Source: a virus
Virus genome (UHGV): UHGV-1357962
Length of the DNA: 41,089 nucleotides
Strand: one strand, 5' to 3'
Shown: piece by piece, positions 1 through 41,089 of the stretch
How the letters are laid out: every line of letters begins with the position of its first letter
Position numbering within the stretch: the first letter of the stretch is position 1
Position numbers and translations under genes: made by a program
Notes under the pieces: generated by a model
Seen by the model: only the letters and a program-made list of their open reading frames with translations
What the model was told of the DNA's origin: nothing
Database searches by the model: none

Positions 1-479
1 ACGACTCCGGAGGCGAAACGATGTACGGCATTACAAAAGCGGTAGCTGTTGCCAATGGCTATACCGGGGCAATGAAAGACCTGCCTATCTCACTTGCCGA
101 AAACATCTATTACACTCAGTACGTTTCGAAACCAAAGTTTGACCTGCTGCTACCGCTCTCTGAATCCATCGCTGCCGAGGTGATTGATACCGGGGTGAAC
201 ATGGGGCCATCTGCGGCGGGAAAGTTTCTCCAGCGCTGCCTGAACGCCTTTAACAACCATGGCAAGGCATACGCTGATATTGCTGTCGACGGAAAGGTTG
301 GCCCGGCTACTGCTTCAGCACTTAAAAGCTATCTGGGTGCGCGCGGCAAGCAAGGTGAAACTGTGATGTTAAAGGCGCTGAACTGCCTTCAGGGTGCGCG
401 TTATATTGAGCTGGCGGAAGCTAACCAGAAGAACGAGACTTTCGCATATGGCTGGATTGCCAATCGAATTTCCCTTTGA
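1..479 (+). CDS. Endolysin, C-terminal ~159 codons (GH108-type lysozyme core ending in a PG_binding_3-like peptidoglycan-binding domain). The 5' end of the same gene is at 41020..41089.
   Basis: Frame 3 from nt 3 reads DSGGETMYGITKAVA..., matching the GH108 motif. '...DGKVGPATASALKSYL...' resembles PG_binding_3. Joining 41089 to 1 restores an uninterrupted reading frame. Confidence 0.8.
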   Translation, partial: DSGGETMYGITKAVAVANGYTGAMKDLPISLAENIYYTQYVSKPKFDLLLPLSESIAAEVIDTGVNMGPSAAGKFLQRCLNAFNNHGKAYADIAVDGKVGPATASALKSYLGARGKQGETVMLKALNCLQGARYIELAEANQKNETFAYGWIANRISL

Positions 480-547
480 TTATTTGGTCGAGGTCTGCAT
501 TGGTGCTACAGTAGTGCTCATCCTGCTTGCGCTATTCTGGAAAACCG

Positions 548-769
548 ATGATTAAAGACCTGCTTACCTCGCCAGTCGGCGACTTCTCTCTGTCAAAAAC
601 ATGCCAGTTTATCGGCGTAGTGATTTCGTCAGGCGTCATTGTCTGGCAGGCATATCAGGACACGCTGACAACCGAGATGTTTGGCATCTATCTCGCCGTC
701 GTCGTGGCTGGTAATTCCGTCAATAAGCTGATTGCCGTGAGGGAAAAGAAAGATGATTCTACCTCTTGA
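548..769 (+). CDS. Small 2-TM membrane protein immediately downstream of the endolysin (candidate class-II holin or lysis regulator). A TTG start at 527 is also possible.
   Basis: Two hydrophobic helices (FIGVVISSGVIVWQAY; MFGIYLAVVVAGNSV) and a charged C-terminus. The position lies between the endolysin and the spanins. No strong RBS is present. Confidence 0.4.
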   Translation: MIKDLLTSPVGDFSLSKTCQFIGVVISSGVIVWQAYQDTLTTEMFGIYLAVVVAGNSVNKLIAVREKKDDSTS

Positions 770-787
770 TAACTGGAAGGCAGCCAG

Positions 788-1051
788 ATGATAACCATCA
801 GCACAATCATCGGCGCAATCACTGCGCTAATCTTCGGCGCTGTCGGCCTTTGGTTTGGCGGAAAGTCTCGCGGCAAGTCAGAGCAGAAAGTCAAATCCGA
901 TATCCAGCAGGCGCAGCAGTCAGTAGCGCAAGAGAAAGCCCGCACAGAATCCGTTAAGGTGGCAAGCGATGTTAAAGATGAAGTTATGCGCAGCAATCCT
1001 GGCTCTATCCGCGACAAGCTGCGCGACGAATGGACCCGTCCAGGTAATTGA
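788..1051 (+). CDS. i-spanin (Rz-like): N-terminal TM anchor followed by a charged periplasmic coiled coil.
   Basis: N-terminal TM ITISTIIGAITALIFGAVGLWFGG followed by a charged helical region. RBS GGAAGG upstream. The Rz1-like ORF starts inside this gene in the +1 frame. Confidence 0.6.
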   Translation: MITISTIIGAITALIFGAVGLWFGGKSRGKSEQKVKSDIQQAQQSVAQEKARTESVKVASDVKDEVMRSNPGSIRDKLRDEWTRPGN

Positions 1052-1199
1052 TACCAGCTGCGACTGGATGAAACCAATCTGGCTTGACCGCACTGAAATC
1101 GACCACATGACCGACGGCACGCTGCGCCAGATTCTGACCCACAACGAAACGTGGAAGAAAAAGTGTAACGATGACAAAATGCCATCGCGGAAAGGTTGA
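969..1199 (+). CDS. o-spanin (Rz1-like) lipoprotein, overlapping the 3' part of the i-spanin gene in another frame.
   Basis: Signal peptide with lipobox-like ...LALSATSC. It starts within the Rz-like gene in a different frame and extends past it (overlapped Rz/Rz1 architecture). Confidence 0.5.
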   Translation: MLKMKLCAAILALSATSCATNGPVQVIDTSCDWMKPIWLDRTEIDHMTDGTLRQILTHNETWKKKCNDDKMPSRKG

Positions 1200-1210
1200 C
1201 ACGATAATCA

Positions 1211-1257
1211 GATTTGGTGATACTAACACAACAACGTTGCTCCCGTTGTGGTTAACC
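1211..1257. repeat. Direct repeat copy R1 (GATTTGGTGA-N19-CTCCCGTTGTGGTTAA) in the non-coding block.
   Basis: It matches R2 at 1579-1626 (GATTTGGTGA-N16-CTCTTGCCGTTGTGGTAAT). A third TTGGTGAAAA lies at 1440-1449. Confidence 0.5.
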
Positions 1258-1578
1258 AGCAAGACGGAGGTGGAAGCCCTCGCCGGAGACGTACCCGGAC
1301 GACAAGATGATGCAAACGTGAAAGGTCGCTAAAACTCGTTAGGCCGATGAGTTCAGATGGCAATAAAGAACTGACTACCGAGAAAGGTCGGGAGCCTGAA
1401 AGAATAAAGATGCAGCTCTTTCAGGGTGATCCTGCATAGTTGGTGAAAACTCGTGTTTGCGTGTTCACTCCAACCGCGCTGGCTGTGAGGTCGGTACACA
1501 ACAATCGGTCAACTTGGTTGACGCCGGACGCGTAACCGGCACACAACAGGTAAGAGCATTGAACCCGTAGACCTCGCG

Positions 1579-1626
1579 GATTTGGTGAAAGGTGCCGCGC
1601 AGTGCTCTTGCCGTTGTGGTAATGCC
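1579..1626. repeat. Direct repeat copy R2 of the GATTTGGTGA...CCGTTGTGGT element.
   Basis: See R1. The copies are ~365 bp apart. The ACACAACA 8-mer also recurs at 1226, 1496 and 1541. Confidence 0.5.
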
Positions 1627-1828
1627 AAATTGATTATTTGGATAGGGTTGCGTCCATTATTACGCCAGTTTCAGTTAATCGCGAAACTCCACAACACTTA
1701 ATATCCAGCATTATCGCAATCATATGTAGGGGTATGTATGGGTTACGGGGCTGGGTATTAAGAAAGCACGCTGGCAATGCTTAAACCAGCAAACACCAAA
1801 ACCACCACAAAAACTACCAGGAATAAAA

Positions 1829-2026
1829 ATGCTTACCATTAAAACCGTAAACAAAGACAAAGACATCTCCGTCTTTCAGGTGAAAGGTGATGTATCATTC
1901 AACAATAAAAGCAGGATGATATTTTTCCGAGGCTGGTCAGGCGGTGATGATGAGGTTCTACTGGATGATGAAGAGGTTGCATACGTGTGTAATGAAAAAG
2001 GTGTAACAGTGGCAATATTCCAGTAG
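1829..2026 (+). CDS. Hypothetical 65-aa protein in an AT-rich mini-island, with its own terminator.
   Basis: ATG with an AGGA-type RBS. Its codon usage and GC are lower than the flanking DNA. A strong rho-independent terminator follows. Confidence 0.5.
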   Translation: MLTIKTVNKDKDISVFQVKGDVSFNNKSRMIFFRGWSGGDDEVLLDDEEVAYVCNEKGVTVAIFQ

Positions 2027-2043
2027 AGACGCCAAATCAAAGA

Positions 2044-2067
2044 GACCCGCTCCGGCGGGTTTTTTCT
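2044..2067 (+). terminator. Rho-independent terminator (CCCGC-tccg-GCGGG followed by a T6 run).
   Basis: Perfect 5-bp GC stem followed by TTTTTT, seen directly in the sequence. Confidence 0.7.
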
Positions 2068-2090
2068 TATCCGATCCTCCGTGATATACT
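2062..2090 (+). promoter_or_regulatory. Candidate extended -10 sigma70 promoter (TGaTATACT) for the portal/head operon.
   Basis: TG-n-TATACT at 2082-2090, immediately after the terminator, ~28 nt upstream of the portal RBS. Confidence 0.4.
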
Positions 2091-2117
2091 GACGTTAATT
2101 TTCATGAGGGATTAATA

Positions 2118-3500
2118 ATGGCTAAGAAGCCCCACCTCAAGCTACACAATGACGGCAGCCTGTCGTACCGCGTGGATGCGTGGTCTAACCCCATATCCGG
2201 GCAGGGTATTCCTGGCATCGACAAAAGCCTCGGGCAGGTTCTGTCACCTGCATTTGCGCATCTGATGCATAACAATCAGCAGGTGCTGACGAATATTTAT
2301 CTGTCGGACTGGCTGGCGCGTAAAATCTGCGACCTTCCCGCAGAGGATGCCACTCGCAAGTTTATCGAAATCACCGGACTGGATGGTGAGGACAAAAAGC
2401 GCGTTGAATCCATGCTGGATGAGATTGGTCTGCGCGCATCCGTGCGCAAAGGCATTGCCTGGTCCCGCCTGTTCGGTGGCGCTGGTGTGCTGAAGGTTTA
2501 TGACGATTCTCGCCCGCCAGAATCACCACCATCAGAAACGGCGGCAATCATCGACCTTGTACCGCTAGACCGCTGGTCGTTAAGCGTTGATGAAATCGAC
2601 CTGGACCCTGAGTCACCGCATTATGGTCGGGCGCTGAATTATGTGGCTCGCAACGGTGTGACCTATCACCGTGACCGCATTGCGCCGTTCTATGGCTGCC
2701 CGGTCCCATACGATACCCAGATCGAACTACAGGGATGGGGTGGCTCTTATGTAGCGATGGCTTGGTCGGCTATTGCTGCATACAACGAGACATTACAGGA
2801 CGCGTCATTTCTGCTGAAAGAGTCAGGGGTTGGCATCCTTTCCGTGCCGAACCTGACAGCGGCGCAATCAATGGGGATGACGGCATCTCAGGCAGTAATG
2901 AACCGCGCGAACGCCTTTAATCAGGGTAAGTCAATCTACCGGGCGGCGGTTGTCGATAAGGAAGAGAAATTCGAATTTGTTAACCGCTCGCTCCAGGGCA
3001 TCCCAGACTTCGTTGACCGCTTTGCTACTGCTGTTGCTGGCGCGACGGGCTTATCTGAGTTGATGCTGTTCGGAAAATCTCCCGCAGGACTCAACGCCAG
3101 CCAGGAGGAAATCCTGTCGGTTTACTACGACAAGATTGCCGCGATTCAGGAAGGCGATCCGAGCGCGCTGGTGCAGTCATGCATTGATAACGTGAAGATG
3201 CAGACAGGTCTGGACTTCGACTGGAAATGGGCAGAACTTAGCGCGATGTCGCCTGACAAGAAAGCAACCTCAATGGCATCGGTGGCAACGGCAATTTCAA
3301 CGCTTGAGCAATCTGCGGCGCTTACTCCTAACGAGGTGCGCAACCTGGCTAACGACTCAGGTCTGTTCTCTCTGGAAGAATTGCCGGAAGATGAAGAAGA
3401 ACAGGACCCGTTAGGTCTTAACTCACTCGGTGGCGAAAATGGCACAAACGGAATTTCAGAAACAACTGGCAGCACTGAAGCCGGACAAGCGGAAGCGTAA
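2118..3500 (+). CDS. Portal protein (460 aa).
   Basis: The size and its position directly upstream of a MuF-like head morphogenesis gene and a protease/scaffold gene support a portal. Strong RBS. Confidence 0.7.
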   Translation: MAKKPHLKLHNDGSLSYRVDAWSNPISGQGIPGIDKSLGQVLSPAFAHLMHNNQQVLTNIYLSDWLARKICDLPAEDATRKFIEITGLDGEDKKRVESMLDEIGLRASVRKGIAWSRLFGGAGVLKVYDDSRPPESPPSETAAIIDLVPLDRWSLSVDEIDLDPESPHYGRALNYVARNGVTYHRDRIAPFYGCPVPYDTQIELQGWGGSYVAMAWSAIAAYNETLQDASFLLKESGVGILSVPNLTAAQSMGMTASQAVMNRANAFNQGKSIYRAAVVDKEEKFEFVNRSLQGIPDFVDRFATAVAGATGLSELMLFGKSPAGLNASQEEILSVYYDKIAAIQEGDPSALVQSCIDNVKMQTGLDFDWKWAELSAMSPDKKATSMASVATAISTLEQSAALTPNEVRNLANDSGLFSLEELPEDEEEQDPLGLNSLGGENGTNGISETTGSTEAGQAEA

Positions 3501-4275
3501 AGTCCTGCTGCCAGCCCGTCATCCTGTGCGTATTGAGCAACAGTACGCGAAGATGCTTCGCGGCATCATTGATGGCATTAATGCCGAGCTGAAAACCCGC
3601 ATTGCTGATGAATTAAAAGCAGAGATTGCGGCGCGTGAGGATGGTTATCGTGCTGATGACCTGTCGGCGGTTCTGCGAGCTATTCGCTCACTGGCGACGG
3701 GTAATATTCCAGGACTGTCATTCGTGCGCAACATTGGCGATTCTATCCGTTCAGCAATTGACGGCAACTGGCAGAAAGCAATCAATCAGGCTATCGGTGT
3801 CAACGTGGCACTGCCCGGAACCGACATGAGCGCCAACATTGACGCATGGGCTGAGGAAAACACGGCGTTGATTACCAATCTGACGCAAAGTTATTTGAGT
3901 AAGATTACAACTGCCGTTAACTCTGGATTTCGTGATGGTCTGTCATGGCGTGACATCAGCAAAAACATCCAGACCGAAACTGGAGTCGCCAAACGCCGCG
4001 CCGACCTGATTGCCCGTGACCAGGTTGCGACCATGAATATGCAGGTCACGAAGCAGCGTGCGGCAGACCTGGAAATCAAGCAATTCGTCTGGCGCACGAT
4101 GGAAGACCAGCGGGTGCGAGGAAATCCGTCAGGGCTTTACCCGAAAGCTAAGCCGTCGCATTATGCGCGTAACGGCAAGACGTATAACTGGTCAGATGGT
4201 GCTGGCGCTCGCGACAAATTCCCTGGGCAGGCAATAAACTGCAGGTGCTTTGCCGCTAACGTAATTGAGTTCTGA
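3430..4275 (+). CDS. Head morphogenesis protein (Mu gpF / SPP1 gp7-like).
   Basis: C-terminal ...GQAINCRCFAANV motif typical of Phage_Mu_F proteins. It follows the portal gene. The start is uncertain: 3430 overlaps the portal end by 71 nt. Confidence 0.65.
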   Translation: MAKMAQTEFQKQLAALKPDKRKRKVLLPARHPVRIEQQYAKMLRGIIDGINAELKTRIADELKAEIAAREDGYRADDLSAVLRAIRSLATGNIPGLSFVRNIGDSIRSAIDGNWQKAINQAIGVNVALPGTDMSANIDAWAEENTALITNLTQSYLSKITTAVNSGFRDGLSWRDISKNIQTETGVAKRRADLIARDQVATMNMQVTKQRAADLEIKQFVWRTMEDQRVRGNPSGLYPKAKPSHYARNGKTYNWSDGAGARDKFPGQAINCRCFAANVIEF

Positions 4276-4282
4276 GGATAAA

Positions 4283-5554
4283 ATGAAAAAAGATTATCGC
4301 ATCGACAAGGGCGGTCGCATAACCTCAAAGATTGACGAAAACGGGTTCCTGCGCATTGATGGCGTGGTGGCGCATGTCGGCATTCTTGAATATATGGAAG
4401 ATGACGGCACGATTATCCGTGAATTTGTGCCAGAGGAGACGTTGTTTGATGAGGAATCGCTGAAGTCACTGGCTGGCGCACCGGTGACTTTGCAGCACCC
4501 TCCCGTGATGATCACCCCATCCAATTACAAGGAATACTCTCAGGGCAGCGTTAACGGGATGCCAAAGCGTGATGGTGACAATCTTGTCGCGTCAATGCTG
4601 GTAATTGGCAACGAGGCTTTACATGCGGTAGAATACGACGGTGTATGTGAGCTTTCTCCGGGTTATTCCGTTGACCTAGATGAAACGCCTGGTGAATGGC
4701 AGGGTCAGAAGTATGACCGTGTCCAGCGCAATCGGCGTTATAACCATCAGGCCATCGTGGATGCCGCGCGAGGTGGCTCAATCTGTTCACTGCGTTTTGA
4801 TGGCGCAAATGTGCCGAATAACGAGGAGAAATCAATGACTCAAATCAAACTGCCCGGCGGCGGCACTGTTGAAGTTGCAGATGCAGCTACGGCAGCGACC
4901 ATCAACGCGGCGCTGGCGAAGCAGGGCAAGCGCCTTGACTCCGCCACAGGTCAGCTCAAAAAGCTGGTCAAGGCCATCGCTCCAAAACTGAAGCTAGACG
5001 CTGACGACATCATTAAAGATGTCGACGACGAGAACAAAGAAGTGGTTGAAGTCGATGTTCCGGCGGTTGAGAACGCAGTAGCAAGCGTTTCCGAAGCGGT
5101 AGACACCCTTCAGGCTCAGCTTGATGAGCTGGCTGATGCGGTAAACGGCGACACCCCTGATTCCTTAATGGATGAAGAAGAACCTGATAAGGTTGATGAA
5201 GACACCGACACCGATCCGGAGCAGAAAACCGACTCCCTCAGCAAAATGCTGCGAATTATCGAGGATGCCAAAAAACTGAAACCGGGAATCAGCCATATGG
5301 ATGGCAAGCGCGTGAAAACCGCTCGCGAAATTCAGGTTGAAGCGCTCATTGCCGCAAAATCCGGCTTCAATGCTGATGGCAAGTCCGACGCCTATATCAG
5401 CGGTCGATTCGATGCCGCAGTGGATGGCCTGAAGAATCGCACCGATAGCCTGCGCACTCAGCGCCAGGGTCTGAATCTTGATGGTGTGTTCAACTCTCGC
5501 GAAGAGTCTGGGCAGGCCGCATACAACGCTAAATTCTACGCGGGGAAAGCATAA
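4283..5554 (+). CDS. Prohead protease/scaffold-like protein (DUF2213-like N-terminus with an acidic coiled-coil C-terminal half).
   Basis: The N-terminal ~190 aa resembles DUF2213 phage proteins. The C-terminal half is acidic and helical (DEEEPDKVDEDTDTD), which fits a scaffold. It lies between the MuF-like gene and the capsid gene. Confidence 0.55.
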   Translation: MKKDYRIDKGGRITSKIDENGFLRIDGVVAHVGILEYMEDDGTIIREFVPEETLFDEESLKSLAGAPVTLQHPPVMITPSNYKEYSQGSVNGMPKRDGDNLVASMLVIGNEALHAVEYDGVCELSPGYSVDLDETPGEWQGQKYDRVQRNRRYNHQAIVDAARGGSICSLRFDGANVPNNEEKSMTQIKLPGGGTVEVADAATAATINAALAKQGKRLDSATGQLKKLVKAIAPKLKLDADDIIKDVDDENKEVVEVDVPAVENAVASVSEAVDTLQAQLDELADAVNGDTPDSLMDEEEPDKVDEDTDTDPEQKTDSLSKMLRIIEDAKKLKPGISHMDGKRVKTAREIQVEALIAAKSGFNADGKSDAYISGRFDAAVDGLKNRTDSLRTQRQGLNLDGVFNSREESGQAAYNAKFYAGKA

Positions 5555-6030
5555 TGGCGCTTAATAACACTTATTCCTTAACTCCACAGCCGTATGCCCC
5601 TGGCATGGTTGCGGACGCACGAATGACGCAGACAGTCAGCCGCATCGCATCTGCTGCCATCAAAGCTGGCCAGGCCGCTGTGCGTGATAACAACGACCAC
5701 AAAGTTAAACCGGTGTCTGCTGCTGGCGATGTCGTTATCGGCGTTGTTCGCTGGGAAGCTACCTGGGTTGCCGCTGATGGTGCAACCGAGCAGACTCATG
5801 CAATCGGCAAAGACGTTTCTGTCGTGACCGATGGACCAGTGTGGGTTCATGCAACTGTTGCCGTGAATCAGGGTGATCTGGCCTACGCTCTCACCGATGG
5901 CACTGGCTTCACCAACGTTGCAACCTCAGCAGCAACACGCCCGGTCGGCATCTTCGACACCTCCACTACTGGTGCAGGCGGTGCGATTGTCAACCTGAAA
6001 CCAGCAACCACCGCACCAGCAGCAGCCTAA
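5554..6030 (+). CDS. Putative head decoration/structural protein (158 aa, Ala/Thr/Gly-rich).
   Basis: Position between the scaffold and the major capsid gene. The ATG overlaps the upstream stop (ATAATGG). Confidence 0.4.
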   Translation: MALNNTYSLTPQPYAPGMVADARMTQTVSRIASAAIKAGQAAVRDNNDHKVKPVSAAGDVVIGVVRWEATWVAADGATEQTHAIGKDVSVVTDGPVWVHATVAVNQGDLAYALTDGTGFTNVATSAATRPVGIFDTSTTGAGGAIVNLKPATTAPAAA

Positions 6031-6043
6031 CAGGGGATAATAA

Positions 6044-7072
6044 ATGAATATCAATTTACGACTGGATCACCTTAAGGGCGTGAAGCTGGATGCGGGCTGG
6101 GAAACCACCCCTACCATGCTGGCGAACCTGGTATCTAAAGCACTGGATGTGCAACAGCTTGGCTTCCGTGCTGATGCCGCTACCGGTGTCATCTTTGCAC
6201 AACAGCTTCAGGCGATGTCCAACCGCATCCGCGAGAAGGCATACCCGCAATTCAAGGGTAAAAACCTGCTGCCTATGCAGAACGAAGCGCCATTCGGTGC
6301 TGAAGAGTTTGCCTACACTGTCGCTGACCGCGTTGGTATGCTGGAGCACATCACCAACTACGCAGATGACCTGCCAAACATCGAGGTCACTGGCGAGAAG
6401 ATGGTTGTAAACATCCGTGCATTCGGTGGCTCGATTATTTACAGCGTATTTGAAATCGCCAAAGCAACCGTAGCTGGCATGAATATCGTTGACCGTAAGG
6501 GCATGGCGATCCGAAATGCAGCAGAGCAGAAGCTGGACCAGATTATCTGGGTTGGTGATGCTGAAACTGGTCTGACCGGCCTGTATAACGCGCCGAACGT
6601 TACCACTCGCTCCGCACCAAACGGCGCGAAGGGTACAGCGACATGGGCAACTAAAACAGCAGAAGAAATCTATGCTGACCTGGTTTACCCAATCACCCAG
6701 CAGGCGACCGACACCCTTGGCGCTGAACGTCCTGATACCGTTGTCATGACCTCTGCGAGCTATGAACGTGCCCGCACCACATTTTTCACCGATAACACCG
6801 GCGAGAATGCAATGGAGCGATTCAAGAAATCCTACCCGGAAATCACGGTTGAAACCGTGGAATGGCTGGGTCCGAAGGGCACTGGGCAGACCAACAGTGC
6901 AATGATTCACTATCGCAACGATTCCGAGAAGCTCGGCGTTGAGGTTCCAAAACCGTTTACCATGATGCCGCCAGAAGCTCGCAACCTGGCAACCGTGGTG
7001 GATGGCTACCTGGCAACCGCTGGCGTTGTGGTATACTTCCCACTGTCCGTAACTGTAACCAACGGGATTTAA
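6044..7072 (+). CDS. Major capsid protein (342 aa).
   Basis: Size, position after the protease/scaffold, strong RBS and a strong terminator shortly downstream, as is typical for a highly expressed coat gene. Confidence 0.7.
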   Translation: MNINLRLDHLKGVKLDAGWETTPTMLANLVSKALDVQQLGFRADAATGVIFAQQLQAMSNRIREKAYPQFKGKNLLPMQNEAPFGAEEFAYTVADRVGMLEHITNYADDLPNIEVTGEKMVVNIRAFGGSIIYSVFEIAKATVAGMNIVDRKGMAIRNAAEQKLDQIIWVGDAETGLTGLYNAPNVTTRSAPNGAKGTATWATKTAEEIYADLVYPITQQATDTLGAERPDTVVMTSASYERARTTFFTDNTGENAMERFKKSYPEITVETVEWLGPKGTGQTNSAMIHYRNDSEKLGVEVPKPFTMMPPEARNLATVVDGYLATAGVVVYFPLSVTVTNGI

Positions 7073-7074
7073 TC

Positions 7075-7356
7075 ATGGCTAAAGAAAATAAAGTTGAGGC
7101 TCCGGTGGAAGAAATCAAAAAGGAAGAGTCACCTGCTGAAGAGCAGGGCCAGCCTCAGGAGCAAGAGCCAAAGGTTGAGGCCAAGGCCAGCGCCAAAAAG
7201 GCTACGGTCACCAACCAGCGTGCTAACATTCACTACTCCGGCGACCTGCGCCTGCTGCCTGGCGTTGAAACCGAAGTGACTGCCGAACAACTGGCGTTCA
7301 TCGAAAGCAACGAAAAGCACCTCGTTGACGCCGGTCACATCGTGATTAAGAAATAA
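7075..7356 (+). CDS. Small Lys/Glu-rich head-associated protein (93 aa).
   Basis: Low-complexity charged N-terminus (KKEESPAEEQGQPQEQEPKVEAKASAKK). It is co-transcribed with the capsid gene before the terminator. Confidence 0.4.
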   Translation: MAKENKVEAPVEEIKKEESPAEEQGQPQEQEPKVEAKASAKKATVTNQRANIHYSGDLRLLPGVETEVTAEQLAFIESNEKHLVDAGHIVIKK

Positions 7357-7378
7357 TCCGGTGACGTGTTAAAATAAA

Positions 7379-7402
7379 GGGATGCTACGGCGTCCCTTTT
7401 TT
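7379..7402 (+). terminator. Rho-independent terminator after the capsid genes (GGGATGC-tacg-GCGTCCC followed by T6).
   Basis: 7-bp stem (one G.U pair), tetraloop, then TTTTTT. Confidence 0.75.
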
Positions 7403-7413
7403 ACAGGTGAAAT

Positions 7414-7806
7414 ATGGCTCTAGACCTTGCGCAATTCCGGGCTTCATACCCTGAGTTTGTTAACGTACCGGATGAAGCAATTCATCGATACCTTGCTGAG
7501 TTCGCGGTTTTATATACCGGCTGCTATGGTGAATATTACGACGTGCTACAGGGTTACTATGTGGCGCACATGTTGGCGACAAATTACAACCTTGCCACTG
7601 GTGCGGCTGGTGGCGGGGCAATAACAGTAGTCACTACCGGTCGCTCGGTTGGTGACGTCAGCGTATCAGGGCAGGCCATTGGCGTTGGTTCTGATGGCTC
7701 AATGTGGGATGGAACGACTTACGGGCAGATGTTCAAAAACCTGATTGCCTTGTTCGGGGCCGGTCCTTACCTCACACAGCAGGCGAATCAGTATGGCTGC
7801 CCGTAA
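7414..7806 (+). CDS. Head-tail connector/adaptor protein (DUF4054-like).
   Basis: The N-terminus ...LAQFRASYPEFVNVPDEAI... resembles DUF4054 connector proteins. RBS AGGTGA. Confidence 0.5.
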   Translation: MALDLAQFRASYPEFVNVPDEAIHRYLAEFAVLYTGCYGEYYDVLQGYYVAHMLATNYNLATGAAGGGAITVVTTGRSVGDVSVSGQAIGVGSDGSMWDGTTYGQMFKNLIALFGAGPYLTQQANQYGCP

Positions 7807-8275
7807 TAAGCTGGTTATTCGCAATCCTAATGCCATCCGTGATATACAGCGGCGCATTGGTGCGCACGCTGTAGCCGTTGGGGTTCATAGCGATGCTGGG
7901 GCGCATAAGGATGAGCAGGGTCACGCCACTGGAACAACGGTTGCAGAGGTGTACTGGTGGAACGAATTTGGCACATCACGCATCCCTGAACGCCCGACGC
8001 TGCGCCCGACCTTTGCGAAAGAGAAAGTGAAGTACATCCAGATTCTCGGCAAGATTTCCGCTCGCGTGATGAATGAACAGAATTACAATTTGCGGCAGGC
8101 AATGGGCAGGCTTGGCGAGGTTGCGCAGCAGGACTTGCAGCAGGCAATCGTGCAACTGAAGTCACCGCCAAACGCGCAAAGCACCATTGATAAGAAGAAA
8201 TCAGATAACCCGCTGATTGATACCGGGCAGCTGGTAAGCTCAATCAGGTGGGCATACGTCAAGCAGGAGGAATGA
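7793..8275 (+). CDS. Neck/head-tail joining protein (160 aa).
   Basis: Position in the connector block. The ATG at 7793 overlaps the upstream gene end. Confidence 0.4.
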   Translation: MAARNKLVIRNPNAIRDIQRRIGAHAVAVGVHSDAGAHKDEQGHATGTTVAEVYWWNEFGTSRIPERPTLRPTFAKEKVKYIQILGKISARVMNEQNYNLRQAMGRLGEVAQQDLQQAIVQLKSPPNAQSTIDKKKSDNPLIDTGQLVSSIRWAYVKQEE

Positions 8276-8640
8276 TGCTATTTGATTTTAATCAGGTGTG
8301 GGGCGACCAGTTTATTTCCTACACACTAATCCGATATTCCGCCGGTTCTGATAATGCCGAGGGGGTTTACGTTCCAGGAACGTCAACCACACAGACCATT
8401 CAGGGAATGCCGCCGCAGCCACTTAACGAAAAGGAGCTGATGCAGTTCACGGACGGGCAGAAGATTCAGGACATCCAGAAGATTTATACCTCCTTTCCGG
8501 TTCGCGTCAGGACTGATGAGGTTAATGCCGACCGCTTCCAGTTTGAGGGTCAGGAATACGAGGTTATCAAGGTGGAAACCCGCGACATCCTCGGCAACTA
8601 TTACAAAGCCACCGTGCGAAAAATTCAGGGGGATGCGTGA
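8272..8640 (+). CDS. Head closure/tail completion-like protein (~122 aa).
   Basis: AGGAGG RBS. The start is coupled to the upstream stop (GAATGATG). Confidence 0.4.
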   Translation: MMLFDFNQVWGDQFISYTLIRYSAGSDNAEGVYVPGTSTTQTIQGMPPQPLNEKELMQFTDGQKIQDIQKIYTSFPVRVRTDEVNADRFQFEGQEYEVIKVETRDILGNYYKATVRKIQGDA

Positions 8641-9164
8641 GCATTGAATCAGCATTGACGGCACTCCTTAAGCGACTGACTCCTGTCGTTAAGCAAGCGC
8701 CATACAACGGGCCGCGTCCAACTGGTGTCTACATGACGTTTCAGCCAATGGCTATCATCCCGCAACGCAGCCCGATGAAGAAGCGAGTGTTGCAGTCAGA
8801 TAACGAGACGTTCACGGAAACAAACTGGTTTCATTCAGAGCTAACCGTTAGCGTGAACGCTTATGGACCTGGCGGTTATTCTCTGCTGATGGGCCTTCAT
8901 GGGCTGAAAAACTATTATGAGGTGCGCGGCGCACTGGCAGCAGAAGGAATGGCGCTGATAACCATTGGGCAGGCCAGAAACCTTTCCGAGTTAGGCGATG
9001 AGGCATACCGAACACGCTGGCAGTCAGACGTTGTTTTCCATATCTCGCCAATGACGGAATTTGACGATTACCGACTGCGCCAGTTTTACGTCACAGGGCA
9101 GTGGGTATCAACTGATGACGTGCTTACTATTGAAACAGTAGCGCCGGTTTCGCCAGCACCATGA
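8637..9164 (+). CDS. Neck/tail terminator-like protein (175 aa, GTG start).
   Basis: GTGA overlap with the upstream stop and a GGGGGA RBS. It is the last gene before the sheath gene. Confidence 0.4.
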   Translation: MSIESALTALLKRLTPVVKQAPYNGPRPTGVYMTFQPMAIIPQRSPMKKRVLQSDNETFTETNWFHSELTVSVNAYGPGGYSLLMGLHGLKNYYEVRGALAAEGMALITIGQARNLSELGDEAYRTRWQSDVVFHISPMTEFDDYRLRQFYVTGQWVSTDDVLTIETVAPVSPAP

Positions 9165-9214
9165 GGCTGTGATATTATTACCAGGCAAGTACTTGCCAAA
9201 ACGAGGATTTAAAC

Positions 9215-10687
9215 ATGCCTACTCCGATTCGCCGCCGTTTCGCGGTCGATACGCTACTGAACGATAAAGTAGCCACTGTCGATGTGCTGAACCGCGCAGG
9301 CTTTATCACAACCAACGATTTATTCAGCGGTGAGCGTTATCGCATCCTCACCCCTGACTCCTATGCTGACGAGGTTGATGCGGTGTCGCATCCTGTTGAG
9401 TTCAAGTGGCTGCAAACCCACTTCTCGCAGGAAGGCGGCGCACCTGCTGACGTTGCAGTTATTTACTGGAACAAGACCGCCTCAAACACTCCGGCCACTG
9501 CTGGCAAACTCACCGGCGGCGTGCTTTCTTCTGAAGAACAGGAGCTGGCAAAATTCACCGGCATTAGTGATGGTGCTATGAGCCTGACCATCGACGGCTC
9601 ACCAAAGGCCATTAGTGGCGTAAACCTTTCCAGTGTCGATTCTATGGATGCGGTTGCTACCGCGCTTAACAGTAAGACCACGCCTGTGGCAACAGTTACA
9701 TGGGCGGCAGGAACTGCGCAGTTTATCGTAACCTCCGCGACAACCGGCAGCGCTTCAAGCGTCACCATCACCGGCGGTGATACCGCTCTGTCAAAGGCGA
9801 TGAAACTGGCGACATCTGCTGGCTCTGCGTCAACTCCCGGAACCGCTCAAACCACTGGTGAGTCATTCCCTGATGTCATGAATGATTTCTACGCCCGAGG
9901 CGGCAATGCTTATTTCTATGCTTACGCTGGCGTGGATGCTGGTGCTATTGCGGACCAGAAAACAATCGCGGAATGGGTTCAGTCGAGCGCAGAGAACAAG
10001 GCGCAGGCCATGTTCATGACTACCGACCCGAATGCTGTCCTTAACACTGCAACGAGTGACATCGGCTATCAGTTGCGCAATACCAGCATGGAGCGGTCGT
10101 CAGTAATCTATCACCCTACTGGCGTGGTTAATGGTGTGGATATGACAGGTCAGCGTCCTGATGCTGCGATTCTCGGGCGAATGCTCTGGACTGACCCTGG
10201 TGCGCAGCAGTGGGATTACAAAACCCTGACCACCGCCAGCGACTCAGGTCTAAGCCCAACAGAGCAGGGCAACCTTCGAGCTAAGGGTTACAATTTCGTG
10301 GAAACATTCACGAACACAACGTTTACGCACCTGTTCAAGGGTCGCACCTGTACCGACCGTGAGATTCGCATTCAGTGGGGTGCAGACTGGTTTGATAACA
10401 ATCTACAAGCAAGCCTGGCGAATTACGCATTCCGCACGCCGCTGATGGCATTCGATGAAGAAACATTCACGGATGTTGAAGCGCTGATTCGTGAGTGGTT
10501 GGAACGAGCGGTAGACCGCCGTGTTATCCTGGAAGATTACACCGTGTCACTTCCAGACCCTGACAGCATTCCTGCATCTGTGCGTAAATCCGGGCAGGCA
10601 ACATTCAACGACGTATATCAGGCAACGCTAAATTCAGCTATCGACGGCTGGGTTGTTCGCGGAACCTGGTCAATTGGGGGTATCTAA
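9215..10687 (+). CDS. Tail sheath-like protein (490 aa; DUF3383-type).
   Basis: A 490-aa protein directly upstream of a ~137-aa tube-like protein, a G/GT chaperone and the tape measure protein, which is the contractile-tail gene order. Confidence 0.55.
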   Translation: MPTPIRRRFAVDTLLNDKVATVDVLNRAGFITTNDLFSGERYRILTPDSYADEVDAVSHPVEFKWLQTHFSQEGGAPADVAVIYWNKTASNTPATAGKLTGGVLSSEEQELAKFTGISDGAMSLTIDGSPKAISGVNLSSVDSMDAVATALNSKTTPVATVTWAAGTAQFIVTSATTGSASSVTITGGDTALSKAMKLATSAGSASTPGTAQTTGESFPDVMNDFYARGGNAYFYAYAGVDAGAIADQKTIAEWVQSSAENKAQAMFMTTDPNAVLNTATSDIGYQLRNTSMERSSVIYHPTGVVNGVDMTGQRPDAAILGRMLWTDPGAQQWDYKTLTTASDSGLSPTEQGNLRAKGYNFVETFTNTTFTHLFKGRTCTDREIRIQWGADWFDNNLQASLANYAFRTPLMAFDEETFTDVEALIREWLERAVDRRVILEDYTVSLPDPDSIPASVRKSGQATFNDVYQATLNSAIDGWVVRGTWSIGGI

Positions 10688-10689
10688 TC

Positions 10690-11103
10690 GTGCCAATTTA
10701 CAATCCCGATAAAGTAACGCTCTCATGGGGCGGTGTCGCGGCGCGAGCGGTGGCGAATGGTGAAATGTTTAATTTCACATTTAACAATGACATCTGGAAT
10801 ACCTACCCTTCCATCAAAGGTGGTGGCGCTTTCGTCAAATCCCTTGATAAAACAGGTACTTGCGTGGTCTCCTTGCAGGATGTAAGCCCGACAAAGGCGG
10901 CATGGCAGGCTCTTTATGAGGCTGGCAAGCCACTGCCACTCCTTCTGCTTGACAGAAACAGCACTGGCGAGGTTGCTGGTGCGAAAGAGGCGATGCTGGC
11001 TCGTCCTCCGGCTCTGGTGAAGGCGCAGGAGTTAACCATCGTACAATTCACCTTCAAGTTTGTGGATGGTTATATCATCCATACAGGTCAGGCGCTGGAT
11101 TAA
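10690..11103 (+). CDS. Tail tube-like protein (137 aa; DUF3277-type), GTG start.
   Basis: Size, position after the sheath gene and a strong terminator right after it. Confidence 0.55.
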   Translation: MPIYNPDKVTLSWGGVAARAVANGEMFNFTFNNDIWNTYPSIKGGGAFVKSLDKTGTCVVSLQDVSPTKAAWQALYEAGKPLPLLLLDRNSTGEVAGAKEAMLARPPALVKAQELTIVQFTFKFVDGYIIHTGQALD

Positions 11104-11110
11104 ACAAATA

Positions 11111-11130
11111 GGGGCTTCGGCCCCTTTTTT
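11111..11130 (+). terminator. Rho-independent terminator (GGGGC-ttcg-GCCCC followed by T6).
   Basis: Perfect GC stem with a tetraloop and a T run. Confidence 0.8.
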
Positions 11131-11143
11131 ACGCCCCTAATGG

Positions 11144-11171
11144 TTGACACAATATAAATAGAGTGTATGCT
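11144..11171 (+). promoter_or_regulatory. Sigma70-like promoter of the moron cassette (GGTTGACAC -35, 16-nt spacer, TATGCT -10).
   Basis: Perfect TTGACA at 11144-11149. The predicted transcript 5' end falls on ATCAACCACAGAGAGG, which resembles the leaders at 12796 and 38029. Confidence 0.5.
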
Positions 11172-11201
11172 TACCACATCAACCACAGAGAGGAAATTGA
11201 A

Positions 11202-11645
11202 ATGGGTTATTCAATAACGATTGGAGAATTGAAAGTAAGAAAATATCCAGAAGATGGAATTGAATGTAGTTGCATATCCTTCTCCGCTGATGGGATCAGT
11301 CGTGATGATGCGCCAGCATTTGGGGAACCAACTGATTTTACAAACTCAAGATGGCCTTCATATTCTGCATGGTCAAACTTCCTTGATTACGCAGGGCTTT
11401 ACGATGCATTTTTCTGCAATGGAGGGTTGATTGGAGGGCACCCTGGTGTTCGACTGGTCACAAAGGAAATGCTTGAGTTAATTCAGCAATCAAAAGCAAA
11501 TATGGAATCTGCCAGCCCGCCACCGGTTGCCACAATGGATAATTATACCGAGAAAAACGGATACTACTGCCGAATTATTTGGCTTGAATACTGGTGCAAA
11601 TGGGCGCTGGAGAACTGTGAAACACCTGTAATTGCAAACTCATAA
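11202..11645 (+). CDS. Hypothetical moron protein (147 aa), AT-rich with atypical codon usage.
   Basis: GC content is markedly lower than the flanking tail genes. RBS AGAGGAAA. No domain recognised. Confidence 0.5.
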   Translation: MGYSITIGELKVRKYPEDGIECSCISFSADGISRDDAPAFGEPTDFTNSRWPSYSAWSNFLDYAGLYDAFFCNGGLIGGHPGVRLVTKEMLELIQQSKANMESASPPPVATMDNYTEKNGYYCRIIWLEYWCKWALENCETPVIANS

Positions 11646-11656
11646 GGAGAATAACA

Positions 11657-11956
11657 ATGAGCAACATCTACTGCCGCGCTTGCGGCGCACAAATCCACGA
11701 ATCAGCCACCGATTGCCCAAACTGCGGAGCGAAACAACAGGTTTACACCAAGAGCAAAGTTACCGCTGTGCTGCTTTGCTTTTTCTTCGGTTTTATTGGA
11801 ATCCACCGCTTCTATCTTGGGCGCCCGTTTTCCGGCGTGATGTACATTCTTTTTTGCTGGACTGGCATCACATTTTTCGTTGCGTTTATCGAGTTCATTA
11901 TCCTGCTGTGTACCAGTGAGCAGGAAATTAACCGTAAGTATGGGGTGAAGAAATGA
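11657..11956 (+). CDS. Zn-ribbon plus TM2-domain membrane protein (99 aa).
   Basis: An N-terminal CxxC...CxxC (YCRACGAQ...CPNCGA) is followed by a TM2-like motif (KSKVTAVLLCFFFGFIGIHRFYLG) and a second TM helix. AAGGAG RBS. Confidence 0.65.
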   Translation: MSNIYCRACGAQIHESATDCPNCGAKQQVYTKSKVTAVLLCFFFGFIGIHRFYLGRPFSGVMYILFCWTGITFFVAFIEFIILLCTSEQEINRKYGVKK

Positions 11957-12489
11957 AACTGAAAATCAGCAAAATCATGCTTGAGTCTACGCACATCTTC
12001 CGCGCAAAAGCGGACATTCGTTACTATCTTAACGGCGTGTGCTTCATGCCTGGCGGAAAGCTGGCGGCAACTGACGGTCATCGTTTATTCATTGGACAGC
12101 ACGACAACGAGCTAACCGAAAACGCAATTCTCAGCATCGAAAAGGCTCCGCACAAGCGATACGCATACGCTGTTTGCGATACCGATAGCGGGCTTGTTGA
12201 GTTCTTCAATGATTCTGACGCCCGCGTCGGCGTGGCGCTATGCCAGTTAATTGATGGTAGGTATCCTGATGTTGAGCGCATCATGCCTAATGAAACGAAT
12301 GCCGTTGACAGAATCAGATTCAATGCCGGTTATCTGGCTGATGTCGAGAAGTGTGCGAAGCTGTTCAATTCTAAGTGGCCTAACGTCACATTTGAACTGC
12401 AAGGGAATGATAAGGCAGCAGTCGCCACGGTTAAATCACCAACTGGCGAGAGCGCGAAGATTATCGTTATGCCGATGAGGATTGACTGA
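11953..12489 (+). CDS. Truncated beta-sliding-clamp (DnaN domain II/III-like) homolog, 178 aa.
   Basis: ATDGHRL (cf. E. coli DnaN ATDGHRLAV) and a C-terminal ...IIVMPMRID (cf. DnaN C-terminus ...YVVMPMRL). It has no domain I equivalent. ATGA-coupled to the upstream gene. Confidence 0.5.
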   Translation: MKLKISKIMLESTHIFRAKADIRYYLNGVCFMPGGKLAATDGHRLFIGQHDNELTENAILSIEKAPHKRYAYAVCDTDSGLVEFFNDSDARVGVALCQLIDGRYPDVERIMPNETNAVDRIRFNAGYLADVEKCAKLFNSKWPNVTFELQGNDKAAVATVKSPTGESAKIIVMPMRID

Positions 12490-12749
12490 TGATCGAGTGG
12501 ATTAAATGCAGTGATCGGTTGCCGGAATGCGCTTATGGTTACTTTCTGGTTTGCAGGGTTTACCATGCGCAAGGAAGCGCTCCGCACGTCATGCCATCTT
12601 TTTACATAAAGGACAGGGAGCAAGCAAGAGAGCAGCTTCCATATTTCTCAAGAAAAACGCAGGGAAAGTATTCTGTTCATTTCCAAGCCGCAGAGCCTGG
12701 ATTTATAATTACCCACTGGATGCCGCTACCAGAGCCACCAACAGAATAA
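12489..12749 (+). CDS. DUF551-family phage protein (86 aa).
   Basis: IKCSDRLPE...WMPLPEPP signature. ATGA overlap with the upstream gene. A terminator follows. Confidence 0.6.
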   Translation: MIEWIKCSDRLPECAYGYFLVCRVYHAQGSAPHVMPSFYIKDREQAREQLPYFSRKTQGKYSVHFQAAEPGFIITHWMPLPEPPTE

Positions 12750-12769
12750 GCCCCTCACGGGGCTTTTTT
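12749..12769 (+). terminator. Rho-independent terminator (AGCCCC-tcac-GGGGCT followed by a T run).
   Basis: Perfect 6-bp stem plus TTTTTT. Confidence 0.75.
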
Positions 12770-12785
12770 CATTCCCCTCCCTCCG

Positions 12786-12808
12786 TGTTATAATTATGTC
12801 AACCAAAC
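12786..12808 (+). promoter_or_regulatory. Extended -10 promoter (TGtTATAAT) fused to the conserved ATGTCAACC element. Candidate promoter of the tail chaperone/TMP operon.
   Basis: TG at 12786-87 and TATAAT at 12789-94, then ATGTCAACCAAAC at 12796-12808, the GGAG RBS and the ATG at 12822. Confidence 0.45.
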
Positions 12809-12821
12809 ATGGAGACCAATC

Positions 12822-13166
12822 ATGCAACTCAAAGACATCAAAGCAGGCGAACACACTTTCAGCGTAGTCATGCCAACCACCCGCGAAGGCTTCCGCATTC
12901 AGGCCAAGCTGATGAACATCGCGGCGCTGACCTACCAGGGCAAGCTGCAAGGTGATGAGCAATACGACCTGCTGAAATCCATGCTGAATGGCGCAGAAGT
13001 CGATAACCAGCCGCTTGACTTCGATAAATTCTTCGAAGGCCAGATTGACCTCGCTGATACCGTTTTCTTTGCTTACGTCAAGGAGATGTACCCGAGTTTT
13101 TTGGGGAAGGCGACCGCTATGTTTCAACGCAAGATGGCGGAGAACTCCGGGTCGGCGGAAAGCTGA
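12822..13166 (+). CDS. Tail assembly chaperone (G-like), 114 aa.
   Basis: Position immediately upstream of the tape measure gene. A slippery heptamer and an open -1 frame lie downstream (see the next two features). Confidence 0.6.
   Translation: MQLKDIKAGEHTFSVVMPTTREGFRIQAKLMNIAALTYQGKLQGDEQYDLLKSMLNGAEVDNQPLDFDKFFEGQIDLADTVFFAYVKEMYPSFLGKATAMFQRKMAENSGSAES
13097..13103 (+). other. Candidate -1 programmed ribosomal frameshift site, T TTT TTG (X XXY YYZ) in the chaperone gene.
   Basis: The heptamer is in the zero frame of the G-like gene. The -1 frame is open from 13103 to 13363 (86 codons) with no start codon of its own and ends at the TMP start (ctgATGgca). Confidence 0.5.
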
Positions 13167-13363
13167 TTTACACGCGTGACATTCAGCCGTCATACTCTGA
13201 TGAGATGGCGGCGGTCATGCGCGTAGCAAAAGCATATTACTCCAGCCCGGATGACGTGCTGAACAAATGGTCGTACCATATGTTTCTGGACTGCTGCGAA
13301 TCGCTTCACGTCGAGGCTGAGATTAATCGCAGAATCAACGAATCACTTTATGAGGCCGACTGA
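13103..13363 (+). CDS. T-extension of the G/GT tail chaperone, expressed by -1 frameshifting as a 12822..13103 + 13103..13363 fusion.
   Basis: The -1 frame is open and lacks any start codon. This is the canonical G/GT arrangement upstream of a TMP gene. Confidence 0.5.
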   Translation, partial: GEGDRYVSTQDGGELRVGGKLIYTRDIQPSYSDEMAAVMRVAKAYYSSPDDVLNKWSYHMFLDCCESLHVEAEINRRINESLYEAD

Positions 13364-14985
13364 TGGCATTTGTTACTGAGCTTTTGGGTTACATCGGCCT
13401 CGATGTTGATGATGCCTCATTTAATGAAGCTGAGCAGTCCGTTAAGGACGTTACTAAGGTCATGGCTGGCCTTATCACCGTTGCGGCGTCGGCTGCCACG
13501 GCGGTCACTGGTGCGGCTTATGCGATGGTTAACGACTTCGCCAATACCGCAACAGAGATTGACCAGTTAACCAAGCGCCTGAATGTCAATGCTGAGGCGT
13601 TCCAGGCCACAGCCTTCGCCGCAAAATCTTTTGGTATTGAACAGGACCAGCTTGCGGATGGCATGAAAGAACTGTCGATGCGAGCTGGCGAGTTTGCGCT
13701 GGACGGTAAGGCTAATGCAGATGCGTTTGGCGAAATCGGCATCACGCAGGCCCAGGTTAAACAGTACGGCAACAATATCGAAGGGCTTTTCAGGCTTGTC
13801 AGGAATAAGCTGAGCGAGGTTAAAGAGCAGGGTAAGCGGCAATTCCTTGCTGATGCCCTTTTTGGCGGCGGTCTCGCAGATGTTGGCGGTGAATTTTTCT
13901 CGCAGACATCCGAAAAAATCGCGGAACTTCAGAAGCAGGCGCGAGAGTCCGGGCTGGTAATTAGCCAGGAGAATCTCGACATGGCGCGGGAATATACCCG
14001 CGAGATGGATTTATTACAGTCTCGCATCAAGGGACTGTGGAATATCGTAGCCTCCAACCTGCTGCCGATATTTACGCGCATAACACGCCAGATGAAGGAG
14101 TTTTTCGACCTTCACGGCGATGAGATAGTTAACGGCCTTACCGCTGCTATTAATGGGCTCATTTCCTCCATCAAATACCTGGGAATAGCCGCAGCTATTG
14201 CCATGCCTTACCTGATTGGCTCCGCCGCGATTGCGTCATGGGCCAAACTGATCGCGCTAACTAAGACCCTTACTGGTGCATTCCTGACCATGCGCACTGG
14301 CGCTCTGCTGGCATGGGCTGCTTCGGCTGCTGGCCCGGTACTGGTAGGTCTTGCAATTGGCGCGCTCATTCTTGCCATTCAGGATGTATATACCTATTTC
14401 ACCGGCGGCGACTCGGTTACAGGGCGCATCATTGAAAGTTTCAAAGGAATGGACACCAGCATCAGGGGCATATGGGATGGGATTGTTGATTACATCATCG
14501 GTGCGCTGGGAAGGATAGACAAAGCCATTTACAACTCCATGCCTGAATGGATGCAGGAAGCCATGTCGTTCTTGTCTGGCGGGTCGTACAATCCAAACAG
14601 GAATTATAGGACACAAAGCAACCTACAGCCTGACATTCCAGGTCATGAGCGCATTCCGGGTTACGCGGAAGTAGTAAAAGGCGAAAACAGGCAGGCAGAC
14701 ATACCTGGCCATGAGAGCATTCCATTTAATGGCATTACCGAGCCGCAGGTTCTCGTTCCTCCACGCATAACCGTAACCGCTCCGCCTACAATGGCGCAGG
14801 GAATGGCTCAGGCTAATGCGGGGCGAGGCAATGTCATTACCACCAACAGTGGGAACACAACAGTCGGCGAGATTATTGTTAATGGCGCTGAAAATCCGGT
14901 GGCAACCGCGCAGGCTATACGGCAGGAGCTACGAAGAGACAATGCCTCAAGAACGAAGGGAACTGATACAGGGGTTAAATACTGA
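13363..14985 (+). CDS. Tape measure protein (540 aa).
   Basis: Helical N-terminal half, hydrophobic Gly/Ala-rich central segments (LIGSAAIASWAKLIALT...AWAASAAGPVLVGLAIGALILAI) and its position after the G/GT chaperone. Confidence 0.8.
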   Translation: MAFVTELLGYIGLDVDDASFNEAEQSVKDVTKVMAGLITVAASAATAVTGAAYAMVNDFANTATEIDQLTKRLNVNAEAFQATAFAAKSFGIEQDQLADGMKELSMRAGEFALDGKANADAFGEIGITQAQVKQYGNNIEGLFRLVRNKLSEVKEQGKRQFLADALFGGGLADVGGEFFSQTSEKIAELQKQARESGLVISQENLDMAREYTREMDLLQSRIKGLWNIVASNLLPIFTRITRQMKEFFDLHGDEIVNGLTAAINGLISSIKYLGIAAAIAMPYLIGSAAIASWAKLIALTKTLTGAFLTMRTGALLAWAASAAGPVLVGLAIGALILAIQDVYTYFTGGDSVTGRIIESFKGMDTSIRGIWDGIVDYIIGALGRIDKAIYNSMPEWMQEAMSFLSGGSYNPNRNYRTQSNLQPDIPGHERIPGYAEVVKGENRQADIPGHESIPFNGITEPQVLVPPRITVTAPPTMAQGMAQANAGRGNVITTNSGNTTVGEIIVNGAENPVATAQAIRQELRRDNASRTKGTDTGVKY

Positions 14986-15674
14986 TGCTGATTTTCGAAC
15001 CAGGAAAGCTGCGCAAGCTGTTTGGCAGCGACTACAACCAGATTTCAGTCATCCCGATTGATGTGACTCAGGTTGAAACGCATACGTTTAACCACACCAT
15101 CACCCGCAAGCCAGTGCAGGACGGGGCGACAATCTCAGATAATATCCTGATTGAGCCTGACAGCGTGACCATTCAGGGTATTTTCACTGACCAGTCGCTA
15201 CTGAATAAGGGCGTAGAACTTTTGCAGTCAGCGCTGGATGACGGTTTCACCCCGTCCACCATGAGCACATGGGAAGACAAACTCGCCAAGCTGCATGAGA
15301 TTCGCAAGATGCGAGAGCCGTTTACGCTGGTGACATCGCTCGGAACTTATAAGAATATGTTCTTCGACGGGCCTATCACCGTTAATCGTGACCTGACGAC
15401 CAGTGATGCGCTTTTCTTCACTGCAACGCTGACTGGCATTAACATCATCTCAGCGCGAACCACACAGGTTCCTGCAAGCGCAATGAGCGACAACAAAAAC
15501 GGAGGGTCGAAGAGGATGGCTCCGAAAAAGGATGTTGGCAAGAAATCGAATACCGCAGGCCAGATTAACGCCGCAGGCAAGAAGGTTGGAGCAGCTACGC
15601 CAGAGAAGTCGAAATCATGGTTGCTGCAATCTGGAGAATGGGGTGCCAAAAAAATTAACGGGTGGCTTAACTGA
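14985..15674 (+). CDS. Tail protein downstream of the TMP (229 aa), function unassigned.
   Basis: ATGA-coupled to the TMP gene. A basic Lys-rich C-terminal tail. Confidence 0.4.
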   Translation: MLIFEPGKLRKLFGSDYNQISVIPIDVTQVETHTFNHTITRKPVQDGATISDNILIEPDSVTIQGIFTDQSLLNKGVELLQSALDDGFTPSTMSTWEDKLAKLHEIRKMREPFTLVTSLGTYKNMFFDGPITVNRDLTTSDALFFTATLTGINIISARTTQVPASAMSDNKNGGSKRMAPKKDVGKKSNTAGQINAAGKKVGAATPEKSKSWLLQSGEWGAKKINGWLN

Positions 15675-16063
15675 TGGACAATATCCTTATCCCAATTGAG
15701 CAGTACCCAGACCAGACCATGCGTATGGACCTGGACGGAAAGCCAACAACCATTCGCCTGTATTGGTCTGATTTCGATGAAAGCCTTTCATCTCTCGCCG
15801 CTGATGATGGATGGGTCCCGGAAGGCTGCTGGAATATGGACATCTCAAACGATGAGTTTGAGGCTTATGGCATCGTCATTACTGGCGGCTGCGACATTCT
15901 TGAGCCTCACGCTCAGGCATCGCTTGGTGGCATGTTTCTCGTCCCGGTAACGCCAGGGCAAAAAGAGTTAACGTTTGAGTCGTTCGGCGTTGACCATCTG
16001 CTGCTGTACGTGCCAAAAGTCAACTATGCTGAATTTGTTCATGATATTGGGTACGCGCGATGA
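15674..16063 (+). CDS. Tail/baseplate assembly protein (129 aa).
   Basis: ATGA-coupled. Position in the baseplate block. Confidence 0.35.
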   Translation: MDNILIPIEQYPDQTMRMDLDGKPTTIRLYWSDFDESLSSLAADDGWVPEGCWNMDISNDEFEAYGIVITGGCDILEPHAQASLGGMFLVPVTPGQKELTFESFGVDHLLLYVPKVNYAEFVHDIGYAR

Positions 16064-17010
16064 GGTATTTCAAGGGCGAGGCATATCTCGAAGTTATCTA
16101 CGAAAACGAGGCTATCGTTTACGACCAGAAGAATGACGCCGGACGCATGTTGCAGGTGGATTTCGATATCAAGATGAGCCGCAGCAAGACGCCAAATCAG
16201 GGCGTCATTGCGATTTATAACCTGGCGGAAACAGACCGCAGGCGTATCGAGCGTGATGCTAAATCCGTTCGGCTTTACGCTGGTTACGATGGTGACAACA
16301 AGCTCATATTCGTGGGTGATGTCGTATTCGTTTCGACGGTGAAAGAGGATGTTGACTGGAAGACCGAGATTAAAGCCGGGGATGGATTCCGATCATTCAG
16401 CCAGTCAATTACCAGCAGGAATTACGCAGCAGGAACGCCAATCAGGACTATCGTTGAGCAGACGGCGCGTGATATGGGCATCGCTCTGAAAGAGTCAGCT
16501 AACATCCTCAAGGGCTTGCTTGATGGATCAATTACCCTGCATGGCAAGAGTCAGCTCGCACTTGACCAGGTTGTGCGCAACGCCGGTGGGGAGTGGTCTA
16601 TTCAGGACAATGAATTACAGGTTACACCAATAACCAGGCCGATTGATGGCGAGGCTATCGTACTGGATTCATCATCCGGCTTGCTTGAAGCGCCTTCGGT
16701 ATCGGAGAAAGGTGTAAATATACGCTGTCAGCTTCACCCCGATTTGAGGCCTGGCAAGGTTGTTAAACTTGAATCTTCTTCGTGGACCGTTGATTCCGGC
16801 GGCACTGGCGTGATGGATGGCACACAGGTAAAGAAAGACAAAAAGAGCGGAAAGACTCAGCAGGTGCAAAAGGAAAAGACCTACCCGGTTGAGCGCGGCA
16901 AAGATTATAATGGTTTTTATATCTGCCAGTCAGTTCAATTCGTTGGCAATAACGCTGGCGGCCCATTTGAATGCAGGCTTGAAACGATAGAGTTACCAAA
17001 TGCAACTTGA
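16060..17010 (+). CDS. Baseplate hub/assembly protein (316 aa).
   Basis: Size and position preceding the V-like spike gene. Confidence 0.45.
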   Translation: MRYFKGEAYLEVIYENEAIVYDQKNDAGRMLQVDFDIKMSRSKTPNQGVIAIYNLAETDRRRIERDAKSVRLYAGYDGDNKLIFVGDVVFVSTVKEDVDWKTEIKAGDGFRSFSQSITSRNYAAGTPIRTIVEQTARDMGIALKESANILKGLLDGSITLHGKSQLALDQVVRNAGGEWSIQDNELQVTPITRPIDGEAIVLDSSSGLLEAPSVSEKGVNIRCQLHPDLRPGKVVKLESSSWTVDSGGTGVMDGTQVKKDKKSGKTQQVQKEKTYPVERGKDYNGFYICQSVQFVGNNAGGPFECRLETIELPNAT

Positions 17011-17698
17011 TACCTCAATGCACGAGATGGAGAGCGACGAATCGCTCCTGTACTCAATGGACCAGAATGCGCTAACCCTGCGTACAATGATGCTCGCAGA
17101 ATGCGTGTCATTTGATGCTGGGCGAAACTGCGTCACTGTCCAGCCGTTACTGCAGACCAACATTGACGGCAATGTCAGCAACATCCCGCCGATAAAAGAT
17201 GTGCCGGTTGGATTCTATCAGGCTGGCGGGTTCGTCATAACCCATAATCCTTCCCCTGGTGATGTCTGTATGCTGCTGATAAGCGACCGAAACATCTCCA
17301 GATGGAAGCTAACCGGTGGCATCGTTGACCCGAAAAGCTCTCAGCACCATAACATGAATGACGCGGTGGCCTACTTCGGCCTGAATGCATTTCCTGACGC
17401 TGTAGGCGGGGTGCAGGATGGTATTGACGTGCGATCGCTTGATGGCTCAGTAAGCCTTCACGTCAATGCGTCATCCATCACAGCAAAGGTTGGGGATTCC
17501 ACCCACAACCTGACGGCATCTAATTACTCGCTGTCGGTTGGCGGGGCAAACACCATGACAGCAACATCTTCAGGCGTGAATTTCGGCGTACCTGTCACCA
17601 TGCCGGATGGGGCGACAATTAACGGCATTTCGTTCAATACCCACAAACATACCGGCGTAGAGACCGGGGGCGGAACATCAGGAGGCCCGACTTCATGA
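17000..17698 (+). CDS. Baseplate central spike (P2 gpV-like), 232 aa.
   Basis: Gly/Ser/Thr-rich beta-strand repeats in the C-terminal part (...VNFGVPVTMPDGATINGISFNTHKHTGVETGGGTSGG). Position before the W-like gene. Confidence 0.5.
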   Translation: MQLDTSMHEMESDESLLYSMDQNALTLRTMMLAECVSFDAGRNCVTVQPLLQTNIDGNVSNIPPIKDVPVGFYQAGGFVITHNPSPGDVCMLLISDRNISRWKLTGGIVDPKSSQHHNMNDAVAYFGLNAFPDAVGGVQDGIDVRSLDGSVSLHVNASSITAKVGDSTHNLTASNYSLSVGGANTMTATSSGVNFGVPVTMPDGATINGISFNTHKHTGVETGGGTSGGPTS

Positions 17699-18123
17699 GA
17701 AGCGATTTCGAACTTGATAGTGATGGGTGGGATTTGGTCATCACCGATGATATTGGCATCGTCGAAAATGCCGCCATGACGTCTCAGGATAGCAAATTTT
17801 CACTCCAGCTAATCCAGGGTGAGGTTTTCGACGACAACCGAATCGGAATGCCGTGGCTTACCGACATGGTAAGCCCACAGGTTAGCATTGCCGCCAAGAA
17901 GCAGATTATTCGTGATATCATTATGACTACGCCTGGCGCTATCGAGATAACACGTCTTGAGGTGGTTGTTGATAATGAATCAGGTATCGCATCGGCGGTA
18001 TTCGAAGGAATTACTGACAACAGAGGGGCGTTCGGCTCCTCCATTGGGCGAATTGAACCCAAGCCGCCAATCACAAATAAAAACGTTGCAGCACTTAACG
18101 ACTACCTCATCATTTTACAATAG
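17695..18123 (+). CDS. Baseplate wedge protein (GPW/gp25-like), 142 aa.
   Basis: Size and ATGA coupling, with the order V-like, W-like, J-like, I-like typical of P2-type baseplates. Confidence 0.5.
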   Translation: MRSDFELDSDGWDLVITDDIGIVENAAMTSQDSKFSLQLIQGEVFDDNRIGMPWLTDMVSPQVSIAAKKQIIRDIIMTTPGAIEITRLEVVVDNESGIASAVFEGITDNRGAFGSSIGRIEPKPPITNKNVAALNDYLIILQ

Positions 18124-18131
18124 GTGATAAA

Positions 18132-20564
18132 TTGGAACTCAAAACATACTTCGCGCAAGATGCTGCTGGCAACATCATTTCATCAGCCATCGTTAACGTA
18201 TTCCTGCAAGGCACGACCACACTTGCCACTGGACTGACTCGCGCTGATGGCACTCCGCTTGAAAACCCATTCGCTGCTGATGGTGCTGGACGTATCCAAT
18301 TCCGCGCCCCTGATGGATATTATGATGTTCAGGTAAGTGCTGGCCCTGGAATAATCCAGACGTTAACAATCCAGTGCGTGGATTATTCTGGAGCAAAAGC
18401 GGATGCTGACCGCGCTGAGGCGGCGGCAGATCGAGCTGATGTTTCCGCTGAACAGGCGCAGAATGCCTTAAACAGCATTACAGGAATCAACTCTAATTTT
18501 GAACAAAACTCACGCGAGCAATGGCGCAGGTCACTAGCAGAAGCAGGGCTAACACTGGTAAGCGGTAGCTTTGAAGAGGGGGCAACGGCCAGCACAGCAA
18601 CCGATGCCGTTTGGCACATTGCTGGTGGGCAGTGCTATACATGGGGTGGTGCTTTCCCTAAATCCGTTCCCGCTGACTCAACTCCTACATCAACCGGTGG
18701 TGTTGGTCCTAGTGCATGGGTTAGTGTTGGCGATGCTTCATTAATATCCAACTTATCATCTTTGGTTGGCTATACTGGTGGAGATGTATATCCAATAAGA
18801 AGTGCATCCATAAGCGAAGGTCAAGAAATACCATCAGGTGTCAGATTTGTCAGGGTTGATGGAAATTTAATGATGATGAGCGAACCATTATCATCACCAT
18901 TAGTAGTGACCAGCTTTGACTCTACATCAATAAACGATACGATTGAACTATACCCAGCATCTTTCTTTAACGAAGTCAATTCTGGGTGGAAGATTGCACA
19001 AAACGATTCACAGTTGGCTCGTCTTCTGCCGTTGGCTGGCAATATAGGGATTGCGTACACTCCGGTTACAGTTGAAGGTATATTCACCATTCAGGGAGAT
19101 ATTCACCTCAAACCATTATTACCGAAAGTGACGGTAGATTCACGCCAGTTCTGGCTTCGTTCACCAAGAACATGGAATGATACAAACAATGAATATGACT
19201 ATACGCCATATGACATCCGCATCGTGGGTAATTTCCTGTTTGATTTCTACCGACAGGATGCGTCATTTGACCCTGGTGTTGGGCTGGCTATGCAGTCTGC
19301 TGGTACGCTTGAGCTTTCCGGGTGTGAATTGCAGGGGGCATGGAATAGCAACGTAACGATGGATTACGGAAGATGGGCGCTTGCCGATAATCTGTACTCA
19401 CATGATTGTGGTCGTGGGAAAATTCAAGGTCCAGACGGCAGCAACCGCACTGGCATGGCGATCATTGTCAATGACCCTACAGAGGCGCACGTCCATCATA
19501 TCCGTTGCAGAAACACTTGGGCCTCATCTTTATTCTTCTCATCACACCGGCCAAACCGTACTCTTAATCTTATGATTCACGATGTGAGCATTAATACCTC
19601 TGGCGGTAATGGTTTGCGTGTTCAATCAGACGACCTTGTGAACGGTTATGGTGATGGCAATGCTATCACAAGAGTTAACATAAACGCCGTTACAATCAAA
19701 AACTGTGAAAGCCACGGTTTTCGAGGGAATTTCCGTAATGGAGTAGTTACTGGACTATATGTAGAAAGTTCGAATGCAGGTGTCGCAATTGAAGGAGCTA
19801 GTGACGTATCCTACGATAACGTTGTTATTCGTAACTGCTCGCAGGGTTTGTTATGCCGCTTCTATCCGGTAGAAAACACAAGGATGCGTTTTTCTAACTT
19901 CTTGATATCAGGTTGCTCTGCTGAGGCTGTTTATTTTTTGGCAAACTCAGCCAATACCACGACTAATCTTGCCGACATCGAGTTTGACGGCATTACGATA
20001 CACGCACTTGCAAATGGTGCAAAAGGGTTTGTTTTCAACGGTGGTCCTGCTGCGGTGCCAACCACAGATTTAACATTAAAAAATGTTCGCATAGTAGGCG
20101 CTTACCCTAACACAGAAAATGGGCACTATATCGTCATCATTAACTGCCGCCACATAGAGGTTGATAATGTGAACTTGAGGGGGTGCAACGGGAGCGCAGA
20201 ATCTTATTTACAGGCACTAGCCACACATAGTGTTATTGTTAACAGACTGGTAGCTGTGCAACCACTCGGGACAGTTAACAGGCCAATATATACAAATGGT
20301 AGTGGTTCTGCCGCTATAGTGAACATTACGAACTGCGTGGCTCCTGACACAACCACAGGCAGTATTGGGTACAACCCTGTACCAACAAAACGTTATGAGG
20401 CTAACAACCAGTTTGGCAATAGCTCACAACCTCAACAGTATCCATTTACCAATTCCGGTGCGTTACGCGGTGGAGACGTAAACACCCTATCTACGAAGGA
20501 TGTTGCTAACATAGTTGCTACGCTTATTAACGACATTAGCCTTGGTAAGTTTATCACCAGGTAA
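18132..20564 (+). CDS. Tailspike/tail fiber (810 aa) with a conserved N-terminal anchor domain and a C-terminal right-handed beta-helix (pectate-lyase-like) domain. Candidate depolymerase. TTG start.
   Basis: N-terminus ...LKTYFAQDAAGNIISSAIVNVF.... The central/C-terminal region shows repetitive beta-helix-like rungs (NGLRVQSDD..., ITIHALANGAKGFVFNG...) and a sharp GC drop from ~18700. RBS GGTGA. Confidence 0.65.
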   Translation: MELKTYFAQDAAGNIISSAIVNVFLQGTTTLATGLTRADGTPLENPFAADGAGRIQFRAPDGYYDVQVSAGPGIIQTLTIQCVDYSGAKADADRAEAAADRADVSAEQAQNALNSITGINSNFEQNSREQWRRSLAEAGLTLVSGSFEEGATASTATDAVWHIAGGQCYTWGGAFPKSVPADSTPTSTGGVGPSAWVSVGDASLISNLSSLVGYTGGDVYPIRSASISEGQEIPSGVRFVRVDGNLMMMSEPLSSPLVVTSFDSTSINDTIELYPASFFNEVNSGWKIAQNDSQLARLLPLAGNIGIAYTPVTVEGIFTIQGDIHLKPLLPKVTVDSRQFWLRSPRTWNDTNNEYDYTPYDIRIVGNFLFDFYRQDASFDPGVGLAMQSAGTLELSGCELQGAWNSNVTMDYGRWALADNLYSHDCGRGKIQGPDGSNRTGMAIIVNDPTEAHVHHIRCRNTWASSLFFSSHRPNRTLNLMIHDVSINTSGGNGLRVQSDDLVNGYGDGNAITRVNINAVTIKNCESHGFRGNFRNGVVTGLYVESSNAGVAIEGASDVSYDNVVIRNCSQGLLCRFYPVENTRMRFSNFLISGCSAEAVYFLANSANTTTNLADIEFDGITIHALANGAKGFVFNGGPAAVPTTDLTLKNVRIVGAYPNTENGHYIVIINCRHIEVDNVNLRGCNGSAESYLQALATHSVIVNRLVAVQPLGTVNRPIYTNGSGSAAIVNITNCVAPDTTTGSIGYNPVPTKRYEANNQFGNSSQPQQYPFTNSGALRGGDVNTLSTKDVANIVATLINDISLGKFITR

Positions 20565-20572
20565 TTAAAACC

Positions 20573-20588
20573 CCCACTTCGGTGGGGA
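20573..20588. terminator. GC hairpin (CCCCAC-ttcg-GTGGGG) after the tailspike gene. Possible weak or bidirectional terminator.
   Basis: Perfect 6-bp stem. It is flanked by A-rich sequence on the + strand and a T-run on the - strand. Confidence 0.3.
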
Positions 20589-20695
20589 AATTATAAAGTT
20601 ACAATCATGGACTTCATTACGATTCACACAAACTATGGCCTGCAAGCGCATGTCATCGCCATGTGATAAAATGAAGAAAACATATCGGGGGTGAA

Positions 20696-21862
20696 ATGGG
20701 TACGACAATTGATGAAACAGGCTTTCATCGCGACAGGTATCAGGATGTTCGCGATGAGAATGCGCAGAGGTGGAATGATTCGTTTCCAGATATGGACACC
20801 AGTACACCGCGCGTTGCTGGTCGCATCATCTCAATACAATCAGCGATCCATGACAACCTGAACGCAAAGGCTGAGTATATCCTTAACTCATTCAGCCCGT
20901 TCACTGCTATAGGCTCGCAGCTTTCTAATCTTGCGCCCCTGATGAACAAGCGCAGATTGCCGCGCATATTTAGCCAGGTAACGCTGCAATTTAACGCAGA
21001 CATGAATGGGGCAAATGTTCCTGATGGCACCATCGTTTCATCATCCGTTGACCGTACCAAAAAGTTTGCCACAACACAGCGGTTAATCATTGCGCCAAAT
21101 GGGTTCGGAGTTGTGCTGGCTGAAGCTATTGAGGCCAGCGATTACAAACCCGCTGCCGGAACTATCACGGTTATTGAATCTGGCGTGTATGGTGTCGTAT
21201 CGGTCACAAACCCAAACGATGGGACGCTGGGCCGTGCGCGTGAAACAGACGCTCAGTTGCGTTTCCGTATGCTGCAAACTTCATCTGCGGCAAGCGGGAC
21301 ACCTGAGGGGATTTACACTGCAATCAGCCAGGTCGATGGCGTGACCTATGCCTCCGTGCTGGAGAACTTCACCGACACAACTAATGACGCCGGGATGCCA
21401 CCGCACTCAATAATGCCGGTGGTAGACGGTGGTGATGATAATGAAGTAGCGCTTGCCATTCTTGAGACACGCGCCGCTGGGATTGATTTCACCACATCCA
21501 CTGACATTCCTGGTGCTTCATGGGAGAGCGTTACCGTTACTAACCCTGCCAATGGACAGCCGGTGATGGTATGGTTTGCAAGGCCATCAAACACCACGGC
21601 GGCGATTGCGATCAACATCAGCACAGATTCAAACTTCCCTACGGATGGGCAGCAACGCATAAAGGATGAAGTGGTTAACTTCGTCAATCAGTGGCCTATT
21701 GGCAAGGTGCTTTATGCCAGCCGACTTTATACGCCTGTTAACCTGGTGCCTGGCGTTGATATAAACTCGGTAACGATTAACGGAACTGACCGCGTTAGCC
21801 TGACGGCATATCAACGCCTGAATATTACTGATGCAAACATCACTATCACGGTGACTCCATGA
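20696..21862 (+). CDS. Baseplate J-like protein (388 aa).
   Basis: Size and position after the W-like gene. GGGGG RBS. Confidence 0.6.
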   Translation: MGTTIDETGFHRDRYQDVRDENAQRWNDSFPDMDTSTPRVAGRIISIQSAIHDNLNAKAEYILNSFSPFTAIGSQLSNLAPLMNKRRLPRIFSQVTLQFNADMNGANVPDGTIVSSSVDRTKKFATTQRLIIAPNGFGVVLAEAIEASDYKPAAGTITVIESGVYGVVSVTNPNDGTLGRARETDAQLRFRMLQTSSAASGTPEGIYTAISQVDGVTYASVLENFTDTTNDAGMPPHSIMPVVDGGDDNEVALAILETRAAGIDFTTSTDIPGASWESVTVTNPANGQPVMVWFARPSNTTAAIAINISTDSNFPTDGQQRIKDEVVNFVNQWPIGKVLYASRLYTPVNLVPGVDINSVTINGTDRVSLTAYQRLNITDANITITVTP

Positions 21863-22509
21863 GTACGTTTTACCAGGAATCATCGCTACAACTGATTGAA
21901 AACCAGTTGCGCGAGTCACCTAACTACATCGAAGTGATTCGCTTGCTGGCTGAGGATTTTGATGAGGCCAGCGATATCTATGATTACATCGCCAAAAACA
22001 TTAATGTCCTCAATGCTCGCGGCGTGTGGCTTGATCTCATTGGCGATATTGTTGGTGTAAGCCGGGTTTTCGAGAAGGAGATTCAGCCAGTATTCTTCGG
22101 ATTCGATGACCAGCCAAATACGACTGGATTCGGGCAGGCAAGATTTAGGGAGCTGGATGATAAGACCACGGCATCATCCGTTCTTAACGATGATGATTAC
22201 AGGGTGGTAATTATCGGTAAAATTGCGAGAAACTATGGTGATGTATCAGAGGTTGGCGTTGCAACATCCGTACTTAACATGACACAGGCCGATAACGTAC
22301 TGGTGTATCAGAGTGGCCCGGCAACCTTCAGCGTTTATGTCATAGGGCTGATTAGTGATAACATTAAGTCAATACTTAATGGCACAGACATTATCCCTCG
22401 CGCAGCTGGGGTTAAGGTGAATCTATTCTTCTCTGGTGACGACAACATATTCGGATTTGCGGACCAGTTAGGGATTAAAGGGTTTGGTGTTGGGCATTTT
22501 ATTAACTAA
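21859..22509 (+). CDS. Baseplate/tail protein (P2 gpI-like; DUF2612-type), 216 aa.
   Basis: ATGA-coupled to the J-like gene. Confidence 0.5.
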   Translation: MSTFYQESSLQLIENQLRESPNYIEVIRLLAEDFDEASDIYDYIAKNINVLNARGVWLDLIGDIVGVSRVFEKEIQPVFFGFDDQPNTTGFGQARFRELDDKTTASSVLNDDDYRVVIIGKIARNYGDVSEVGVATSVLNMTQADNVLVYQSGPATFSVYVIGLISDNIKSILNGTDIIPRAAGVKVNLFFSGDDNIFGFADQLGIKGFGVGHFIN

Positions 22510-22520
22510 GAGGTGATCGC

Positions 22521-23216
22521 ATGGCTCTGCCAGCAGATTTCAGTAAGATTTTCGGTTCTACCGCCACTGGTGGATTGACGCCAATCGGTGATGTTAACTA
22601 TGCAAAGGGTTGGGAATTTGTTGGTTCAAACCCCCCAACGAAAAATGACTTCAGCTATCTGCAAAATTTATCAGACCTGAAATCTCAATGGCTATATTCA
22701 AATAAGCTACAAAGAACAGACCCATTCGGGGACATCAAATCTGATGGTGCAGCAGCAGTGTCAAAAGCACACGCAAATCTTGGTCTTGGAGAAGCGGCAA
22801 AAAGGAGCGTGGGGACAGGTAGCAATCAACTCCCGGACATGTCCACATTTGGTATGTCGCGAAACGGACAAACTTCTTGGGATATCCTCCCAAATGGTAT
22901 GATTCGACAGGCCGGCACTGTGACACTGACACCAGTTGGTAACTTCAACTCTCGGGTTCTTGGTGGGGTAACGTACTACACCCATTACTACAGGGTTAAT
23001 TTCCCCAGACAATTCCCAAATGCACAAATAGCAACGCTGGCAACACTAGCGAGCTACCCCTATTCGGACCAGGCAACAATGGCCGGAAAATCACTGGCAA
23101 CGCATCGCGATACTGATTCTGGCTCTGACGTATCAAGAACGCGATTCACTGTGGCGTATACGACACCCAATCTTGGCGAAATACCGACACTGCATTTTGA
23201 ATCAATAGGATACTAA
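22521..23216 (+). CDS. Short tail fiber protein (231 aa).
   Basis: GAGGTGA RBS, low GC, terminal position in the tail module. Confidence 0.45.
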   Translation: MALPADFSKIFGSTATGGLTPIGDVNYAKGWEFVGSNPPTKNDFSYLQNLSDLKSQWLYSNKLQRTDPFGDIKSDGAAAVSKAHANLGLGEAAKRSVGTGSNQLPDMSTFGMSRNGQTSWDILPNGMIRQAGTVTLTPVGNFNSRVLGGVTYYTHYYRVNFPRQFPNAQIATLATLASYPYSDQATMAGKSLATHRDTDSGSDVSRTRFTVAYTTPNLGEIPTLHFESIGY

Positions 23217-23218
23217 TT

Positions 23219-23452
23219 ATGGGGAAAATATATTTCAGCCCAACGACCGTTGGTTTTTATGTTTCTGAACAAGAGCGGCCTGATGATGCAGTAGATGTAT
23301 CGCCAGAGGTTGAAGAATTTTTGAGAAGATGTGTTATCTGGGGTGCCACTGGGTTTGAAGTTACGCCAACTACAGCAAAAGTGACATACCCGCCGGAGCT
23401 TAAAGAGTACGTTAGTCAGTATAATGCGCCTACTCATTTCCCTGAAGTGTAG
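23219..23452 (+). CDS. Hypothetical 77-aa protein (possible fiber assembly/chaperone).
   Basis: It follows the fiber gene directly. AT-rich. Confidence 0.35.
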   Translation: MGKIYFSPTTVGFYVSEQERPDDAVDVSPEVEEFLRRCVIWGATGFEVTPTTAKVTYPPELKEYVSQYNAPTHFPEV

Positions 23453-23518
23453 GATGGATAAATTGACATAATTAATCTTGTGAAGTTATTTTCAATCATT
23501 ACAACTTCATGTCTTGGT

Positions 23519-23546
23519 GAGCACAAATAATTAAGGGGCCGGTCGG
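23519..23546. terminator. Bidirectional rho-independent terminator between the convergent tail and recombination operons (GGGGCC-ggtc-GGCCCC with T/A-rich flanks).
   Basis: Perfect stem. TTTCTTAT follows on the + strand, and TTAATT follows on the - strand. Confidence 0.6.
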
Positions 23547-23554
23547 CCCCTTTC

Positions 23555-24238
23555 TTATGCCTTGAATTGCTCGCCAAACCTGAAGCCAAGCCGTTCCAGT
23601 TTTGCGTCCATCTCCATGATGAATTGCGGTATGGCGTCGTCGAATTTCTTCATGAATATGTCTGATCGCTCTACTGTTACGATGTGGTCAGTATGTTTTA
23701 ACATGCGCGGGTCATGGCTGTGAAAGTCAACCTTATCAGTTCCCATTACCCACATCTGGAATTGCGTCTGCGCCATGTAGTCTTTGTCCATACGGCCATC
23801 CACGATTAGCTCAATGTGGCGGCGGCTCATGTATGGGCATTTTATCTCCAGTGTAAAATCATCCATCACCCCATCCGGTGAGCAACCGCAGCGCATATCC
23901 ACATCACGGTAAACGAACGGGATTTGTTCCACGACATTCCCGGTCATGAATGAATACGCCTCAATAGCTGCTGGCTCGTGATCAATTCCCCATTGCAGTG
24001 TTTTAGCGCTTACTGGTTCCGCTGGCGCTCCGGTTGCAATCTCTGCAATCAGTGTTGCCATGTACCCATCACGAGTGGCGCTACCTGGCCTGGCCAGTAT
24101 TGCGTCAATGCCTGATGCTGTTATCACGCCGAGGCGCATCATATGCCACTGGAATGACCGCTGCTCAACGGTAACGCAGTCAAATCCAAATATGTCATTG
24201 AATGCAGACAGGCGCGCGCGTAGTTCATCGATTAACAT
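23555..24238 (-). CDS. YqaJ-like viral recombinase exonuclease (PD-(D/E)XK), 227 aa.
   Basis: ...VEQRSFQWHMMRLGVITASGIDAIL... is the YqaJ signature. ATGA-coupled downstream of RecT. Confidence 0.75.
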   Translation of the reverse strand: MLIDELRARLSAFNDIFGFDCVTVEQRSFQWHMMRLGVITASGIDAILARPGSATRDGYMATLIAEIATGAPAEPVSAKTLQWGIDHEPAAIEAYSFMTGNVVEQIPFVYRDVDMRCGCSPDGVMDDFTLEIKCPYMSRRHIELIVDGRMDKDYMAQTQFQMWVMGTDKVDFHSHDPRMLKHTDHIVTVERSDIFMKKFDDAIPQFIMEMDAKLERLGFRFGEQFKA

Positions 24239-25188
24239 CAGAATACCTCTCTATTTGATTGCTTCTCTGCCTGCTTATCCATGATGTTCTGAATGGTGCT
24301 GATGGCCTTGATTGCCTCTTCCTCGGTCAGTTCATCAATGGACCCGATAACGCGCTTTGCAATACTGCCAGAGAAGTATTTCAGGAATGCCTCTTCAGGT
24401 CTGCTGATAAACTCAAGACCTTCACGGATTGCCTTAACCTGCTCTTCCGTTGCCGGACTGATAGCCTTCTCGCGCACTGGCGCACGCTCACGCTGGAAGT
24501 CGATGCCCTCTCCTTGCCGGTTAAGCATGTCGATAGCAGCATCAAGACGAACGCGCTTCGGCCAGTGTTTGGCGGCTCGCTTGATTACGGTCTTGCGAAT
24601 CATCTCGCCTTCGTCTGTTTTCCACGGCGACATTCCGCCTTTTGAGAATGACTCTGAGCGCCCGCGAATGCGGTGGATTTCCTCAATGCTCATCTCTTCG
24701 GTAAGGAATGAGCCATCATGAACTTTTGCCACGCAGTAGCAGCCGACGATTTCGCCGCGCTTGCCAAATGCTGAATACTGATGCTCTGGCGCGGTGTTGA
24801 TGCCGGTATTCACATAGGTGTCATTGGCGTGCACCAGCTTAGTCTGCACCCACAGCACGGATCCGGATTCAATCGCCAGATGCTCAAGCCCAAGATATCC
24901 GATATCCAGGCAAACAGCTCCTTTACGTGGAACAAGGTAAGCCAGTTTTGCCGCCGGGTTAAGGCTGATGCCGATAGCCGCAACGTTGATAATCGCGTTG
25001 CGGAATGATTCCTGATTCTTCATCGCCACCTGACGGGTGAAATCATTATTGCTCAGGTGTTGCAATGCGAACTGGCATTCTTTCGCAAAGTTAATGCGGT
25101 CATCTGAAAGCACGGCCTGAAACTGTTGTTCCTGTGCCATCAGGAATTGCTGCGCCGGTACAAGTGCTGGTAGTAGTGTTGTAGTCAT
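24238..25188 (-). CDS. RecT-family single-strand annealing protein, 316 aa.
   Basis: ...AIGISLNPAAKLAYLVPRKG...LDIGYLGL... is typical of RecT. It pairs with the YqaJ exonuclease. Confidence 0.8.
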   Translation of the reverse strand: MTTTLLPALVPAQQFLMAQEQQFQAVLSDDRINFAKECQFALQHLSNNDFTRQVAMKNQESFRNAIINVAAIGISLNPAAKLAYLVPRKGAVCLDIGYLGLEHLAIESGSVLWVQTKLVHANDTYVNTGINTAPEHQYSAFGKRGEIVGCYCVAKVHDGSFLTEEMSIEEIHRIRGRSESFSKGGMSPWKTDEGEMIRKTVIKRAAKHWPKRVRLDAAIDMLNRQGEGIDFQRERAPVREKAISPATEEQVKAIREGLEFISRPEEAFLKYFSGSIAKRVIGSIDELTEEEAIKAISTIQNIMDKQAEKQSNREVF

Positions 25189-25397
25189 TACTTAATCCTC
25201 ATTGCTGACTGCTTCATCTTGGCTTCACGACGGGCATTCATCAGGCAGAAGTCGAAAGCCTTTCCATTCGGGAAGTCTGACTTTCTCAGATACAAATCTA
25301 GCGCCGCATCTGCGCCCACCTCCGCCGCCTCATGACTGAAACCTTCGCTGATTAAAATCTTCTTGATGTTTCTCTGGATAAATTCTTCGCGGTTCAT
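25188..25397 (-). CDS. Hypothetical 69-aa protein upstream of RecT.
   Basis: Strong AGGAGA RBS. TAATG-coupled to recT. Confidence 0.45.
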   Translation of the reverse strand: MNREEFIQRNIKKILISEGFSHEAAEVGADAALDLYLRKSDFPNGKAFDFCLMNARREAKMKQSAMRIK

Positions 25398-25424
25398 TTC
25401 AGTTCTCCTTCTGATATTATGTCA

Positions 25425-25453
25425 ACCTTAAACAAAAGCGGCAAGATAGTCAA
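25425..25453 (-). promoter_or_regulatory. Candidate internal promoter (TTGACT-17-TAAGGT) whose start region overlaps the conserved GGTTGACATAAT element.
   Basis: TTGACT at 25453..25448 and TAAGGT at 25430..25425. The conserved element lies at 25427..25415, directly upstream of the RBS of the 25397 gene. Confidence 0.3.
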
Positions 25454-25844
25454 CCCATGCCTGTTTAAAAGCTGAAGCGCCGTAGCACAATGCCGCAAAC
25501 TTTTTCTGAGCAACGGCGTTGGTCAAAAATTCCCGCTGCTCTTTGCTAACTGATGACTTAGACTTGATAGCTCTCTTCATCTCAAAAACCGCGCCAGTGC
25601 CCCACAGCGTGACGATATCGCTCACCCCTGACGTTACCCCTTGCTGCTGAAGAGAAGCCCTGTGCTGAGGCTTAGAATCGCTCTCGTTAGGCACATGGAA
25701 CGTCACCTTTCTGGCTTCATGGTAAAACTCCTTCAGCCAGGCCATAGCGTCAATCTGCTCTGAAACCTCAAGTCGGCAATCTCCTTTTGCCTCATCATCC
25801 CAGTAAATCCAGTATCCGTCTGCGTGCTGCTTTTTGACTATCAT
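25428..25844 (-). CDS. VRR-NUC domain nuclease (138 aa).
   Basis: ...GVSDIVTLWGTGAVFEMKR... is the PD-(D/E)xK VRR-NUC motif. ATGA-coupled to the helicase gene. Confidence 0.6.
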   Translation of the reverse strand: MIVKKQHADGYWIYWDDEAKGDCRLEVSEQIDAMAWLKEFYHEARKVTFHVPNESDSKPQHRASLQQQGVTSGVSDIVTLWGTGAVFEMKRAIKSKSSVSKEQREFLTNAVAQKKFAALCYGASAFKQAWVDYLAAFV

Positions 25845-27589
25845 GAGAATTTCCTGCGACCAACTACATACTTGTTATTGCCATTGATACGGTACGCGAT
25901 AGCCTTCGGTGTCATGAATGCGCCCGCCATCTTCACAATCTGCTCGGCTGTTTTCATGGATGCCACCCTTCCTCGCCATCCGGGTTGGACGTACACGTCG
26001 ACAAATTCCTTTTTCAGAATGCGCCTCGACAACTCGCCACCCATCGGGAATATCAGGTACGGCTGGCGCTCGTCGCCTTCCAGGGTGAAACGCACCATCA
26101 GCGCGCCTCCTTTCGTATTCAGCACATCCATCTTCTTAACGCCCACCATTTCCTCATCTGAATACGGATGATGCAGCAGAGCCTTGTTTGAGTCCCTTAA
26201 CTCGCGCCTGCATGACGGATTCCGGCATTCAGTAGCTGCTATGTCGTTTTCTGTTCCGCAGTCAGGGCAAGTTTGCGACACCCAAAAGAAGCCGCAGCGT
26301 TTATCAGGCTCAGATTCATCCTTGCCACGGCATCGGCGCGCGGCCTTGCTGTTCATCTCATGGCAGCGCGGACATGGTTTATCCTCGCCGCGCGATTTAT
26401 CACGTTGCGCCAGTGCTTCACCAGTAGTCGGGTCATCCAGCAGATGCCCCAGTCGGTCGAATACCCCGGCATAGTCCAGAACCAGATAGTTCTCTTTGTG
26501 GAAACCAGCCTCTTTCATCCACTCTTCCAGAAGTCGAGCGCCGCGACCCATAGACTGAATCAGCAACACCAGTGAACCAATTGGACGCAGGTACACCACA
26601 ACGTCAATCAGTGGAGAATTAAAGCCGGTAGTCAGCACCGACACGTTAATAAGCCAGTCGAGCTTACCTTGCTTTGACAGCATGATAACCCGGTCTTTCT
26701 CTGCCTCGCTGGAGTCGTCAGTGACAAGGCCAATCTTTGACTTGTCGATACCCAGCGCGATCAGGATGCGACGAATCTCCCTGGCGTGGCGCTTGGTGGA
26801 TGCAAAGACTATCCGCTGGTTCCGGTCTTTGGTCTTTTCAATGACCTGCATCAGAATGCGCACAAGTTTTTTCTTGCCAGCGTCAGACATGGCGATTTCG
26901 TCTAGTTCCTTCTCGCTGAACTCCCATGAGCCGCTGCGAGTATTCACGCCGGAGAAGTCAAGCGCGTCATCGTCAGCATCCGGGAACCCATAGACGGGAA
27001 CCGAAAGGAACCCCATCTCGGTCAGTCGGTCAACGCCGATGTCATACACTACGTCCTGCCAGAAGTCGAACGTTGTGAGGTGGGCAGTGCCACGGAATGG
27101 CGAACCAGTAACTCCAACGATATGCATAAGACGCCCCGCCTTCTTCGCAACCCCATCCAGATGATTGATGATGCGCATGAATTGTGTATCTTCATTCTCG
27201 ATGTCTACCTGATGGCTTTCGTCGATCAGAAGCAAATCAACCGGCTTATTGAAGTCGGCAAGGCCGTTAACAATCGTGCCCTCTGTGCCAACTGTAACCT
27301 GATACACCTGGCGCTTATTGAACTTTGCGGCGTACATCCCAGCAGGTACGGAAAAATCATAGAACTCACGATAGGTCTGCTCGGCAAGGATGGGCTGGCG
27401 GGCAATCTGCAAAACTCGCCCGCCTCGCTCATGTACGTGCCTGGCGATGATTGCCATCATGATGGTTTTGCCTGCGCCTGCTGCGGCATCAACCAGTATC
27501 CTGCTGGCGACGCCCCTATTAGAGTTTTCACGGATGCGGTGAATCACCGCCTCCTTTGCTTCAGTCTGGTAAAATCGTGGCTGTTTCAT
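25841..27589 (-). CDS. SF2 (DEAH/SNF2-like) ATP-dependent helicase with a C-terminal Zn-ribbon region (582 aa).
   Basis: Walker A DAAAGAGKT and motif II LLLIDESHQV. C-terminal CPRCH...C...CPDCG...C cysteine clusters. Confidence 0.75.
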   Translation of the reverse strand: MKQPRFYQTEAKEAVIHRIRENSNRGVASRILVDAAAGAGKTIMMAIIARHVHERGGRVLQIARQPILAEQTYREFYDFSVPAGMYAAKFNKRQVYQVTVGTEGTIVNGLADFNKPVDLLLIDESHQVDIENEDTQFMRIINHLDGVAKKAGRLMHIVGVTGSPFRGTAHLTTFDFWQDVVYDIGVDRLTEMGFLSVPVYGFPDADDDALDFSGVNTRSGSWEFSEKELDEIAMSDAGKKKLVRILMQVIEKTKDRNQRIVFASTKRHAREIRRILIALGIDKSKIGLVTDDSSEAEKDRVIMLSKQGKLDWLINVSVLTTGFNSPLIDVVVYLRPIGSLVLLIQSMGRGARLLEEWMKEAGFHKENYLVLDYAGVFDRLGHLLDDPTTGEALAQRDKSRGEDKPCPRCHEMNSKAARRCRGKDESEPDKRCGFFWVSQTCPDCGTENDIAATECRNPSCRRELRDSNKALLHHPYSDEEMVGVKKMDVLNTKGGALMVRFTLEGDERQPYLIFPMGGELSRRILKKEFVDVYVQPGWRGRVASMKTAEQIVKMAGAFMTPKAIAYRINGNNKYVVGRRKFS

Positions 27590-27590
27590 G

Positions 27591-28364
27591 TCATTTCCCT
27601 GACAGGTAATCGTTGATAATTTTTTCTACCATGACAGCGTCTTCCTGGCTCATGGTGTATGTTCCACCGCAGCGCTCCGCACGGCACATAATCTCAGCCA
27701 GCATCCGACCAGCCTTAGCATTGAACTTCGGTGCGGCGCTTACTTTCTTCTTGCCCTGGGCGACGGCTTTCTCTTTCAGCTCCTCAGCTACCGCGCCAGC
27801 ATTTGCGCCATGCTCTTTCTGCAATGCGATAGCGGTGGTGTAACTCATGTCACCCTTCTTCACCATGTCTTTGATTGGCTGCTCGCAGTCGATAAGCTGG
27901 AGGTGATTCAGTACATCACTAGCGCTGAGCTTTACCTTTCTTGCAATCTCCTCGTTGGTGAGTCCCTGATTGCGCATGCGACGGTATGCCTCAGCTCGCT
28001 CCATCGGGCTTAATGAGCGACCCTGAGAGCTTGTAACCATGAACGCCACCTTGTCGGCCTCGTTGCCTGTGAAGTCATTGCACTCAAGGCGTATATCGTG
28101 ACCATCTGCCTGCGCCAGTAATGCGCCGTGGTATCGGTGATGGCCGTCGATAATCTTCACGCCCTGAGATGTAACCTCAACAGCCAGTGCCGGAACATAT
28201 TCGCCTGCGGAATAAGCCTGGCGGAACTCTTCTACATGCTCAGGGTCGATGTCACGGATGTTAAAACCAGGCTCGACGTAAAGCTCATTGAGCGGAACCA
28301 TGAAAGTTTTGCGAACTGTGGTGTTTGTCTTCTTGCTGCTGTAGTGCTGGTTTAAAGTAGCCAT
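27591..28364 (-). CDS. ParB-like nuclease-domain protein (~257 aa from the ATG at 28364).
   Basis: ...FNIRDIDPEHVEEFRQAYSAGEYVPALAV...IIDGHHRYHGALLA... is the ParB N-terminal domain. An AGGAG RBS sits before the ATG at 28364, while the longer TTG/ATG at 28430 lacks an RBS. Confidence 0.7.
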   Translation of the reverse strand: MATLNQHYSSKKTNTTVRKTFMVPLNELYVEPGFNIRDIDPEHVEEFRQAYSAGEYVPALAVEVTSQGVKIIDGHHRYHGALLAQADGHDIRLECNDFTGNEADKVAFMVTSSQGRSLSPMERAEAYRRMRNQGLTNEEIARKVKLSASDVLNHLQLIDCEQPIKDMVKKGDMSYTTAIALQKEHGANAGAVAEELKEKAVAQGKKKVSAAPKFNAKAGRMLAEIMCRAERCGGTYTMSQEDAVMVEKIINDYLSGK

Positions 28365-28392
28365 GCTATTGCTCCTGTTGTTAGTTGAGTAA

Positions 28393-28420
28393 ATCCTATC
28401 ACTTAACCTTATAATGTCAA
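28393..28420 (-). promoter_or_regulatory. Candidate sigma70 promoter (GTGGTTGACAT -35, 16-nt spacer, TAGGAT -10) upstream of the ParB-like gene. Contains the conserved element.
   Basis: Perfect TTGACA at 28420..28415 and TAGGAT at 28398..28393. The element overlaps the stop codon of the DnaB-like gene. Confidence 0.4.
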
Positions 28421-28426
28421 CCACAA

Positions 28427-30064
28427 TCACCAGGTAAAATCATCACTCTCGCGCTCAGCCACCAGCAGAACTTTACGATTAAACATCGTGCCTTCTTCCA
28501 GAATGCCATCATTCAGCATCTCTCCGATAATATCCTTTGCCTTGCCATAGTTAGGGCACAGCTCTTTGCCCGGGCCGTCTATGAACGCGTTGATAAACTC
28601 GCTGGTGCTTGTTGGTCTGGAATTGCTACGGATGCATTCAATGATGAGCGATTTAACGCGCGTAGTATCCACATGGAAGCGCTTGGCGATAGCGCCCGTG
28701 CCAATCATCTCTGGTGGGTCAATAGTCAGCATATCGCCAGCGTCACTTCGCTTGAGCCATACCGGGCCATCCCATCCCTTGAAGTTGTTATGCTTCGGCA
28801 TGGTCAGGCGAATGATGTCATCATCACCAGCCTCTGCCTTCTCGCCTTTAAGCTGCGACATGGTTGCCAGAGCCAGATGACAACGCGCACCATCCACCAG
28901 CGCAGAAGCCCCGCGCGAGCCTCCAGGGTCGGTCTTTGATGAGTGGTGCACCATCAGTACCGCCGAGCCAGATAAATCAACCACGCGCCGCACAGCGTTG
29001 ATAAACACGTTTGCCTCGTTGTTACTGTTCTCCTCACCGCTGGCAAATTTGTTCATCGGGTCAAGAATGGCAAGCCGGCAGTTACATGCCTTCAGTGATG
29101 CAGCCAGATTTCGGATAACCCCTGTCTGTTCCAGGTCGCCACCGCGCTCGCGCTTAATCAGGCGTATATCCTTATCACGCAGTGGCACGAACAGGATTGA
29201 CGAAAGAATCTGCGCCTTCTCGTCACGGCTCATGCCCGCCGCTTTAATCAGCTTATCAAGGCGATGCCGGTAATCATCAACGCTATCCTCGCCAATAAGG
29301 AAGACAACTACCCCCTGCTCCACGGGAGTGAGGAAATTGTATTTCCCGCCAAGTGCGGGACGCCCGAGCGCGACAGAAATGCCAAGTTTGATGGTGAGCC
29401 AGGATTTACCCGTACCGCCAGCGCCAGTAAGCAAAGTAATATCTTTGTGCTTAATACATTCATTGAAAATCTTCTCGATAAGGGAATAGTCTTCATCAAT
29501 GGTCTCCAGCTGCGAGGCGATCACATCGACAGGATTGAACAGCATGCGGCCCGCTGATATGTTGTCGATACCTGCGGTAATGTCACTTGCTTCTGCCAGT
29601 CGGATAGCCAGCGAACGCCCATCCTCTTTGGTGATGATTTCACGGGCGGCATTCATCCGGCGCAGAACTTCACGCGCATTTGAGCGCTCAACCACGATGT
29701 CAGCATAGGCGTTGATGTTTGCGGCGCTGGGCGTTCCTTTGGCTATCTCTGACAGGTATGCGAACCCACCTATTTTTTCACCCATACCCTTGCTTTCGAT
29801 AATGTCGAACAGGGTAATCACATCCACCGACTTTGCATTGTCGGTCATCGCACAGATTTCACGCCAGATAATGCGGTGTGATGCGGCATAAAAATCAGAT
29901 TCCCGCACGTTCTGAAACACGTAATCGGTACGCTCACGAAAATCCGCATCGAACCCGAGTATCAGGATGCCGCCGATAAGTGACTGCTCAGCCGCCAGGT
30001 TGACCAGGCTGTTTATTTGTTCTTCTGCCATGATTTTATTCCAGGTGAATGGGGCGGATATCAT
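28427..30064 (-). CDS. DnaB-family replicative helicase (545 aa).
   Basis: DnaB N-terminal domain (AEQSLIGGILILGF...) and a RecA-like ATPase with Walker A LTGAGGTGKSWL. Confidence 0.8.
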   Translation of the reverse strand: MISAPFTWNKIMAEEQINSLVNLAAEQSLIGGILILGFDADFRERTDYVFQNVRESDFYAASHRIIWREICAMTDNAKSVDVITLFDIIESKGMGEKIGGFAYLSEIAKGTPSAANINAYADIVVERSNAREVLRRMNAAREIITKEDGRSLAIRLAEASDITAGIDNISAGRMLFNPVDVIASQLETIDEDYSLIEKIFNECIKHKDITLLTGAGGTGKSWLTIKLGISVALGRPALGGKYNFLTPVEQGVVVFLIGEDSVDDYRHRLDKLIKAAGMSRDEKAQILSSILFVPLRDKDIRLIKRERGGDLEQTGVIRNLAASLKACNCRLAILDPMNKFASGEENSNNEANVFINAVRRVVDLSGSAVLMVHHSSKTDPGGSRGASALVDGARCHLALATMSQLKGEKAEAGDDDIIRLTMPKHNNFKGWDGPVWLKRSDAGDMLTIDPPEMIGTGAIAKRFHVDTTRVKSLIIECIRSNSRPTSTSEFINAFIDGPGKELCPNYGKAKDIIGEMLNDGILEEGTMFNRKVLLVAERESDDFTW

Positions 30065-30084
30065 CCCGCCCCGTTATAGATGGG

Positions 30085-31017
30085 TCAATAAGCCATAAAT
30101 GCTTTTACGAATTCCGCTGCGACTTGCGGGACGATGGCATTGCCGTAACCGCGCAGTCGTCCCACTCTGGCGGGAATCCCATTAGCCAGCGGGAATGTGC
30201 CGGACTCAACTGGCCTGAACTTTCCATCCCTGCATCCGAGCCAGTCAGCATCTGACCAGAAGCTGTTATGCGGATTGGCCCCACCGAAATCTGCTTCAAC
30301 CCTTGCTCCGTCGCATAGTCCAGTCTGTCGAATGTCCTGTCTTTCCCGTCCTTGCGAATCACTGTCTCTCCGCTCCCTCTGTAATCGTTCGCTGTTGGTG
30401 TAGGCCATGCTGCCAGCGCCGCAGCCCATCCGACTTTGTTCGGCTTCGTCCTGCCGTCTTTGCAATGCTGAATCGTTGTCCCGTTCGTTATTGCTGAAAC
30501 TGCCGGGGTGGGCCAATCCGTTAACTGCACCAAAGAAGAGTCTTTCTCTTTTGTGCGGAGCGCCGACGCTGCACGCTGGCAATACTGCCGCCCCGCAGGT
30601 GTAGCCTTTTTCTTCCAGGTTAAGGAATACAAAGTCGAGCCAGTGCTTTCCAATTGCTGCCGCAACCTGCTCTCCAAATAGCAACTCAGGCTTGCACTCT
30701 CTGATGAGCCGGAGAAATGCTGGGGCGAGGTGTCTTTCGTCGTCAAATCCGCGAGACTGACCGGCAACGCTAAACGGCTGGCAAGGTGGTGATCCAGTCC
30801 ATAGTCTAGTGCTTGCAGGTACTCCAGCCAACTTGAGTGCAAGGGGCCACCCTCCGATTCCGGCAAAGAAATGACATTGTGTGAATCCTTCCAAATCTGA
30901 AGGGGTAACTTCTGTGATTGATCGCTCATCGACATACCCGTAAGGAATTAGTTTGTTATTGATTAGCTCGCGCAACCATGCCGCCGCGCCCTTGTCCCAT
31001 TCGTTGTAGTAATTCAT
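30085..31017 (-). CDS. DNA (cytosine-5)-methyltransferase (orphan, ~310 aa).
   Basis: Motif I FFAGIGG and motif IV PCQPFS. The ATG at 31017 has a GGAG RBS and an ATGA overlap with the upstream gene. The GTG at 31026 is disfavoured. Confidence 0.8.
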   Translation of the reverse strand: MNYYNEWDKGAAAWLRELINNKLIPYGYVDERSITEVTPSDLEGFTQCHFFAGIGGWPLALKLAGVPASTRLWTGSPPCQPFSVAGQSRGFDDERHLAPAFLRLIRECKPELLFGEQVAAAIGKHWLDFVFLNLEEKGYTCGAAVLPACSVGAPHKRERLFFGAVNGLAHPGSFSNNERDNDSALQRRQDEAEQSRMGCGAGSMAYTNSERLQRERRDSDSQGRERQDIRQTGLCDGARVEADFGGANPHNSFWSDADWLGCRDGKFRPVESGTFPLANGIPARVGRLRGYGNAIVPQVAAEFVKAFMAY

Positions 31018-31250
31018 TTGGCGCACTCCACAACGCCCATAATCTGAGCTACCGCATTAAACGCGATGCGCCATGCCTCATATTCACCGAAGCGATGACC
31101 GGTCATGCGAGCCTTGCAATATCGGCGATTCAGGTACTGACCATTCCAGCGCCAGGTAATGATGATGGCGTCATGTCCGCCGCTGCGGATGGTGACTTCG
31201 GCCTTCGGGTTGGCGGCCTGCGCCATATTGAAGATTGAGAAGATATTCAT
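31014..31250 (-). CDS. Hypothetical 78-aa early protein.
   Basis: ATGA-coupled on both sides. Confidence 0.45.
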   Translation of the reverse strand: MNIFSIFNMAQAANPKAEVTIRSGGHDAIIITWRWNGQYLNRRYCKARMTGHRFGEYEAWRIAFNAVAQIMGVVECAK

Positions 31251-31390
31251 GCATCAATCCTCGAAATTCCAGTGTTTATCTGTGCAACAAGGCGTGATAT
31301 TTCATTAATCACTATCTTAAGGCAAATCTTGCGCAGCCATACCGGAGAGTATTTACCTGTGCCAAAAAAACGCAGAACCTTTAATTTCAT
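31247..31390 (-). CDS. Unlisted small ORF (47 aa), MKLKVLRFFGTGKYSPVWLRKICLKIVINEISRLVAQINTGISRIDA.
   Basis: GAGGAG RBS 8 nt upstream of the ATG. Its stop overlaps the start of the next gene (ATGA). It falls below the 60-aa cutoff of the ORF track. Confidence 0.35.
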   Translation of the reverse strand: MKLKVLRFFGTGKYSPVWLRKICLKIVINEISRLVAQINTGISRIDA

Positions 31391-31424
31391 ATCAATTTCT
31401 CCTCAAACTGCTCTCTGCTGCTTT

Positions 31425-31607
31425 TCATTTGCACGCCCTCATAATCTTTTTGCACTTGAATCTGTGTTCACTTTCTTGCGGCACTGGCATCATTCCGGCT
31501 GGCGTCATTTCGCATCTGATGCACTGCCTTGCCCAATACTTCTGCCCGGGATTGAAGCGATACCAGTCTTTCGATTCACCGCATCTATAACACTGATACA
31601 GCCTCAT
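31425..31607 (-). CDS. Small Zn-ribbon protein (60 aa from the ATG at 31607).
   Basis: CYRCG...CIRCE cysteine pairs. GAGG RBS. Confidence 0.45.
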
Positions 31608-31618
31608 AACTTCACGCC

Positions 31619-31855
31619 TCAACGGTCACGCATTGCGTCATCATGGAACTCCTTCATATTCTCCTGCATCACACGAATGCCATTCATTGTGCCTTCATAA
31701 TAGGAAAGGCTGATGAGGCTGCGTACTGCTGAGCGGGCCATACTTTCTTCAAAACCAGACATGCCAACCCAGTCAATCCACGGCGATATGTTGTTAATGA
31801 ACTCATCCATAAGGCGCTGCTGGATTTCTTCGTACTGCTGTAATTCGTCGCTCAT
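31619..31855 (-). CDS. Hypothetical acidic 78-aa protein ([10 protein letters not shown]...).
   Basis: The ATG at 31855 has a GGAGA RBS and an ATGA overlap with the upstream gene stop. Confidence 0.45.
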
Positions 31856-32103
31856 TCCTTGCTCTCCCATGTCTTTATGTTTTCTCCACAGAAAGGGCAG
31901 AAGTTCATCGCCACTCCCCGGCCAACATAATCCCCTGAATGCAGCTGAACAATGTCAATTCCTGGCTCTCCGGTCTTCATGTTCACGCGCTCAGGAACAA
32001 AGCATCCCTTCTGCCGAAAAGATGGATTTCCGTACTCAAGTGATTTTTGTAGGGTGTGGCATCGAGATATTTTGTTGCCTATTACTTTACATTTGATTTG
32101 CAT
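31852..32103 (-). CDS. Small Zn-binding protein (83 aa), first gene of the leftward early operon.
   Basis: AGGAGG RBS. C-terminal CPFCGE plus upstream Cys/His residues. Confidence 0.5.
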   Translation of the reverse strand: MQIKCKVIGNKISRCHTLQKSLEYGNPSFRQKGCFVPERVNMKTGEPGIDIVQLHSGDYVGRGVAMNFCPFCGENIKTWESKE

Positions 32104-32126
32104 GTTGCCTCCTGTTGTTTCCAACA

Positions 32127-32155
32127 AATCTACAGTCCAGATATGGTTATGTCAA
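32127..32155 (-). promoter_or_regulatory. Leftward early promoter (GTGGTTGACAT -35, 17-nt spacer, TAGATT -10). Contains the conserved element.
   Basis: Perfect TTGACA at 32155..32150 and TAGATT at 32132..32127, followed by the leader and AGGAGG RBS of the gene starting at 32103. Confidence 0.5.
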
Positions 32156-32191
32156 CCACGACTTTAATCTTTTGTTTTTGCTTCTCATCTC

Positions 32192-32220
32192 TTGACTTTA
32201 TAAGAATAATATGATAAACT
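32192..32220 (+). promoter_or_regulatory. Rightward sigma70-like promoter (TTGACT-17-TAAACT).
   Basis: Hexamers at 32192-97 and 32215-20. A perfect hairpin (CCCTGT-taaggt-ACAGGG, 32225-32243) lies just downstream of the predicted start. Confidence 0.45.
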
Positions 32221-32314
32221 CACACCCTGTTAAGGTACAGGGGGAGTGGAGTGGCTAACGTATACTCCCGCCACCCTATCATCCTACAGGGAGTGAGAAT
32301 CAATCATAAGCATA

Positions 32315-32343
32315 TTGACAAACCCCATTTCCGCCTTTACATT
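32315..32343 (+). promoter_or_regulatory. Second rightward promoter (TTGACA-17-TACATT). A duplicated ATTGACA lies at 32314 and 32353.
   Basis: ATTGACAaacc and ATTGACAcaac are direct repeats 39 bp apart, and the second lies inside the leader of the gene starting at 32377. Confidence 0.4.
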
Positions 32344-32376
32344 CTCCTCAAGATTGACACAACAGGAGAATCAAAA

Positions 32377-32862
32377 ATGAAACGTAAGCCATCCCCACAC
32401 TATGCAAACCTTGCCGCTCAGGTTGAAAAACTCATCGCTGAAGTGAAAGAGCTTAAACTCCAGGTGAAGGCGCTTAAGTCGGGAAATAAATCACAGCCAT
32501 CTGACGACTCGCCAGTCATCGACATGGCTCCATTCATTGCCAAAGCCCATGAAATTGACCCGGACTTAATCCCTGTTACTGACCTGATGAAAAAATATGG
32601 GTTCAAGAGCTGGGCAACGGTGGTGAATATCCTGCGCAACGTGCAGATGACGGAAGAGGTTGAGGTTGATGGGCACATCCGCACCTTCACGCATAAGGTG
32701 AACGGCGATTTCTGGCTGCGGGATGTGGTAAATAACGCAGAGTATCGGCCTTCTGATGGGCGACTAATGTGCAAAGAGGCATCAGAATCAGGCAAGAAGA
32801 TGGGCACATTCTCCATCCCCCGCAACTGGGTGCGCAGCGAAATCAAATCATACCGAGGTTGA
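32377..32862 (+). CDS. Putative regulatory protein (161 aa) with an N-terminal coiled coil and a Rha/KilA-like C-terminal region. First gene of the rightward operon.
   Basis: Strong AGGAG RBS. ...DLMKKYGFKSWATVVNILRNV... resembles phage Rha-type regulatory domains (weak call). Confidence 0.45.
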   Translation: MKRKPSPHYANLAAQVEKLIAEVKELKLQVKALKSGNKSQPSDDSPVIDMAPFIAKAHEIDPDLIPVTDLMKKYGFKSWATVVNILRNVQMTEEVEVDGHIRTFTHKVNGDFWLRDVVNNAEYRPSDGRLMCKEASESGKKMGTFSIPRNWVRSEIKSYRG

Positions 32863-32887
32863 CACTGTTTCATTGCGGGGTGATAAT
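32859..32887 (+). promoter_or_regulatory. Near-consensus sigma70 promoter (TTGACA-17-GATAAT).
   Basis: TTGACA overlaps the upstream stop codon. 17-nt spacer. GATAAT at 32882-87. Confidence 0.55.
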
Positions 32888-32911
32888 AGGGGGAAACAAC
32901 GGAAAGGATGA

Positions 32912-33112
32912 ATGATGAAACAATTTACCCCGCGCGACTTTATCCGCAACGGCATGAAAGAAGCGATGGATGCTGCGGCTAATGGCGAGGATGTATTCAT
33001 TACTCCGGGCCGCAGTAAGAGTTTTAACACACCAAACCCACGCGCTATCCATAACTACGGAGAGAAAGTCGCTCGCTCCCGGTTTAAACTGGTACTGGTG
33101 AAGGAGGACTGA
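32912..33112 (+). CDS. Hypothetical 66-aa protein.
   Basis: GGAAAGG RBS. ATGA-coupled to the next gene. Confidence 0.4.
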   Translation: MMKQFTPRDFIRNGMKEAMDAAANGEDVFITPGRSKSFNTPNPRAIHNYGEKVARSRFKLVLVKED

Positions 33113-33378
33113 TGATTGAATTTAAACGCGCAGGCGATGTGATGGTTTTTGAGTGCCAGGCATTCACCATTGAGGTTTGTGCTGATTCTGAGCGCATCGC
33201 AATCAGAGAGGAGGCATCAAACGATCCTCGCGTCAAAGAGGTTATCACTGACGCATTCGAAGTTCTCGACATGATGCTTGAGCACAAGGACCGTAATACC
33301 AATGTCGTGAAGGCTGATTCTTGTATTAATCATGAGCGAAAACGCCTCATGGAATTCATGAAGCGAAGAGGGTTATAA
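33112..33378 (+). CDS. Hypothetical 88-aa protein.
   Basis: ATGA overlap with the upstream gene. Confidence 0.45.
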
Positions 33379-33379
33379 C

Positions 33380-33868
33380 ATGGCTCAATTCCCACCAGGC
33401 AACCGGTTCTGGGAAGCGAGAAGCAGCGCCGGTGCAAAGCCAAAATTTGCAACCCCTGAGCAACTGGAGAAATCTTGCCGGGAGTATTTCCAGTGGGTTG
33501 AGGATAACCCGCTGTGGGAAATGAAGGCATTCGCGTTTCAGGGCGTAGTTACACAGGAGCCTGTTGCTAAGATGCGAGCCATGACAATAGGCGGGCTTTG
33601 CATATTCCTTGGTATTACTCATCAGACGTGGACTCAGTACAGAAAGAGAGACGATTTATCTGAAGTCACGGCATGGGCAGAATCAGTAATAAGAGACCAG
33701 AAGTTTGGTGGCGCGGCTGCCGACCTCCTGAATGCCAACATCATCGCTCGCGACCTGGGACTGAAAGATAACTCCGAGGTTGACCATAAGTCCAGCGACG
33801 GCTCAATGTCTCCTCAAGGCTCAGATGTGACAGACGCACTTAAACGCAAATATGGGAAGGGTGAATGA
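33380..33868 (+). CDS. Terminase small subunit (162 aa).
   Basis: The N-terminus ...[39 protein letters not shown]... matches the conserved TerS (Terminase_2-type) opening. Confidence 0.7.
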
Positions 33869-34071
33869 TGAGCGATTACAAATCTCGTGCTGACGAAGTG
33901 CTTCTTTCGCGTGGAGCGCATAACCATGAAGCGTGGCTGAAAGAGCAAGTGGCTGAGGCCATGGATAAGGCTGAACGAGGCGAGGCTGTTTATTACTCAG
34001 CGGAAGATGCTGAGGAAATTATGAATAATAGAAAAGCTGAAATCGCAGCAAAGAATGAAGCCAAAGAGTAA
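33865..34071 (+). CDS. Hypothetical 68-aa acidic helical protein between terS and terL.
   Basis: ATGATG overlap with the terS stop. GGGAAGGG RBS. Confidence 0.4.
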
Positions 34072-35455
34072 ACTTTCCGCCGACGAAATCGCCACACTGC
34101 GATGCGACCTCCTGGAGTTTTCCAAATACATGTTCAAGGCCCGAAAGGGCTTTGACTTTGTGGAGAACTGGCATCACGCGAAAATCTGTGAGGCACTGGA
34201 GCGATGCTTTATCGGCCAGTACAAGCGCCTGATTATCAATATCCCCCCTCGATACTCAAAGACCGAGCTTGCCGTTGTCAACTTCATGGCCTGGGCTATC
34301 GGGAACTACCCGGATTGCGAATTTATCCACGCCAGCTACTCCAAGCGACTTGCTGCCAATAATACCTACCAGGCCCGCGCTATCGCCATGTCAGAGGAAT
34401 ATCATGCTGTGTTTGGTGATATCGGCATGATGGCGGATGCCAAGGCCAAGGATGAATGGCGCACGAAAACAGGCGGCTGCGTCTATGCCACTGGCTCTGA
34501 AGGCACAATCACAGGGTACGGTGCGGGCAGGCTGCGTGAAGGATTCGGCGGCGCAATCATAATTGACGATCCGCATAAGGCAAGCGAGGCTAATTCTGAC
34601 ACCATGCGCCAGAATGTCATTGACTGGTTCCAGACCACGATGGAGTCGCGTCTGAACAGCCCTGACACGCCAATTATCGTTATTATGCAGCGGCTACACG
34701 AGGAAGACCTTGCAGGATGGCTACAGGCTGGCGGCAATGGCGAGGAATGGCATGTACTTAGTATTCCTGCCATAAACCCTGATGACACCGCTTTGTGGCC
34801 CTTTAAGCACTCCCGAGAGAAGCTGGCAGAGATGGAGGCCAGTAATCCCTACGTGTTCGCAGGTCAGTACATGCAGCGCCCTGCACCAAAAGGCGGCGGC
34901 CTGTTCAAAGACAGCTGGTGGCAGTGGTACGACAACAGCTTTGTACACCCGGAGTGGGATTATCGCGTTATATACGCAGATACCGCGCTCAAAACAAAAG
35001 AGCACAACGACTGGTCTGTATTCCAGTGCTGGGGATTTAAAAACGGACACGCCTATCTCCTGGACCAGATTCGTGGTAAATGGGAAGCGCCAGAACTCAT
35101 CAAACAGGCTCGCGCATTCTGGGATTTGCACAAATCACCCATTAACCGTGGCGTTGTTCGTGGAATGAAGATTGAGGATAAGGCTAGTGGAACCGGGCTG
35201 ATTCAGACCCTGAAGATGGAAGGCGTTCCGGTAATCCCGATTCAGCGATCGGTTGATAAATTCACTCGCGCTCTGGATGTCCTTCCACAGATTGAAGCTG
35301 GGCTGGTTCACCTGCCGAAGGATGCTCCGTGGATGCCCGCATACATCGGTGAGTTTTCTGTATTCCCTAACGGGAAGCACGATGACCAGGTTGACCCTAC
35401 GCTAGACGCCATATCTGACAACCTTGTCACCGGCTACAACCTTTCCGCCTGGTAA
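34055..35455 (+). CDS. Terminase large subunit (466 aa).
   Basis: An N-terminal ATPase region (...HHAKICEALERCF...RLIINIPPRYSKTEL...) and a C-terminal nuclease domain with acidic residues (IYADTAL...DWSVFQ...). Confidence 0.8.
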   Translation: MKPKSKLSADEIATLRCDLLEFSKYMFKARKGFDFVENWHHAKICEALERCFIGQYKRLIINIPPRYSKTELAVVNFMAWAIGNYPDCEFIHASYSKRLAANNTYQARAIAMSEEYHAVFGDIGMMADAKAKDEWRTKTGGCVYATGSEGTITGYGAGRLREGFGGAIIIDDPHKASEANSDTMRQNVIDWFQTTMESRLNSPDTPIIVIMQRLHEEDLAGWLQAGGNGEEWHVLSIPAINPDDTALWPFKHSREKLAEMEASNPYVFAGQYMQRPAPKGGGLFKDSWWQWYDNSFVHPEWDYRVIYADTALKTKEHNDWSVFQCWGFKNGHAYLLDQIRGKWEAPELIKQARAFWDLHKSPINRGVVRGMKIEDKASGTGLIQTLKMEGVPVIPIQRSVDKFTRALDVLPQIEAGLVHLPKDAPWMPAYIGEFSVFPNGKHDDQVDPTLDAISDNLVTGYNLSAW

Positions 35456-35484
35456 AAGAAAAGCCCCATTACGGGGCTTATTTG
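35456..35484. terminator. Bidirectional terminator between terL (+) and the convergent - strand early cluster (AGCCCC-atta-CGGGGCT).
   Basis: GC stem overlapping the stop of the gene at 35478. UUCUUUU follows on the - strand and UAUUUG on the + strand. Confidence 0.6.
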
Positions 35485-35687
35485 ACTATTACACCTAAAA
35501 CTTTCTCTGGCTTTTCCTTCTCAATGTTTTTGATGTAGGTCATTGCTTGCTCCACGTTTTCGCAATAAGTGAGTGTAACCCACCAGAATATAGCCACTCG
35601 CTTCTGTACAGCCGGGGTTATTATTTCCATGCCAGAAGGCGTTTCCCATCTCACAGTGACAATGCGATGATTGCTAAGCAATTTCAT
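35478..35687 (-). CDS. Hypothetical 69-aa protein.
   Basis: ATGA-coupled to the upstream gene. Confidence 0.4.
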   Translation of the reverse strand: MKLLSNHRIVTVRWETPSGMEIITPAVQKRVAIFWWVTLTYCENVEQAMTYIKNIEKEKPEKVLGVIVK

Positions 35688-36100
35688 CGTGCAACCTCCA
35701 ATCCTGGCAATTCACCACACCCATAAAACCAAAGTATGCGTTTCGTCGCCGGGCTTTGTTTGCAGGACTCAAAGATAGTATTGTTCTTGCGCTTCGGCTT
35801 CCCCTGATTTAGTTCGATATCATCAAGTCCAAGATACTCCCGCATTTCTCGCGTAACAGTGAATGAGTTAAGTAGCTTCTTCGTTGGATAGTAGGCATTG
35901 CACTTGAATCCGCGCCTGCCTTTGTCTTCAATCCTCCTTGTCTTGAATAACCCCTGCGCAACAATGCAGTGCAGCGCGGTCCCAATTGTTGCGCTTGGTG
36001 TTTTTGTCCATATCATCCGCTGAATTACTGCCATCGTAACGCCAGGTTTAAGAATAACAATTGCTTTGATGATGTCGCGCAGTGCTATTTTCCTGTTCAT
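35684..36100 (-). CDS. Putative winged-helix DNA-binding protein (138 aa).
   Basis: A basic protein with a helix-turn-helix-like central segment (TIGTALHCIVAQGLFKTRRIEDKGRRG). ATGA-coupled. Confidence 0.4.
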   Translation of the reverse strand: MNRKIALRDIIKAIVILKPGVTMAVIQRMIWTKTPSATIGTALHCIVAQGLFKTRRIEDKGRRGFKCNAYYPTKKLLNSFTVTREMREYLGLDDIELNQGKPKRKNNTIFESCKQSPATKRILWFYGCGELPGLEVAR

Positions 36101-36525
36101 TTATCGCCTCTGCTGAGTGATTCGAACTGCTGATTTGCGTTATCCGTTACTGCGCTGTCCATATCGGCAAGGAACATGTTTCCTATAACCTTTGCGCGGC
36201 AGGCGTTCCATCCGACAGCTTTTCCGTGTTCAAACGCGCTGTCAAAGTCATCATCCATTTCCATCGCAGCAGGCACAGATACCGGCGCTGGCGGTGCGGT
36301 GTAAACGGCCACGTGAGTTGAACTGTATCGATAGGCTTCACGGTCATTCGATAACCCGCAACTGCCTGTTTTCTCATATGCCGCTTTATGCACATATCCA
36401 TATGGCTCCGCTTCGAGCGATGCCAGCGCGATACGCGCCAGCTCAGCCGCTTCGTCATCTTGAACGCAATACCATGCGTTTCCAGATGCTAATTGTTCCA
36501 GACGTTCTTTGGGAATAGTGCTCAT
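36097..36525 (-). CDS. Hypothetical early protein (142 aa).
   Basis: ATGA-coupled. No domain recognised. Confidence 0.45.
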   Translation of the reverse strand: MSTIPKERLEQLASGNAWYCVQDDEAAELARIALASLEAEPYGYVHKAAYEKTGSCGLSNDREAYRYSSTHVAVYTAPPAPVSVPAAMEMDDDFDSAFEHGKAVGWNACRAKVIGNMFLADMDSAVTDNANQQFESLSRGDK

Positions 36526-36959
36526 GATGCCTCTCCTTTACCTGCTTCGGTGACGTTTATTCCAGCGTTGTGCAGTGCCTCAAGAACCTGATGCTGCCTG
36601 TAAACCATTTCAGTGTGGTAAGGCTCGTCAAAATCGACGCGATGCAACATGCTATAGCATTGCGGAAGCACAACCTCCCGCAACTGCAGCTCAGCAATGC
36701 GCTTCTCTGCGGCTTCCAGCTCAACACGCAGTTTCCCTACCGTTAGCGCAATTTCCTCGTTCTCCTGATCGCGGAGTTTGATGTATTGCTGGTTCCTTTC
36801 CCGTTCATCCAGCAGTGCCAGCGCGATATCTGGCGAAAAGTGCTTCATAAAATCGTTAAGCGCATTAATTCGCTGATCGAAAGGCATTACAGGTGCTTCA
36901 CCAGCAATTTTTGTTTTTTCAGCGATTTCACGAAGCTTTTGATAATCAATCTTGCTCAC
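36522..36959 (-). CDS. Ead/Ea22-like coiled-coil early protein (145 aa), GTG start.
   Basis: Strong AGGAGG RBS before the GTG. GTGA overlap with the upstream stop. Charged coiled-coil composition typical of lambdoid Ea22-like proteins. Confidence 0.45.
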   Translation of the reverse strand: MSKIDYQKLREIAEKTKIAGEAPVMPFDQRINALNDFMKHFSPDIALALLDERERNQQYIKLRDQENEEIALTVGKLRVELEAAEKRIAELQLREVVLPQCYSMLHRVDFDEPYHTEMVYRQHQVLEALHNAGINVTEAGKGEAS

Positions 36960-37573
36960 TGGTTGCCTCCTTTGCTAATTTGCTCCCTGAACAAGCGGGC
37001 TGAGACGATGATGTCTCTGATGCGTACTGATTTTTCGTCGAACTGATCACCACCGTTTTTAATATGCGCATCCAGTTCTGCACTGTGATGCTGGATGAAA
37101 GCGTTGAGGCACTTAGCCCGCACTTCAGCCAGGAAAGCGTCTGTGGCTGGGGTTTCAGTGAACTCGCTAACCCAGTCAGGGCCAAACTCTTCGGCGCACA
37201 TCTTATCGAACTCACGCTCAGATTCTTTCAGCGCCGCATTCTCCGCCGCCATCGACGAAAACTTCTCGTGCGCCAACTTAACGGCTGCATCTGCCTGCCT
37301 CATTGCCTCCATTGCTTTCTCGTTATCAGCAGCCAGCGCCGAGCACTTGGCCTCAAGGTTATCAATCGTGATTCCAGCAGAACGACACTCCCGCAACGCC
37401 GTTTCCAGTTTTGATTCAAGTTCGGCAAACTTATCAGCCACTGACTTCGGCCCGTCTTCGCCGCAAGCCCGCATCATTGATGACTCCCACGCCCTTTCTG
37501 CTGCTTCAGATAGCTTTAATTGCACTTCAAGTAATGCAATCTTTGCTTCAATCTCTTCGTGGGTTGGATTCAT
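36956..37573 (-). CDS. Ead/Ea22-like coiled-coil protein (205 aa).
   Basis: Long Ala/Glu/Lys-rich coiled coil. Confidence 0.45.
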   Translation of the reverse strand: MNPTHEEIEAKIALLEVQLKLSEAAERAWESSMMRACGEDGPKSVADKFAELESKLETALRECRSAGITIDNLEAKCSALAADNEKAMEAMRQADAAVKLAHEKFSSMAAENAALKESEREFDKMCAEEFGPDWVSEFTETPATDAFLAEVRAKCLNAFIQHHSAELDAHIKNGGDQFDEKSVRIRDIIVSARLFREQISKGGNQ

Positions 37574-37734
37574 TTCTTCTGCTCCGCTAAAAATTTATCA
37601 ATGTAACGATTCTGGTCTGTACCAGGGAAGCTGTTGCGAGCGATGACCTGCTCGCGTGTCTCTGGCTTGGGTTGTCGCCCGCTCTTCCCGCCGACGCACA
37701 CCTTTGCTCCGTAACCAAGCATTTCATTGCTCAT
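37570..37734 (-). CDS. Unlisted small ORF (54 aa, MSNEMLGYGAKVCVGGKSGRQPKPETREQV...).
   Basis: AGGAG 9-10 nt upstream of the ATG. Its stop overlaps the start of the gene at 37573 (ATGA). Confidence 0.3.
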   Translation of the reverse strand: MSNEMLGYGAKVCVGGKSGRQPKPETREQVIARNSFPGTDQNRYIDKFLAEQKK

Positions 37735-37966
37735 ATTTGTACATCTCCTCTAAATCTGCCTGTGCTTCAATTCGTGAGCGCTGACGCTCAATATCTTCCT
37801 CTGTTGGCTCATCCTGCCAGTTGTCGGCGTGGATGCGTTCGTCTCGATCAATTGGGCAATGACGGTCAAGCATTAATCGCCTCCCGAAGCAGGCGCATTG
37901 CCTCTTTCCATGCGCCTTTACTTCTGCACTTAACTGCCAGTTTTGCCGCCCGTTGTGCTGATTCAA
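37724..37966 (-). CDS. Questionable 80-aa ORF (TTG start, no RBS).
   Basis: Only a TTG start is available and no Shine-Dalgarno sequence is present. It overlaps the better-supported small ORF 37570..37734. Confidence 0.2.
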   Translation of the reverse strand: MNQHNGRQNWQLSAEVKAHGKRQCACFGRRLMLDRHCPIDRDERIHADNWQDEPTEEDIERQRSRIEAQADLEEMYKYEQ

Positions 37967-37995
37967 ATTTCTGCTGATTCATACTAACTCCCGTG

Positions 37996-38024
37996 TTGAT
38001 ATGAGTAAGATTACCATGTATTAT
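37996..38024 (+). promoter_or_regulatory. Rightward sigma70-like promoter (TTGATA-17-TATTAT) whose predicted start coincides with the conserved ATGTCAACCACA element.
   Basis: Hexamers at 37996-38001 and 38019-38024. The leader reads GTCAACCACAATGTGAGG followed by the ATG at 38056. On the - strand the same element gives TTGACA (38035..38030). Confidence 0.5.
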
Positions 38025-38035
38025 GTTCATGTCAA
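38008..38035 (-). promoter_or_regulatory. Possible divergent leftward promoter (GTGGTTGACAT -35, 16-nt spacer, TAATCT -10) for the 37966-35478 early cluster.
   Basis: Perfect -35 but a weak -10. It is the only promoter-like sequence upstream of this - strand cluster. Confidence 0.25.
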
Positions 38036-38055
38036 CCACAATGTGAGGTATTGAG

Positions 38056-38415
38056 ATGAAAGATTATGCGAGCATGAGTGATTTTGAGATTAACCGGGCT
38101 GTCGGTGATATCATCTTTGGTGGATTATGGTGCTGCAGACCTGGTACATCAGGGAATGAAAGTGATAGCTGGTACTATGGAAATGCAGATGCGACATTCA
38201 ATCCGCTCTCTCCTTTGCCTGACTACTGCAACAACCAGGCAGACGCTTGGCCGATTATTACGGGAAATCGCATTGGGGTTATACCAGCTCCAGAGCATGG
38301 TGCGTGGCGGGCAGCCCACCGAGTTATTGGAGAAGATAGCAATCCTCGCCACTTTACCCAGGACACCAACCCGCTCCGCGCCGCCATGATTGTATTCCTG
38401 AAGATGAAGGAGTGA
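38056..38415 (+). CDS. NinX-like protein (DUF2591), 119 aa.
   Basis: DYASMSDFEINRAVGDII...NNQADAWPIITGNRIGV...NPLRAAMIVFLKMKE matches the NinX/DUF2591 pattern. Confidence 0.65.
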   Translation: MKDYASMSDFEINRAVGDIIFGGLWCCRPGTSGNESDSWYYGNADATFNPLSPLPDYCNNQADAWPIITGNRIGVIPAPEHGAWRAAHRVIGEDSNPRHFTQDTNPLRAAMIVFLKMKE

Positions 38416-38419
38416 GAAA

Positions 38420-38551
38420 ATGATTAAATGGATGCCAATGTTTTTCCTGGTGCTGTCGGCAATATTCTCGGCAGCTATCAACCGCGATATCTCTGCGGCT
38501 GTGTACCTTAGTGCGGCTGGGATTTGCTTCTGCCTCGGGAGGATGAAATGA
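38420..38551 (+). CDS. Unlisted small hydrophobic peptide (43 aa, MIKWMPMFFLVLSAIFSAAINRDISAAVYLSAAGICFCLGRMK).
   Basis: AAGGAG RBS 7 nt upstream. Two hydrophobic stretches. Its stop overlaps the next ATG (ATGAAATGA). Confidence 0.4.
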   Translation: MIKWMPMFFLVLSAIFSAAINRDISAAVYLSAAGICFCLGRMK

Positions 38552-38715
38552 AATGGTGGCTGATTGAGCGGTGGTATTTTAGCAATGGACTTCGACGAAG
38601 AGGGGTTTACTCTGCCCGCTACTACTTCGCCCGCGCACGCCATGCAACCATGCGAGATATGGACATAATACGCATCAGTGAAAGAAGTCTTTCATGCGCG
38701 AGAAGTTCACGATAA
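38548..38715 (+). CDS. Hypothetical Arg/aromatic-rich 55-aa protein. Its 3' end overlaps the convergent XhlA-like gene.
   Basis: Coupled start (GGGAGG RBS). Convergent overlap with 38675..38992 on the - strand. Confidence 0.3.
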   Translation: MKWWLIERWYFSNGLRRRGVYSARYYFARARHATMRDMDIIRISERSLSCARSSR

Positions 38716-38992
38716 TGAAAGTACAGGCGGCGGCCACGCCGCCTAACCACCATACCTTCCCTTTCAGCTTCTCTACATCCTTCGTCATTGCGTCAACATC
38801 ACGACGCAGCTCAACTATCTGCTGAATGCTTGCATTCTGGCGCTCAATGCTAATCTGTATGGCATGAATAGACTCCGACACGCGGTTAAGCGCCTGGCTC
38901 ACATCCCTTTGTGCATCTGCAAGGTTCGCAAGATTCGTCTCAACCTTCGTAAGCCGCTCTTCGACTGTAGACATGTTCATCCTTTTTGGCAT
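38675..38992 (-). CDS. Coiled-coil protein with a C-terminal TM anchor (XhlA/holin-associated-like), ~105 aa from the ATG at 38992.
   Basis: GGGGG RBS. An N-terminal coiled coil (ERLTKVETNLANLADAQRD...) and a C-terminal TM helix (VWWLGGVAAACTFIIVNF). Confidence 0.4.
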   Translation of the reverse strand: MPKRMNMSTVEERLTKVETNLANLADAQRDVSQALNRVSESIHAIQISIERQNASIQQIVELRRDVDAMTKDVEKLKGKVWWLGGVAAACTFIIVNFSRMKDFFH

Positions 38993-39082
38993 ATGCACCC
39001 CCTTTATTCTTTCCATAGGGTACGCGCCTGCCTTTGAGTGAATATACTGGAACAATCTTGAAATTGTAACAGATTGCGTACA

Positions 39083-39106
39083 GGATGAAAAACCCGCCGA
39101 AGCGGG
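39083..39106 (-). terminator. Rho-independent terminator of the - strand SSB operon (CCCGC-ttcg-GCGGG followed by a U run on the - strand).
   Basis: Perfect stem. TTTTTC follows on the - strand, just downstream of the SSB stop. Confidence 0.65.
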
Positions 39107-39126
39107 TTTGGTAATGCGGTGGGGAA

Positions 39127-39651
39127 TTAGATGGCGTAGATTCTCGATTTTCCGTACTGCAATCCAAATGGAGCAAACGGGATGTCGTCATCAAAGTTAG
39201 TAGGCGGAACACTCGGGCCGGATTGCGCTGGATTGCTCTGCTGCTGCGTCTTTTGTTGTTGAGGTTGCCCCCATCCGCCTTGTTGCTGAGGCTTTCCATC
39301 CTGCTTGCTGCCAATCATCTGCATCACGCCGTTCATACCAACGACAATCTCGGTGGTGTATTTCTCCTGACCTGATTGGTCGGTCCATTTGCGGGTGCGG
39401 AGCTGGCCTTCGATGTAAACCTGGGAGCCTTTGCGCAGATATTCACCTGCCACCTCTGCCAGCTTGCCGAACAGGACGACGCGATGCCATTCGACCGCCT
39501 CGCGTTTCTCGCCGGTTGCCTTATCATTCCACGATTCAGACGTTGCCACCGTCAGGTTTGCGATTGCGCTACCTGACGCGGTGTACTTTACCTCGGGGTC
39601 ATTGCCGATGTTGCCGACCAAAATTACTTTGTTGACGCCACGTGATGCCAT
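39127..39651 (-). CDS. ssb: Single-stranded DNA-binding protein.
   Basis: OB-fold N-terminus ([33 protein letters not shown]...), a Gly/Gln-rich linker and an acidic C-terminal tip DDDIPF. Confidence 0.85.
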
Positions 39652-40520
39652 TATTTATTCTCCTTGCTGTAAACTTTAATTTCTCCAGATGATATTGCGT
39701 CGTAAATTCTTTCGGCATCCTGAAAAAATGTTCCTCTACCAATCAGGAGGGCAATGTCATTTATGGCAGACTCACGCAGCTTTTCCGCCTCGGAGCGCAG
39801 TGGGCGGAAATTATCGACATTCCAAACTACAAAAGACTGGCTTCCATCAGATGGTTTAAGCCACGCATCCTCGCCGTCATAACAAAGAACCGTTACAGCA
39901 ATCCATTCGTGGTCGCCGCTTGCAAGCCACTCACACTCAACACCAACTGGAGGCAATCCCTCCCCTCTCCACTCAGGAGCAACATCCTGACCAATACACT
40001 CATTCAGGTCGTCTTCTTCATCCTTTTCCGTCATGCCAGCATAATCACGCCATGCGTCAGCGCGCACCTGTTCTGATTTCGTCGTCTGGTGCAGCCGGTA
40101 GGCGATGATGTCACCGTCAATGCCATCATGTGACCAGGTAAAATCTCCGGCTCTGTCATTATTGAACTGGTACGGGCTAGGCTTCCGGTATTTGACTTCG
40201 ACAATTTCGTCACTATCAACCGGACACTCACCTCCAGCCCATTGAATCCAGCCATTATGGCCAACAACGGCTTTGCTGGCAGCCAGCGCGTATTCGTATT
40301 GCTCTCGGGTGATGATTGCGGTGTCGTAATCGCTGGCCGTAATTGTGTGAAACTCATTTCCGCACCAGTCTCCATCATGCCAGGCGACCAAGCCAAATAC
40401 AGGTGTTGCACCTTCAGAGAAATTCACCCCTCCATCTTCATCTTGTGTGGCATTTAGCGCACCATCAGGCCAACCACCACGACGCGGTAACTCTTTAACC
40501 AGCAAGTCGATAAGTTTCAT
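39651..40520 (-). CDS. Hypothetical 289-aa protein with an internal duplication (two W/C-rich ~90-aa units).
   Basis: The ATG at 40520 has a GGAG RBS. Repeated motif: [20 protein letters not shown] and [23 protein letters not shown]-coupled to ssb. Confidence 0.5.
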
Positions 40521-40521
40521 T

Positions 40522-40782
40522 CTATTCTCCGAGTGCTTTGTTGATTGCTGCTTGTGCTGATTGAAGCTCTTCTGGGTATGCATCATTCCAGTTTTGCTTA
40601 TACGCTTTGCTGACCATTTTCTGCAAGGCCTCCAGCAATTCAGGCGCTGCGGCGATAAGGTCTTTGTTTGCTTTGTTTGTCATTTCGGCAGGGTATCCCT
40701 TTCCGAACACGATGTGATTATTGTTGCCAAGACCTTCTTCATCCCAATACCACGGACCAGGCGTACCTTTAAACTCTTTCAC
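40522..40782 (-). CDS. Hypothetical 86-aa protein (GTG start, GGAG RBS), first gene of the leftward operon.
   Basis: GGAG 7 nt upstream of the GTG. Downstream of the candidate promoter at 40840..40813. Confidence 0.4.
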   Translation of the reverse strand: MKEFKGTPGPWYWDEEGLGNNNHIVFGKGYPAEMTNKANKDLIAAAPELLEALQKMVSKAYKQNWNDAYPEELQSAQAAINKALGE

Positions 40783-40812
40783 ATTCTTTCTCCACTTGTT
40801 GTTGATTGGGAA

Positions 40813-40840
40813 ATCTTAACTCATCCAGCTCTTATGTCAA
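40813..40840 (-). promoter_or_regulatory. Leftward promoter (GTGGTTGACAT -35, 16-nt spacer, TAAGAT -10). Contains the conserved element.
   Basis: Perfect TTGACA at 40840..40835 and TAAGAT at 40818..40813, then the leader and GGAG RBS of the gene at 40782. Confidence 0.4.
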
Positions 40841-40887
40841 CCACTATATCAATCTATTTTCACCAGTGTCATTTTGTGCTCTTTCTT

Positions 40888-40916
40888 TTGACTTTTTCTT
40901 TTTTATATGTTAAATT
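40888..40916 (+). promoter_or_regulatory. Rightward promoter of the endolysin/lysis operon (TTGACT-17-TAAATT) with a ~100-nt structured leader.
   Basis: Hexamers at 40888-93 and 40911-16. The leader contains the hairpin CGCCG-AC-AGGCA-agta-TGCCT-C-GGCGG (40951-40977) before the RBS TGAGG and the ATG at 41020. Confidence 0.45.
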
Positions 40917-41019
40917 GGCTACGCTTCCAAGGGTGGCAGCGTGGCATCGCCGACAGGCAAGTATGCCTCGGCGGCCCACTGGTTGCGAATCGAGCCAAAA
41001 CATAACAATGAGGTTTTTT

Positions 41020-41089
41020 ATGCCCCCGGTTATAAAGTCAATTATTGACGACATCATCAAGGCCGAAGGTGGTTACTCAAATAACCCAA
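41020..41089 (+). CDS. Endolysin, N-terminal 23 codons (partial). Continues at 1..479 across the window junction.
   Basis: MPPVIKSIIDDIIKAEGGYSNNP is the GH108 N-terminal motif (EGGY...). RBS TGAGG. Confidence 0.75.
   Translation, partial: MPPVIKSIIDDIIKAEGGYSNNP

Follow-up and report, generated by a model that had tools for sequence, protein, structure and literature searches.

The ORF-free block at positions 1200–1828 of the virus genome UHGV-1357962 (analysed here as a window of 41,089 nt, one strand) is probably the non-coding, structured 5′ part of a moron-type accessory unit that was assembled from mobile phage RNA modules. The block is a mosaic of pieces homologous to DNA of other phages, its promoter and terminator follow a consensus shared with relatives, its structures are conserved and favour one strand, and it lacks the features of a replication origin or packaging site. 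Covariation, an asymmetry in G.U changes and folding energies support the predicted plus-strand RNA structure, and from these observations we infer that the block is transcribed and processed and that its RNA may act in trans.

Layout of the proposed accessory unit

The unit runs from a promoter through small hairpins and modules 1, 2 and 3 to a cargo gene and a shared terminator, with the following features:

1196–1224, + strand: predicted sigma70-type promoter (TTGACA-17 nt-GATACT), overlapping the spanin stop codon
1226–1252, + strand: minimal "empty" scaffold whose arms (CACAAC...GUUGUGG) enclose a short loop, at the predicted RNA 5′ end
1251–1502, + strand: 252-bp insertion of borrowed non-coding modules relative to phage BUCT618, which joins 1250 to 1503
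1508–1540, + strand: adjacent hairpins GTCAAC-ttg-GTTGAC and GCCGG-acgcgtaa-CCGGC (MFE −15.5 kcal/mol, z −2.15)
1541–1620, + strand: module 1 scaffold hairpin, whose nearly invariant 19-bp stem encloses a hypervariable interior
1613–1696, + strand: module 2 "type a", predicted to be cloverleaf-like with three hairpins (MFE −21.7 kcal/mol, z −1.98)
1697–1762, + strand: module 3, a 66-nt long hairpin (13 + 3 + 9 bp, GGGG loop) predicted by folding and alifold
1764–1791, + strand: conserved tail AAGCACGCUGGCAAUGCUUAAACCAGC, which includes a small hairpin (GCUGG/CCAGC)
1829–2026, + strand: 65-aa cargo ORF of PHROG 3909 (E 5e-21)
2041–2066, + strand: intrinsic terminator ACCCGC-tccg-GCGGGT followed by TTTTTT, as read from the sequence

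The promoter matches 10 of 12 consensus positions in a promoter scan in which promoter-like sites were no commoner than in shuffled sequences (2 vs 1.9), and it places the predicted transcription start at about 1231, inside the 8-mer ACACAACA. In the relatives BUCT618, L021/L202 and L204, the −35 element TTGACA is unchanged, the −10 element reads GATACT or AATACT, and the spacing of 17 nt is kept although the spacer sequence differs. Related units in siphophages likewise have their own promoter (TTGACA-17-TAGATT) and terminator, and lie on the strand opposite to the flanking tail genes. The empty scaffold at the predicted RNA 5′ end is conserved in BUCT618, L021 and L204, and its predicted fold is weak (−5.9 kcal/mol, z −0.36).

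At the other end of the unit, the cargo ORF is preceded by an AGGA ribosome-binding site and by the CA-rich tract that the earlier note had remarked on upstream of the gene at 1829, which we see as a linker. The ORF has no Pfam match; its homologues form twelve protein clusters with identities of 72–98%. The cargo slot itself is variable. Three relatives have a tRNA there and one has a Tad2-like anti-defence gene, where this phage carries the PHROG 3909 ORF; across phages with the same gene order, the cargo is tRNA-Ile, tRNA-Asn, the Tad2-like gene or PHROG 3909. The terminator is conserved at 89–94% in BUCT618, L202, L203 and L204 irrespective of the cargo, and it aligns to the terminator part of the rsmX model; the terminator scan listed its hairpin for the minus strand only. 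The unit has the features of a non-coding phage tRNA-operon or moron unit, namely a predicted promoter (1196–1224) and a terminator of its own, sense orientation and an accessory slot that varies between relatives.

In the reading that we favour, this accessory unit would have entered the genome between the genes for lysis and the gene for the portal, and the promoter at the end of the spanin gene would drive a plus-strand RNA that passes the folded modules and then the cargo gene (1829–2026) to reach the terminator at about 2041–2066. The modules would be drawn from a pool of mobile non-coding RNA elements that occupy tRNA-gene or moron slots in enterobacterial phages of unrelated families. 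Such slots include the late leader of lambda past tR′, the leader of the P1 ban operon and the tRNA units that stand alone in Skate/Jersey-like siphophages. The stem of module 1 clamps an insert that varies from phage to phage, and module 3, which normally lies immediately upstream of a tRNA, would here precede a protein-coding cargo that has replaced it. Host RNases of the tRNA/rRNA-processing type may then cut the primary transcript into stable hairpin RNAs with paired ends, and the released hairpins would have an accessory or anti-defence role towards the host, not that of cis-acting DNA sites.

RNA modules and their conservation

Module 1 consists of a 5′ arm (CACAAC-A-GG-U-AAGAGCA-UUG, 1542–1561) and a 3′ arm (CAG-UGCUCUU-G-CC-GUUGUG, 1600–1618) that flank a replaceable insert (1562–1599). 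Its predicted fold is considerably more stable on the plus strand (−37.2 kcal/mol, z −4.83) than on the minus strand (−28.0 kcal/mol). We compared 97 distinct arm pairs from 140 instances and found a bulged A and a U.U mismatch in the stem conserved across the 97 arm variants; after a genome scan, the instances numbered at least 183. The paired fraction in this arm set, which was partly chosen by a sequence pattern and a pairing filter, is 0.924, compared with 0.894 ± 0.0035 after column shuffles and 0.35–0.64 with slid partners. The distal pair alternates between G-C, C-G and U-A, G.U-type changes in the stem far outnumber A.C-type changes, and compensations of several pairs occur in L026, L015 and L204. 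Since most stem positions are invariant, the covariation is confined to few columns.

The interior of module 1 is in turn hypervariable, with at least 59 unrelated types. The insert in the window is of a lambdoid-prophage type and is 94% identical to those of HK629, HK75 and E. coli prophages; 10 of the 59 types contain a hairpin resembling a tRNA T-arm, which we regard as enriched in inserts. Phage lambda carries module 1 at 44787–44862, immediately 3′ of tR′, and the P1 ban leader contains it as well, unannotated in both cases. Among the 183 instances, 79 lie on the same strand as nearby tRNAs and 3 on the opposite strand, and in some tRNA arrays module 1 is found within 1–5 nt of the tRNAs, as expected of a member of such an array. 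If lambda-sized contaminant contigs are set aside, module 1 is confined to Enterobacterales. It was not found in the late-leader slot of the E. coli K-12 prophage DLP12 (nmpC region), which we take to be the site of the sRNA IpeX.

The closing stem of module 2 is formed by GUUGUGG, which is shared with the 3′ arm of module 1, and CCACAAC. At least six alternatives, unrelated to one another, take the place of module 2 in other phages, and some of them include a tRNA T-arm. Compensatory changes convert GCGU/ACGC to GCAU/AUGC and UUUC/GAAA to UCUC/GAGA, and in L017 a G-C pair of the closing stem is replaced by U-A. Because the RNAalifold consensus differs inside the closing stem, only this stem and the individual hairpins are supported.

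Module 3 is the most widely conserved piece, being 97–99% identical in many siphophages of Salmonella, Escherichia and Shigella. Its predicted fold (−23.7 kcal/mol, z −4.74; −15.3 kcal/mol on the minus strand) has an alifold consensus of −32.7 kcal/mol, one pair alternates between U-A (17), C-G (8) and U.G (3), and G.U pairs at several positions show no variation. The adjoining tail AAGCACGCUGGCAAUGCUUAAACCAGC served as the exact anchor with which 30 IMG/VR loci were collected. A tRNA starts 3–8 nt past this tail in 23 of 35 units, where we found tRNA-Ile(UAU), Met/Ile2(CAU), Ile(AAU), Asn(GUU) or Ser(GCU) together with Arg(UCU). The remaining 12 units have no tRNA there and retain modules 1–3 intact; among them, S192 has neither a tRNA nor an ORF and the terminator follows directly, which indicates that the modules are more than a tRNA leader.

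These results support the structured non-coding RNA that the earlier note had offered as one option. Two modules reach z-scores of −4.8 and −4.7 and fold about 9 kcal/mol better on the plus than on the minus strand, their stems undergo compensatory and G.U-type changes across phages, and the homologous units carry their own promoter and terminator and adjoin tRNA genes. Folding of the entire 629-nt block proved uninformative, being marginally better than shuffles on both strands (z about −2.1), and the pieces at 1226–1253, 1380–1445 and 1762–1795 fold no better than shuffles.

The covariance-model search proposed in the earlier note assigned the block to no known family: Rfam 15 gave no match in the whole window at gathering score, nothing except a terminator look-alike at 900–2300 at E ≤ 1, and no family for the homologous modules in 26 other loci. 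Weak sub-threshold tmRNA and tRNA-Sec-like Rfam matches adjoin the modules and do not overlap them. With its default settings, ARAGORN reported no tRNA for the window, and RF00005 had no match at E ≤ 1; a 91-nt "tRNA-Lys" (1576–1666) reported under relaxed settings is implausible because its stems are mismatched. Several other resemblances were discarded. The similarity to RNase P RNA (GGUGAAAGGUGC / CAGGUAAG) is a chance match, since 52 of 500 shuffles score as well; by inspection, the ends CACAAC/GTTGTG depart from the RYYYAAC/GTTRRRY of integron attC sites and the inserts are no simple imperfect palindromes; the supposed hammerhead core reads CCGAUGA where CUGAUGA is required and has no Rfam match; and eukaryote-like splice-site resemblances were dismissed by inspection and for want of an Rfam match. 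A full-text literature search with arm sequences, insert sequences and the topic found no description of module 1, and none of the phage records that we inspected annotates the conserved non-tRNA RNA modules.

Mosaic origin and alternative explanations

Pieces of the block are 87–100% identical to non-coding DNA of phages whose flanking genes are unrelated, including BUCT618-like, Skate/Jersey-like and lambdoid phages, P1, PAT1 and the Pantoea phage PSKM, and the matching pieces adjoin tRNA genes in Skate, sal3, BUCT618, P1 and PSKM. The insertion relative to BUCT618 consists of such pieces. Positions 1264–1298 match the leader of the P1 ban operon, where several records of the P1 type agree at 35 of 35 nt and the P1 reference at 34 of 35, and this match ends 5 bp upstream of tRNA-Asn. 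The piece at 1310–1386 resembles (87%) the spacer between tRNA-Asn and tRNA-Ser of PSKM and is also present in the relative L203, which carries window positions 788–1386. The piece at 1372–1503 resembles (87%) a PAT1 module, ends in CACAACA and has a counterpart in PAT1 that is likewise followed by module 1. Further downstream, the hairpin pair at 1508–1540 has an ensemble frequency of 0.96; a CCGG-N8-CCGG hairpin followed by CACAAC is found upstream of module 1 in most phages, and a second copy of this small-hairpin element lies at 1281–1305, within the P1-like piece. As to the comparison of the same locus in related phages that the earlier note had proposed, a non-coding modular block is always present there in relatives with the same gene order, but its modules and cargo are exchanged.

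On re-reading the sequence, we located every repeat, hairpin and ACACAACA motif where the earlier note had placed it: the 8-mer recurs at 1226, 1496 and 1541, and the hairpins GTCAAC-ttg-GTTGAC (1508–1522), GCCGG-N8-CCGGC (1523–1540) and CCAAAT-tgatt-ATTTGG (1624–1640) are exact. Across the whole window, ACACAACA occurs 5 times against 1.67 expected, a count reached in none of 100 shuffles. The long direct repeat has two halves, GATTTGGTGA with copies at 1211 and 1579 and CCGTTGTGGT with copies at 1243 and 1611; in each case the copies are 368 nt apart, so that they form a single split repeat in register, and TTGGTGA has a third copy at 1440. Taken alone, each 10-mer of the repeat is within chance for 41 kb at one mismatch. 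Copy 1 of GATTTGGTGA lies within the promoter spacer and reads GATTGGGTGA or GATTGAGCAA in relatives, and copy 2 falls inside the replaceable insert; because it is unconserved in both places, the GATTTGGTGA half is probably a coincidence. CCGTTGTGGT is, together with CACAACA, a genuine recurring part of a conserved stem. The block was also rightly described as free of ORFs, its longest ORFs being at most 53 aa and disrupted in the closest relatives; we rejected small-protein coding, as these ORFs are interrupted wherever inserts are swapped.

The earlier note had also considered the block a candidate pac site or replication origin, that is, a cis-acting DNA site, which would suit an ORF-free region with repeats and hairpins in a window where no origin has been located elsewhere. 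We find this extremely unlikely, as iterons, an AT-rich segment and a skew switch are all absent. No 12–13-mer has three or more copies at ≤1 mismatch and only one 11-mer (ATTTGGTGAAA) does; the block has a GC content of 0.483 (whole window, 0.503), with 0.35 in its lowest 60-mer, and AT-rich spots lie elsewhere (32161, 23451 and 40851). The sole DnaA-box-like site in the block (1247, minus strand, one mismatch) is one of 18 such sites scattered over the window, and the GC skew tracks gene orientation without a switch at the block. P22-type phages have their pac site inside the small-terminase gene, and here the P22-gp3-like TerS (PF16677) is encoded at 33380–33868 and TerL at 34055–35455; genes for DnaB-like, ParB-HTH, helicase, RecT and SSB proteins are found at 24–30 kb and 39 kb, away from the block. 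Moreover, the content of the block is exchanged piecemeal among close relatives with the same terminase, portal (93–98% identical) and gene order, which is unlike an essential cis site, and the modules also occur in lambda, P1 and siphophages, whose packaging and replication systems are unrelated. The block might instead be the decaying remnant of a phage tRNA cluster, kept by recent recombination only and functionless here, an unlikely explanation in our view. It would account for the observation that every piece has a counterpart beside tRNA genes elsewhere although neither ARAGORN nor Rfam detects a tRNA in the window, for junctions at the short shared motifs CACAAC(A) and GTTGTGG, which are possible crossover points, and for the very high identity between phages, which fits recent transfer. 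However, neutral DNA would lose the compensatory and wobble-compatible stem changes with their strand bias, the bulged A and the U.U mismatch persist in every arm variant, tRNA-less units such as S192 keep modules 1–3, and the lambdoid copies of module 1 are conserved despite never having tRNAs nearby.

Two further explanations assign the block RNA a defined role. It could be a sponge (anti-sRNA) for host GcvB that de-represses amino-acid and peptide uptake during infection, as does AgvB, a prophage sRNA from the pR′ moron slot: CACAACA is the published consensus that the R1 seed of GcvB targets, and AgvB functions through this motif (PMC4104026). This motif occurs three times in the block, more often than in shuffles, and is conserved at module boundaries in all phages, module 1 has the enterobacterial range described above, and the duplexes predicted with R1 of E. 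coli GcvB near 1210 and near 1515 have energies down to −26 kcal/mol when intramolecular structure is ignored, in the top 1.4% of window 40-mers. These energies are nevertheless unexceptional against a background minimum of −35.6 kcal/mol, most CACAAC copies are likely to be poorly accessible because they pair with GUUGUG in stable predicted stems, CACAACA may exist merely as one strand of a stem, and the block has neither an AgvB-like terminator domain of about 42 nt nor any plus-strand terminator within 1200–1828; we consider a GcvB sponge very unlikely. The module 1 stem could also serve the processing or antitermination of a long untranslated transcript, either as a stalk of the RNase III type from which the insert is released or as a site like boxA where NusB/NusE load and guard the non-coding operon from Rho; this seems quite unlikely. 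The commonest 3′ arm, CAG-UGCUCUUU-CCGUU, shares its 8-nt core with the rrnB leader boxA, CAC-UGCUCUUU-AACAA, and UGCUCUUU is the family consensus of module 1 (47 of 97 arms). Module 1 is always located early in long non-coding units in sense orientation, and its stem of about 19 bp around a variable RNA resembles rRNA processing stalks, in which the flanks of the released RNA form a long stem. NusB/E bind boxA in single-stranded form, but the core is here the 3′ strand of a predicted −37 kcal/mol stem; positions 9–13 mismatch, the window copy reads UGCUCUUG, and an 8-mer match noticed post hoc, when many motifs had been considered, is weak evidence. CRISPR arrays and other long RNAs that are not translated require boxA against Rho (PMC7665894). 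In lambda, Q already antiterminates late transcription, and RNase III cleavage is unpredictable from sequence.

Known systems and biological meaning

For the block as the probable 5′ part of an accessory unit, phage tRNA cassettes offer a close parallel. In P22-like and lambdoid phages such as phage L and Sf6, the late operon has tRNAs at its 5′ end (PMC8022706), and in P1 the leader of the ban operon contains trnA, trnT and trnI (record NC_005856). Such cassettes, like the block, are untranslated stretches in a moron slot, in sense orientation and with a terminator at the end; their tRNA-flanking DNA is directly homologous to pieces of the block, and close relatives hold tRNA-Ile or tRNA-Asn at the position of its cargo. 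Unlike them, the window contains no tRNA and the conserved part consists of non-tRNA RNA modules. AgvB and AsxR of EHEC lambdoid prophages are phage-borne non-coding RNAs of the pR′ moron slot (Tree et al, 2014; PMC4104026). AgvB shares with the block the CACAACA motif and the joining of a variable to a conserved part; however, it is described as a primary transcript of 51–60 nt that varies at its 5′ end and is conserved in a 3′ terminator domain, whereas in the block the conserved part is a stem that closes off a variable interior, lacks its own terminator and is embedded in a unit of about 600 nt.

The comparison extends to other structured RNAs. The tRNA region of phage T4 encodes the small stable RNAs species 1 and 2 and RNA C/D, which, like the modules, are non-tRNA structured RNAs within a phage tRNA operon and, like them, are presumably released by tRNA-processing enzymes; we know of no scaffold with swappable inserts that is shared by the T4 RNAs across phage families. 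The rRNA leader resembles module 1 in the rrnB boxA core UGCUCUUU and in a long stem around a variable RNA, but in module 1 the boxA-like core is base-paired, and the module lacks both the 3′ half of boxA and a boxB/boxC context. Bacterial Y RNAs of the YrlA type combine a protein-binding stem with a tRNA-like module. Module 1 likewise has a conserved bulged stem that closes a variable domain, with T-arm-like hairpins among its inserts, but it has no Rfam Y-RNA match and its stem sequence is unlike the Ro-binding helix. To our knowledge, Ro is absent from many hosts, including E. coli K-12.

It is possible, and we suggest it tentatively, that module 1 and its companions represent an undescribed class of phage small RNAs, freed by host tRNA-processing enzymes and used for takeover or counter-defence. 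Such RNAs may, for example, serve as tRNA-mimic decoys or as sponges for host RNAs or proteins, with the insert evolving in an arms race. The unannotated copies in lambda and the P1 ban leader, the 59 or more unrelated insert types, the slot shared with tRNAs and a Tad2-like gene, and the enrichment of T-arm-like hairpins in the inserts would all fit such a class. With regard to the accessory unit itself, the very high nucleotide identity between phages could also reflect recent transfer rather than selection, and since the window lacks a tRNA, the modules could be relics in this particular phage.

If the modules are functional, the well-studied phages lambda and P1 carry a conserved structured RNA that has gone unannotated, and RNA occupies slots otherwise used for tRNAs, toxins and anti-defence genes. 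By fitting exchangeable payloads into a fixed scaffold, phages would have a new route to small-RNA diversity, and the modules would serve as a marker of accessory and anti-defence islands in phage genomes. For annotation, the result indicates that "ORF-free gaps" of 0.5–1.5 kb in many enterobacterial phages are homologous arrays of RNA modules rather than origins or packaging sites.

Layout of the block and its recurring grammar

The non-coding block at window 1200–1828 lies between lysis genes and a short reading frame:

788–1051 and 969–1199, + strand: overlapping spanin genes, left flank
1829–2026, + strand: 65-aa ORF, right flank
3' of the 65-aa ORF: a terminator, then the DUF1073 portal gene (2118–3500)

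As the earlier note had observed, the block is free of ORFs (the longest inside it is at most 53 aa), its three perfect hairpins are exact in the sequence, and ACACAACA recurs at positions 1226, 1496 and 1541; the window contains five copies of this motif where 1.67 are expected, and 0 of 100 shuffles reach five. The direct repeats are real as well, with GATTTGGTGA at 1211 and 1579 and CCGTTGTGGT at 1243 and 1611 in a single 368-nt register, which confirms the observation in all listed features. In the proposed long repeat, the GATTTGGTGA half is not conserved in close relatives, copy 1 lying within the promoter spacer and copy 2 within the swappable insert. At window 1392–1440, CCTGAAAG/CTTTCAGG interleaves with ATGCAG/CTGCAT, and an H-type pseudoknot could form; the second helix reads AGGCAG/CTGCCT in the epsilon15-like phage PAT1, a compensatory change.

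Across a comparison set of the window, the phages BUCT618, Skate, sal3 and S192, one lambdoid prophage and 30 IMG/VR loci for which the conserved tail served as anchor, one grammar recurs, in the following order:

Promoter (consensus match): TTGACA-17-GATACT or AATACT in the BUCT618 group, TTGACA-17-TAGATT in siphophages
Hairpin CCGG-N8-CCGG: between promoter and module 1
Module 1 (window 1541–1620): arms CACAAC-A-GG-U-AAGAGCA-UUG and CAG-UGCUCUU-N-CC-GUUGUG enclosing an insert
Module 2 (window 1613–1696): at least six unrelated alternative types, 'type a' in the window
Motif CCACAACAC: between modules 2 and 3
Module 3 (window 1697–1762): 66-nt hairpin, then the tail AAGCACGCUGGCAAUGCUUAAACCAGC
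Cargo, then terminator: 3' end of the unit

The cargo tRNAs are Ile(UAU), Met/Ile2(CAU), Ile(AAU), Asn(GUU) or Ser+Arg; a tRNA is absent in 12 of 35 sequences, and in S192 the terminator directly follows modules 1–3. The siphophage unit is encoded on the strand opposite to the neighbouring tail genes and is therefore an independent transcription unit. The tRNAs 3' of module 3 in BUCT618 (L001 3056–3132), sal3 (L002 3278–3354) and Skate (L003 3340–3416) have near-identical bodies and differ in the acceptor stem alone, with anticodons TAT, CAT or AAT that switch at position 34 within one scaffold. An alternative form of module 2 resembles a 92-nt class-II-like tRNA (Skate, L003 ~3144–3235; also loci L020, L026, L030 and L038), combining the 7-bp acceptor stem GGCGACA/TGTCGCC with the T-arm CAGGTTCGATTCCTG, but it is called by neither ARAGORN nor Rfam.

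Predicted RNA structure and distribution of module 1

Module 1 folds at −37.2 kcal/mol on the + strand (z −4.83; 0 of 200 shuffles as good) and at −28.0 kcal/mol on the − strand, and module 3 at −23.7 (z −4.74) and −15.3 kcal/mol, respectively. Among 97 distinct arm pairs derived from 140 instances of module 1, 92.4% of cells are paired, compared with 89.4 ± 0.35% in column shuffles (maximum 90.4%) and 35–64% for slid partners. The distal pair varies between G-C (60), C-G (9), U-A (8) and U.G (7), several pairs change together in a compensatory way in individual loci (AAUGGCA/UGCCAUU in L026, AAGGGCA/UGCCCUU in L015, AAGAAUA/UAUUCUU in L204), and on the + strand G.U-compatible changes far outnumber those of A.C type. 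The stem also keeps a bulged A and a U.U mismatch. Module 3 has several invariant G.U pairs, and one of its pairs varies between U-A (17), C-G (8) and U.G (3). Single-sequence folding of module 2a closes three hairpins with GUUGUGG/CCACAAC (z −1.98); there are three compensatory changes, and RNAalifold favours a different interior. The evidence from covariation is moderate rather than strong, because most columns are invariant and part of the arm set was selected by sequence pattern and by a filter on pairing. Folding energies, covariation and homologous modules in other phages support the earlier proposal of a structured non-coding RNA.

A 15-base 5'-arm pattern matches at least 120 IMG/VR loci, and among the matches listed the 3' arm follows in 97 of 119 newly fetched loci. 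Two-arm matches occur in Enterobacterales (Serratia, Klebsiella, Pantoea, Kluyvera, Citrobacter, Rouxiella, Sodalis, Erwinia, Enterobacter, Brenneria, Raoultella and Kosakonia) and also in low-coverage contigs of unrelated taxa, three of which, at ~48.4–48.5 kb, have the size of the lambda genome. Contigs of this size in Pseudomonas and Shewanella assemblies are likely contaminants; one (L162) is lambda sequence, with the element at 4725–4810. In the lambda reference (NC_001416), module 1 lies at 44787–44862, directly downstream of tR' (the 6S RNA 3' end), overlapping the end of the hypothetical orf-64, the sole annotated feature there. Other lambdoid prophages also carry it directly 3' of a tR'-like terminator; in HK629 (L005 1933–2445), an inserted HNH endonuclease gene separates pR' from module 1. 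The P1 ban leader has at least three copies, and PAT1 and ECO1230-10 one each.

The inserts, 3–115 nt long with a median of 45, represent 59 unrelated types, 10 of which contain a tRNA T-arm-like hairpin (0.2 expected; maximum 3 in 200 shuffles). Within 1.5 kb of module 1, 79 tRNAs are on the same strand and three on the opposite one, and in a few arrays the distance is 1–5 nt; within 500 nt, a same-strand tRNA accompanies only 44 of the 183 instances.

Mosaic homology and exchange of cargo

The block is a mosaic that no single phage record covers as a whole. Its closest relative, Escherichia phage BUCT618, aligns from the lysis genes to 1250, lacks 1251–1502, matches 1503–1793 at 90%, carries tRNA-Ile(UAU) in place of 1794–2029 and resumes at the terminator and portal. 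Window 1264–1298 corresponds to the P1 ban-operon leader (35/35 nt in several P1-type records; 34/35 in the P1 reference, where the match stops 5 bp upstream of tRNA-Asn); 1310–1386 is similar to a spacer separating tRNA-Asn from tRNA-Ser in Pantoea phage PSKM, and 1372–1503 to non-coding DNA in PAT1. Window 1542–1625 is 94% identical to the Q/pR'–holin gene interval of HK629, HK75 and numerous prophages of E. coli. In Skate-, Saltre- and Jersey-like siphophages of Salmonella, Escherichia and Shigella, an intergenic unit that carries no annotation is ~95% identical over 1520–1792 and 97–99% over 1686–1791, and a tRNA gene begins 3–8 nt past its end. Downstream of a dicF-like region, the P1 ban leader (L007 1484–2040) has an extra module (...TTAGAAACTGACCA..AAATGCAAACGATGAT...) common to siphophage units (S192, L008 1330–1480), and the final element of the PAT1 unit is a dicF-like terminator hairpin. 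The shared pool of non-coding modules exceeds the three described here.

In five relatives with 93–98% identical portals, the order of lysis genes, non-coding block and portal is kept throughout, whereas modules are swapped, with junctions at CCGTTGTGG and just 5' of the terminator. The slot holds the following cargo:

BUCT618 and L203: tRNA-Ile
L202: tRNA-Asn
L204 (IMGVR_UViG_3300018411_000007), 2675–2929: Tad2-like anti-Thoeris gene (PF11195, E 4e-26)
Window, 1829–2026: PHROG 3909 ORF

Since the cargo differs in this way among relatives, the locus is an accessory or anti-defence hotspot, and the 65-aa ORF, at the position equivalent to the Tad2-like gene and the tRNAs, is a candidate anti-defence or accessory gene.

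Possible functions

The alternative proposal of a packaging site or replication origin is not supported. The small terminase (P22 gp3-like) and TerL are encoded at 33380–35455, a DnaB-like helicase, a ParB-HTH protein, a helicase and RecT at 24–30 kb, and SSB at 39 kb; the block shows no AT-richness, iteron array or skew switch, and its content varies among close relatives. The lowest-GC 60-mers of the window (GC 0.23–0.27), at 32161, 23451 and 40851, lie in or near early and replication regions; an origin is better sought at these spots than at 1200–1828.

For the RNA itself there are leads, none established. The block RNA might bind GcvB as a sponge through CACAACA. This sequence is the consensus that the GcvB R1 seed targets, and the prophage anti-sRNA AgvB, found in the same slot, acts through it (PMC4104026). 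Duplexes predicted with GcvB R1 fall within the top 1.4% for the window, but most copies of the motif are base-paired in the predicted fold. The 3' arm of module 1 might instead act as boxA, which long untranslated RNAs need against Rho (PMC7665894): UGCUCUUU in the commonest 3' arm matches the core of rrnB boxA exactly, although this sequence is paired in the stem and the window copy reads UGCUCUUG. Alternatively, the stem may serve as a processing stalk or protein-binding site through which a variable payload is released and protected.

The core scaffold element is present in lambda and P1 yet, to the extent of Rfam 15 and the literature searched, undescribed: no Rfam 15 family matches module 1, and full-text literature searches found no description of its sequences. 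An arms-race role would be consistent with the T-arm enrichment, the hypervariable inserts and the anti-defence neighbours. The description that fits the block best is the modular, non-coding RNA portion of a moron-type unit, a kind of unit in which phage tRNAs are usually carried.

Follow-up and report, generated by a model that had tools for sequence, protein, structure and literature searches.

A putative self-transcribed accessory unit around a fixed Zn-ribbon/TM2 gene at the tail tube/tail chaperone junction of a coliphage clade

A compact unit of four small genes, flanked by two hairpin/T-run terminators, lies between the tail tube and tail assembly chaperone genes of the virus genome UHGV-1357962, at positions 11110-12771 of the window (the whole 41,089-nt stretch that was analysed). 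It is interpreted, with moderate confidence, as a conserved unit with a predicted host-type promoter, situated between two late transcription units and offering two recombination slots around a fixed TM2 gene. Functions assigned to the genes of the unit are putative throughout.

In the proposed arrangement, the tube/chaperone junction would form a gap in late transcription, with the sheath–tube unit closed by a terminator and transcription beginning anew at the chaperone gene, from an extended -10 promoter that leads into the chaperone and tape-measure genes. The gap of each clade member would hold an autonomous unit composed of a sigma-70 promoter, a gene for a Zn-ribbon/TM2 inner-membrane protein and a terminator. 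Slot 1 would lie between the promoter and the TM2 gene and slot 2 between the TM2 gene and the terminator, and in both, unrelated small accessory genes would be swapped through recombination at gene boundaries. The window contains one of the fullest versions, with an orfA-family protein in slot 1 and a mini beta-clamp and a DUF551 protein in slot 2.

Organization of the unit

The four ORFs are closely packed on the + strand, with an ATGA overlap at orfB/orfC and a TGATG overlap at orfC/orfD. A sheath gene directly precedes the tail tube gene, and the chaperone gene is followed by a 52-aa ORF and then by the tape measure gene. The features of the region are as follows:

9215-10687, DUF3383/E217_gp31-type sheath gene
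10690..11103, + strand, tail tube gene (backbone, upstream flank; phrog_280 at 2.1e-17)
11110..11131, + strand, intrinsic terminator 3' of the tube gene, GGGGCTTCGGCCCC followed by T6 (terminator scan)
11144..11171, + strand, predicted sigma-70-type promoter of the unit, TTGACA-N16-TATGCT (10/12 consensus matches)
11202..11645, + strand, orfA (slot 1), 147-aa acidic alpha/beta protein of an unnamed conserved family
11657..11956, + strand, orfB (fixed core), 99-aa Zn-ribbon and TM2-domain membrane protein (PF05154, Zn_Ribbon_1)
11953..12489, + strand, orfC (slot 2), 178-aa "mini-clamp" corresponding to DnaN domain II and the distal half of domain III
12489..12749, + strand, orfD (slot 2), 86-aa DUF551 protein (PF04448)
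12748..12771, + strand, intrinsic terminator closing the unit, AAGCCCCTCACGGGGCTT followed by T6 (terminator scan)
12766..12794, + strand, predicted extended -10 promoter, TTTTCA-N17-TGTTATAAT (TG present)
12822..13166, + strand, tail assembly chaperone gene (backbone, downstream flank; weak Phage_TAC_15 and phrog_1613 matches)

The domain assignments made in the original prediction from the sequence alone, namely Zn-ribbon/TM2, truncated beta clamp and DUF551, were correct according to Pfam and phmmer matches. Its description of the genes as AT-rich and compositionally unlike their neighbours applies in part. The unit as a whole has a GC content of 0.46 and the window one of 0.50, and clear AT-richness is confined to orfA (GC 0.43, GC3 0.37), with a mild deviation in orfD (GC3 0.46), whereas orfB (GC3 0.60) and orfC (GC3 0.55) fall within the range of the flanking genes, 0.54-0.69.

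Transcription signals

The predicted bracketing by two terminators was borne out by hairpins with T-runs at 11110-11125 and 12748-12765; no other strong terminator occurs on the + strand of the structural region of about 21 kb. The upstream hairpin (-12.1 kcal/mol, z -2.0) is kept in relatives, with other hairpin sequences at its place in the loci L005 and L013 and in a PY100-like Yersinia phage. The closing hairpin (-13.9 kcal/mol, z -4.0) is kept as well, and in L005 its stem has changed on both sides (CCCGC/GCGGG) with the hairpin preserved.

A separate TTGACA promoter at 11144 had also been proposed, and the consensus match found there is a predicted promoter conserved with the unit. Its -35 hexamer is unchanged across 18 loci, and in L005 and L013, where HNH endonuclease genes are inserted at the junction, the terminator–promoter block remains on the TM2 side. 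Promoter-like matches in the region are not above chance (11 seen, against 6.2 +/- 2.3 expected), and this predicted promoter draws its support from where it lies, taken with the fact that it is conserved along with the unit. Relatives share about 92% identity in their backbone, so that conservation of a short motif is weak evidence. The predicted downstream promoter is invariant from CGTGTTATAATTATGTCAAC on in six loci. No Rfam family was found in the window or in the conserved 165-nt leader of the relatives, whose folding energy equals that of shuffled sequences (z 0.02).

Given such signals, the unit would be read by host RNA polymerase outside the control of late genes, probably as soon as infection begins. 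The four genes would be co-transcribed and the last three translationally coupled, yet they would travel as independent passengers and not as a co-inherited system.

The junction in related phages

Relatives were gathered by their tube protein and by the exact chaperone protein, which yielded 14 distinct loci. Tail tube proteins in relatives are 89-98% identical, and the identical form of the chaperone protein has 136 blocks indexed in the contig collection. Each of the 14 independently sampled relatives has 646-1653 bp of DNA in the tube/chaperone junction, where the window has 1718 bp. The TM2 gene is present in every one of them, DUF551 in about two-thirds, the clamp-like gene in two and orfA in none. 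The smallest version, in L022, consists of the TM2 gene alone, so that the other three genes of the window are extra relative to it.

Sequence comparisons show a mosaic at the level of single genes. Homology to BUCT618, which is 92% identical, ends at 11168, inside the -10 element, returns over the TM2 gene (11656-11956) and then resumes from 12747. In L013/L014, identity to the window is 98% for TM2 and 95% for DUF551, and 64% for the clamp gene between them, a difference that indicates independent exchange of genes. The unit's individual genes also occur as loose accessory genes in other phages. Beyond the clade, at the junction of a PY100-like Yersinia phage (tube protein 44% identical), a terminator and a promoter-like site accompany a different gene, which encodes a signal-peptide protein; Vibrio phage 13VT501A, a more distant one, lacks any gene at this place.

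These comparisons support the view that this is an independently bracketed accessory unit whose gene content varies between related phages. They do not fit a recent or one-off insertion, as the term inserted cassette had implied, since the junction is occupied in all relatives and TM2 is always present. The original prediction would have been abandoned had the genes proved to be universally conserved structural genes; TM2 is universally conserved at the junction, but nothing suggests a structural role for it, and the other genes are variable.

The Zn-ribbon/TM2 protein

The product of orfB contains a CxxC...CxxC motif followed by two hydrophobic helices flanked by basic residues, and residues 32-81 match TM2 (PF05154) at 2.8e-18 (66.3 bits, cutoff 27.9). 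Its gene was found at the same fixed position in 19 of 19 loci examined, including the distant relative L005, where the protein retains 61% identity. The median dN/dS of 0.062 indicates strong purifying selection; this value (0.06) and that of the clamp-like gene (about 0.1) mark both as real genes. Close copies exist outside phages: an E. coli integrase/YfjI island carries a TM2 gene with 87% nucleotide identity, and a chromosomal homolog has a MerR/CueR-like regulator on one side and a CopA-like ATPase on the other, neighbours that hint at a metal-related role for TM2 instead of exclusion.

The protein would enter the inner membrane with both termini inside (N-in, C-in) and thereby alter the envelope. 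Its likeliest effect would be to block DNA entry of secondary phages, as HK97 gp15 does from an equivalent genomic position. The HK97 gp15 moron was reportedly described by Juhala and coworkers in 2000 and by Cumby and coworkers in 2012. Located between the genes for the tail chaperone and the tape measure, it specifies an exclusion protein of the inner membrane (PMC3594210). Like gp15, the present unit is small, has its own predicted promoter and terminator, stands in the tail operon beside the chaperone gene and encodes a small inner-membrane protein that is horizontally spread and has homologs in bacterial chromosomes. The two differ in several respects: gp15 belongs to the YebO family and orfB to TM2; this unit lies between tube and chaperone genes; and it combines a fixed core gene with two exchange slots, in which up to three additional genes are housed. 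In the temperate phage HK97, gp15 is expressed from the prophage, whereas for the present phage neither a lysogeny module nor a prophage copy was found. Exclusion is the function of gp15 and, by analogy, a candidate function for orfB.

The resemblance of orfB to gp15/YebO exclusion proteins appears to be positional and topological only. A Pfam scan of orfB returned TM2 and zinc-ribbon families and no YebO match, a PDB sequence search gave only zinc-ribbon noise, and no sequence or fold link was found between TM2 proteins and any proven exclusion protein. The papers found on TM2 in phages give no function. The constant position and invariable presence of TM2 could also reflect service to the phage's own cycle and not exclusion.

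The mini-clamp protein

The protein encoded by orfC is a shortened relative of the bacterial sliding clamp. A phmmer comparison with E. coli beta clamp structures gave 2.3e-10, aligning residues 7-168 with DnaN 136-302 and 116-177 with DnaN 312-366; the DnaN alignment spans only 136-252 and 311-366. TIGR00663 matched at 6.2e-10 (38.6 bits, under its 137.65 cutoff) and PF02767 scored 21.8 against a cutoff of 27, with no match to PF00712 or PF02768. Missing are domain I, the DnaN residues from about 253 to 310 (dimer interface) and one channel-lining helix of domain II. The AF2 model (pLDDT 86.5) has only clamps among its Foldseek matches, and the predicted secondary structure comprises three units that resemble clamp half-domains, the second of which lacks the helix. 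The orfC product is thus homologous to domain II and the C-terminal half of domain III of DnaN and keeps the C-terminal VMPMR, and unlike the 366-aa DnaN it has 178 aa, is phage-encoded and is dispensable in most relatives. E. coli DnaN itself has a UV-induced shorter form, beta*, which spans domains II-III.

The retained part includes the peptide-binding pocket. Among the 18 residues of subsites I and II, taken from a published list (PMC11139829), 15 are identical in orfC, the other three being two V to I changes and V344 to A. At an overall identity to DnaN of 34%, this concentration has a hypergeometric p of 5.7e-6. Pocket columns are also the best conserved among 136 diverse family representatives, with a mean top-residue frequency of 0.74 compared with 0.39. 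In distant family members pocket identity drops to 9-12/18, and the pocket residues may overlap motifs conserved for folding alone.

The protein is a full-length member of phrog_3007 (1.6e-51) and is 54-60% identical to many siphovirus proteins; members of this family, from Jersey-like phages, Swiduovirus, Dhillonvirus, Serratia Eta and others, are annotated as "DNA polymerase III beta subunit" or "RusA-like". At 50% identity the family falls into at least about 136 clusters, and both of its current labels are incorrect. A RusA-like Holliday junction resolvase was rejected for orfC, since sequence and fold matches are all to beta clamps and Pfam and NCBIfam scans at E <= 0.1 gave no RusA match. 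The literature found on DnaN-like phage proteins and on BUCT618 contains no functional study, and no phrog_3007 member has apparently been characterised.

From these sequence features, a tentative model can be drawn in which orfC and its large phage family are ringless, "pocket-only" clamp derivatives that bind host clamp-motif proteins without encircling DNA. The mini-clamp would be unable to form a DnaN-type ring, and its pocket would bind the clamp-binding motifs of host replication and repair proteins, making it a decoy or an adaptor. Candidate host targets of such a protein are Pol III alpha/delta, Hda, repair polymerases, MutL and RecBCD. A phage-encoded partner was also considered and rejected, because a QL.LF-type clamp-binding motif is absent from all window ORFs of 60 aa or more.

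The same protein might instead be a genuine processivity factor, four copies of which, each with three beta-alpha-beta-beta-beta half-domains, would build a 12-unit ring like that of the DnaN dimer. The three half-domain units predicted by modelling agree with this, as do family members whose genes adjoin primase and helicase genes, in Serratia Eta and IME_EC2. Moreover, no DNA polymerase was found among the window ORFs scanned, which implies reliance on host Pol III, an enzyme that needs a clamp. That clamp, however, is already supplied by the host, and a ring is hard to reconcile with the loss of the dimer-interface segments and the domain II channel-lining helix. Most relatives do without orfC, and its gene stands in a tail-operon unit, unlike those of its kin in replication modules; the clamp-like genes of Proteus RS10pmA, phage rolling and a Vibrio phage likewise lie within structural or tail clusters. 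A processivity role is considered improbable.

The orfA and DUF551 proteins

The 147-aa product of orfA had been regarded as an orphan, which is ruled out by at least 191 homologs at E <= 1e-3. The family has invariant motifs, namely an N-terminal MGY, APAFGEPTD..N.RWPSY, GGHPG and, near the C-terminus, NC.TP..N. No Pfam, PHROG, NCBIfam, PADLOC or PDB sequence match was obtained. Structure prediction, suggested together with the original prediction, produced an AF2 model with a pLDDT of 92.8, to which the nearest folds are YfbM (DUF1877) and the Neisseria DNA-mimic protein DMP12. Homologs occur in unrelated settings: one lies in a lambdoid prophage of Pantoea, with N and cIII as its neighbours, and another is a reverse-strand insert in the baseplate cluster of a different myovirus.

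The product of orfD matches PF04448 over its full length (profile positions 1-68 of 68; 1.3e-11, 45.6 bits, cutoff 22), and a PDB sequence search found nothing. The copy in L013/L014 is 95% identical, and other relatives carry divergent DUF551 genes at this slot, two of them truncated. DUF551 is widespread in phages, P22 included, and is known as a portable domain of early phage regions that also occurs in Ea22/YfdS (PMC10834534, PMC4776307). As in lambdoid and cryptic-prophage proteins (the Ea22 variant CTD, YfdS, P22 nin/ea ORFs), the domain is recognisable in orfD, where it stands alone, but here it belongs to a late-region unit and its allele varies among close relatives. Contexts elsewhere suggest that the orfA and DUF551 proteins may act as early host-interaction factors.

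Alternative explanations

Universal presence of TM2 raises the question of whether this gene has a core phage function, such as holin/antiholin-like control of lysis timing, a membrane step in tail assembly or genome delivery, with only its neighbours being accessory. Its fixed position in all 19 loci, its low dN/dS, its retention in distant L005 and its holin-like build (a small protein with two TM helices and a charged C-terminus) speak for such a role. The predicted host-type promoter and the terminators would, however, insulate TM2 from the late units; the PY100-like and Vibrio relatives have the same tail module without a TM2 gene at the junction, and close TM2 copies reside in a non-phage E. 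coli island and in bacterial chromosomes. The presence of an endolysin gene, accompanied by holin-like and spanin-like ORFs, away from the unit at 21-1199 makes a holin in particular unlikely. Overall, a core function is seen as rather unlikely, though it deserves more weight than the two explanations that follow. One of these holds that the four genes, or at least the TM2 and clamp-like genes, form a single defence, anti-defence or host-takeover system, a pairing to which the original prediction had drawn attention. The genes do share a predicted promoter and a terminator, orfB, orfC and orfD are apparently translationally coupled, and the clamp-like gene in this clade always follows TM2 directly, with the same ATGA overlap. 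Set against this are their frequencies, with the clamp-like gene accompanying TM2 in only two of the 14 relatives and TM2 standing alone in L022; together with the two-thirds share of DUF551 and the lack of orfA, they make the pairing a mosaic coincidence. The 64% clamp allele between flanks of 95-98% tells against joint inheritance, no TM2 gene is annotated near the clamp-like gene in six other phages examined, and a known defence system was rejected, as none of the four proteins matched a PADLOC-DB model at E <= 0.1. A single system is therefore very improbable.

A classical lysogenic-conversion moron, expressed from a repressed prophage to the benefit of the lysogen, is held to be equally improbable. 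A predicted promoter and a terminator of its own, both present in silico and conserved with the unit, and a composition partly unlike that of the neighbours correspond to the formal definition of a moron (PMC3594210), and other regions of the genome contain Ea22/Eaa-type genes of the sort that temperate phages typically carry. Against lysogeny, no integrase, repressor or excisionase was found among the ORFs scanned, and the lone "integrase" label in the BUCT618 record falls among tail-fibre genes. Megablast and blastn searches of 5,426 complete E. coli genomes revealed no related prophage copy, a tube-protein scan of 185,579 GTDB species-representative genomes revealed no related prophage, and the relatives are genome-length contigs of 38-43 kb. 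A prophage-expressed moron is unlikely. The part of the moron proposal that stands is a bracketed, variable accessory unit, and this unit with a fixed TM2 gene and two exchange slots remains the preferred interpretation.

Biological significance

The unit adds a further well-resolved case to a known phenomenon, the moron-like accessory unit in a tail operon. It also reveals the anatomy of a hot spot, where two exchange slots flank a fixed core gene and the transcription signals are conserved, in a coliphage clade that is abundant but unstudied. As the clade is seemingly not temperate, this suggests that moron-like units act in lytic infection too. Within the unit, orfB offers a concrete, testable candidate for the function of bacterial and phage TM2-domain proteins. 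If the model for orfC is true, pocket-only clamps would form a new class of phage factors for host takeover, engaging the clamp interactome as decoys or adaptors. Should mini-clamps titrate or redirect clamp-binding host proteins, they would represent a new form of phage interference with replication, repair and replication licensing, and a natural source of clamp-pocket ligand traps.

An accessory transcription unit between two tail genes

The interval between the tail tube and tail chaperone genes contains an accessory transcription unit of the moron type, built from four close-packed genes and their own signals:

10690-11103, +, tail tube gene, left border of the interval
11104-12821, tube/chaperone interval
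11110-11131, +, terminator after the tube gene (GC-rich hairpin and T-run, -12.1 kcal/mol)
beginning 13 nt past the first terminator, +, promoter TTGACA-N16-TATGCT
11202-11645, +, orfA, 147 aa
11657-11956, +, orfB, 99 aa, zinc ribbon and TM2 domain (PF05154, 2.8e-18)
11953-12489, +, orfC, 178 aa, DnaN homolog
12489-12749, +, orfD, 86 aa, DUF551 protein (1.3e-11)
12748-12771, +, closing terminator (GC-rich hairpin and T-run, -13.9 kcal/mol)
overlapping the T-run of the closing terminator, directed into the chaperone gene, extended -10 promoter TTTTCA-N17-TGTTATAAT, the second of the interval
12822-13166, +, tail assembly chaperone gene, right border of the interval

The two hairpins are the only strong plus-strand terminator candidates in the ~21-kb structural region, and the last three genes overlap at ATGA (orfB/orfC) and TGATG (orfC/orfD). 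The original prediction placed an AT-rich cassette, bracketed by two terminators and driven by a TTGACA promoter, at 11139-12769. A hairpin and promoter scan with folding energies bears out this layout, as the four ORFs, both hairpins and the promoter were found there, and the predicted zinc ribbon/TM2, DUF551 and DnaN-like assignments were correct. The claim of deviant composition holds for orfA (GC 0.43, GC3 0.37) but not for orfB and orfC, whose GC3 values of 0.60 and 0.55 match those of their neighbors.

Variation of the junction among relatives

Relatives were sampled independently of the content of the unit, by searching IMG/VR with the tube protein and by finding assembled metagenomes that contain the identical chaperone protein. 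Together with Escherichia phage BUCT618, the only close isolate (92% identical), these samples comprised 14 distinct relatives. Comparing relatives at this position, as proposed with the original prediction, showed the junction to be filled in all 14 (646-1653 bp) and the TM2 gene to be always present, with an identity of 92-99% (61% in locus L005). The other genes of the cassette vary: the clamp-like gene occurs in two relatives, a DUF551 gene in roughly two-thirds, where the alleles diverge widely and two copies are truncated, and orfA in none of the 14. Against BUCT618, homology ends at 11168, inside the -10 hexamer, resumes over the TM2 gene only, and then returns from 12747. In its smallest version (L022), the unit consists of promoter, leader, TM2 gene and terminator. 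Among loci found by searching with the clamp-like protein, mosaicism runs gene by gene; in L013 and L014, identity to the window is 98% for TM2, 64% for the clamp and 95% for DUF551.

The upstream terminator-promoter block and the downstream terminator with its extended -10 promoter are retained in all relatives, and in L005 the downstream stem is altered on both sides with the hairpin preserved. In two loci (L005:6496-7038 and L013:2937-3446), an HNH_3 homing-endonuclease-like gene with its own terminator and promoter-like site lies between the tube gene and the conserved block, which remains with the TM2 gene. Nine of 18 relatives (L022, L001, L003, L013, L014, L019, L024, L025, L026) carry a conserved GC-rich leader of ~165 nt from the promoter to the first gene (e.g., L022:2620-2810), which is not present in the window. 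Their unit promoter has a TATAGT variant of the -10, and the leader includes a 10-codon mini-ORF (MQQERSNAGA) with a Shine-Dalgarno sequence; it has no Rfam match and does not fold better than shuffled sequences.

At or close to this position, distant relatives that share the tail module encode other proteins, directed to the envelope by a signal peptide. In the PY100-like Yersinia phage vB_YenM_12 (tube 44% identical), a different terminator at the junction, overlapping a promoter-like TTGACT-N17-TATTAT site, precedes a signal-peptide protein gene (L027:5790-6344). The related Vibrio phage 13VT501A has nothing at the junction and a reverse-strand signal-peptide protein gene just before the tape measure (L028:6396-6800). 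The junction thus looks like a transcriptional gap separating two late units that serves as a long-lived landing site; in the window's clade it is occupied by a constant TM2 unit and two slots for gene exchange.

Independent passengers rather than one system

The pairing of a zinc ribbon/TM2 protein with a clamp-like protein had been noted as matching no described system. Co-occurrence data argue against a TM2/clamp system, as the TM2 gene is constant while the clamp-like gene is rare, and each passenger gene is also found alone elsewhere. DUF551, for instance, is a mobile domain found in early regions (PMC10834534, PMC4776307). Comparison with the PADLOC models gave no match for any of the four proteins. 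Purifying selection is strong, with a median dN/dS of 0.062 for TM2 (105 pairs) and 0.09-0.14 for the clamp-like gene.

The 147-aa protein is not the orphan it was taken for: at least 191 homologs share an invariant N-terminal MGY, APAFGEPTD..N.RWPSY, GGHPG and a C-terminal NC.TP..N. A lambdoid prophage of Pantoea encodes one homolog between N and cIII (L011:4498-4944); another, 63% identical, is a lone reverse-strand insert between baseplate genes of a different myovirus (L015:4001-4432), and others occur in Ralstonia phages and jumbo Klebsiella phages. With these homologs, the co-occurrence data and a distinctive composition in orfA only, both the TM2/clamp system and the orphan-bearing AT-rich island were rejected.

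The TM2 protein

orfB combines a CxxC...CxxC motif with two hydrophobic helices whose basic flanks make an N-in/C-in topology likely; seven of its 99 residues are cysteines. No function was assigned to TM2 proteins of phages or bacteria in the literature found. The gene of a bacterial chromosomal homolog (P0253, 98 aa, 56% identical) is flanked by a divergent gene for a MerR/CueR-like regulator and by one for a CopA-like P-type ATPase (L034:4263-8009, also L035 and L036), a neighborhood that points to a possible metal link. A TM2 gene with 87% nucleotide identity resides in an integrative island of ~9 kb in E. coli ET915, between yhbW and ubiV (L010:578-8905), with an integrase, a YfjI-family protein and an HTH regulator. 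This island resembles a phage satellite, and TM2 genes are also carried by Streptococcus satellite phages. By position and topology, the nearest characterized case is the HK97 gp15 moron, an inner-membrane exclusion protein whose gene adjoins the tail chaperone gene (PMC3594210), although it has no sequence relationship to orfB.

A mini-clamp with a conserved pocket

orfC aligns with residues 136-252 of E. coli DnaN (domain II), and its C-terminal 60 residues align with residues 311-366, in the distal half of domain III; orfC ends in VMPMRI and DnaN in VVMPMRL. Its AF2 model, of good confidence (pLDDT 86.5), finds structural matches only among sliding clamps. The better superpositions (TM ~0.6) extend over ~256-263 alignment columns although the query has 178 residues, consistent with an internal deletion. 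The protein lacks domain I, the first half of domain III with the dimer interface, and one channel helix of domain II, which rules out a DnaN-type ring.

The peptide-binding pocket of the clamp comprises 18 listed residues (PMC11139829, review), of which 15 are identical in orfC, with two V to I changes, at an overall identity of 34% (hypergeometric p 5.7e-6). A profile search against 1.84 billion representatives gave 944 proteins at E <= 1e-10; of the 150 best-scoring ones, 136 have lengths of 160-225 aa. Within this set, conservation is highest in the pocket columns (mean top-residue frequency 0.74 versus 0.39 for all columns), which provide 11 of the 30 most conserved positions. We infer that orfC is a clamp derivative reduced to the pocket, which would capture clamp-binding motifs as a decoy or an adaptor. 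The pocket motifs may instead be kept for folding; pocket conservation decays among distant family members. Since no window ORF of 60 aa or more carries a canonical clamp-binding motif, any partner of the proposed decoy or adaptor would have to come from the host.

The PHROG label "RusA-like resolvase" for orfC is unsupported, the evidence being DnaN homology. phrog_3007 (PHROGs v4) and many phage GenBank records carry the name "RusA-like Holliday junction resolvase" for what is a DnaN-derived mini-clamp, and the mislabel is propagating via annotation pipelines. Clamp-like genes occur in 277 phage records. Some adjoin genes for a primase, ParB or a helicase (Serratia Eta, IME_EC2), and others lie within structural/tail clusters of unrelated siphoviruses:

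L032:2998-3495, Proteus phage RS10pmA, mini-clamp gene
L030:2998-3510, phage rolling, mini-clamp gene
L033:2944-3522, Vibrio phage 1.012.O, mini-clamp gene

The gene of RS10pmA is encoded on the opposite strand, just upstream of tail assembly protein genes and beside an unannotated gene that may encode the major tail protein, a position similar to that in the window.

Phage lifestyle and biological significance

The genome is that of a myovirus with an E217/PY100-type tail (DUF3383 sheath, Dit-like protein, E217_GP41 hub, Baseplate_J). It also encodes a DnaB-like helicase, a ParB-HTH protein, an SF2 helicase, RecT/YqaJ recombination genes, SSB, methyltransferases, an Ea22-like protein, terminase and an apparent lysis cassette:

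21-1199, apparent lysis cassette
21-479, endolysin (GH108/PG_binding_3)
527-769, holin-like ORF, two TM
788-1051, spanin-like ORF with N-terminal TM
969-1199, overlapping spanin-like ORF with lipoprotein-like signal

No integrase, repressor or excisionase was found among the ~40 window ORFs scanned, searches of 5,426 complete E. coli genomes and of species-representative genomes gave no related prophage, and the relatives are genome-length contigs of 38-43 kb. The classical moron role, expression from a prophage, is therefore unlikely. The host-type promoter would act during lytic infection, probably early.

Two further regions were observed. An 810-aa ORF with a Tail_spike_N (TSP1/Gp66) domain (18132-20564, GC 0.46, GC3 0.40) lies within the baseplate cluster; as BUCT618 is annotated with only a 354-bp gene at the matching place, it may be another mosaic insertion that alters host range. 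At 32127-32343, strong divergent sigma-70-like promoters with several TTGACA hexamers cluster on both strands between ORFs without family matches, and this may be an early control region.

The unit is notable for its clean hot-spot anatomy and its always-present TM2 gene, and above all for revealing a mis-annotated mini-clamp family with a conserved partner-binding pocket.

Follow-up and report, generated by a model that had tools for sequence, protein, structure and literature searches.

Coliphage early promoters (lambda PL/PR, T7 A1–A3, T5 early) and the E. coli trp/tac promoters are alike in having a perfect or near-perfect TTGACA −35 box, a spacer of 16–17 bp, a TAnnnT −10 box and an A/T-rich upstream region, and it is this set of features that the promoters described below resemble. 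Those of lambda, T7 and T5 are used by the unmodified host polymerase right after infection, and a G directly 5' of the −35 hexamer, as in lambda PL (GTGTTGACA), T7 A3 (GGTTGACA) and trp/tac (TGTTGACA), is common in strong promoters. Nearer to the phage studied here is Yersinia phage PY100, which has been described as a lytic 'dwarf' myovirus (PMC8309999). In our comparison, PY100 promoters are stereotyped cassettes, as are those of the genome analysed here, beginning with an A-tract and GTG and reading AAAAAAGTG-TTGACA-16/17-TATAAT-ATC(G/A)A(A/C).., a CA-rich leader and GGAG.

The window, as we call the whole stretch of 41,089 nucleotides that was analysed (UHGV-1357962), is a complete phage genome of ~41 kb from a PY100-like small myovirus. 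An earlier note had singled out in it a conserved intergenic element, ATGTCAACC, and had suggested that it marks a phage-specific promoter class or a regulator/operator site. The explanation that we consider quite likely overall is that the element would represent, in its full copies, the −35 boxes of early σ70 promoters, that the two copies sharing just the 9-mer would be separate things, and that the copy at 38029 would lie in an overlapping pair of promoters.

Results

Gene map and relatives of the phage

A gene map built from PHROGs and Pfam searches with 40 proteins places the late functions (lysis, portal, capsid, sheath, tail, terminase) on the + strand and the early and replication functions (exonuclease, RecT, VRR-NUC, helicase, ParB-like, primase/helicase, methyltransferase, SSB and small early ORFs) on the − strand, with several small proteins lacking a PHROGs or Pfam assignment. 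No integrase, repressor, sigma factor or phage RNA polymerase was found among the 40 proteins searched in PHROGs and Pfam, and Rfam and tRNA scans of the window yielded no matches. The phage appears to be lytic, these searches having returned no integrase or lysogeny module. A temperate lifestyle with an immunity operator was considered and rejected, given the lack of an integrase or repressor and the fact that the 'integrase' annotated in the closest relative corresponds to a Gp53-like tail-fibre protein.

That relative, Escherichia phage BUCT618, is ~90% identical to the window over most of its length, in the opposite orientation; a search for literature on BUCT618 found none. PY100 and its kin are more distant (amino-acid identity of 38% for the helicase and ~50% for the capsid), although PY100 has genome modules in common with the window, and Vibrio phage 1.123.O is a distant relative (33% and ~50% respectively). 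For promoter comparison, ~10 further genomes or contigs of the same clade were gathered from IMG/VR and metagenomes. Nearly all close relatives are >85% identical, which limits the power of conservation, and when IMG/VR and metagenomes were searched for more intermediate relatives, the primases found had an amino-acid identity of either ≥90% or ≤30%.

The element is confined to intergenic DNA

There are exactly six copies of ATGTCAACC in the window, at 12796, 25419, 28414, 32149, 38029 and 40834, all on the + strand and spaced 2.8–12.6 kb apart, whereas 100 dinucleotide-preserving shuffles averaged 0.43 copies and never exceeded 2. Intergenic DNA, by our own gene calls, makes up 8.9% of the window and holds all six ((0.089)^6 = 5e-7), so the earlier note was right in regarding the copies as non-random and intergenic. 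Since several coding-strand 8- and 9-mers are as enriched as the motif in a genome-wide k-mer analysis, it is the exclusively intergenic location that sets ATGTCAACC apart, not k-mer enrichment. The 11-mer ATGTCAACCAC is present without mismatch at 28414, 32149, 38029 and 40834, hereafter the four full copies.

Read on the − strand, every one of the six copies supplies a perfect TTGACA, as had been claimed, and five of them lie directly upstream of a − strand gene, rather than the half reported previously; only 12796 has + strand genes alone around it. The wider 8-mer GGTTGACA occurs 10 times, on both strands, against ~1.2 expected, with nine occurrences at intergenic or gene-end promoter-like sites and three corresponding to + strand promoters of the form GGTTGACAC (1194, 11142, 32857). 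Three further details of the earlier description could likewise be located: a degenerate copy, ACATCAACCACA, at 11176–11187, the GGTTGACAC −35 box at 11142, and a second GTCAACC near 25419, at 25449–25455.

The fixed absolute orientation of the element, which had been presented as a puzzle, dissolves once gene direction is considered. Because the early genes share one strand and one promoter type, the −35 boxes of the four full copies all point the same way, and GGTTGACA is found inverted at the + strand promoters.

As a separate observation, + strand −10-like hexamers stand directly 5' of GTCAACC at several copies (TATAAT at 28409, TGATATTAT at 25412 and TATGGT at 32142). They were considered as possible antisense or late promoters, but show only partial conservation in orthologues.

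The four full copies as probable −35 boxes of early − strand promoters

We consider it probable that the four full copies are the −35 boxes of early, − strand promoters for host σ70. On that strand each reads GTGGTTGACAT-N16/17-TAnnnT, and beyond the −10 box come a CA-rich leader, a ribosome-binding site and, 45–60 nt downstream of the copy and in the same direction, the gene that opens a − strand unit (Table 1). All promoter assignments rest on consensus matching, with start sites, σ70 use and early timing being predictions. The promoters at 28420, 32155 and 40840, for which the −10 boxes and spacings given in the earlier note proved right, are among the best-scoring sites of their region, and that at 38035 has a −10 box that matches the consensus at only three of six positions. 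Consensus promoter matches overall are not clearly above those in shuffles (28 versus 18.5 ± 4.7; 24 versus 19.6 ± 4.2), and the weight is carried only by the top-scoring intergenic sites.

Table 1. Predicted promoters and related sites in the window. Numbers between hexamers are spacer lengths in bp; the match is to the 12 positions of the σ70 consensus hexamers.
Site	Position	Strand	Elements	Match	Context
1194	1194..1224	+	GGTTGACAC-17-GATACT		upstream of 1230-1830, a region without clear ORF
11142	11142..11187	+	GGTTGACAC (-35 11144-11149)-16-TATGCT 11166-11171; leader ATCAACCACA 11178-11187		promoter of moron cluster
12786	12786..12806	+	extended -10: TTTTCA-17-TATAAT preceded by TG		tail-assembly-chaperone-like gene 12822-13166
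25419	25419..25427	−	GGTTGACAT, orphan -35-like box		directly after VRR-NUC stop codon, 22 nt from ATG 25397
28420	28414..28424 (GTGGTTGACAT)	−	TTGACA 28415-28420, spacer 16, TAGGAT 28393-28398	10/12	internal early promoter
32155	32149..32159 (GTGGTTGACAT)	−	TTGACA 32150-32155, spacer 17, TAGATT 32127-32132	10/12	unit starts 32103
32857	32857..32887	+	GGTTGACAC-17-GATAAT	11/12	inside end of gene 32377-32862; predicted to drive 32912 onward (terminase operon)
37996	37996..38024	+	TTGATA 37996-38001, spacer 17, TATTAT 38019-38024	10/12	partner of 38035
38035	38029..38039 (GTGGTTGACAT)	−	TTGACA 38030-38035, spacer 16, TAATCT 38008-38013		first ORF ATG 37982
40840	40834..40844 (GTGGTTGACAT)	−	TTGACA 40835-40840, spacer 16, TAAGAT 40813..40818	10/12	early unit with SSB

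The units served by these promoters differ in content. That of 40840 starts at 40782 and encodes an 86-aa protein, then a 289-aa protein and SSB, while the promoter at 28420 lies just past the stop codon of the primase/helicase gene and is predicted to drive the ParB-like gene (27591–28364) and the helicase gene. About 7 nt past the −10 boxes the leaders read TCAACTAACAACAGGAG, AAACAACAGGAGG, ATCAACACGGGAG or ATCAACAACAAGTGGAG, of which AAACAACAGGAGG is the leader of 32155 and ATCAACAACAAGTGGAG is contained in that of 40840 (40783–40812).

Across the ~10 relatives, what is maintained is TTGACAT, the −10 box, the leader and the length of the spacer, whose sequence changes, as even the gene that follows does; the element is thus both promoter-associated and conserved in related genomes, as the earlier note had held. 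At 32155, nine distinct orthologues (a set from which the window's own copy is absent, having been missed by the search pattern) have TTGACATAA, TAGATTT and the leader GAAAACAACAGGAG invariant, with a spacer that is fixed in length and variable at 13 of its 17 positions. The first gene downstream, by comparison, shows at least four unrelated N-termini, the window's own counted. Nine distinct orthologues of 28420 have an invariant GTGGTTGACAT, a variable spacer and either the ParB-like or the helicase gene downstream, and in the BUCT618 orthologue of 40840 we found GTGTTTGACAT and TAAGAT kept with 7 of 16 spacer positions changed. Hexamers and spacer length that are maintained while the spacer drifts indicate purifying selection on a putative −35/−10 promoter, and it is because boxes, spacing and leader are kept while spacer and downstream gene vary that we favour the σ70 reading.

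By contrast, the features that would mark a phage-specific promoter class, as proposed earlier, were not encountered. The layout is that of host σ70 promoters, the longest ORF in the window (810 aa) falls short of a T7-type RNA polymerase (~880 aa), and none of the 40 proteins searched matched a polymerase. Nor do the sites look like the long contiguous promoter (~18–23 bp) without −35/−10 layout that goes with a T7-like single-subunit polymerase, an N4-type one or a phage sigma factor, only 11 bp being shared between copies whose spacers are unrelated.

In the mechanism that we propose, the early promoters would be strong ones whose TTGACA has a flank typical of the lineage, with GTGG before it and T(A/T)A after it. 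Each cassette would run from an A/T-rich upstream region through GTG(G/T)TTGACAT and a 16–17-bp spacer to TAnnnT, and then, ~7 bp past the −10 box, into a CA-rich leader, (A)TCAAC(A/C)ACA or AAACAAC, followed by GGAG and ATG. Host σ70 RNA polymerase would read these promoters and so start the early and replication units.

Predicted + strand promoters and a leader shared by both strands

The moron cluster has a predicted + strand promoter at 11142, and two relatives (L009, L010) have this same promoter and its ATCAACCACA leader before a different first gene. The hexamers of the promoter at 32857 are conserved in ten orthologues.

A CA-rich leader, (T)CAAC(A/C)ACA..GGAG, follows promoters on both strands. 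With a pattern that was chosen after looking, CAAC(A/C/T)A or AACAAC within ≤35 nt upstream, it precedes 7 of 9 promoter-proximal genes versus 2 of 52 others (Fisher p = 3e-6). The near-identical + strand leaders that had been pointed out at 12796, 38029 and 11178 are therefore indeed alike, and the likeness is not special to the element, the leader going with promoters of either strand. This leader most likely provides an unstructured CA-rich 5' end that would favour promoter escape and/or ribosome loading. TCAACCAC is the reverse complement of GTGGTTGA, and at 38029 a single stretch literally plays both roles.

A predicted overlapping divergent pair at 38029

The full copy at 38029 had been assigned to the +1 region of a + strand promoter. 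This holds for the promoter at 37996, which precedes a NinX-like gene (38056–38415, Pfam NinX match), and is incomplete, as the copy also provides the −35 box of the − strand promoter at 38035. The overlap of the two promoters is complete, the −35 box of each falling on the predicted start of the other, and binding of RNA polymerase to one presumably precludes binding to its partner. The hexamers of both promoters are kept in L001, L002 and L004, in which the first − strand gene downstream differs; that the spacer is also conserved here, unlike at the other sites, is explained by the overlap of the two promoters.

The more general claim that divergent pairs share the element is borne out at 38029 but not at 32149 and 40834, where the divergent + strand promoters (TTGACT at 32192 and 40888) stand back-to-back with the − strand ones and do not overlap the element. 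Vibrio phage 1.123.O, which has G-TTGACA promoters, also has two overlapping divergent pairs, at 7893/7932 and 43648/43687, whose inverted TTGACA boxes are offset by 39 bp exactly as at 37996/38035.

The copies at 12796 and 25419

The two copies that share just the 9-mer do not serve any usable promoter as its −35 box, and our accounts of both rest on few sequences. No − strand TAnnnT is found 16–18 bp from 12802 or from 25425.

The copy at 12796 begins 1 nt after a + strand extended −10 element, TGtTATAAT (12786–12794), so that ATGTCAACCAA would be the predicted start site and leader of this promoter. The promoter lies just past the terminator (12748–12765) that closes the accessory-gene (moron) cluster 11142–12765, and would restart late transcription beyond it; similar extended −10 promoters occur in other late intergenic gaps (2082, 9170, 20664). 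A block, CGTGTTATAATTATGTCAAC(C/A)AAACA(C/T)GGAGAC, is conserved in six genomes with variation in the −35 region and in the bases between the ribosome-binding site and ATG. In L010 the site reads TCAACAAAACA, a C-to-A change that keeps the leader type and removes the GG of the − strand reading. Because the block is kept and L010 lacks this GG, the copy at 12796 more plausibly belongs to a + strand promoter, as its start site and leader, than to a − strand one as a −35 box. We also rejected a short antisense RNA running into the terminator from a − strand promoter at 12802, where the only −10 candidate is a TGaCATAAT-like extended −10.

At 25419, related contigs (L004, which is also L021, and L005, L019 and L025) have instead a full promoter, GGTTGACAC-16-TATGAT, with the leader ATCAAAAATCGGAGG, placed before an extra small cysteine-rich gene, and in L003 the site has drifted to GGTTGACTC. 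The best reading of the window's copy is that of a putative orphan or vestigial −35 box at a site of cassette gain or loss. A weak alternative promoter overlaps it, either TTGACT 25453-17-TAAGGT or TTGCCG-17-CATAAT preceded by TG.

Discussion

Although consensus boxes and spacing agree with σ70 promoters, one feature exceeds what σ70 needs. All four non-orthologous early promoters of the window have GTGG despite their unrelated spacers, although σ70 is not known to recognise the four bases that precede the −35 box, and promoter function alone leaves this shared GTGG unexplained. The conservation of the extension, asserted in the earlier note, holds among these four promoters and fails among orthologues, where GTGG becomes GAGG or GTGT at 32155 and 40840 (in BUCT618, GTGTTTGACAT occurs at two orthologous sites). 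Since GTGG varies in this manner, the unit under conservation is not the 9-mer ATGTCAACC as such. That non-orthologous promoters share GTG(G/T) and T(A/T)A might reflect polymerase binding, an extra factor or cassette exchange.

An extra factor could be a phage or host protein that binds the asymmetric GTGGTTGACAT(A/T)A as an operator and so shuts off or times early transcription. Beyond the shared flank, such a protein would account for the copies at 12796 and 25419, which overlap a start-site region and cannot act as −35 boxes yet would still block RNA polymerase, and for the presence of GGTTGACAC at the predicted transcript start of gene 32377 in most relatives. Candidates for the protein exist among several early products with no assigned function, including that of 32377–32862, which has a helix-turn-helix-like stretch. 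We nonetheless judge an operator unlikely. The extension varies between orthologues, the 25419 copy reads GGTTGACTC in L003 and the 12796 copy has lost one C in L010, and the site has no dyad symmetry. On the protein side, no repressor, Cro-like or other transcription-factor family was detected, PHROGs, Pfam and PDB sequence searches returned no repressor-like protein, and PDB sequence searches with the proteins at 32377 and 35684 gave no matches. The only clear helix-turn-helix protein, the ParB-like one at 27591–28364, was rejected as the binder, its gene being missing from BUCT618, L002, L004 and L005, which keep the motif. No integrase or lysogeny module was found either, and promoter parts already account for every site.

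A related idea is that GTG(G/T), T(A/T)A and the (A)TCAAC(A/C)AC start are read by a phage or host factor that would coordinate the switch from early to late transcription, the 37996–38035 pair acting as a conserved either/or transcription switch of the lineage. The transcript start (A)TCAAC(A/C)AC is nearly the reverse complement of the conserved flank bases, and the either/or reading of the pair is suggested by the recurrence of the same 39-bp geometry, twice, in the distant Vibrio phage. We regard this too as improbable.

Slightly more doubtful is the proposal that the promoter-plus-leader cassettes are mainly recombination substrates for module swapping, their uniformity stemming from repeated exchange, not from selection on each base. 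In keeping with it, the cassettes at 32155, 38035 and 11142 are kept up to the ribosome-binding site with a different first gene downstream, 28420 precedes either of two genes, and 25419 resembles the scar of gain or loss of a promoter-plus-gene cassette. However, non-orthologous cassettes share only ~11 bp and a leader of 8–14 bp, which is short for homologous recombination. Exchange of this kind would in any case be compatible with the promoter explanation and would add to it, not replace it.

Finally, an orientation-dependent element acting at the DNA level (a replication iteron or DnaA-like box, a Chi-like signal or a packaging signal), for which one might invoke the location of all six 9-mers on one strand and the 7/9 match of TCAACCACA to the DnaA box TTATCCACA, was rejected as highly improbable: the copies are dispersed, unlike the clusters that iterons form, every one stands between genes and about as far from a gene start as a promoter would, the same GGTTGACA is inverted at + strand promoters, related motifs follow gene direction in PY100, whose gene order differs, and the element lacks the T that the DnaA box has at position 4 and that is needed for binding.

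Preferring, then, predicted σ70 promoters, we obtain for the poorly studied small lytic myoviruses of E. coli and Yersinia (BUCT618, PY100-like) a map of ~10 predicted σ70 promoters, which also covers an extended −10 class before late genes and one overlapping divergent pair. The map should be useful for annotation, phage engineering and the design of transcript mapping, and indicates no new mechanism.

Several described systems behave in a comparable manner. The stoperators of mycobacteriophage L5 and cluster A are also short asymmetric intergenic repeats, one of them overlapping a −35 box, whose orientation tracks transcription. L5, which is temperate, has >20 sites and a known repressor, gp71, whereas in the window there are 6–10 sites, no repressor or integrase was found in our searches, and flank bases vary between orthologues. 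Like the promoter-early stem-loop (PeSL) cassettes of T4-type phages, the window has repeated early-promoter cassettes at the borders of variable genes, but its − strand cassettes have no conserved stem-loop, the repeats are far shorter, and recombination is inferred only from gene replacements. The likeness to L5 stoperators and T4 cassettes is thus one of behaviour only. The cluster 11142–12765, with its own promoter and terminator, is reminiscent of lambdoid morons. As in tetA/tetR and bioA/bioB of E. coli, promoters on opposite strands share ~40 bp at 37996–38035, and exclusive binding is expected; the pair in the window differs in having no known operator or regulator and in that the −35 boxes coincide with the predicted start of the partner.

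The closest known counterparts remain the strong early σ70 promoters of coliphages and the PY100 cassettes. From the former, the window's promoters, as predicted from sequence, differ in their GTG(G/T) flank and in weaker −10 boxes (TAGGAT, TAGATT, TAAGAT, TAATCT). In PY100, GTG abuts the hexamer, whereas the window has one extra base (GTGG or GTGT); PY100 also has a near-consensus TATAAT, from which GC-rich sequence leads to the start, and gene modules oriented differently from those of the window. Measured against both, the element looks functional and is not of a new kind.

Predicted late-gene promoters

Each late-gene intergenic gap contains an extended -10 promoter on the + strand, (C)GTG(A/T)TA(T/A)A(A/C/T)T, at 2082, 9170, 12786 and 20664. 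These promoters lack a good -35 box and often lie directly after a terminator, which suggests that they form a distinct late promoter class, possibly one dependent on an activator.

A structured stretch lies upstream of the terminase operon, at 32222-32312 on the + strand, where it is flanked by two + strand promoters (see table). It contains the hairpin CCCUGU-UAAGGU-ACAGGG together with a second, similar arm, CCCUAU..ACAGGG, and its folding energy is -30.8 kcal/mol (z-score of -2.3 versus shuffles). The stretch is mostly kept in two related genomes (L002 and L004), but more diverged in Escherichia phage BUCT618. Possible roles are those of a leader RNA, an attenuator/antitermination-type element or a protein-binding site.

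Promoters flanking the structured stretch upstream of the terminase operon
Feature	Position	Strand	Elements
Upstream-flanking promoter	32192	+	TTGACT-17-TAAACT
Downstream-flanking promoter	32315	+	TTGACA-17-TACATT

Gene content relative to related phages

The large terminase has 790 aa in BUCT618 versus 466 aa in the window, the BUCT618 gene (20-2389 in that genome) carrying ~970 bp of extra sequence that is missing from the window at 34551-34556; this segment resembles an insertion that keeps the reading frame, for example an intein or homing endonuclease. Another gene difference concerns L004, where a small cysteine-rich gene (zinc-ribbon-like), equipped with a GGTTGACAC promoter of its own, is inserted at 13869-14160 and separates the VRR-NUC gene from the 69-aa gene. 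The related contigs L005, L019, L021 and L025 have this extra gene too, whereas the window, BUCT618, L003 and L018 lack it.

The ~600 bp at 1230-1830, downstream of the promoter at 1196, revealed no convincing ORF and no tRNA; the equivalent region of BUCT618 has a tRNA-Ile, and window positions 1520-1791 share ~95% identity with segments that carry no annotation in unrelated Salmonella phages, e.g. 64795_sal3 and SeSz-2. No lysogeny genes were seen, and the BUCT618 CDS labelled 'integrase' (12033-12809), whose counterpart at window 22521-23216 is a protein containing a Gp53-like tail-fibre C-terminal domain, is probably misannotated. In the accessory-gene cluster, the protein encoded at 11953-12489 (+) has a weak Pfam match to the central domain of the sliding clamp (beta subunit of DNA polymerase III), below the cutoff (E = 2.5e-4; 21.8 bits versus 27).

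Antisense -10-like boxes and divergent promoter pairs

On the + strand, -10-like boxes abut the GTCAACC motif on its 5' side, TGATATTAT at 25412-25420 and TATAAT at 28409-28414, and point into the VRR-NUC/helicase and primase genes in antisense orientation. Only partially conserved in orthologues, these boxes could be antisense promoters, or could have arisen as a by-product of the A/T-rich sequence with which the - strand spacers begin.

Vibrio phage 1.123.O has two fully overlapping divergent promoter pairs, 7893/7932 and 43648/43687, one of them lying upstream of a winged-helix DNA-binding protein gene. In both, the inverted TTGACA boxes are offset by 39 bp, exactly as in the divergent pair 37996/38035 of the window.
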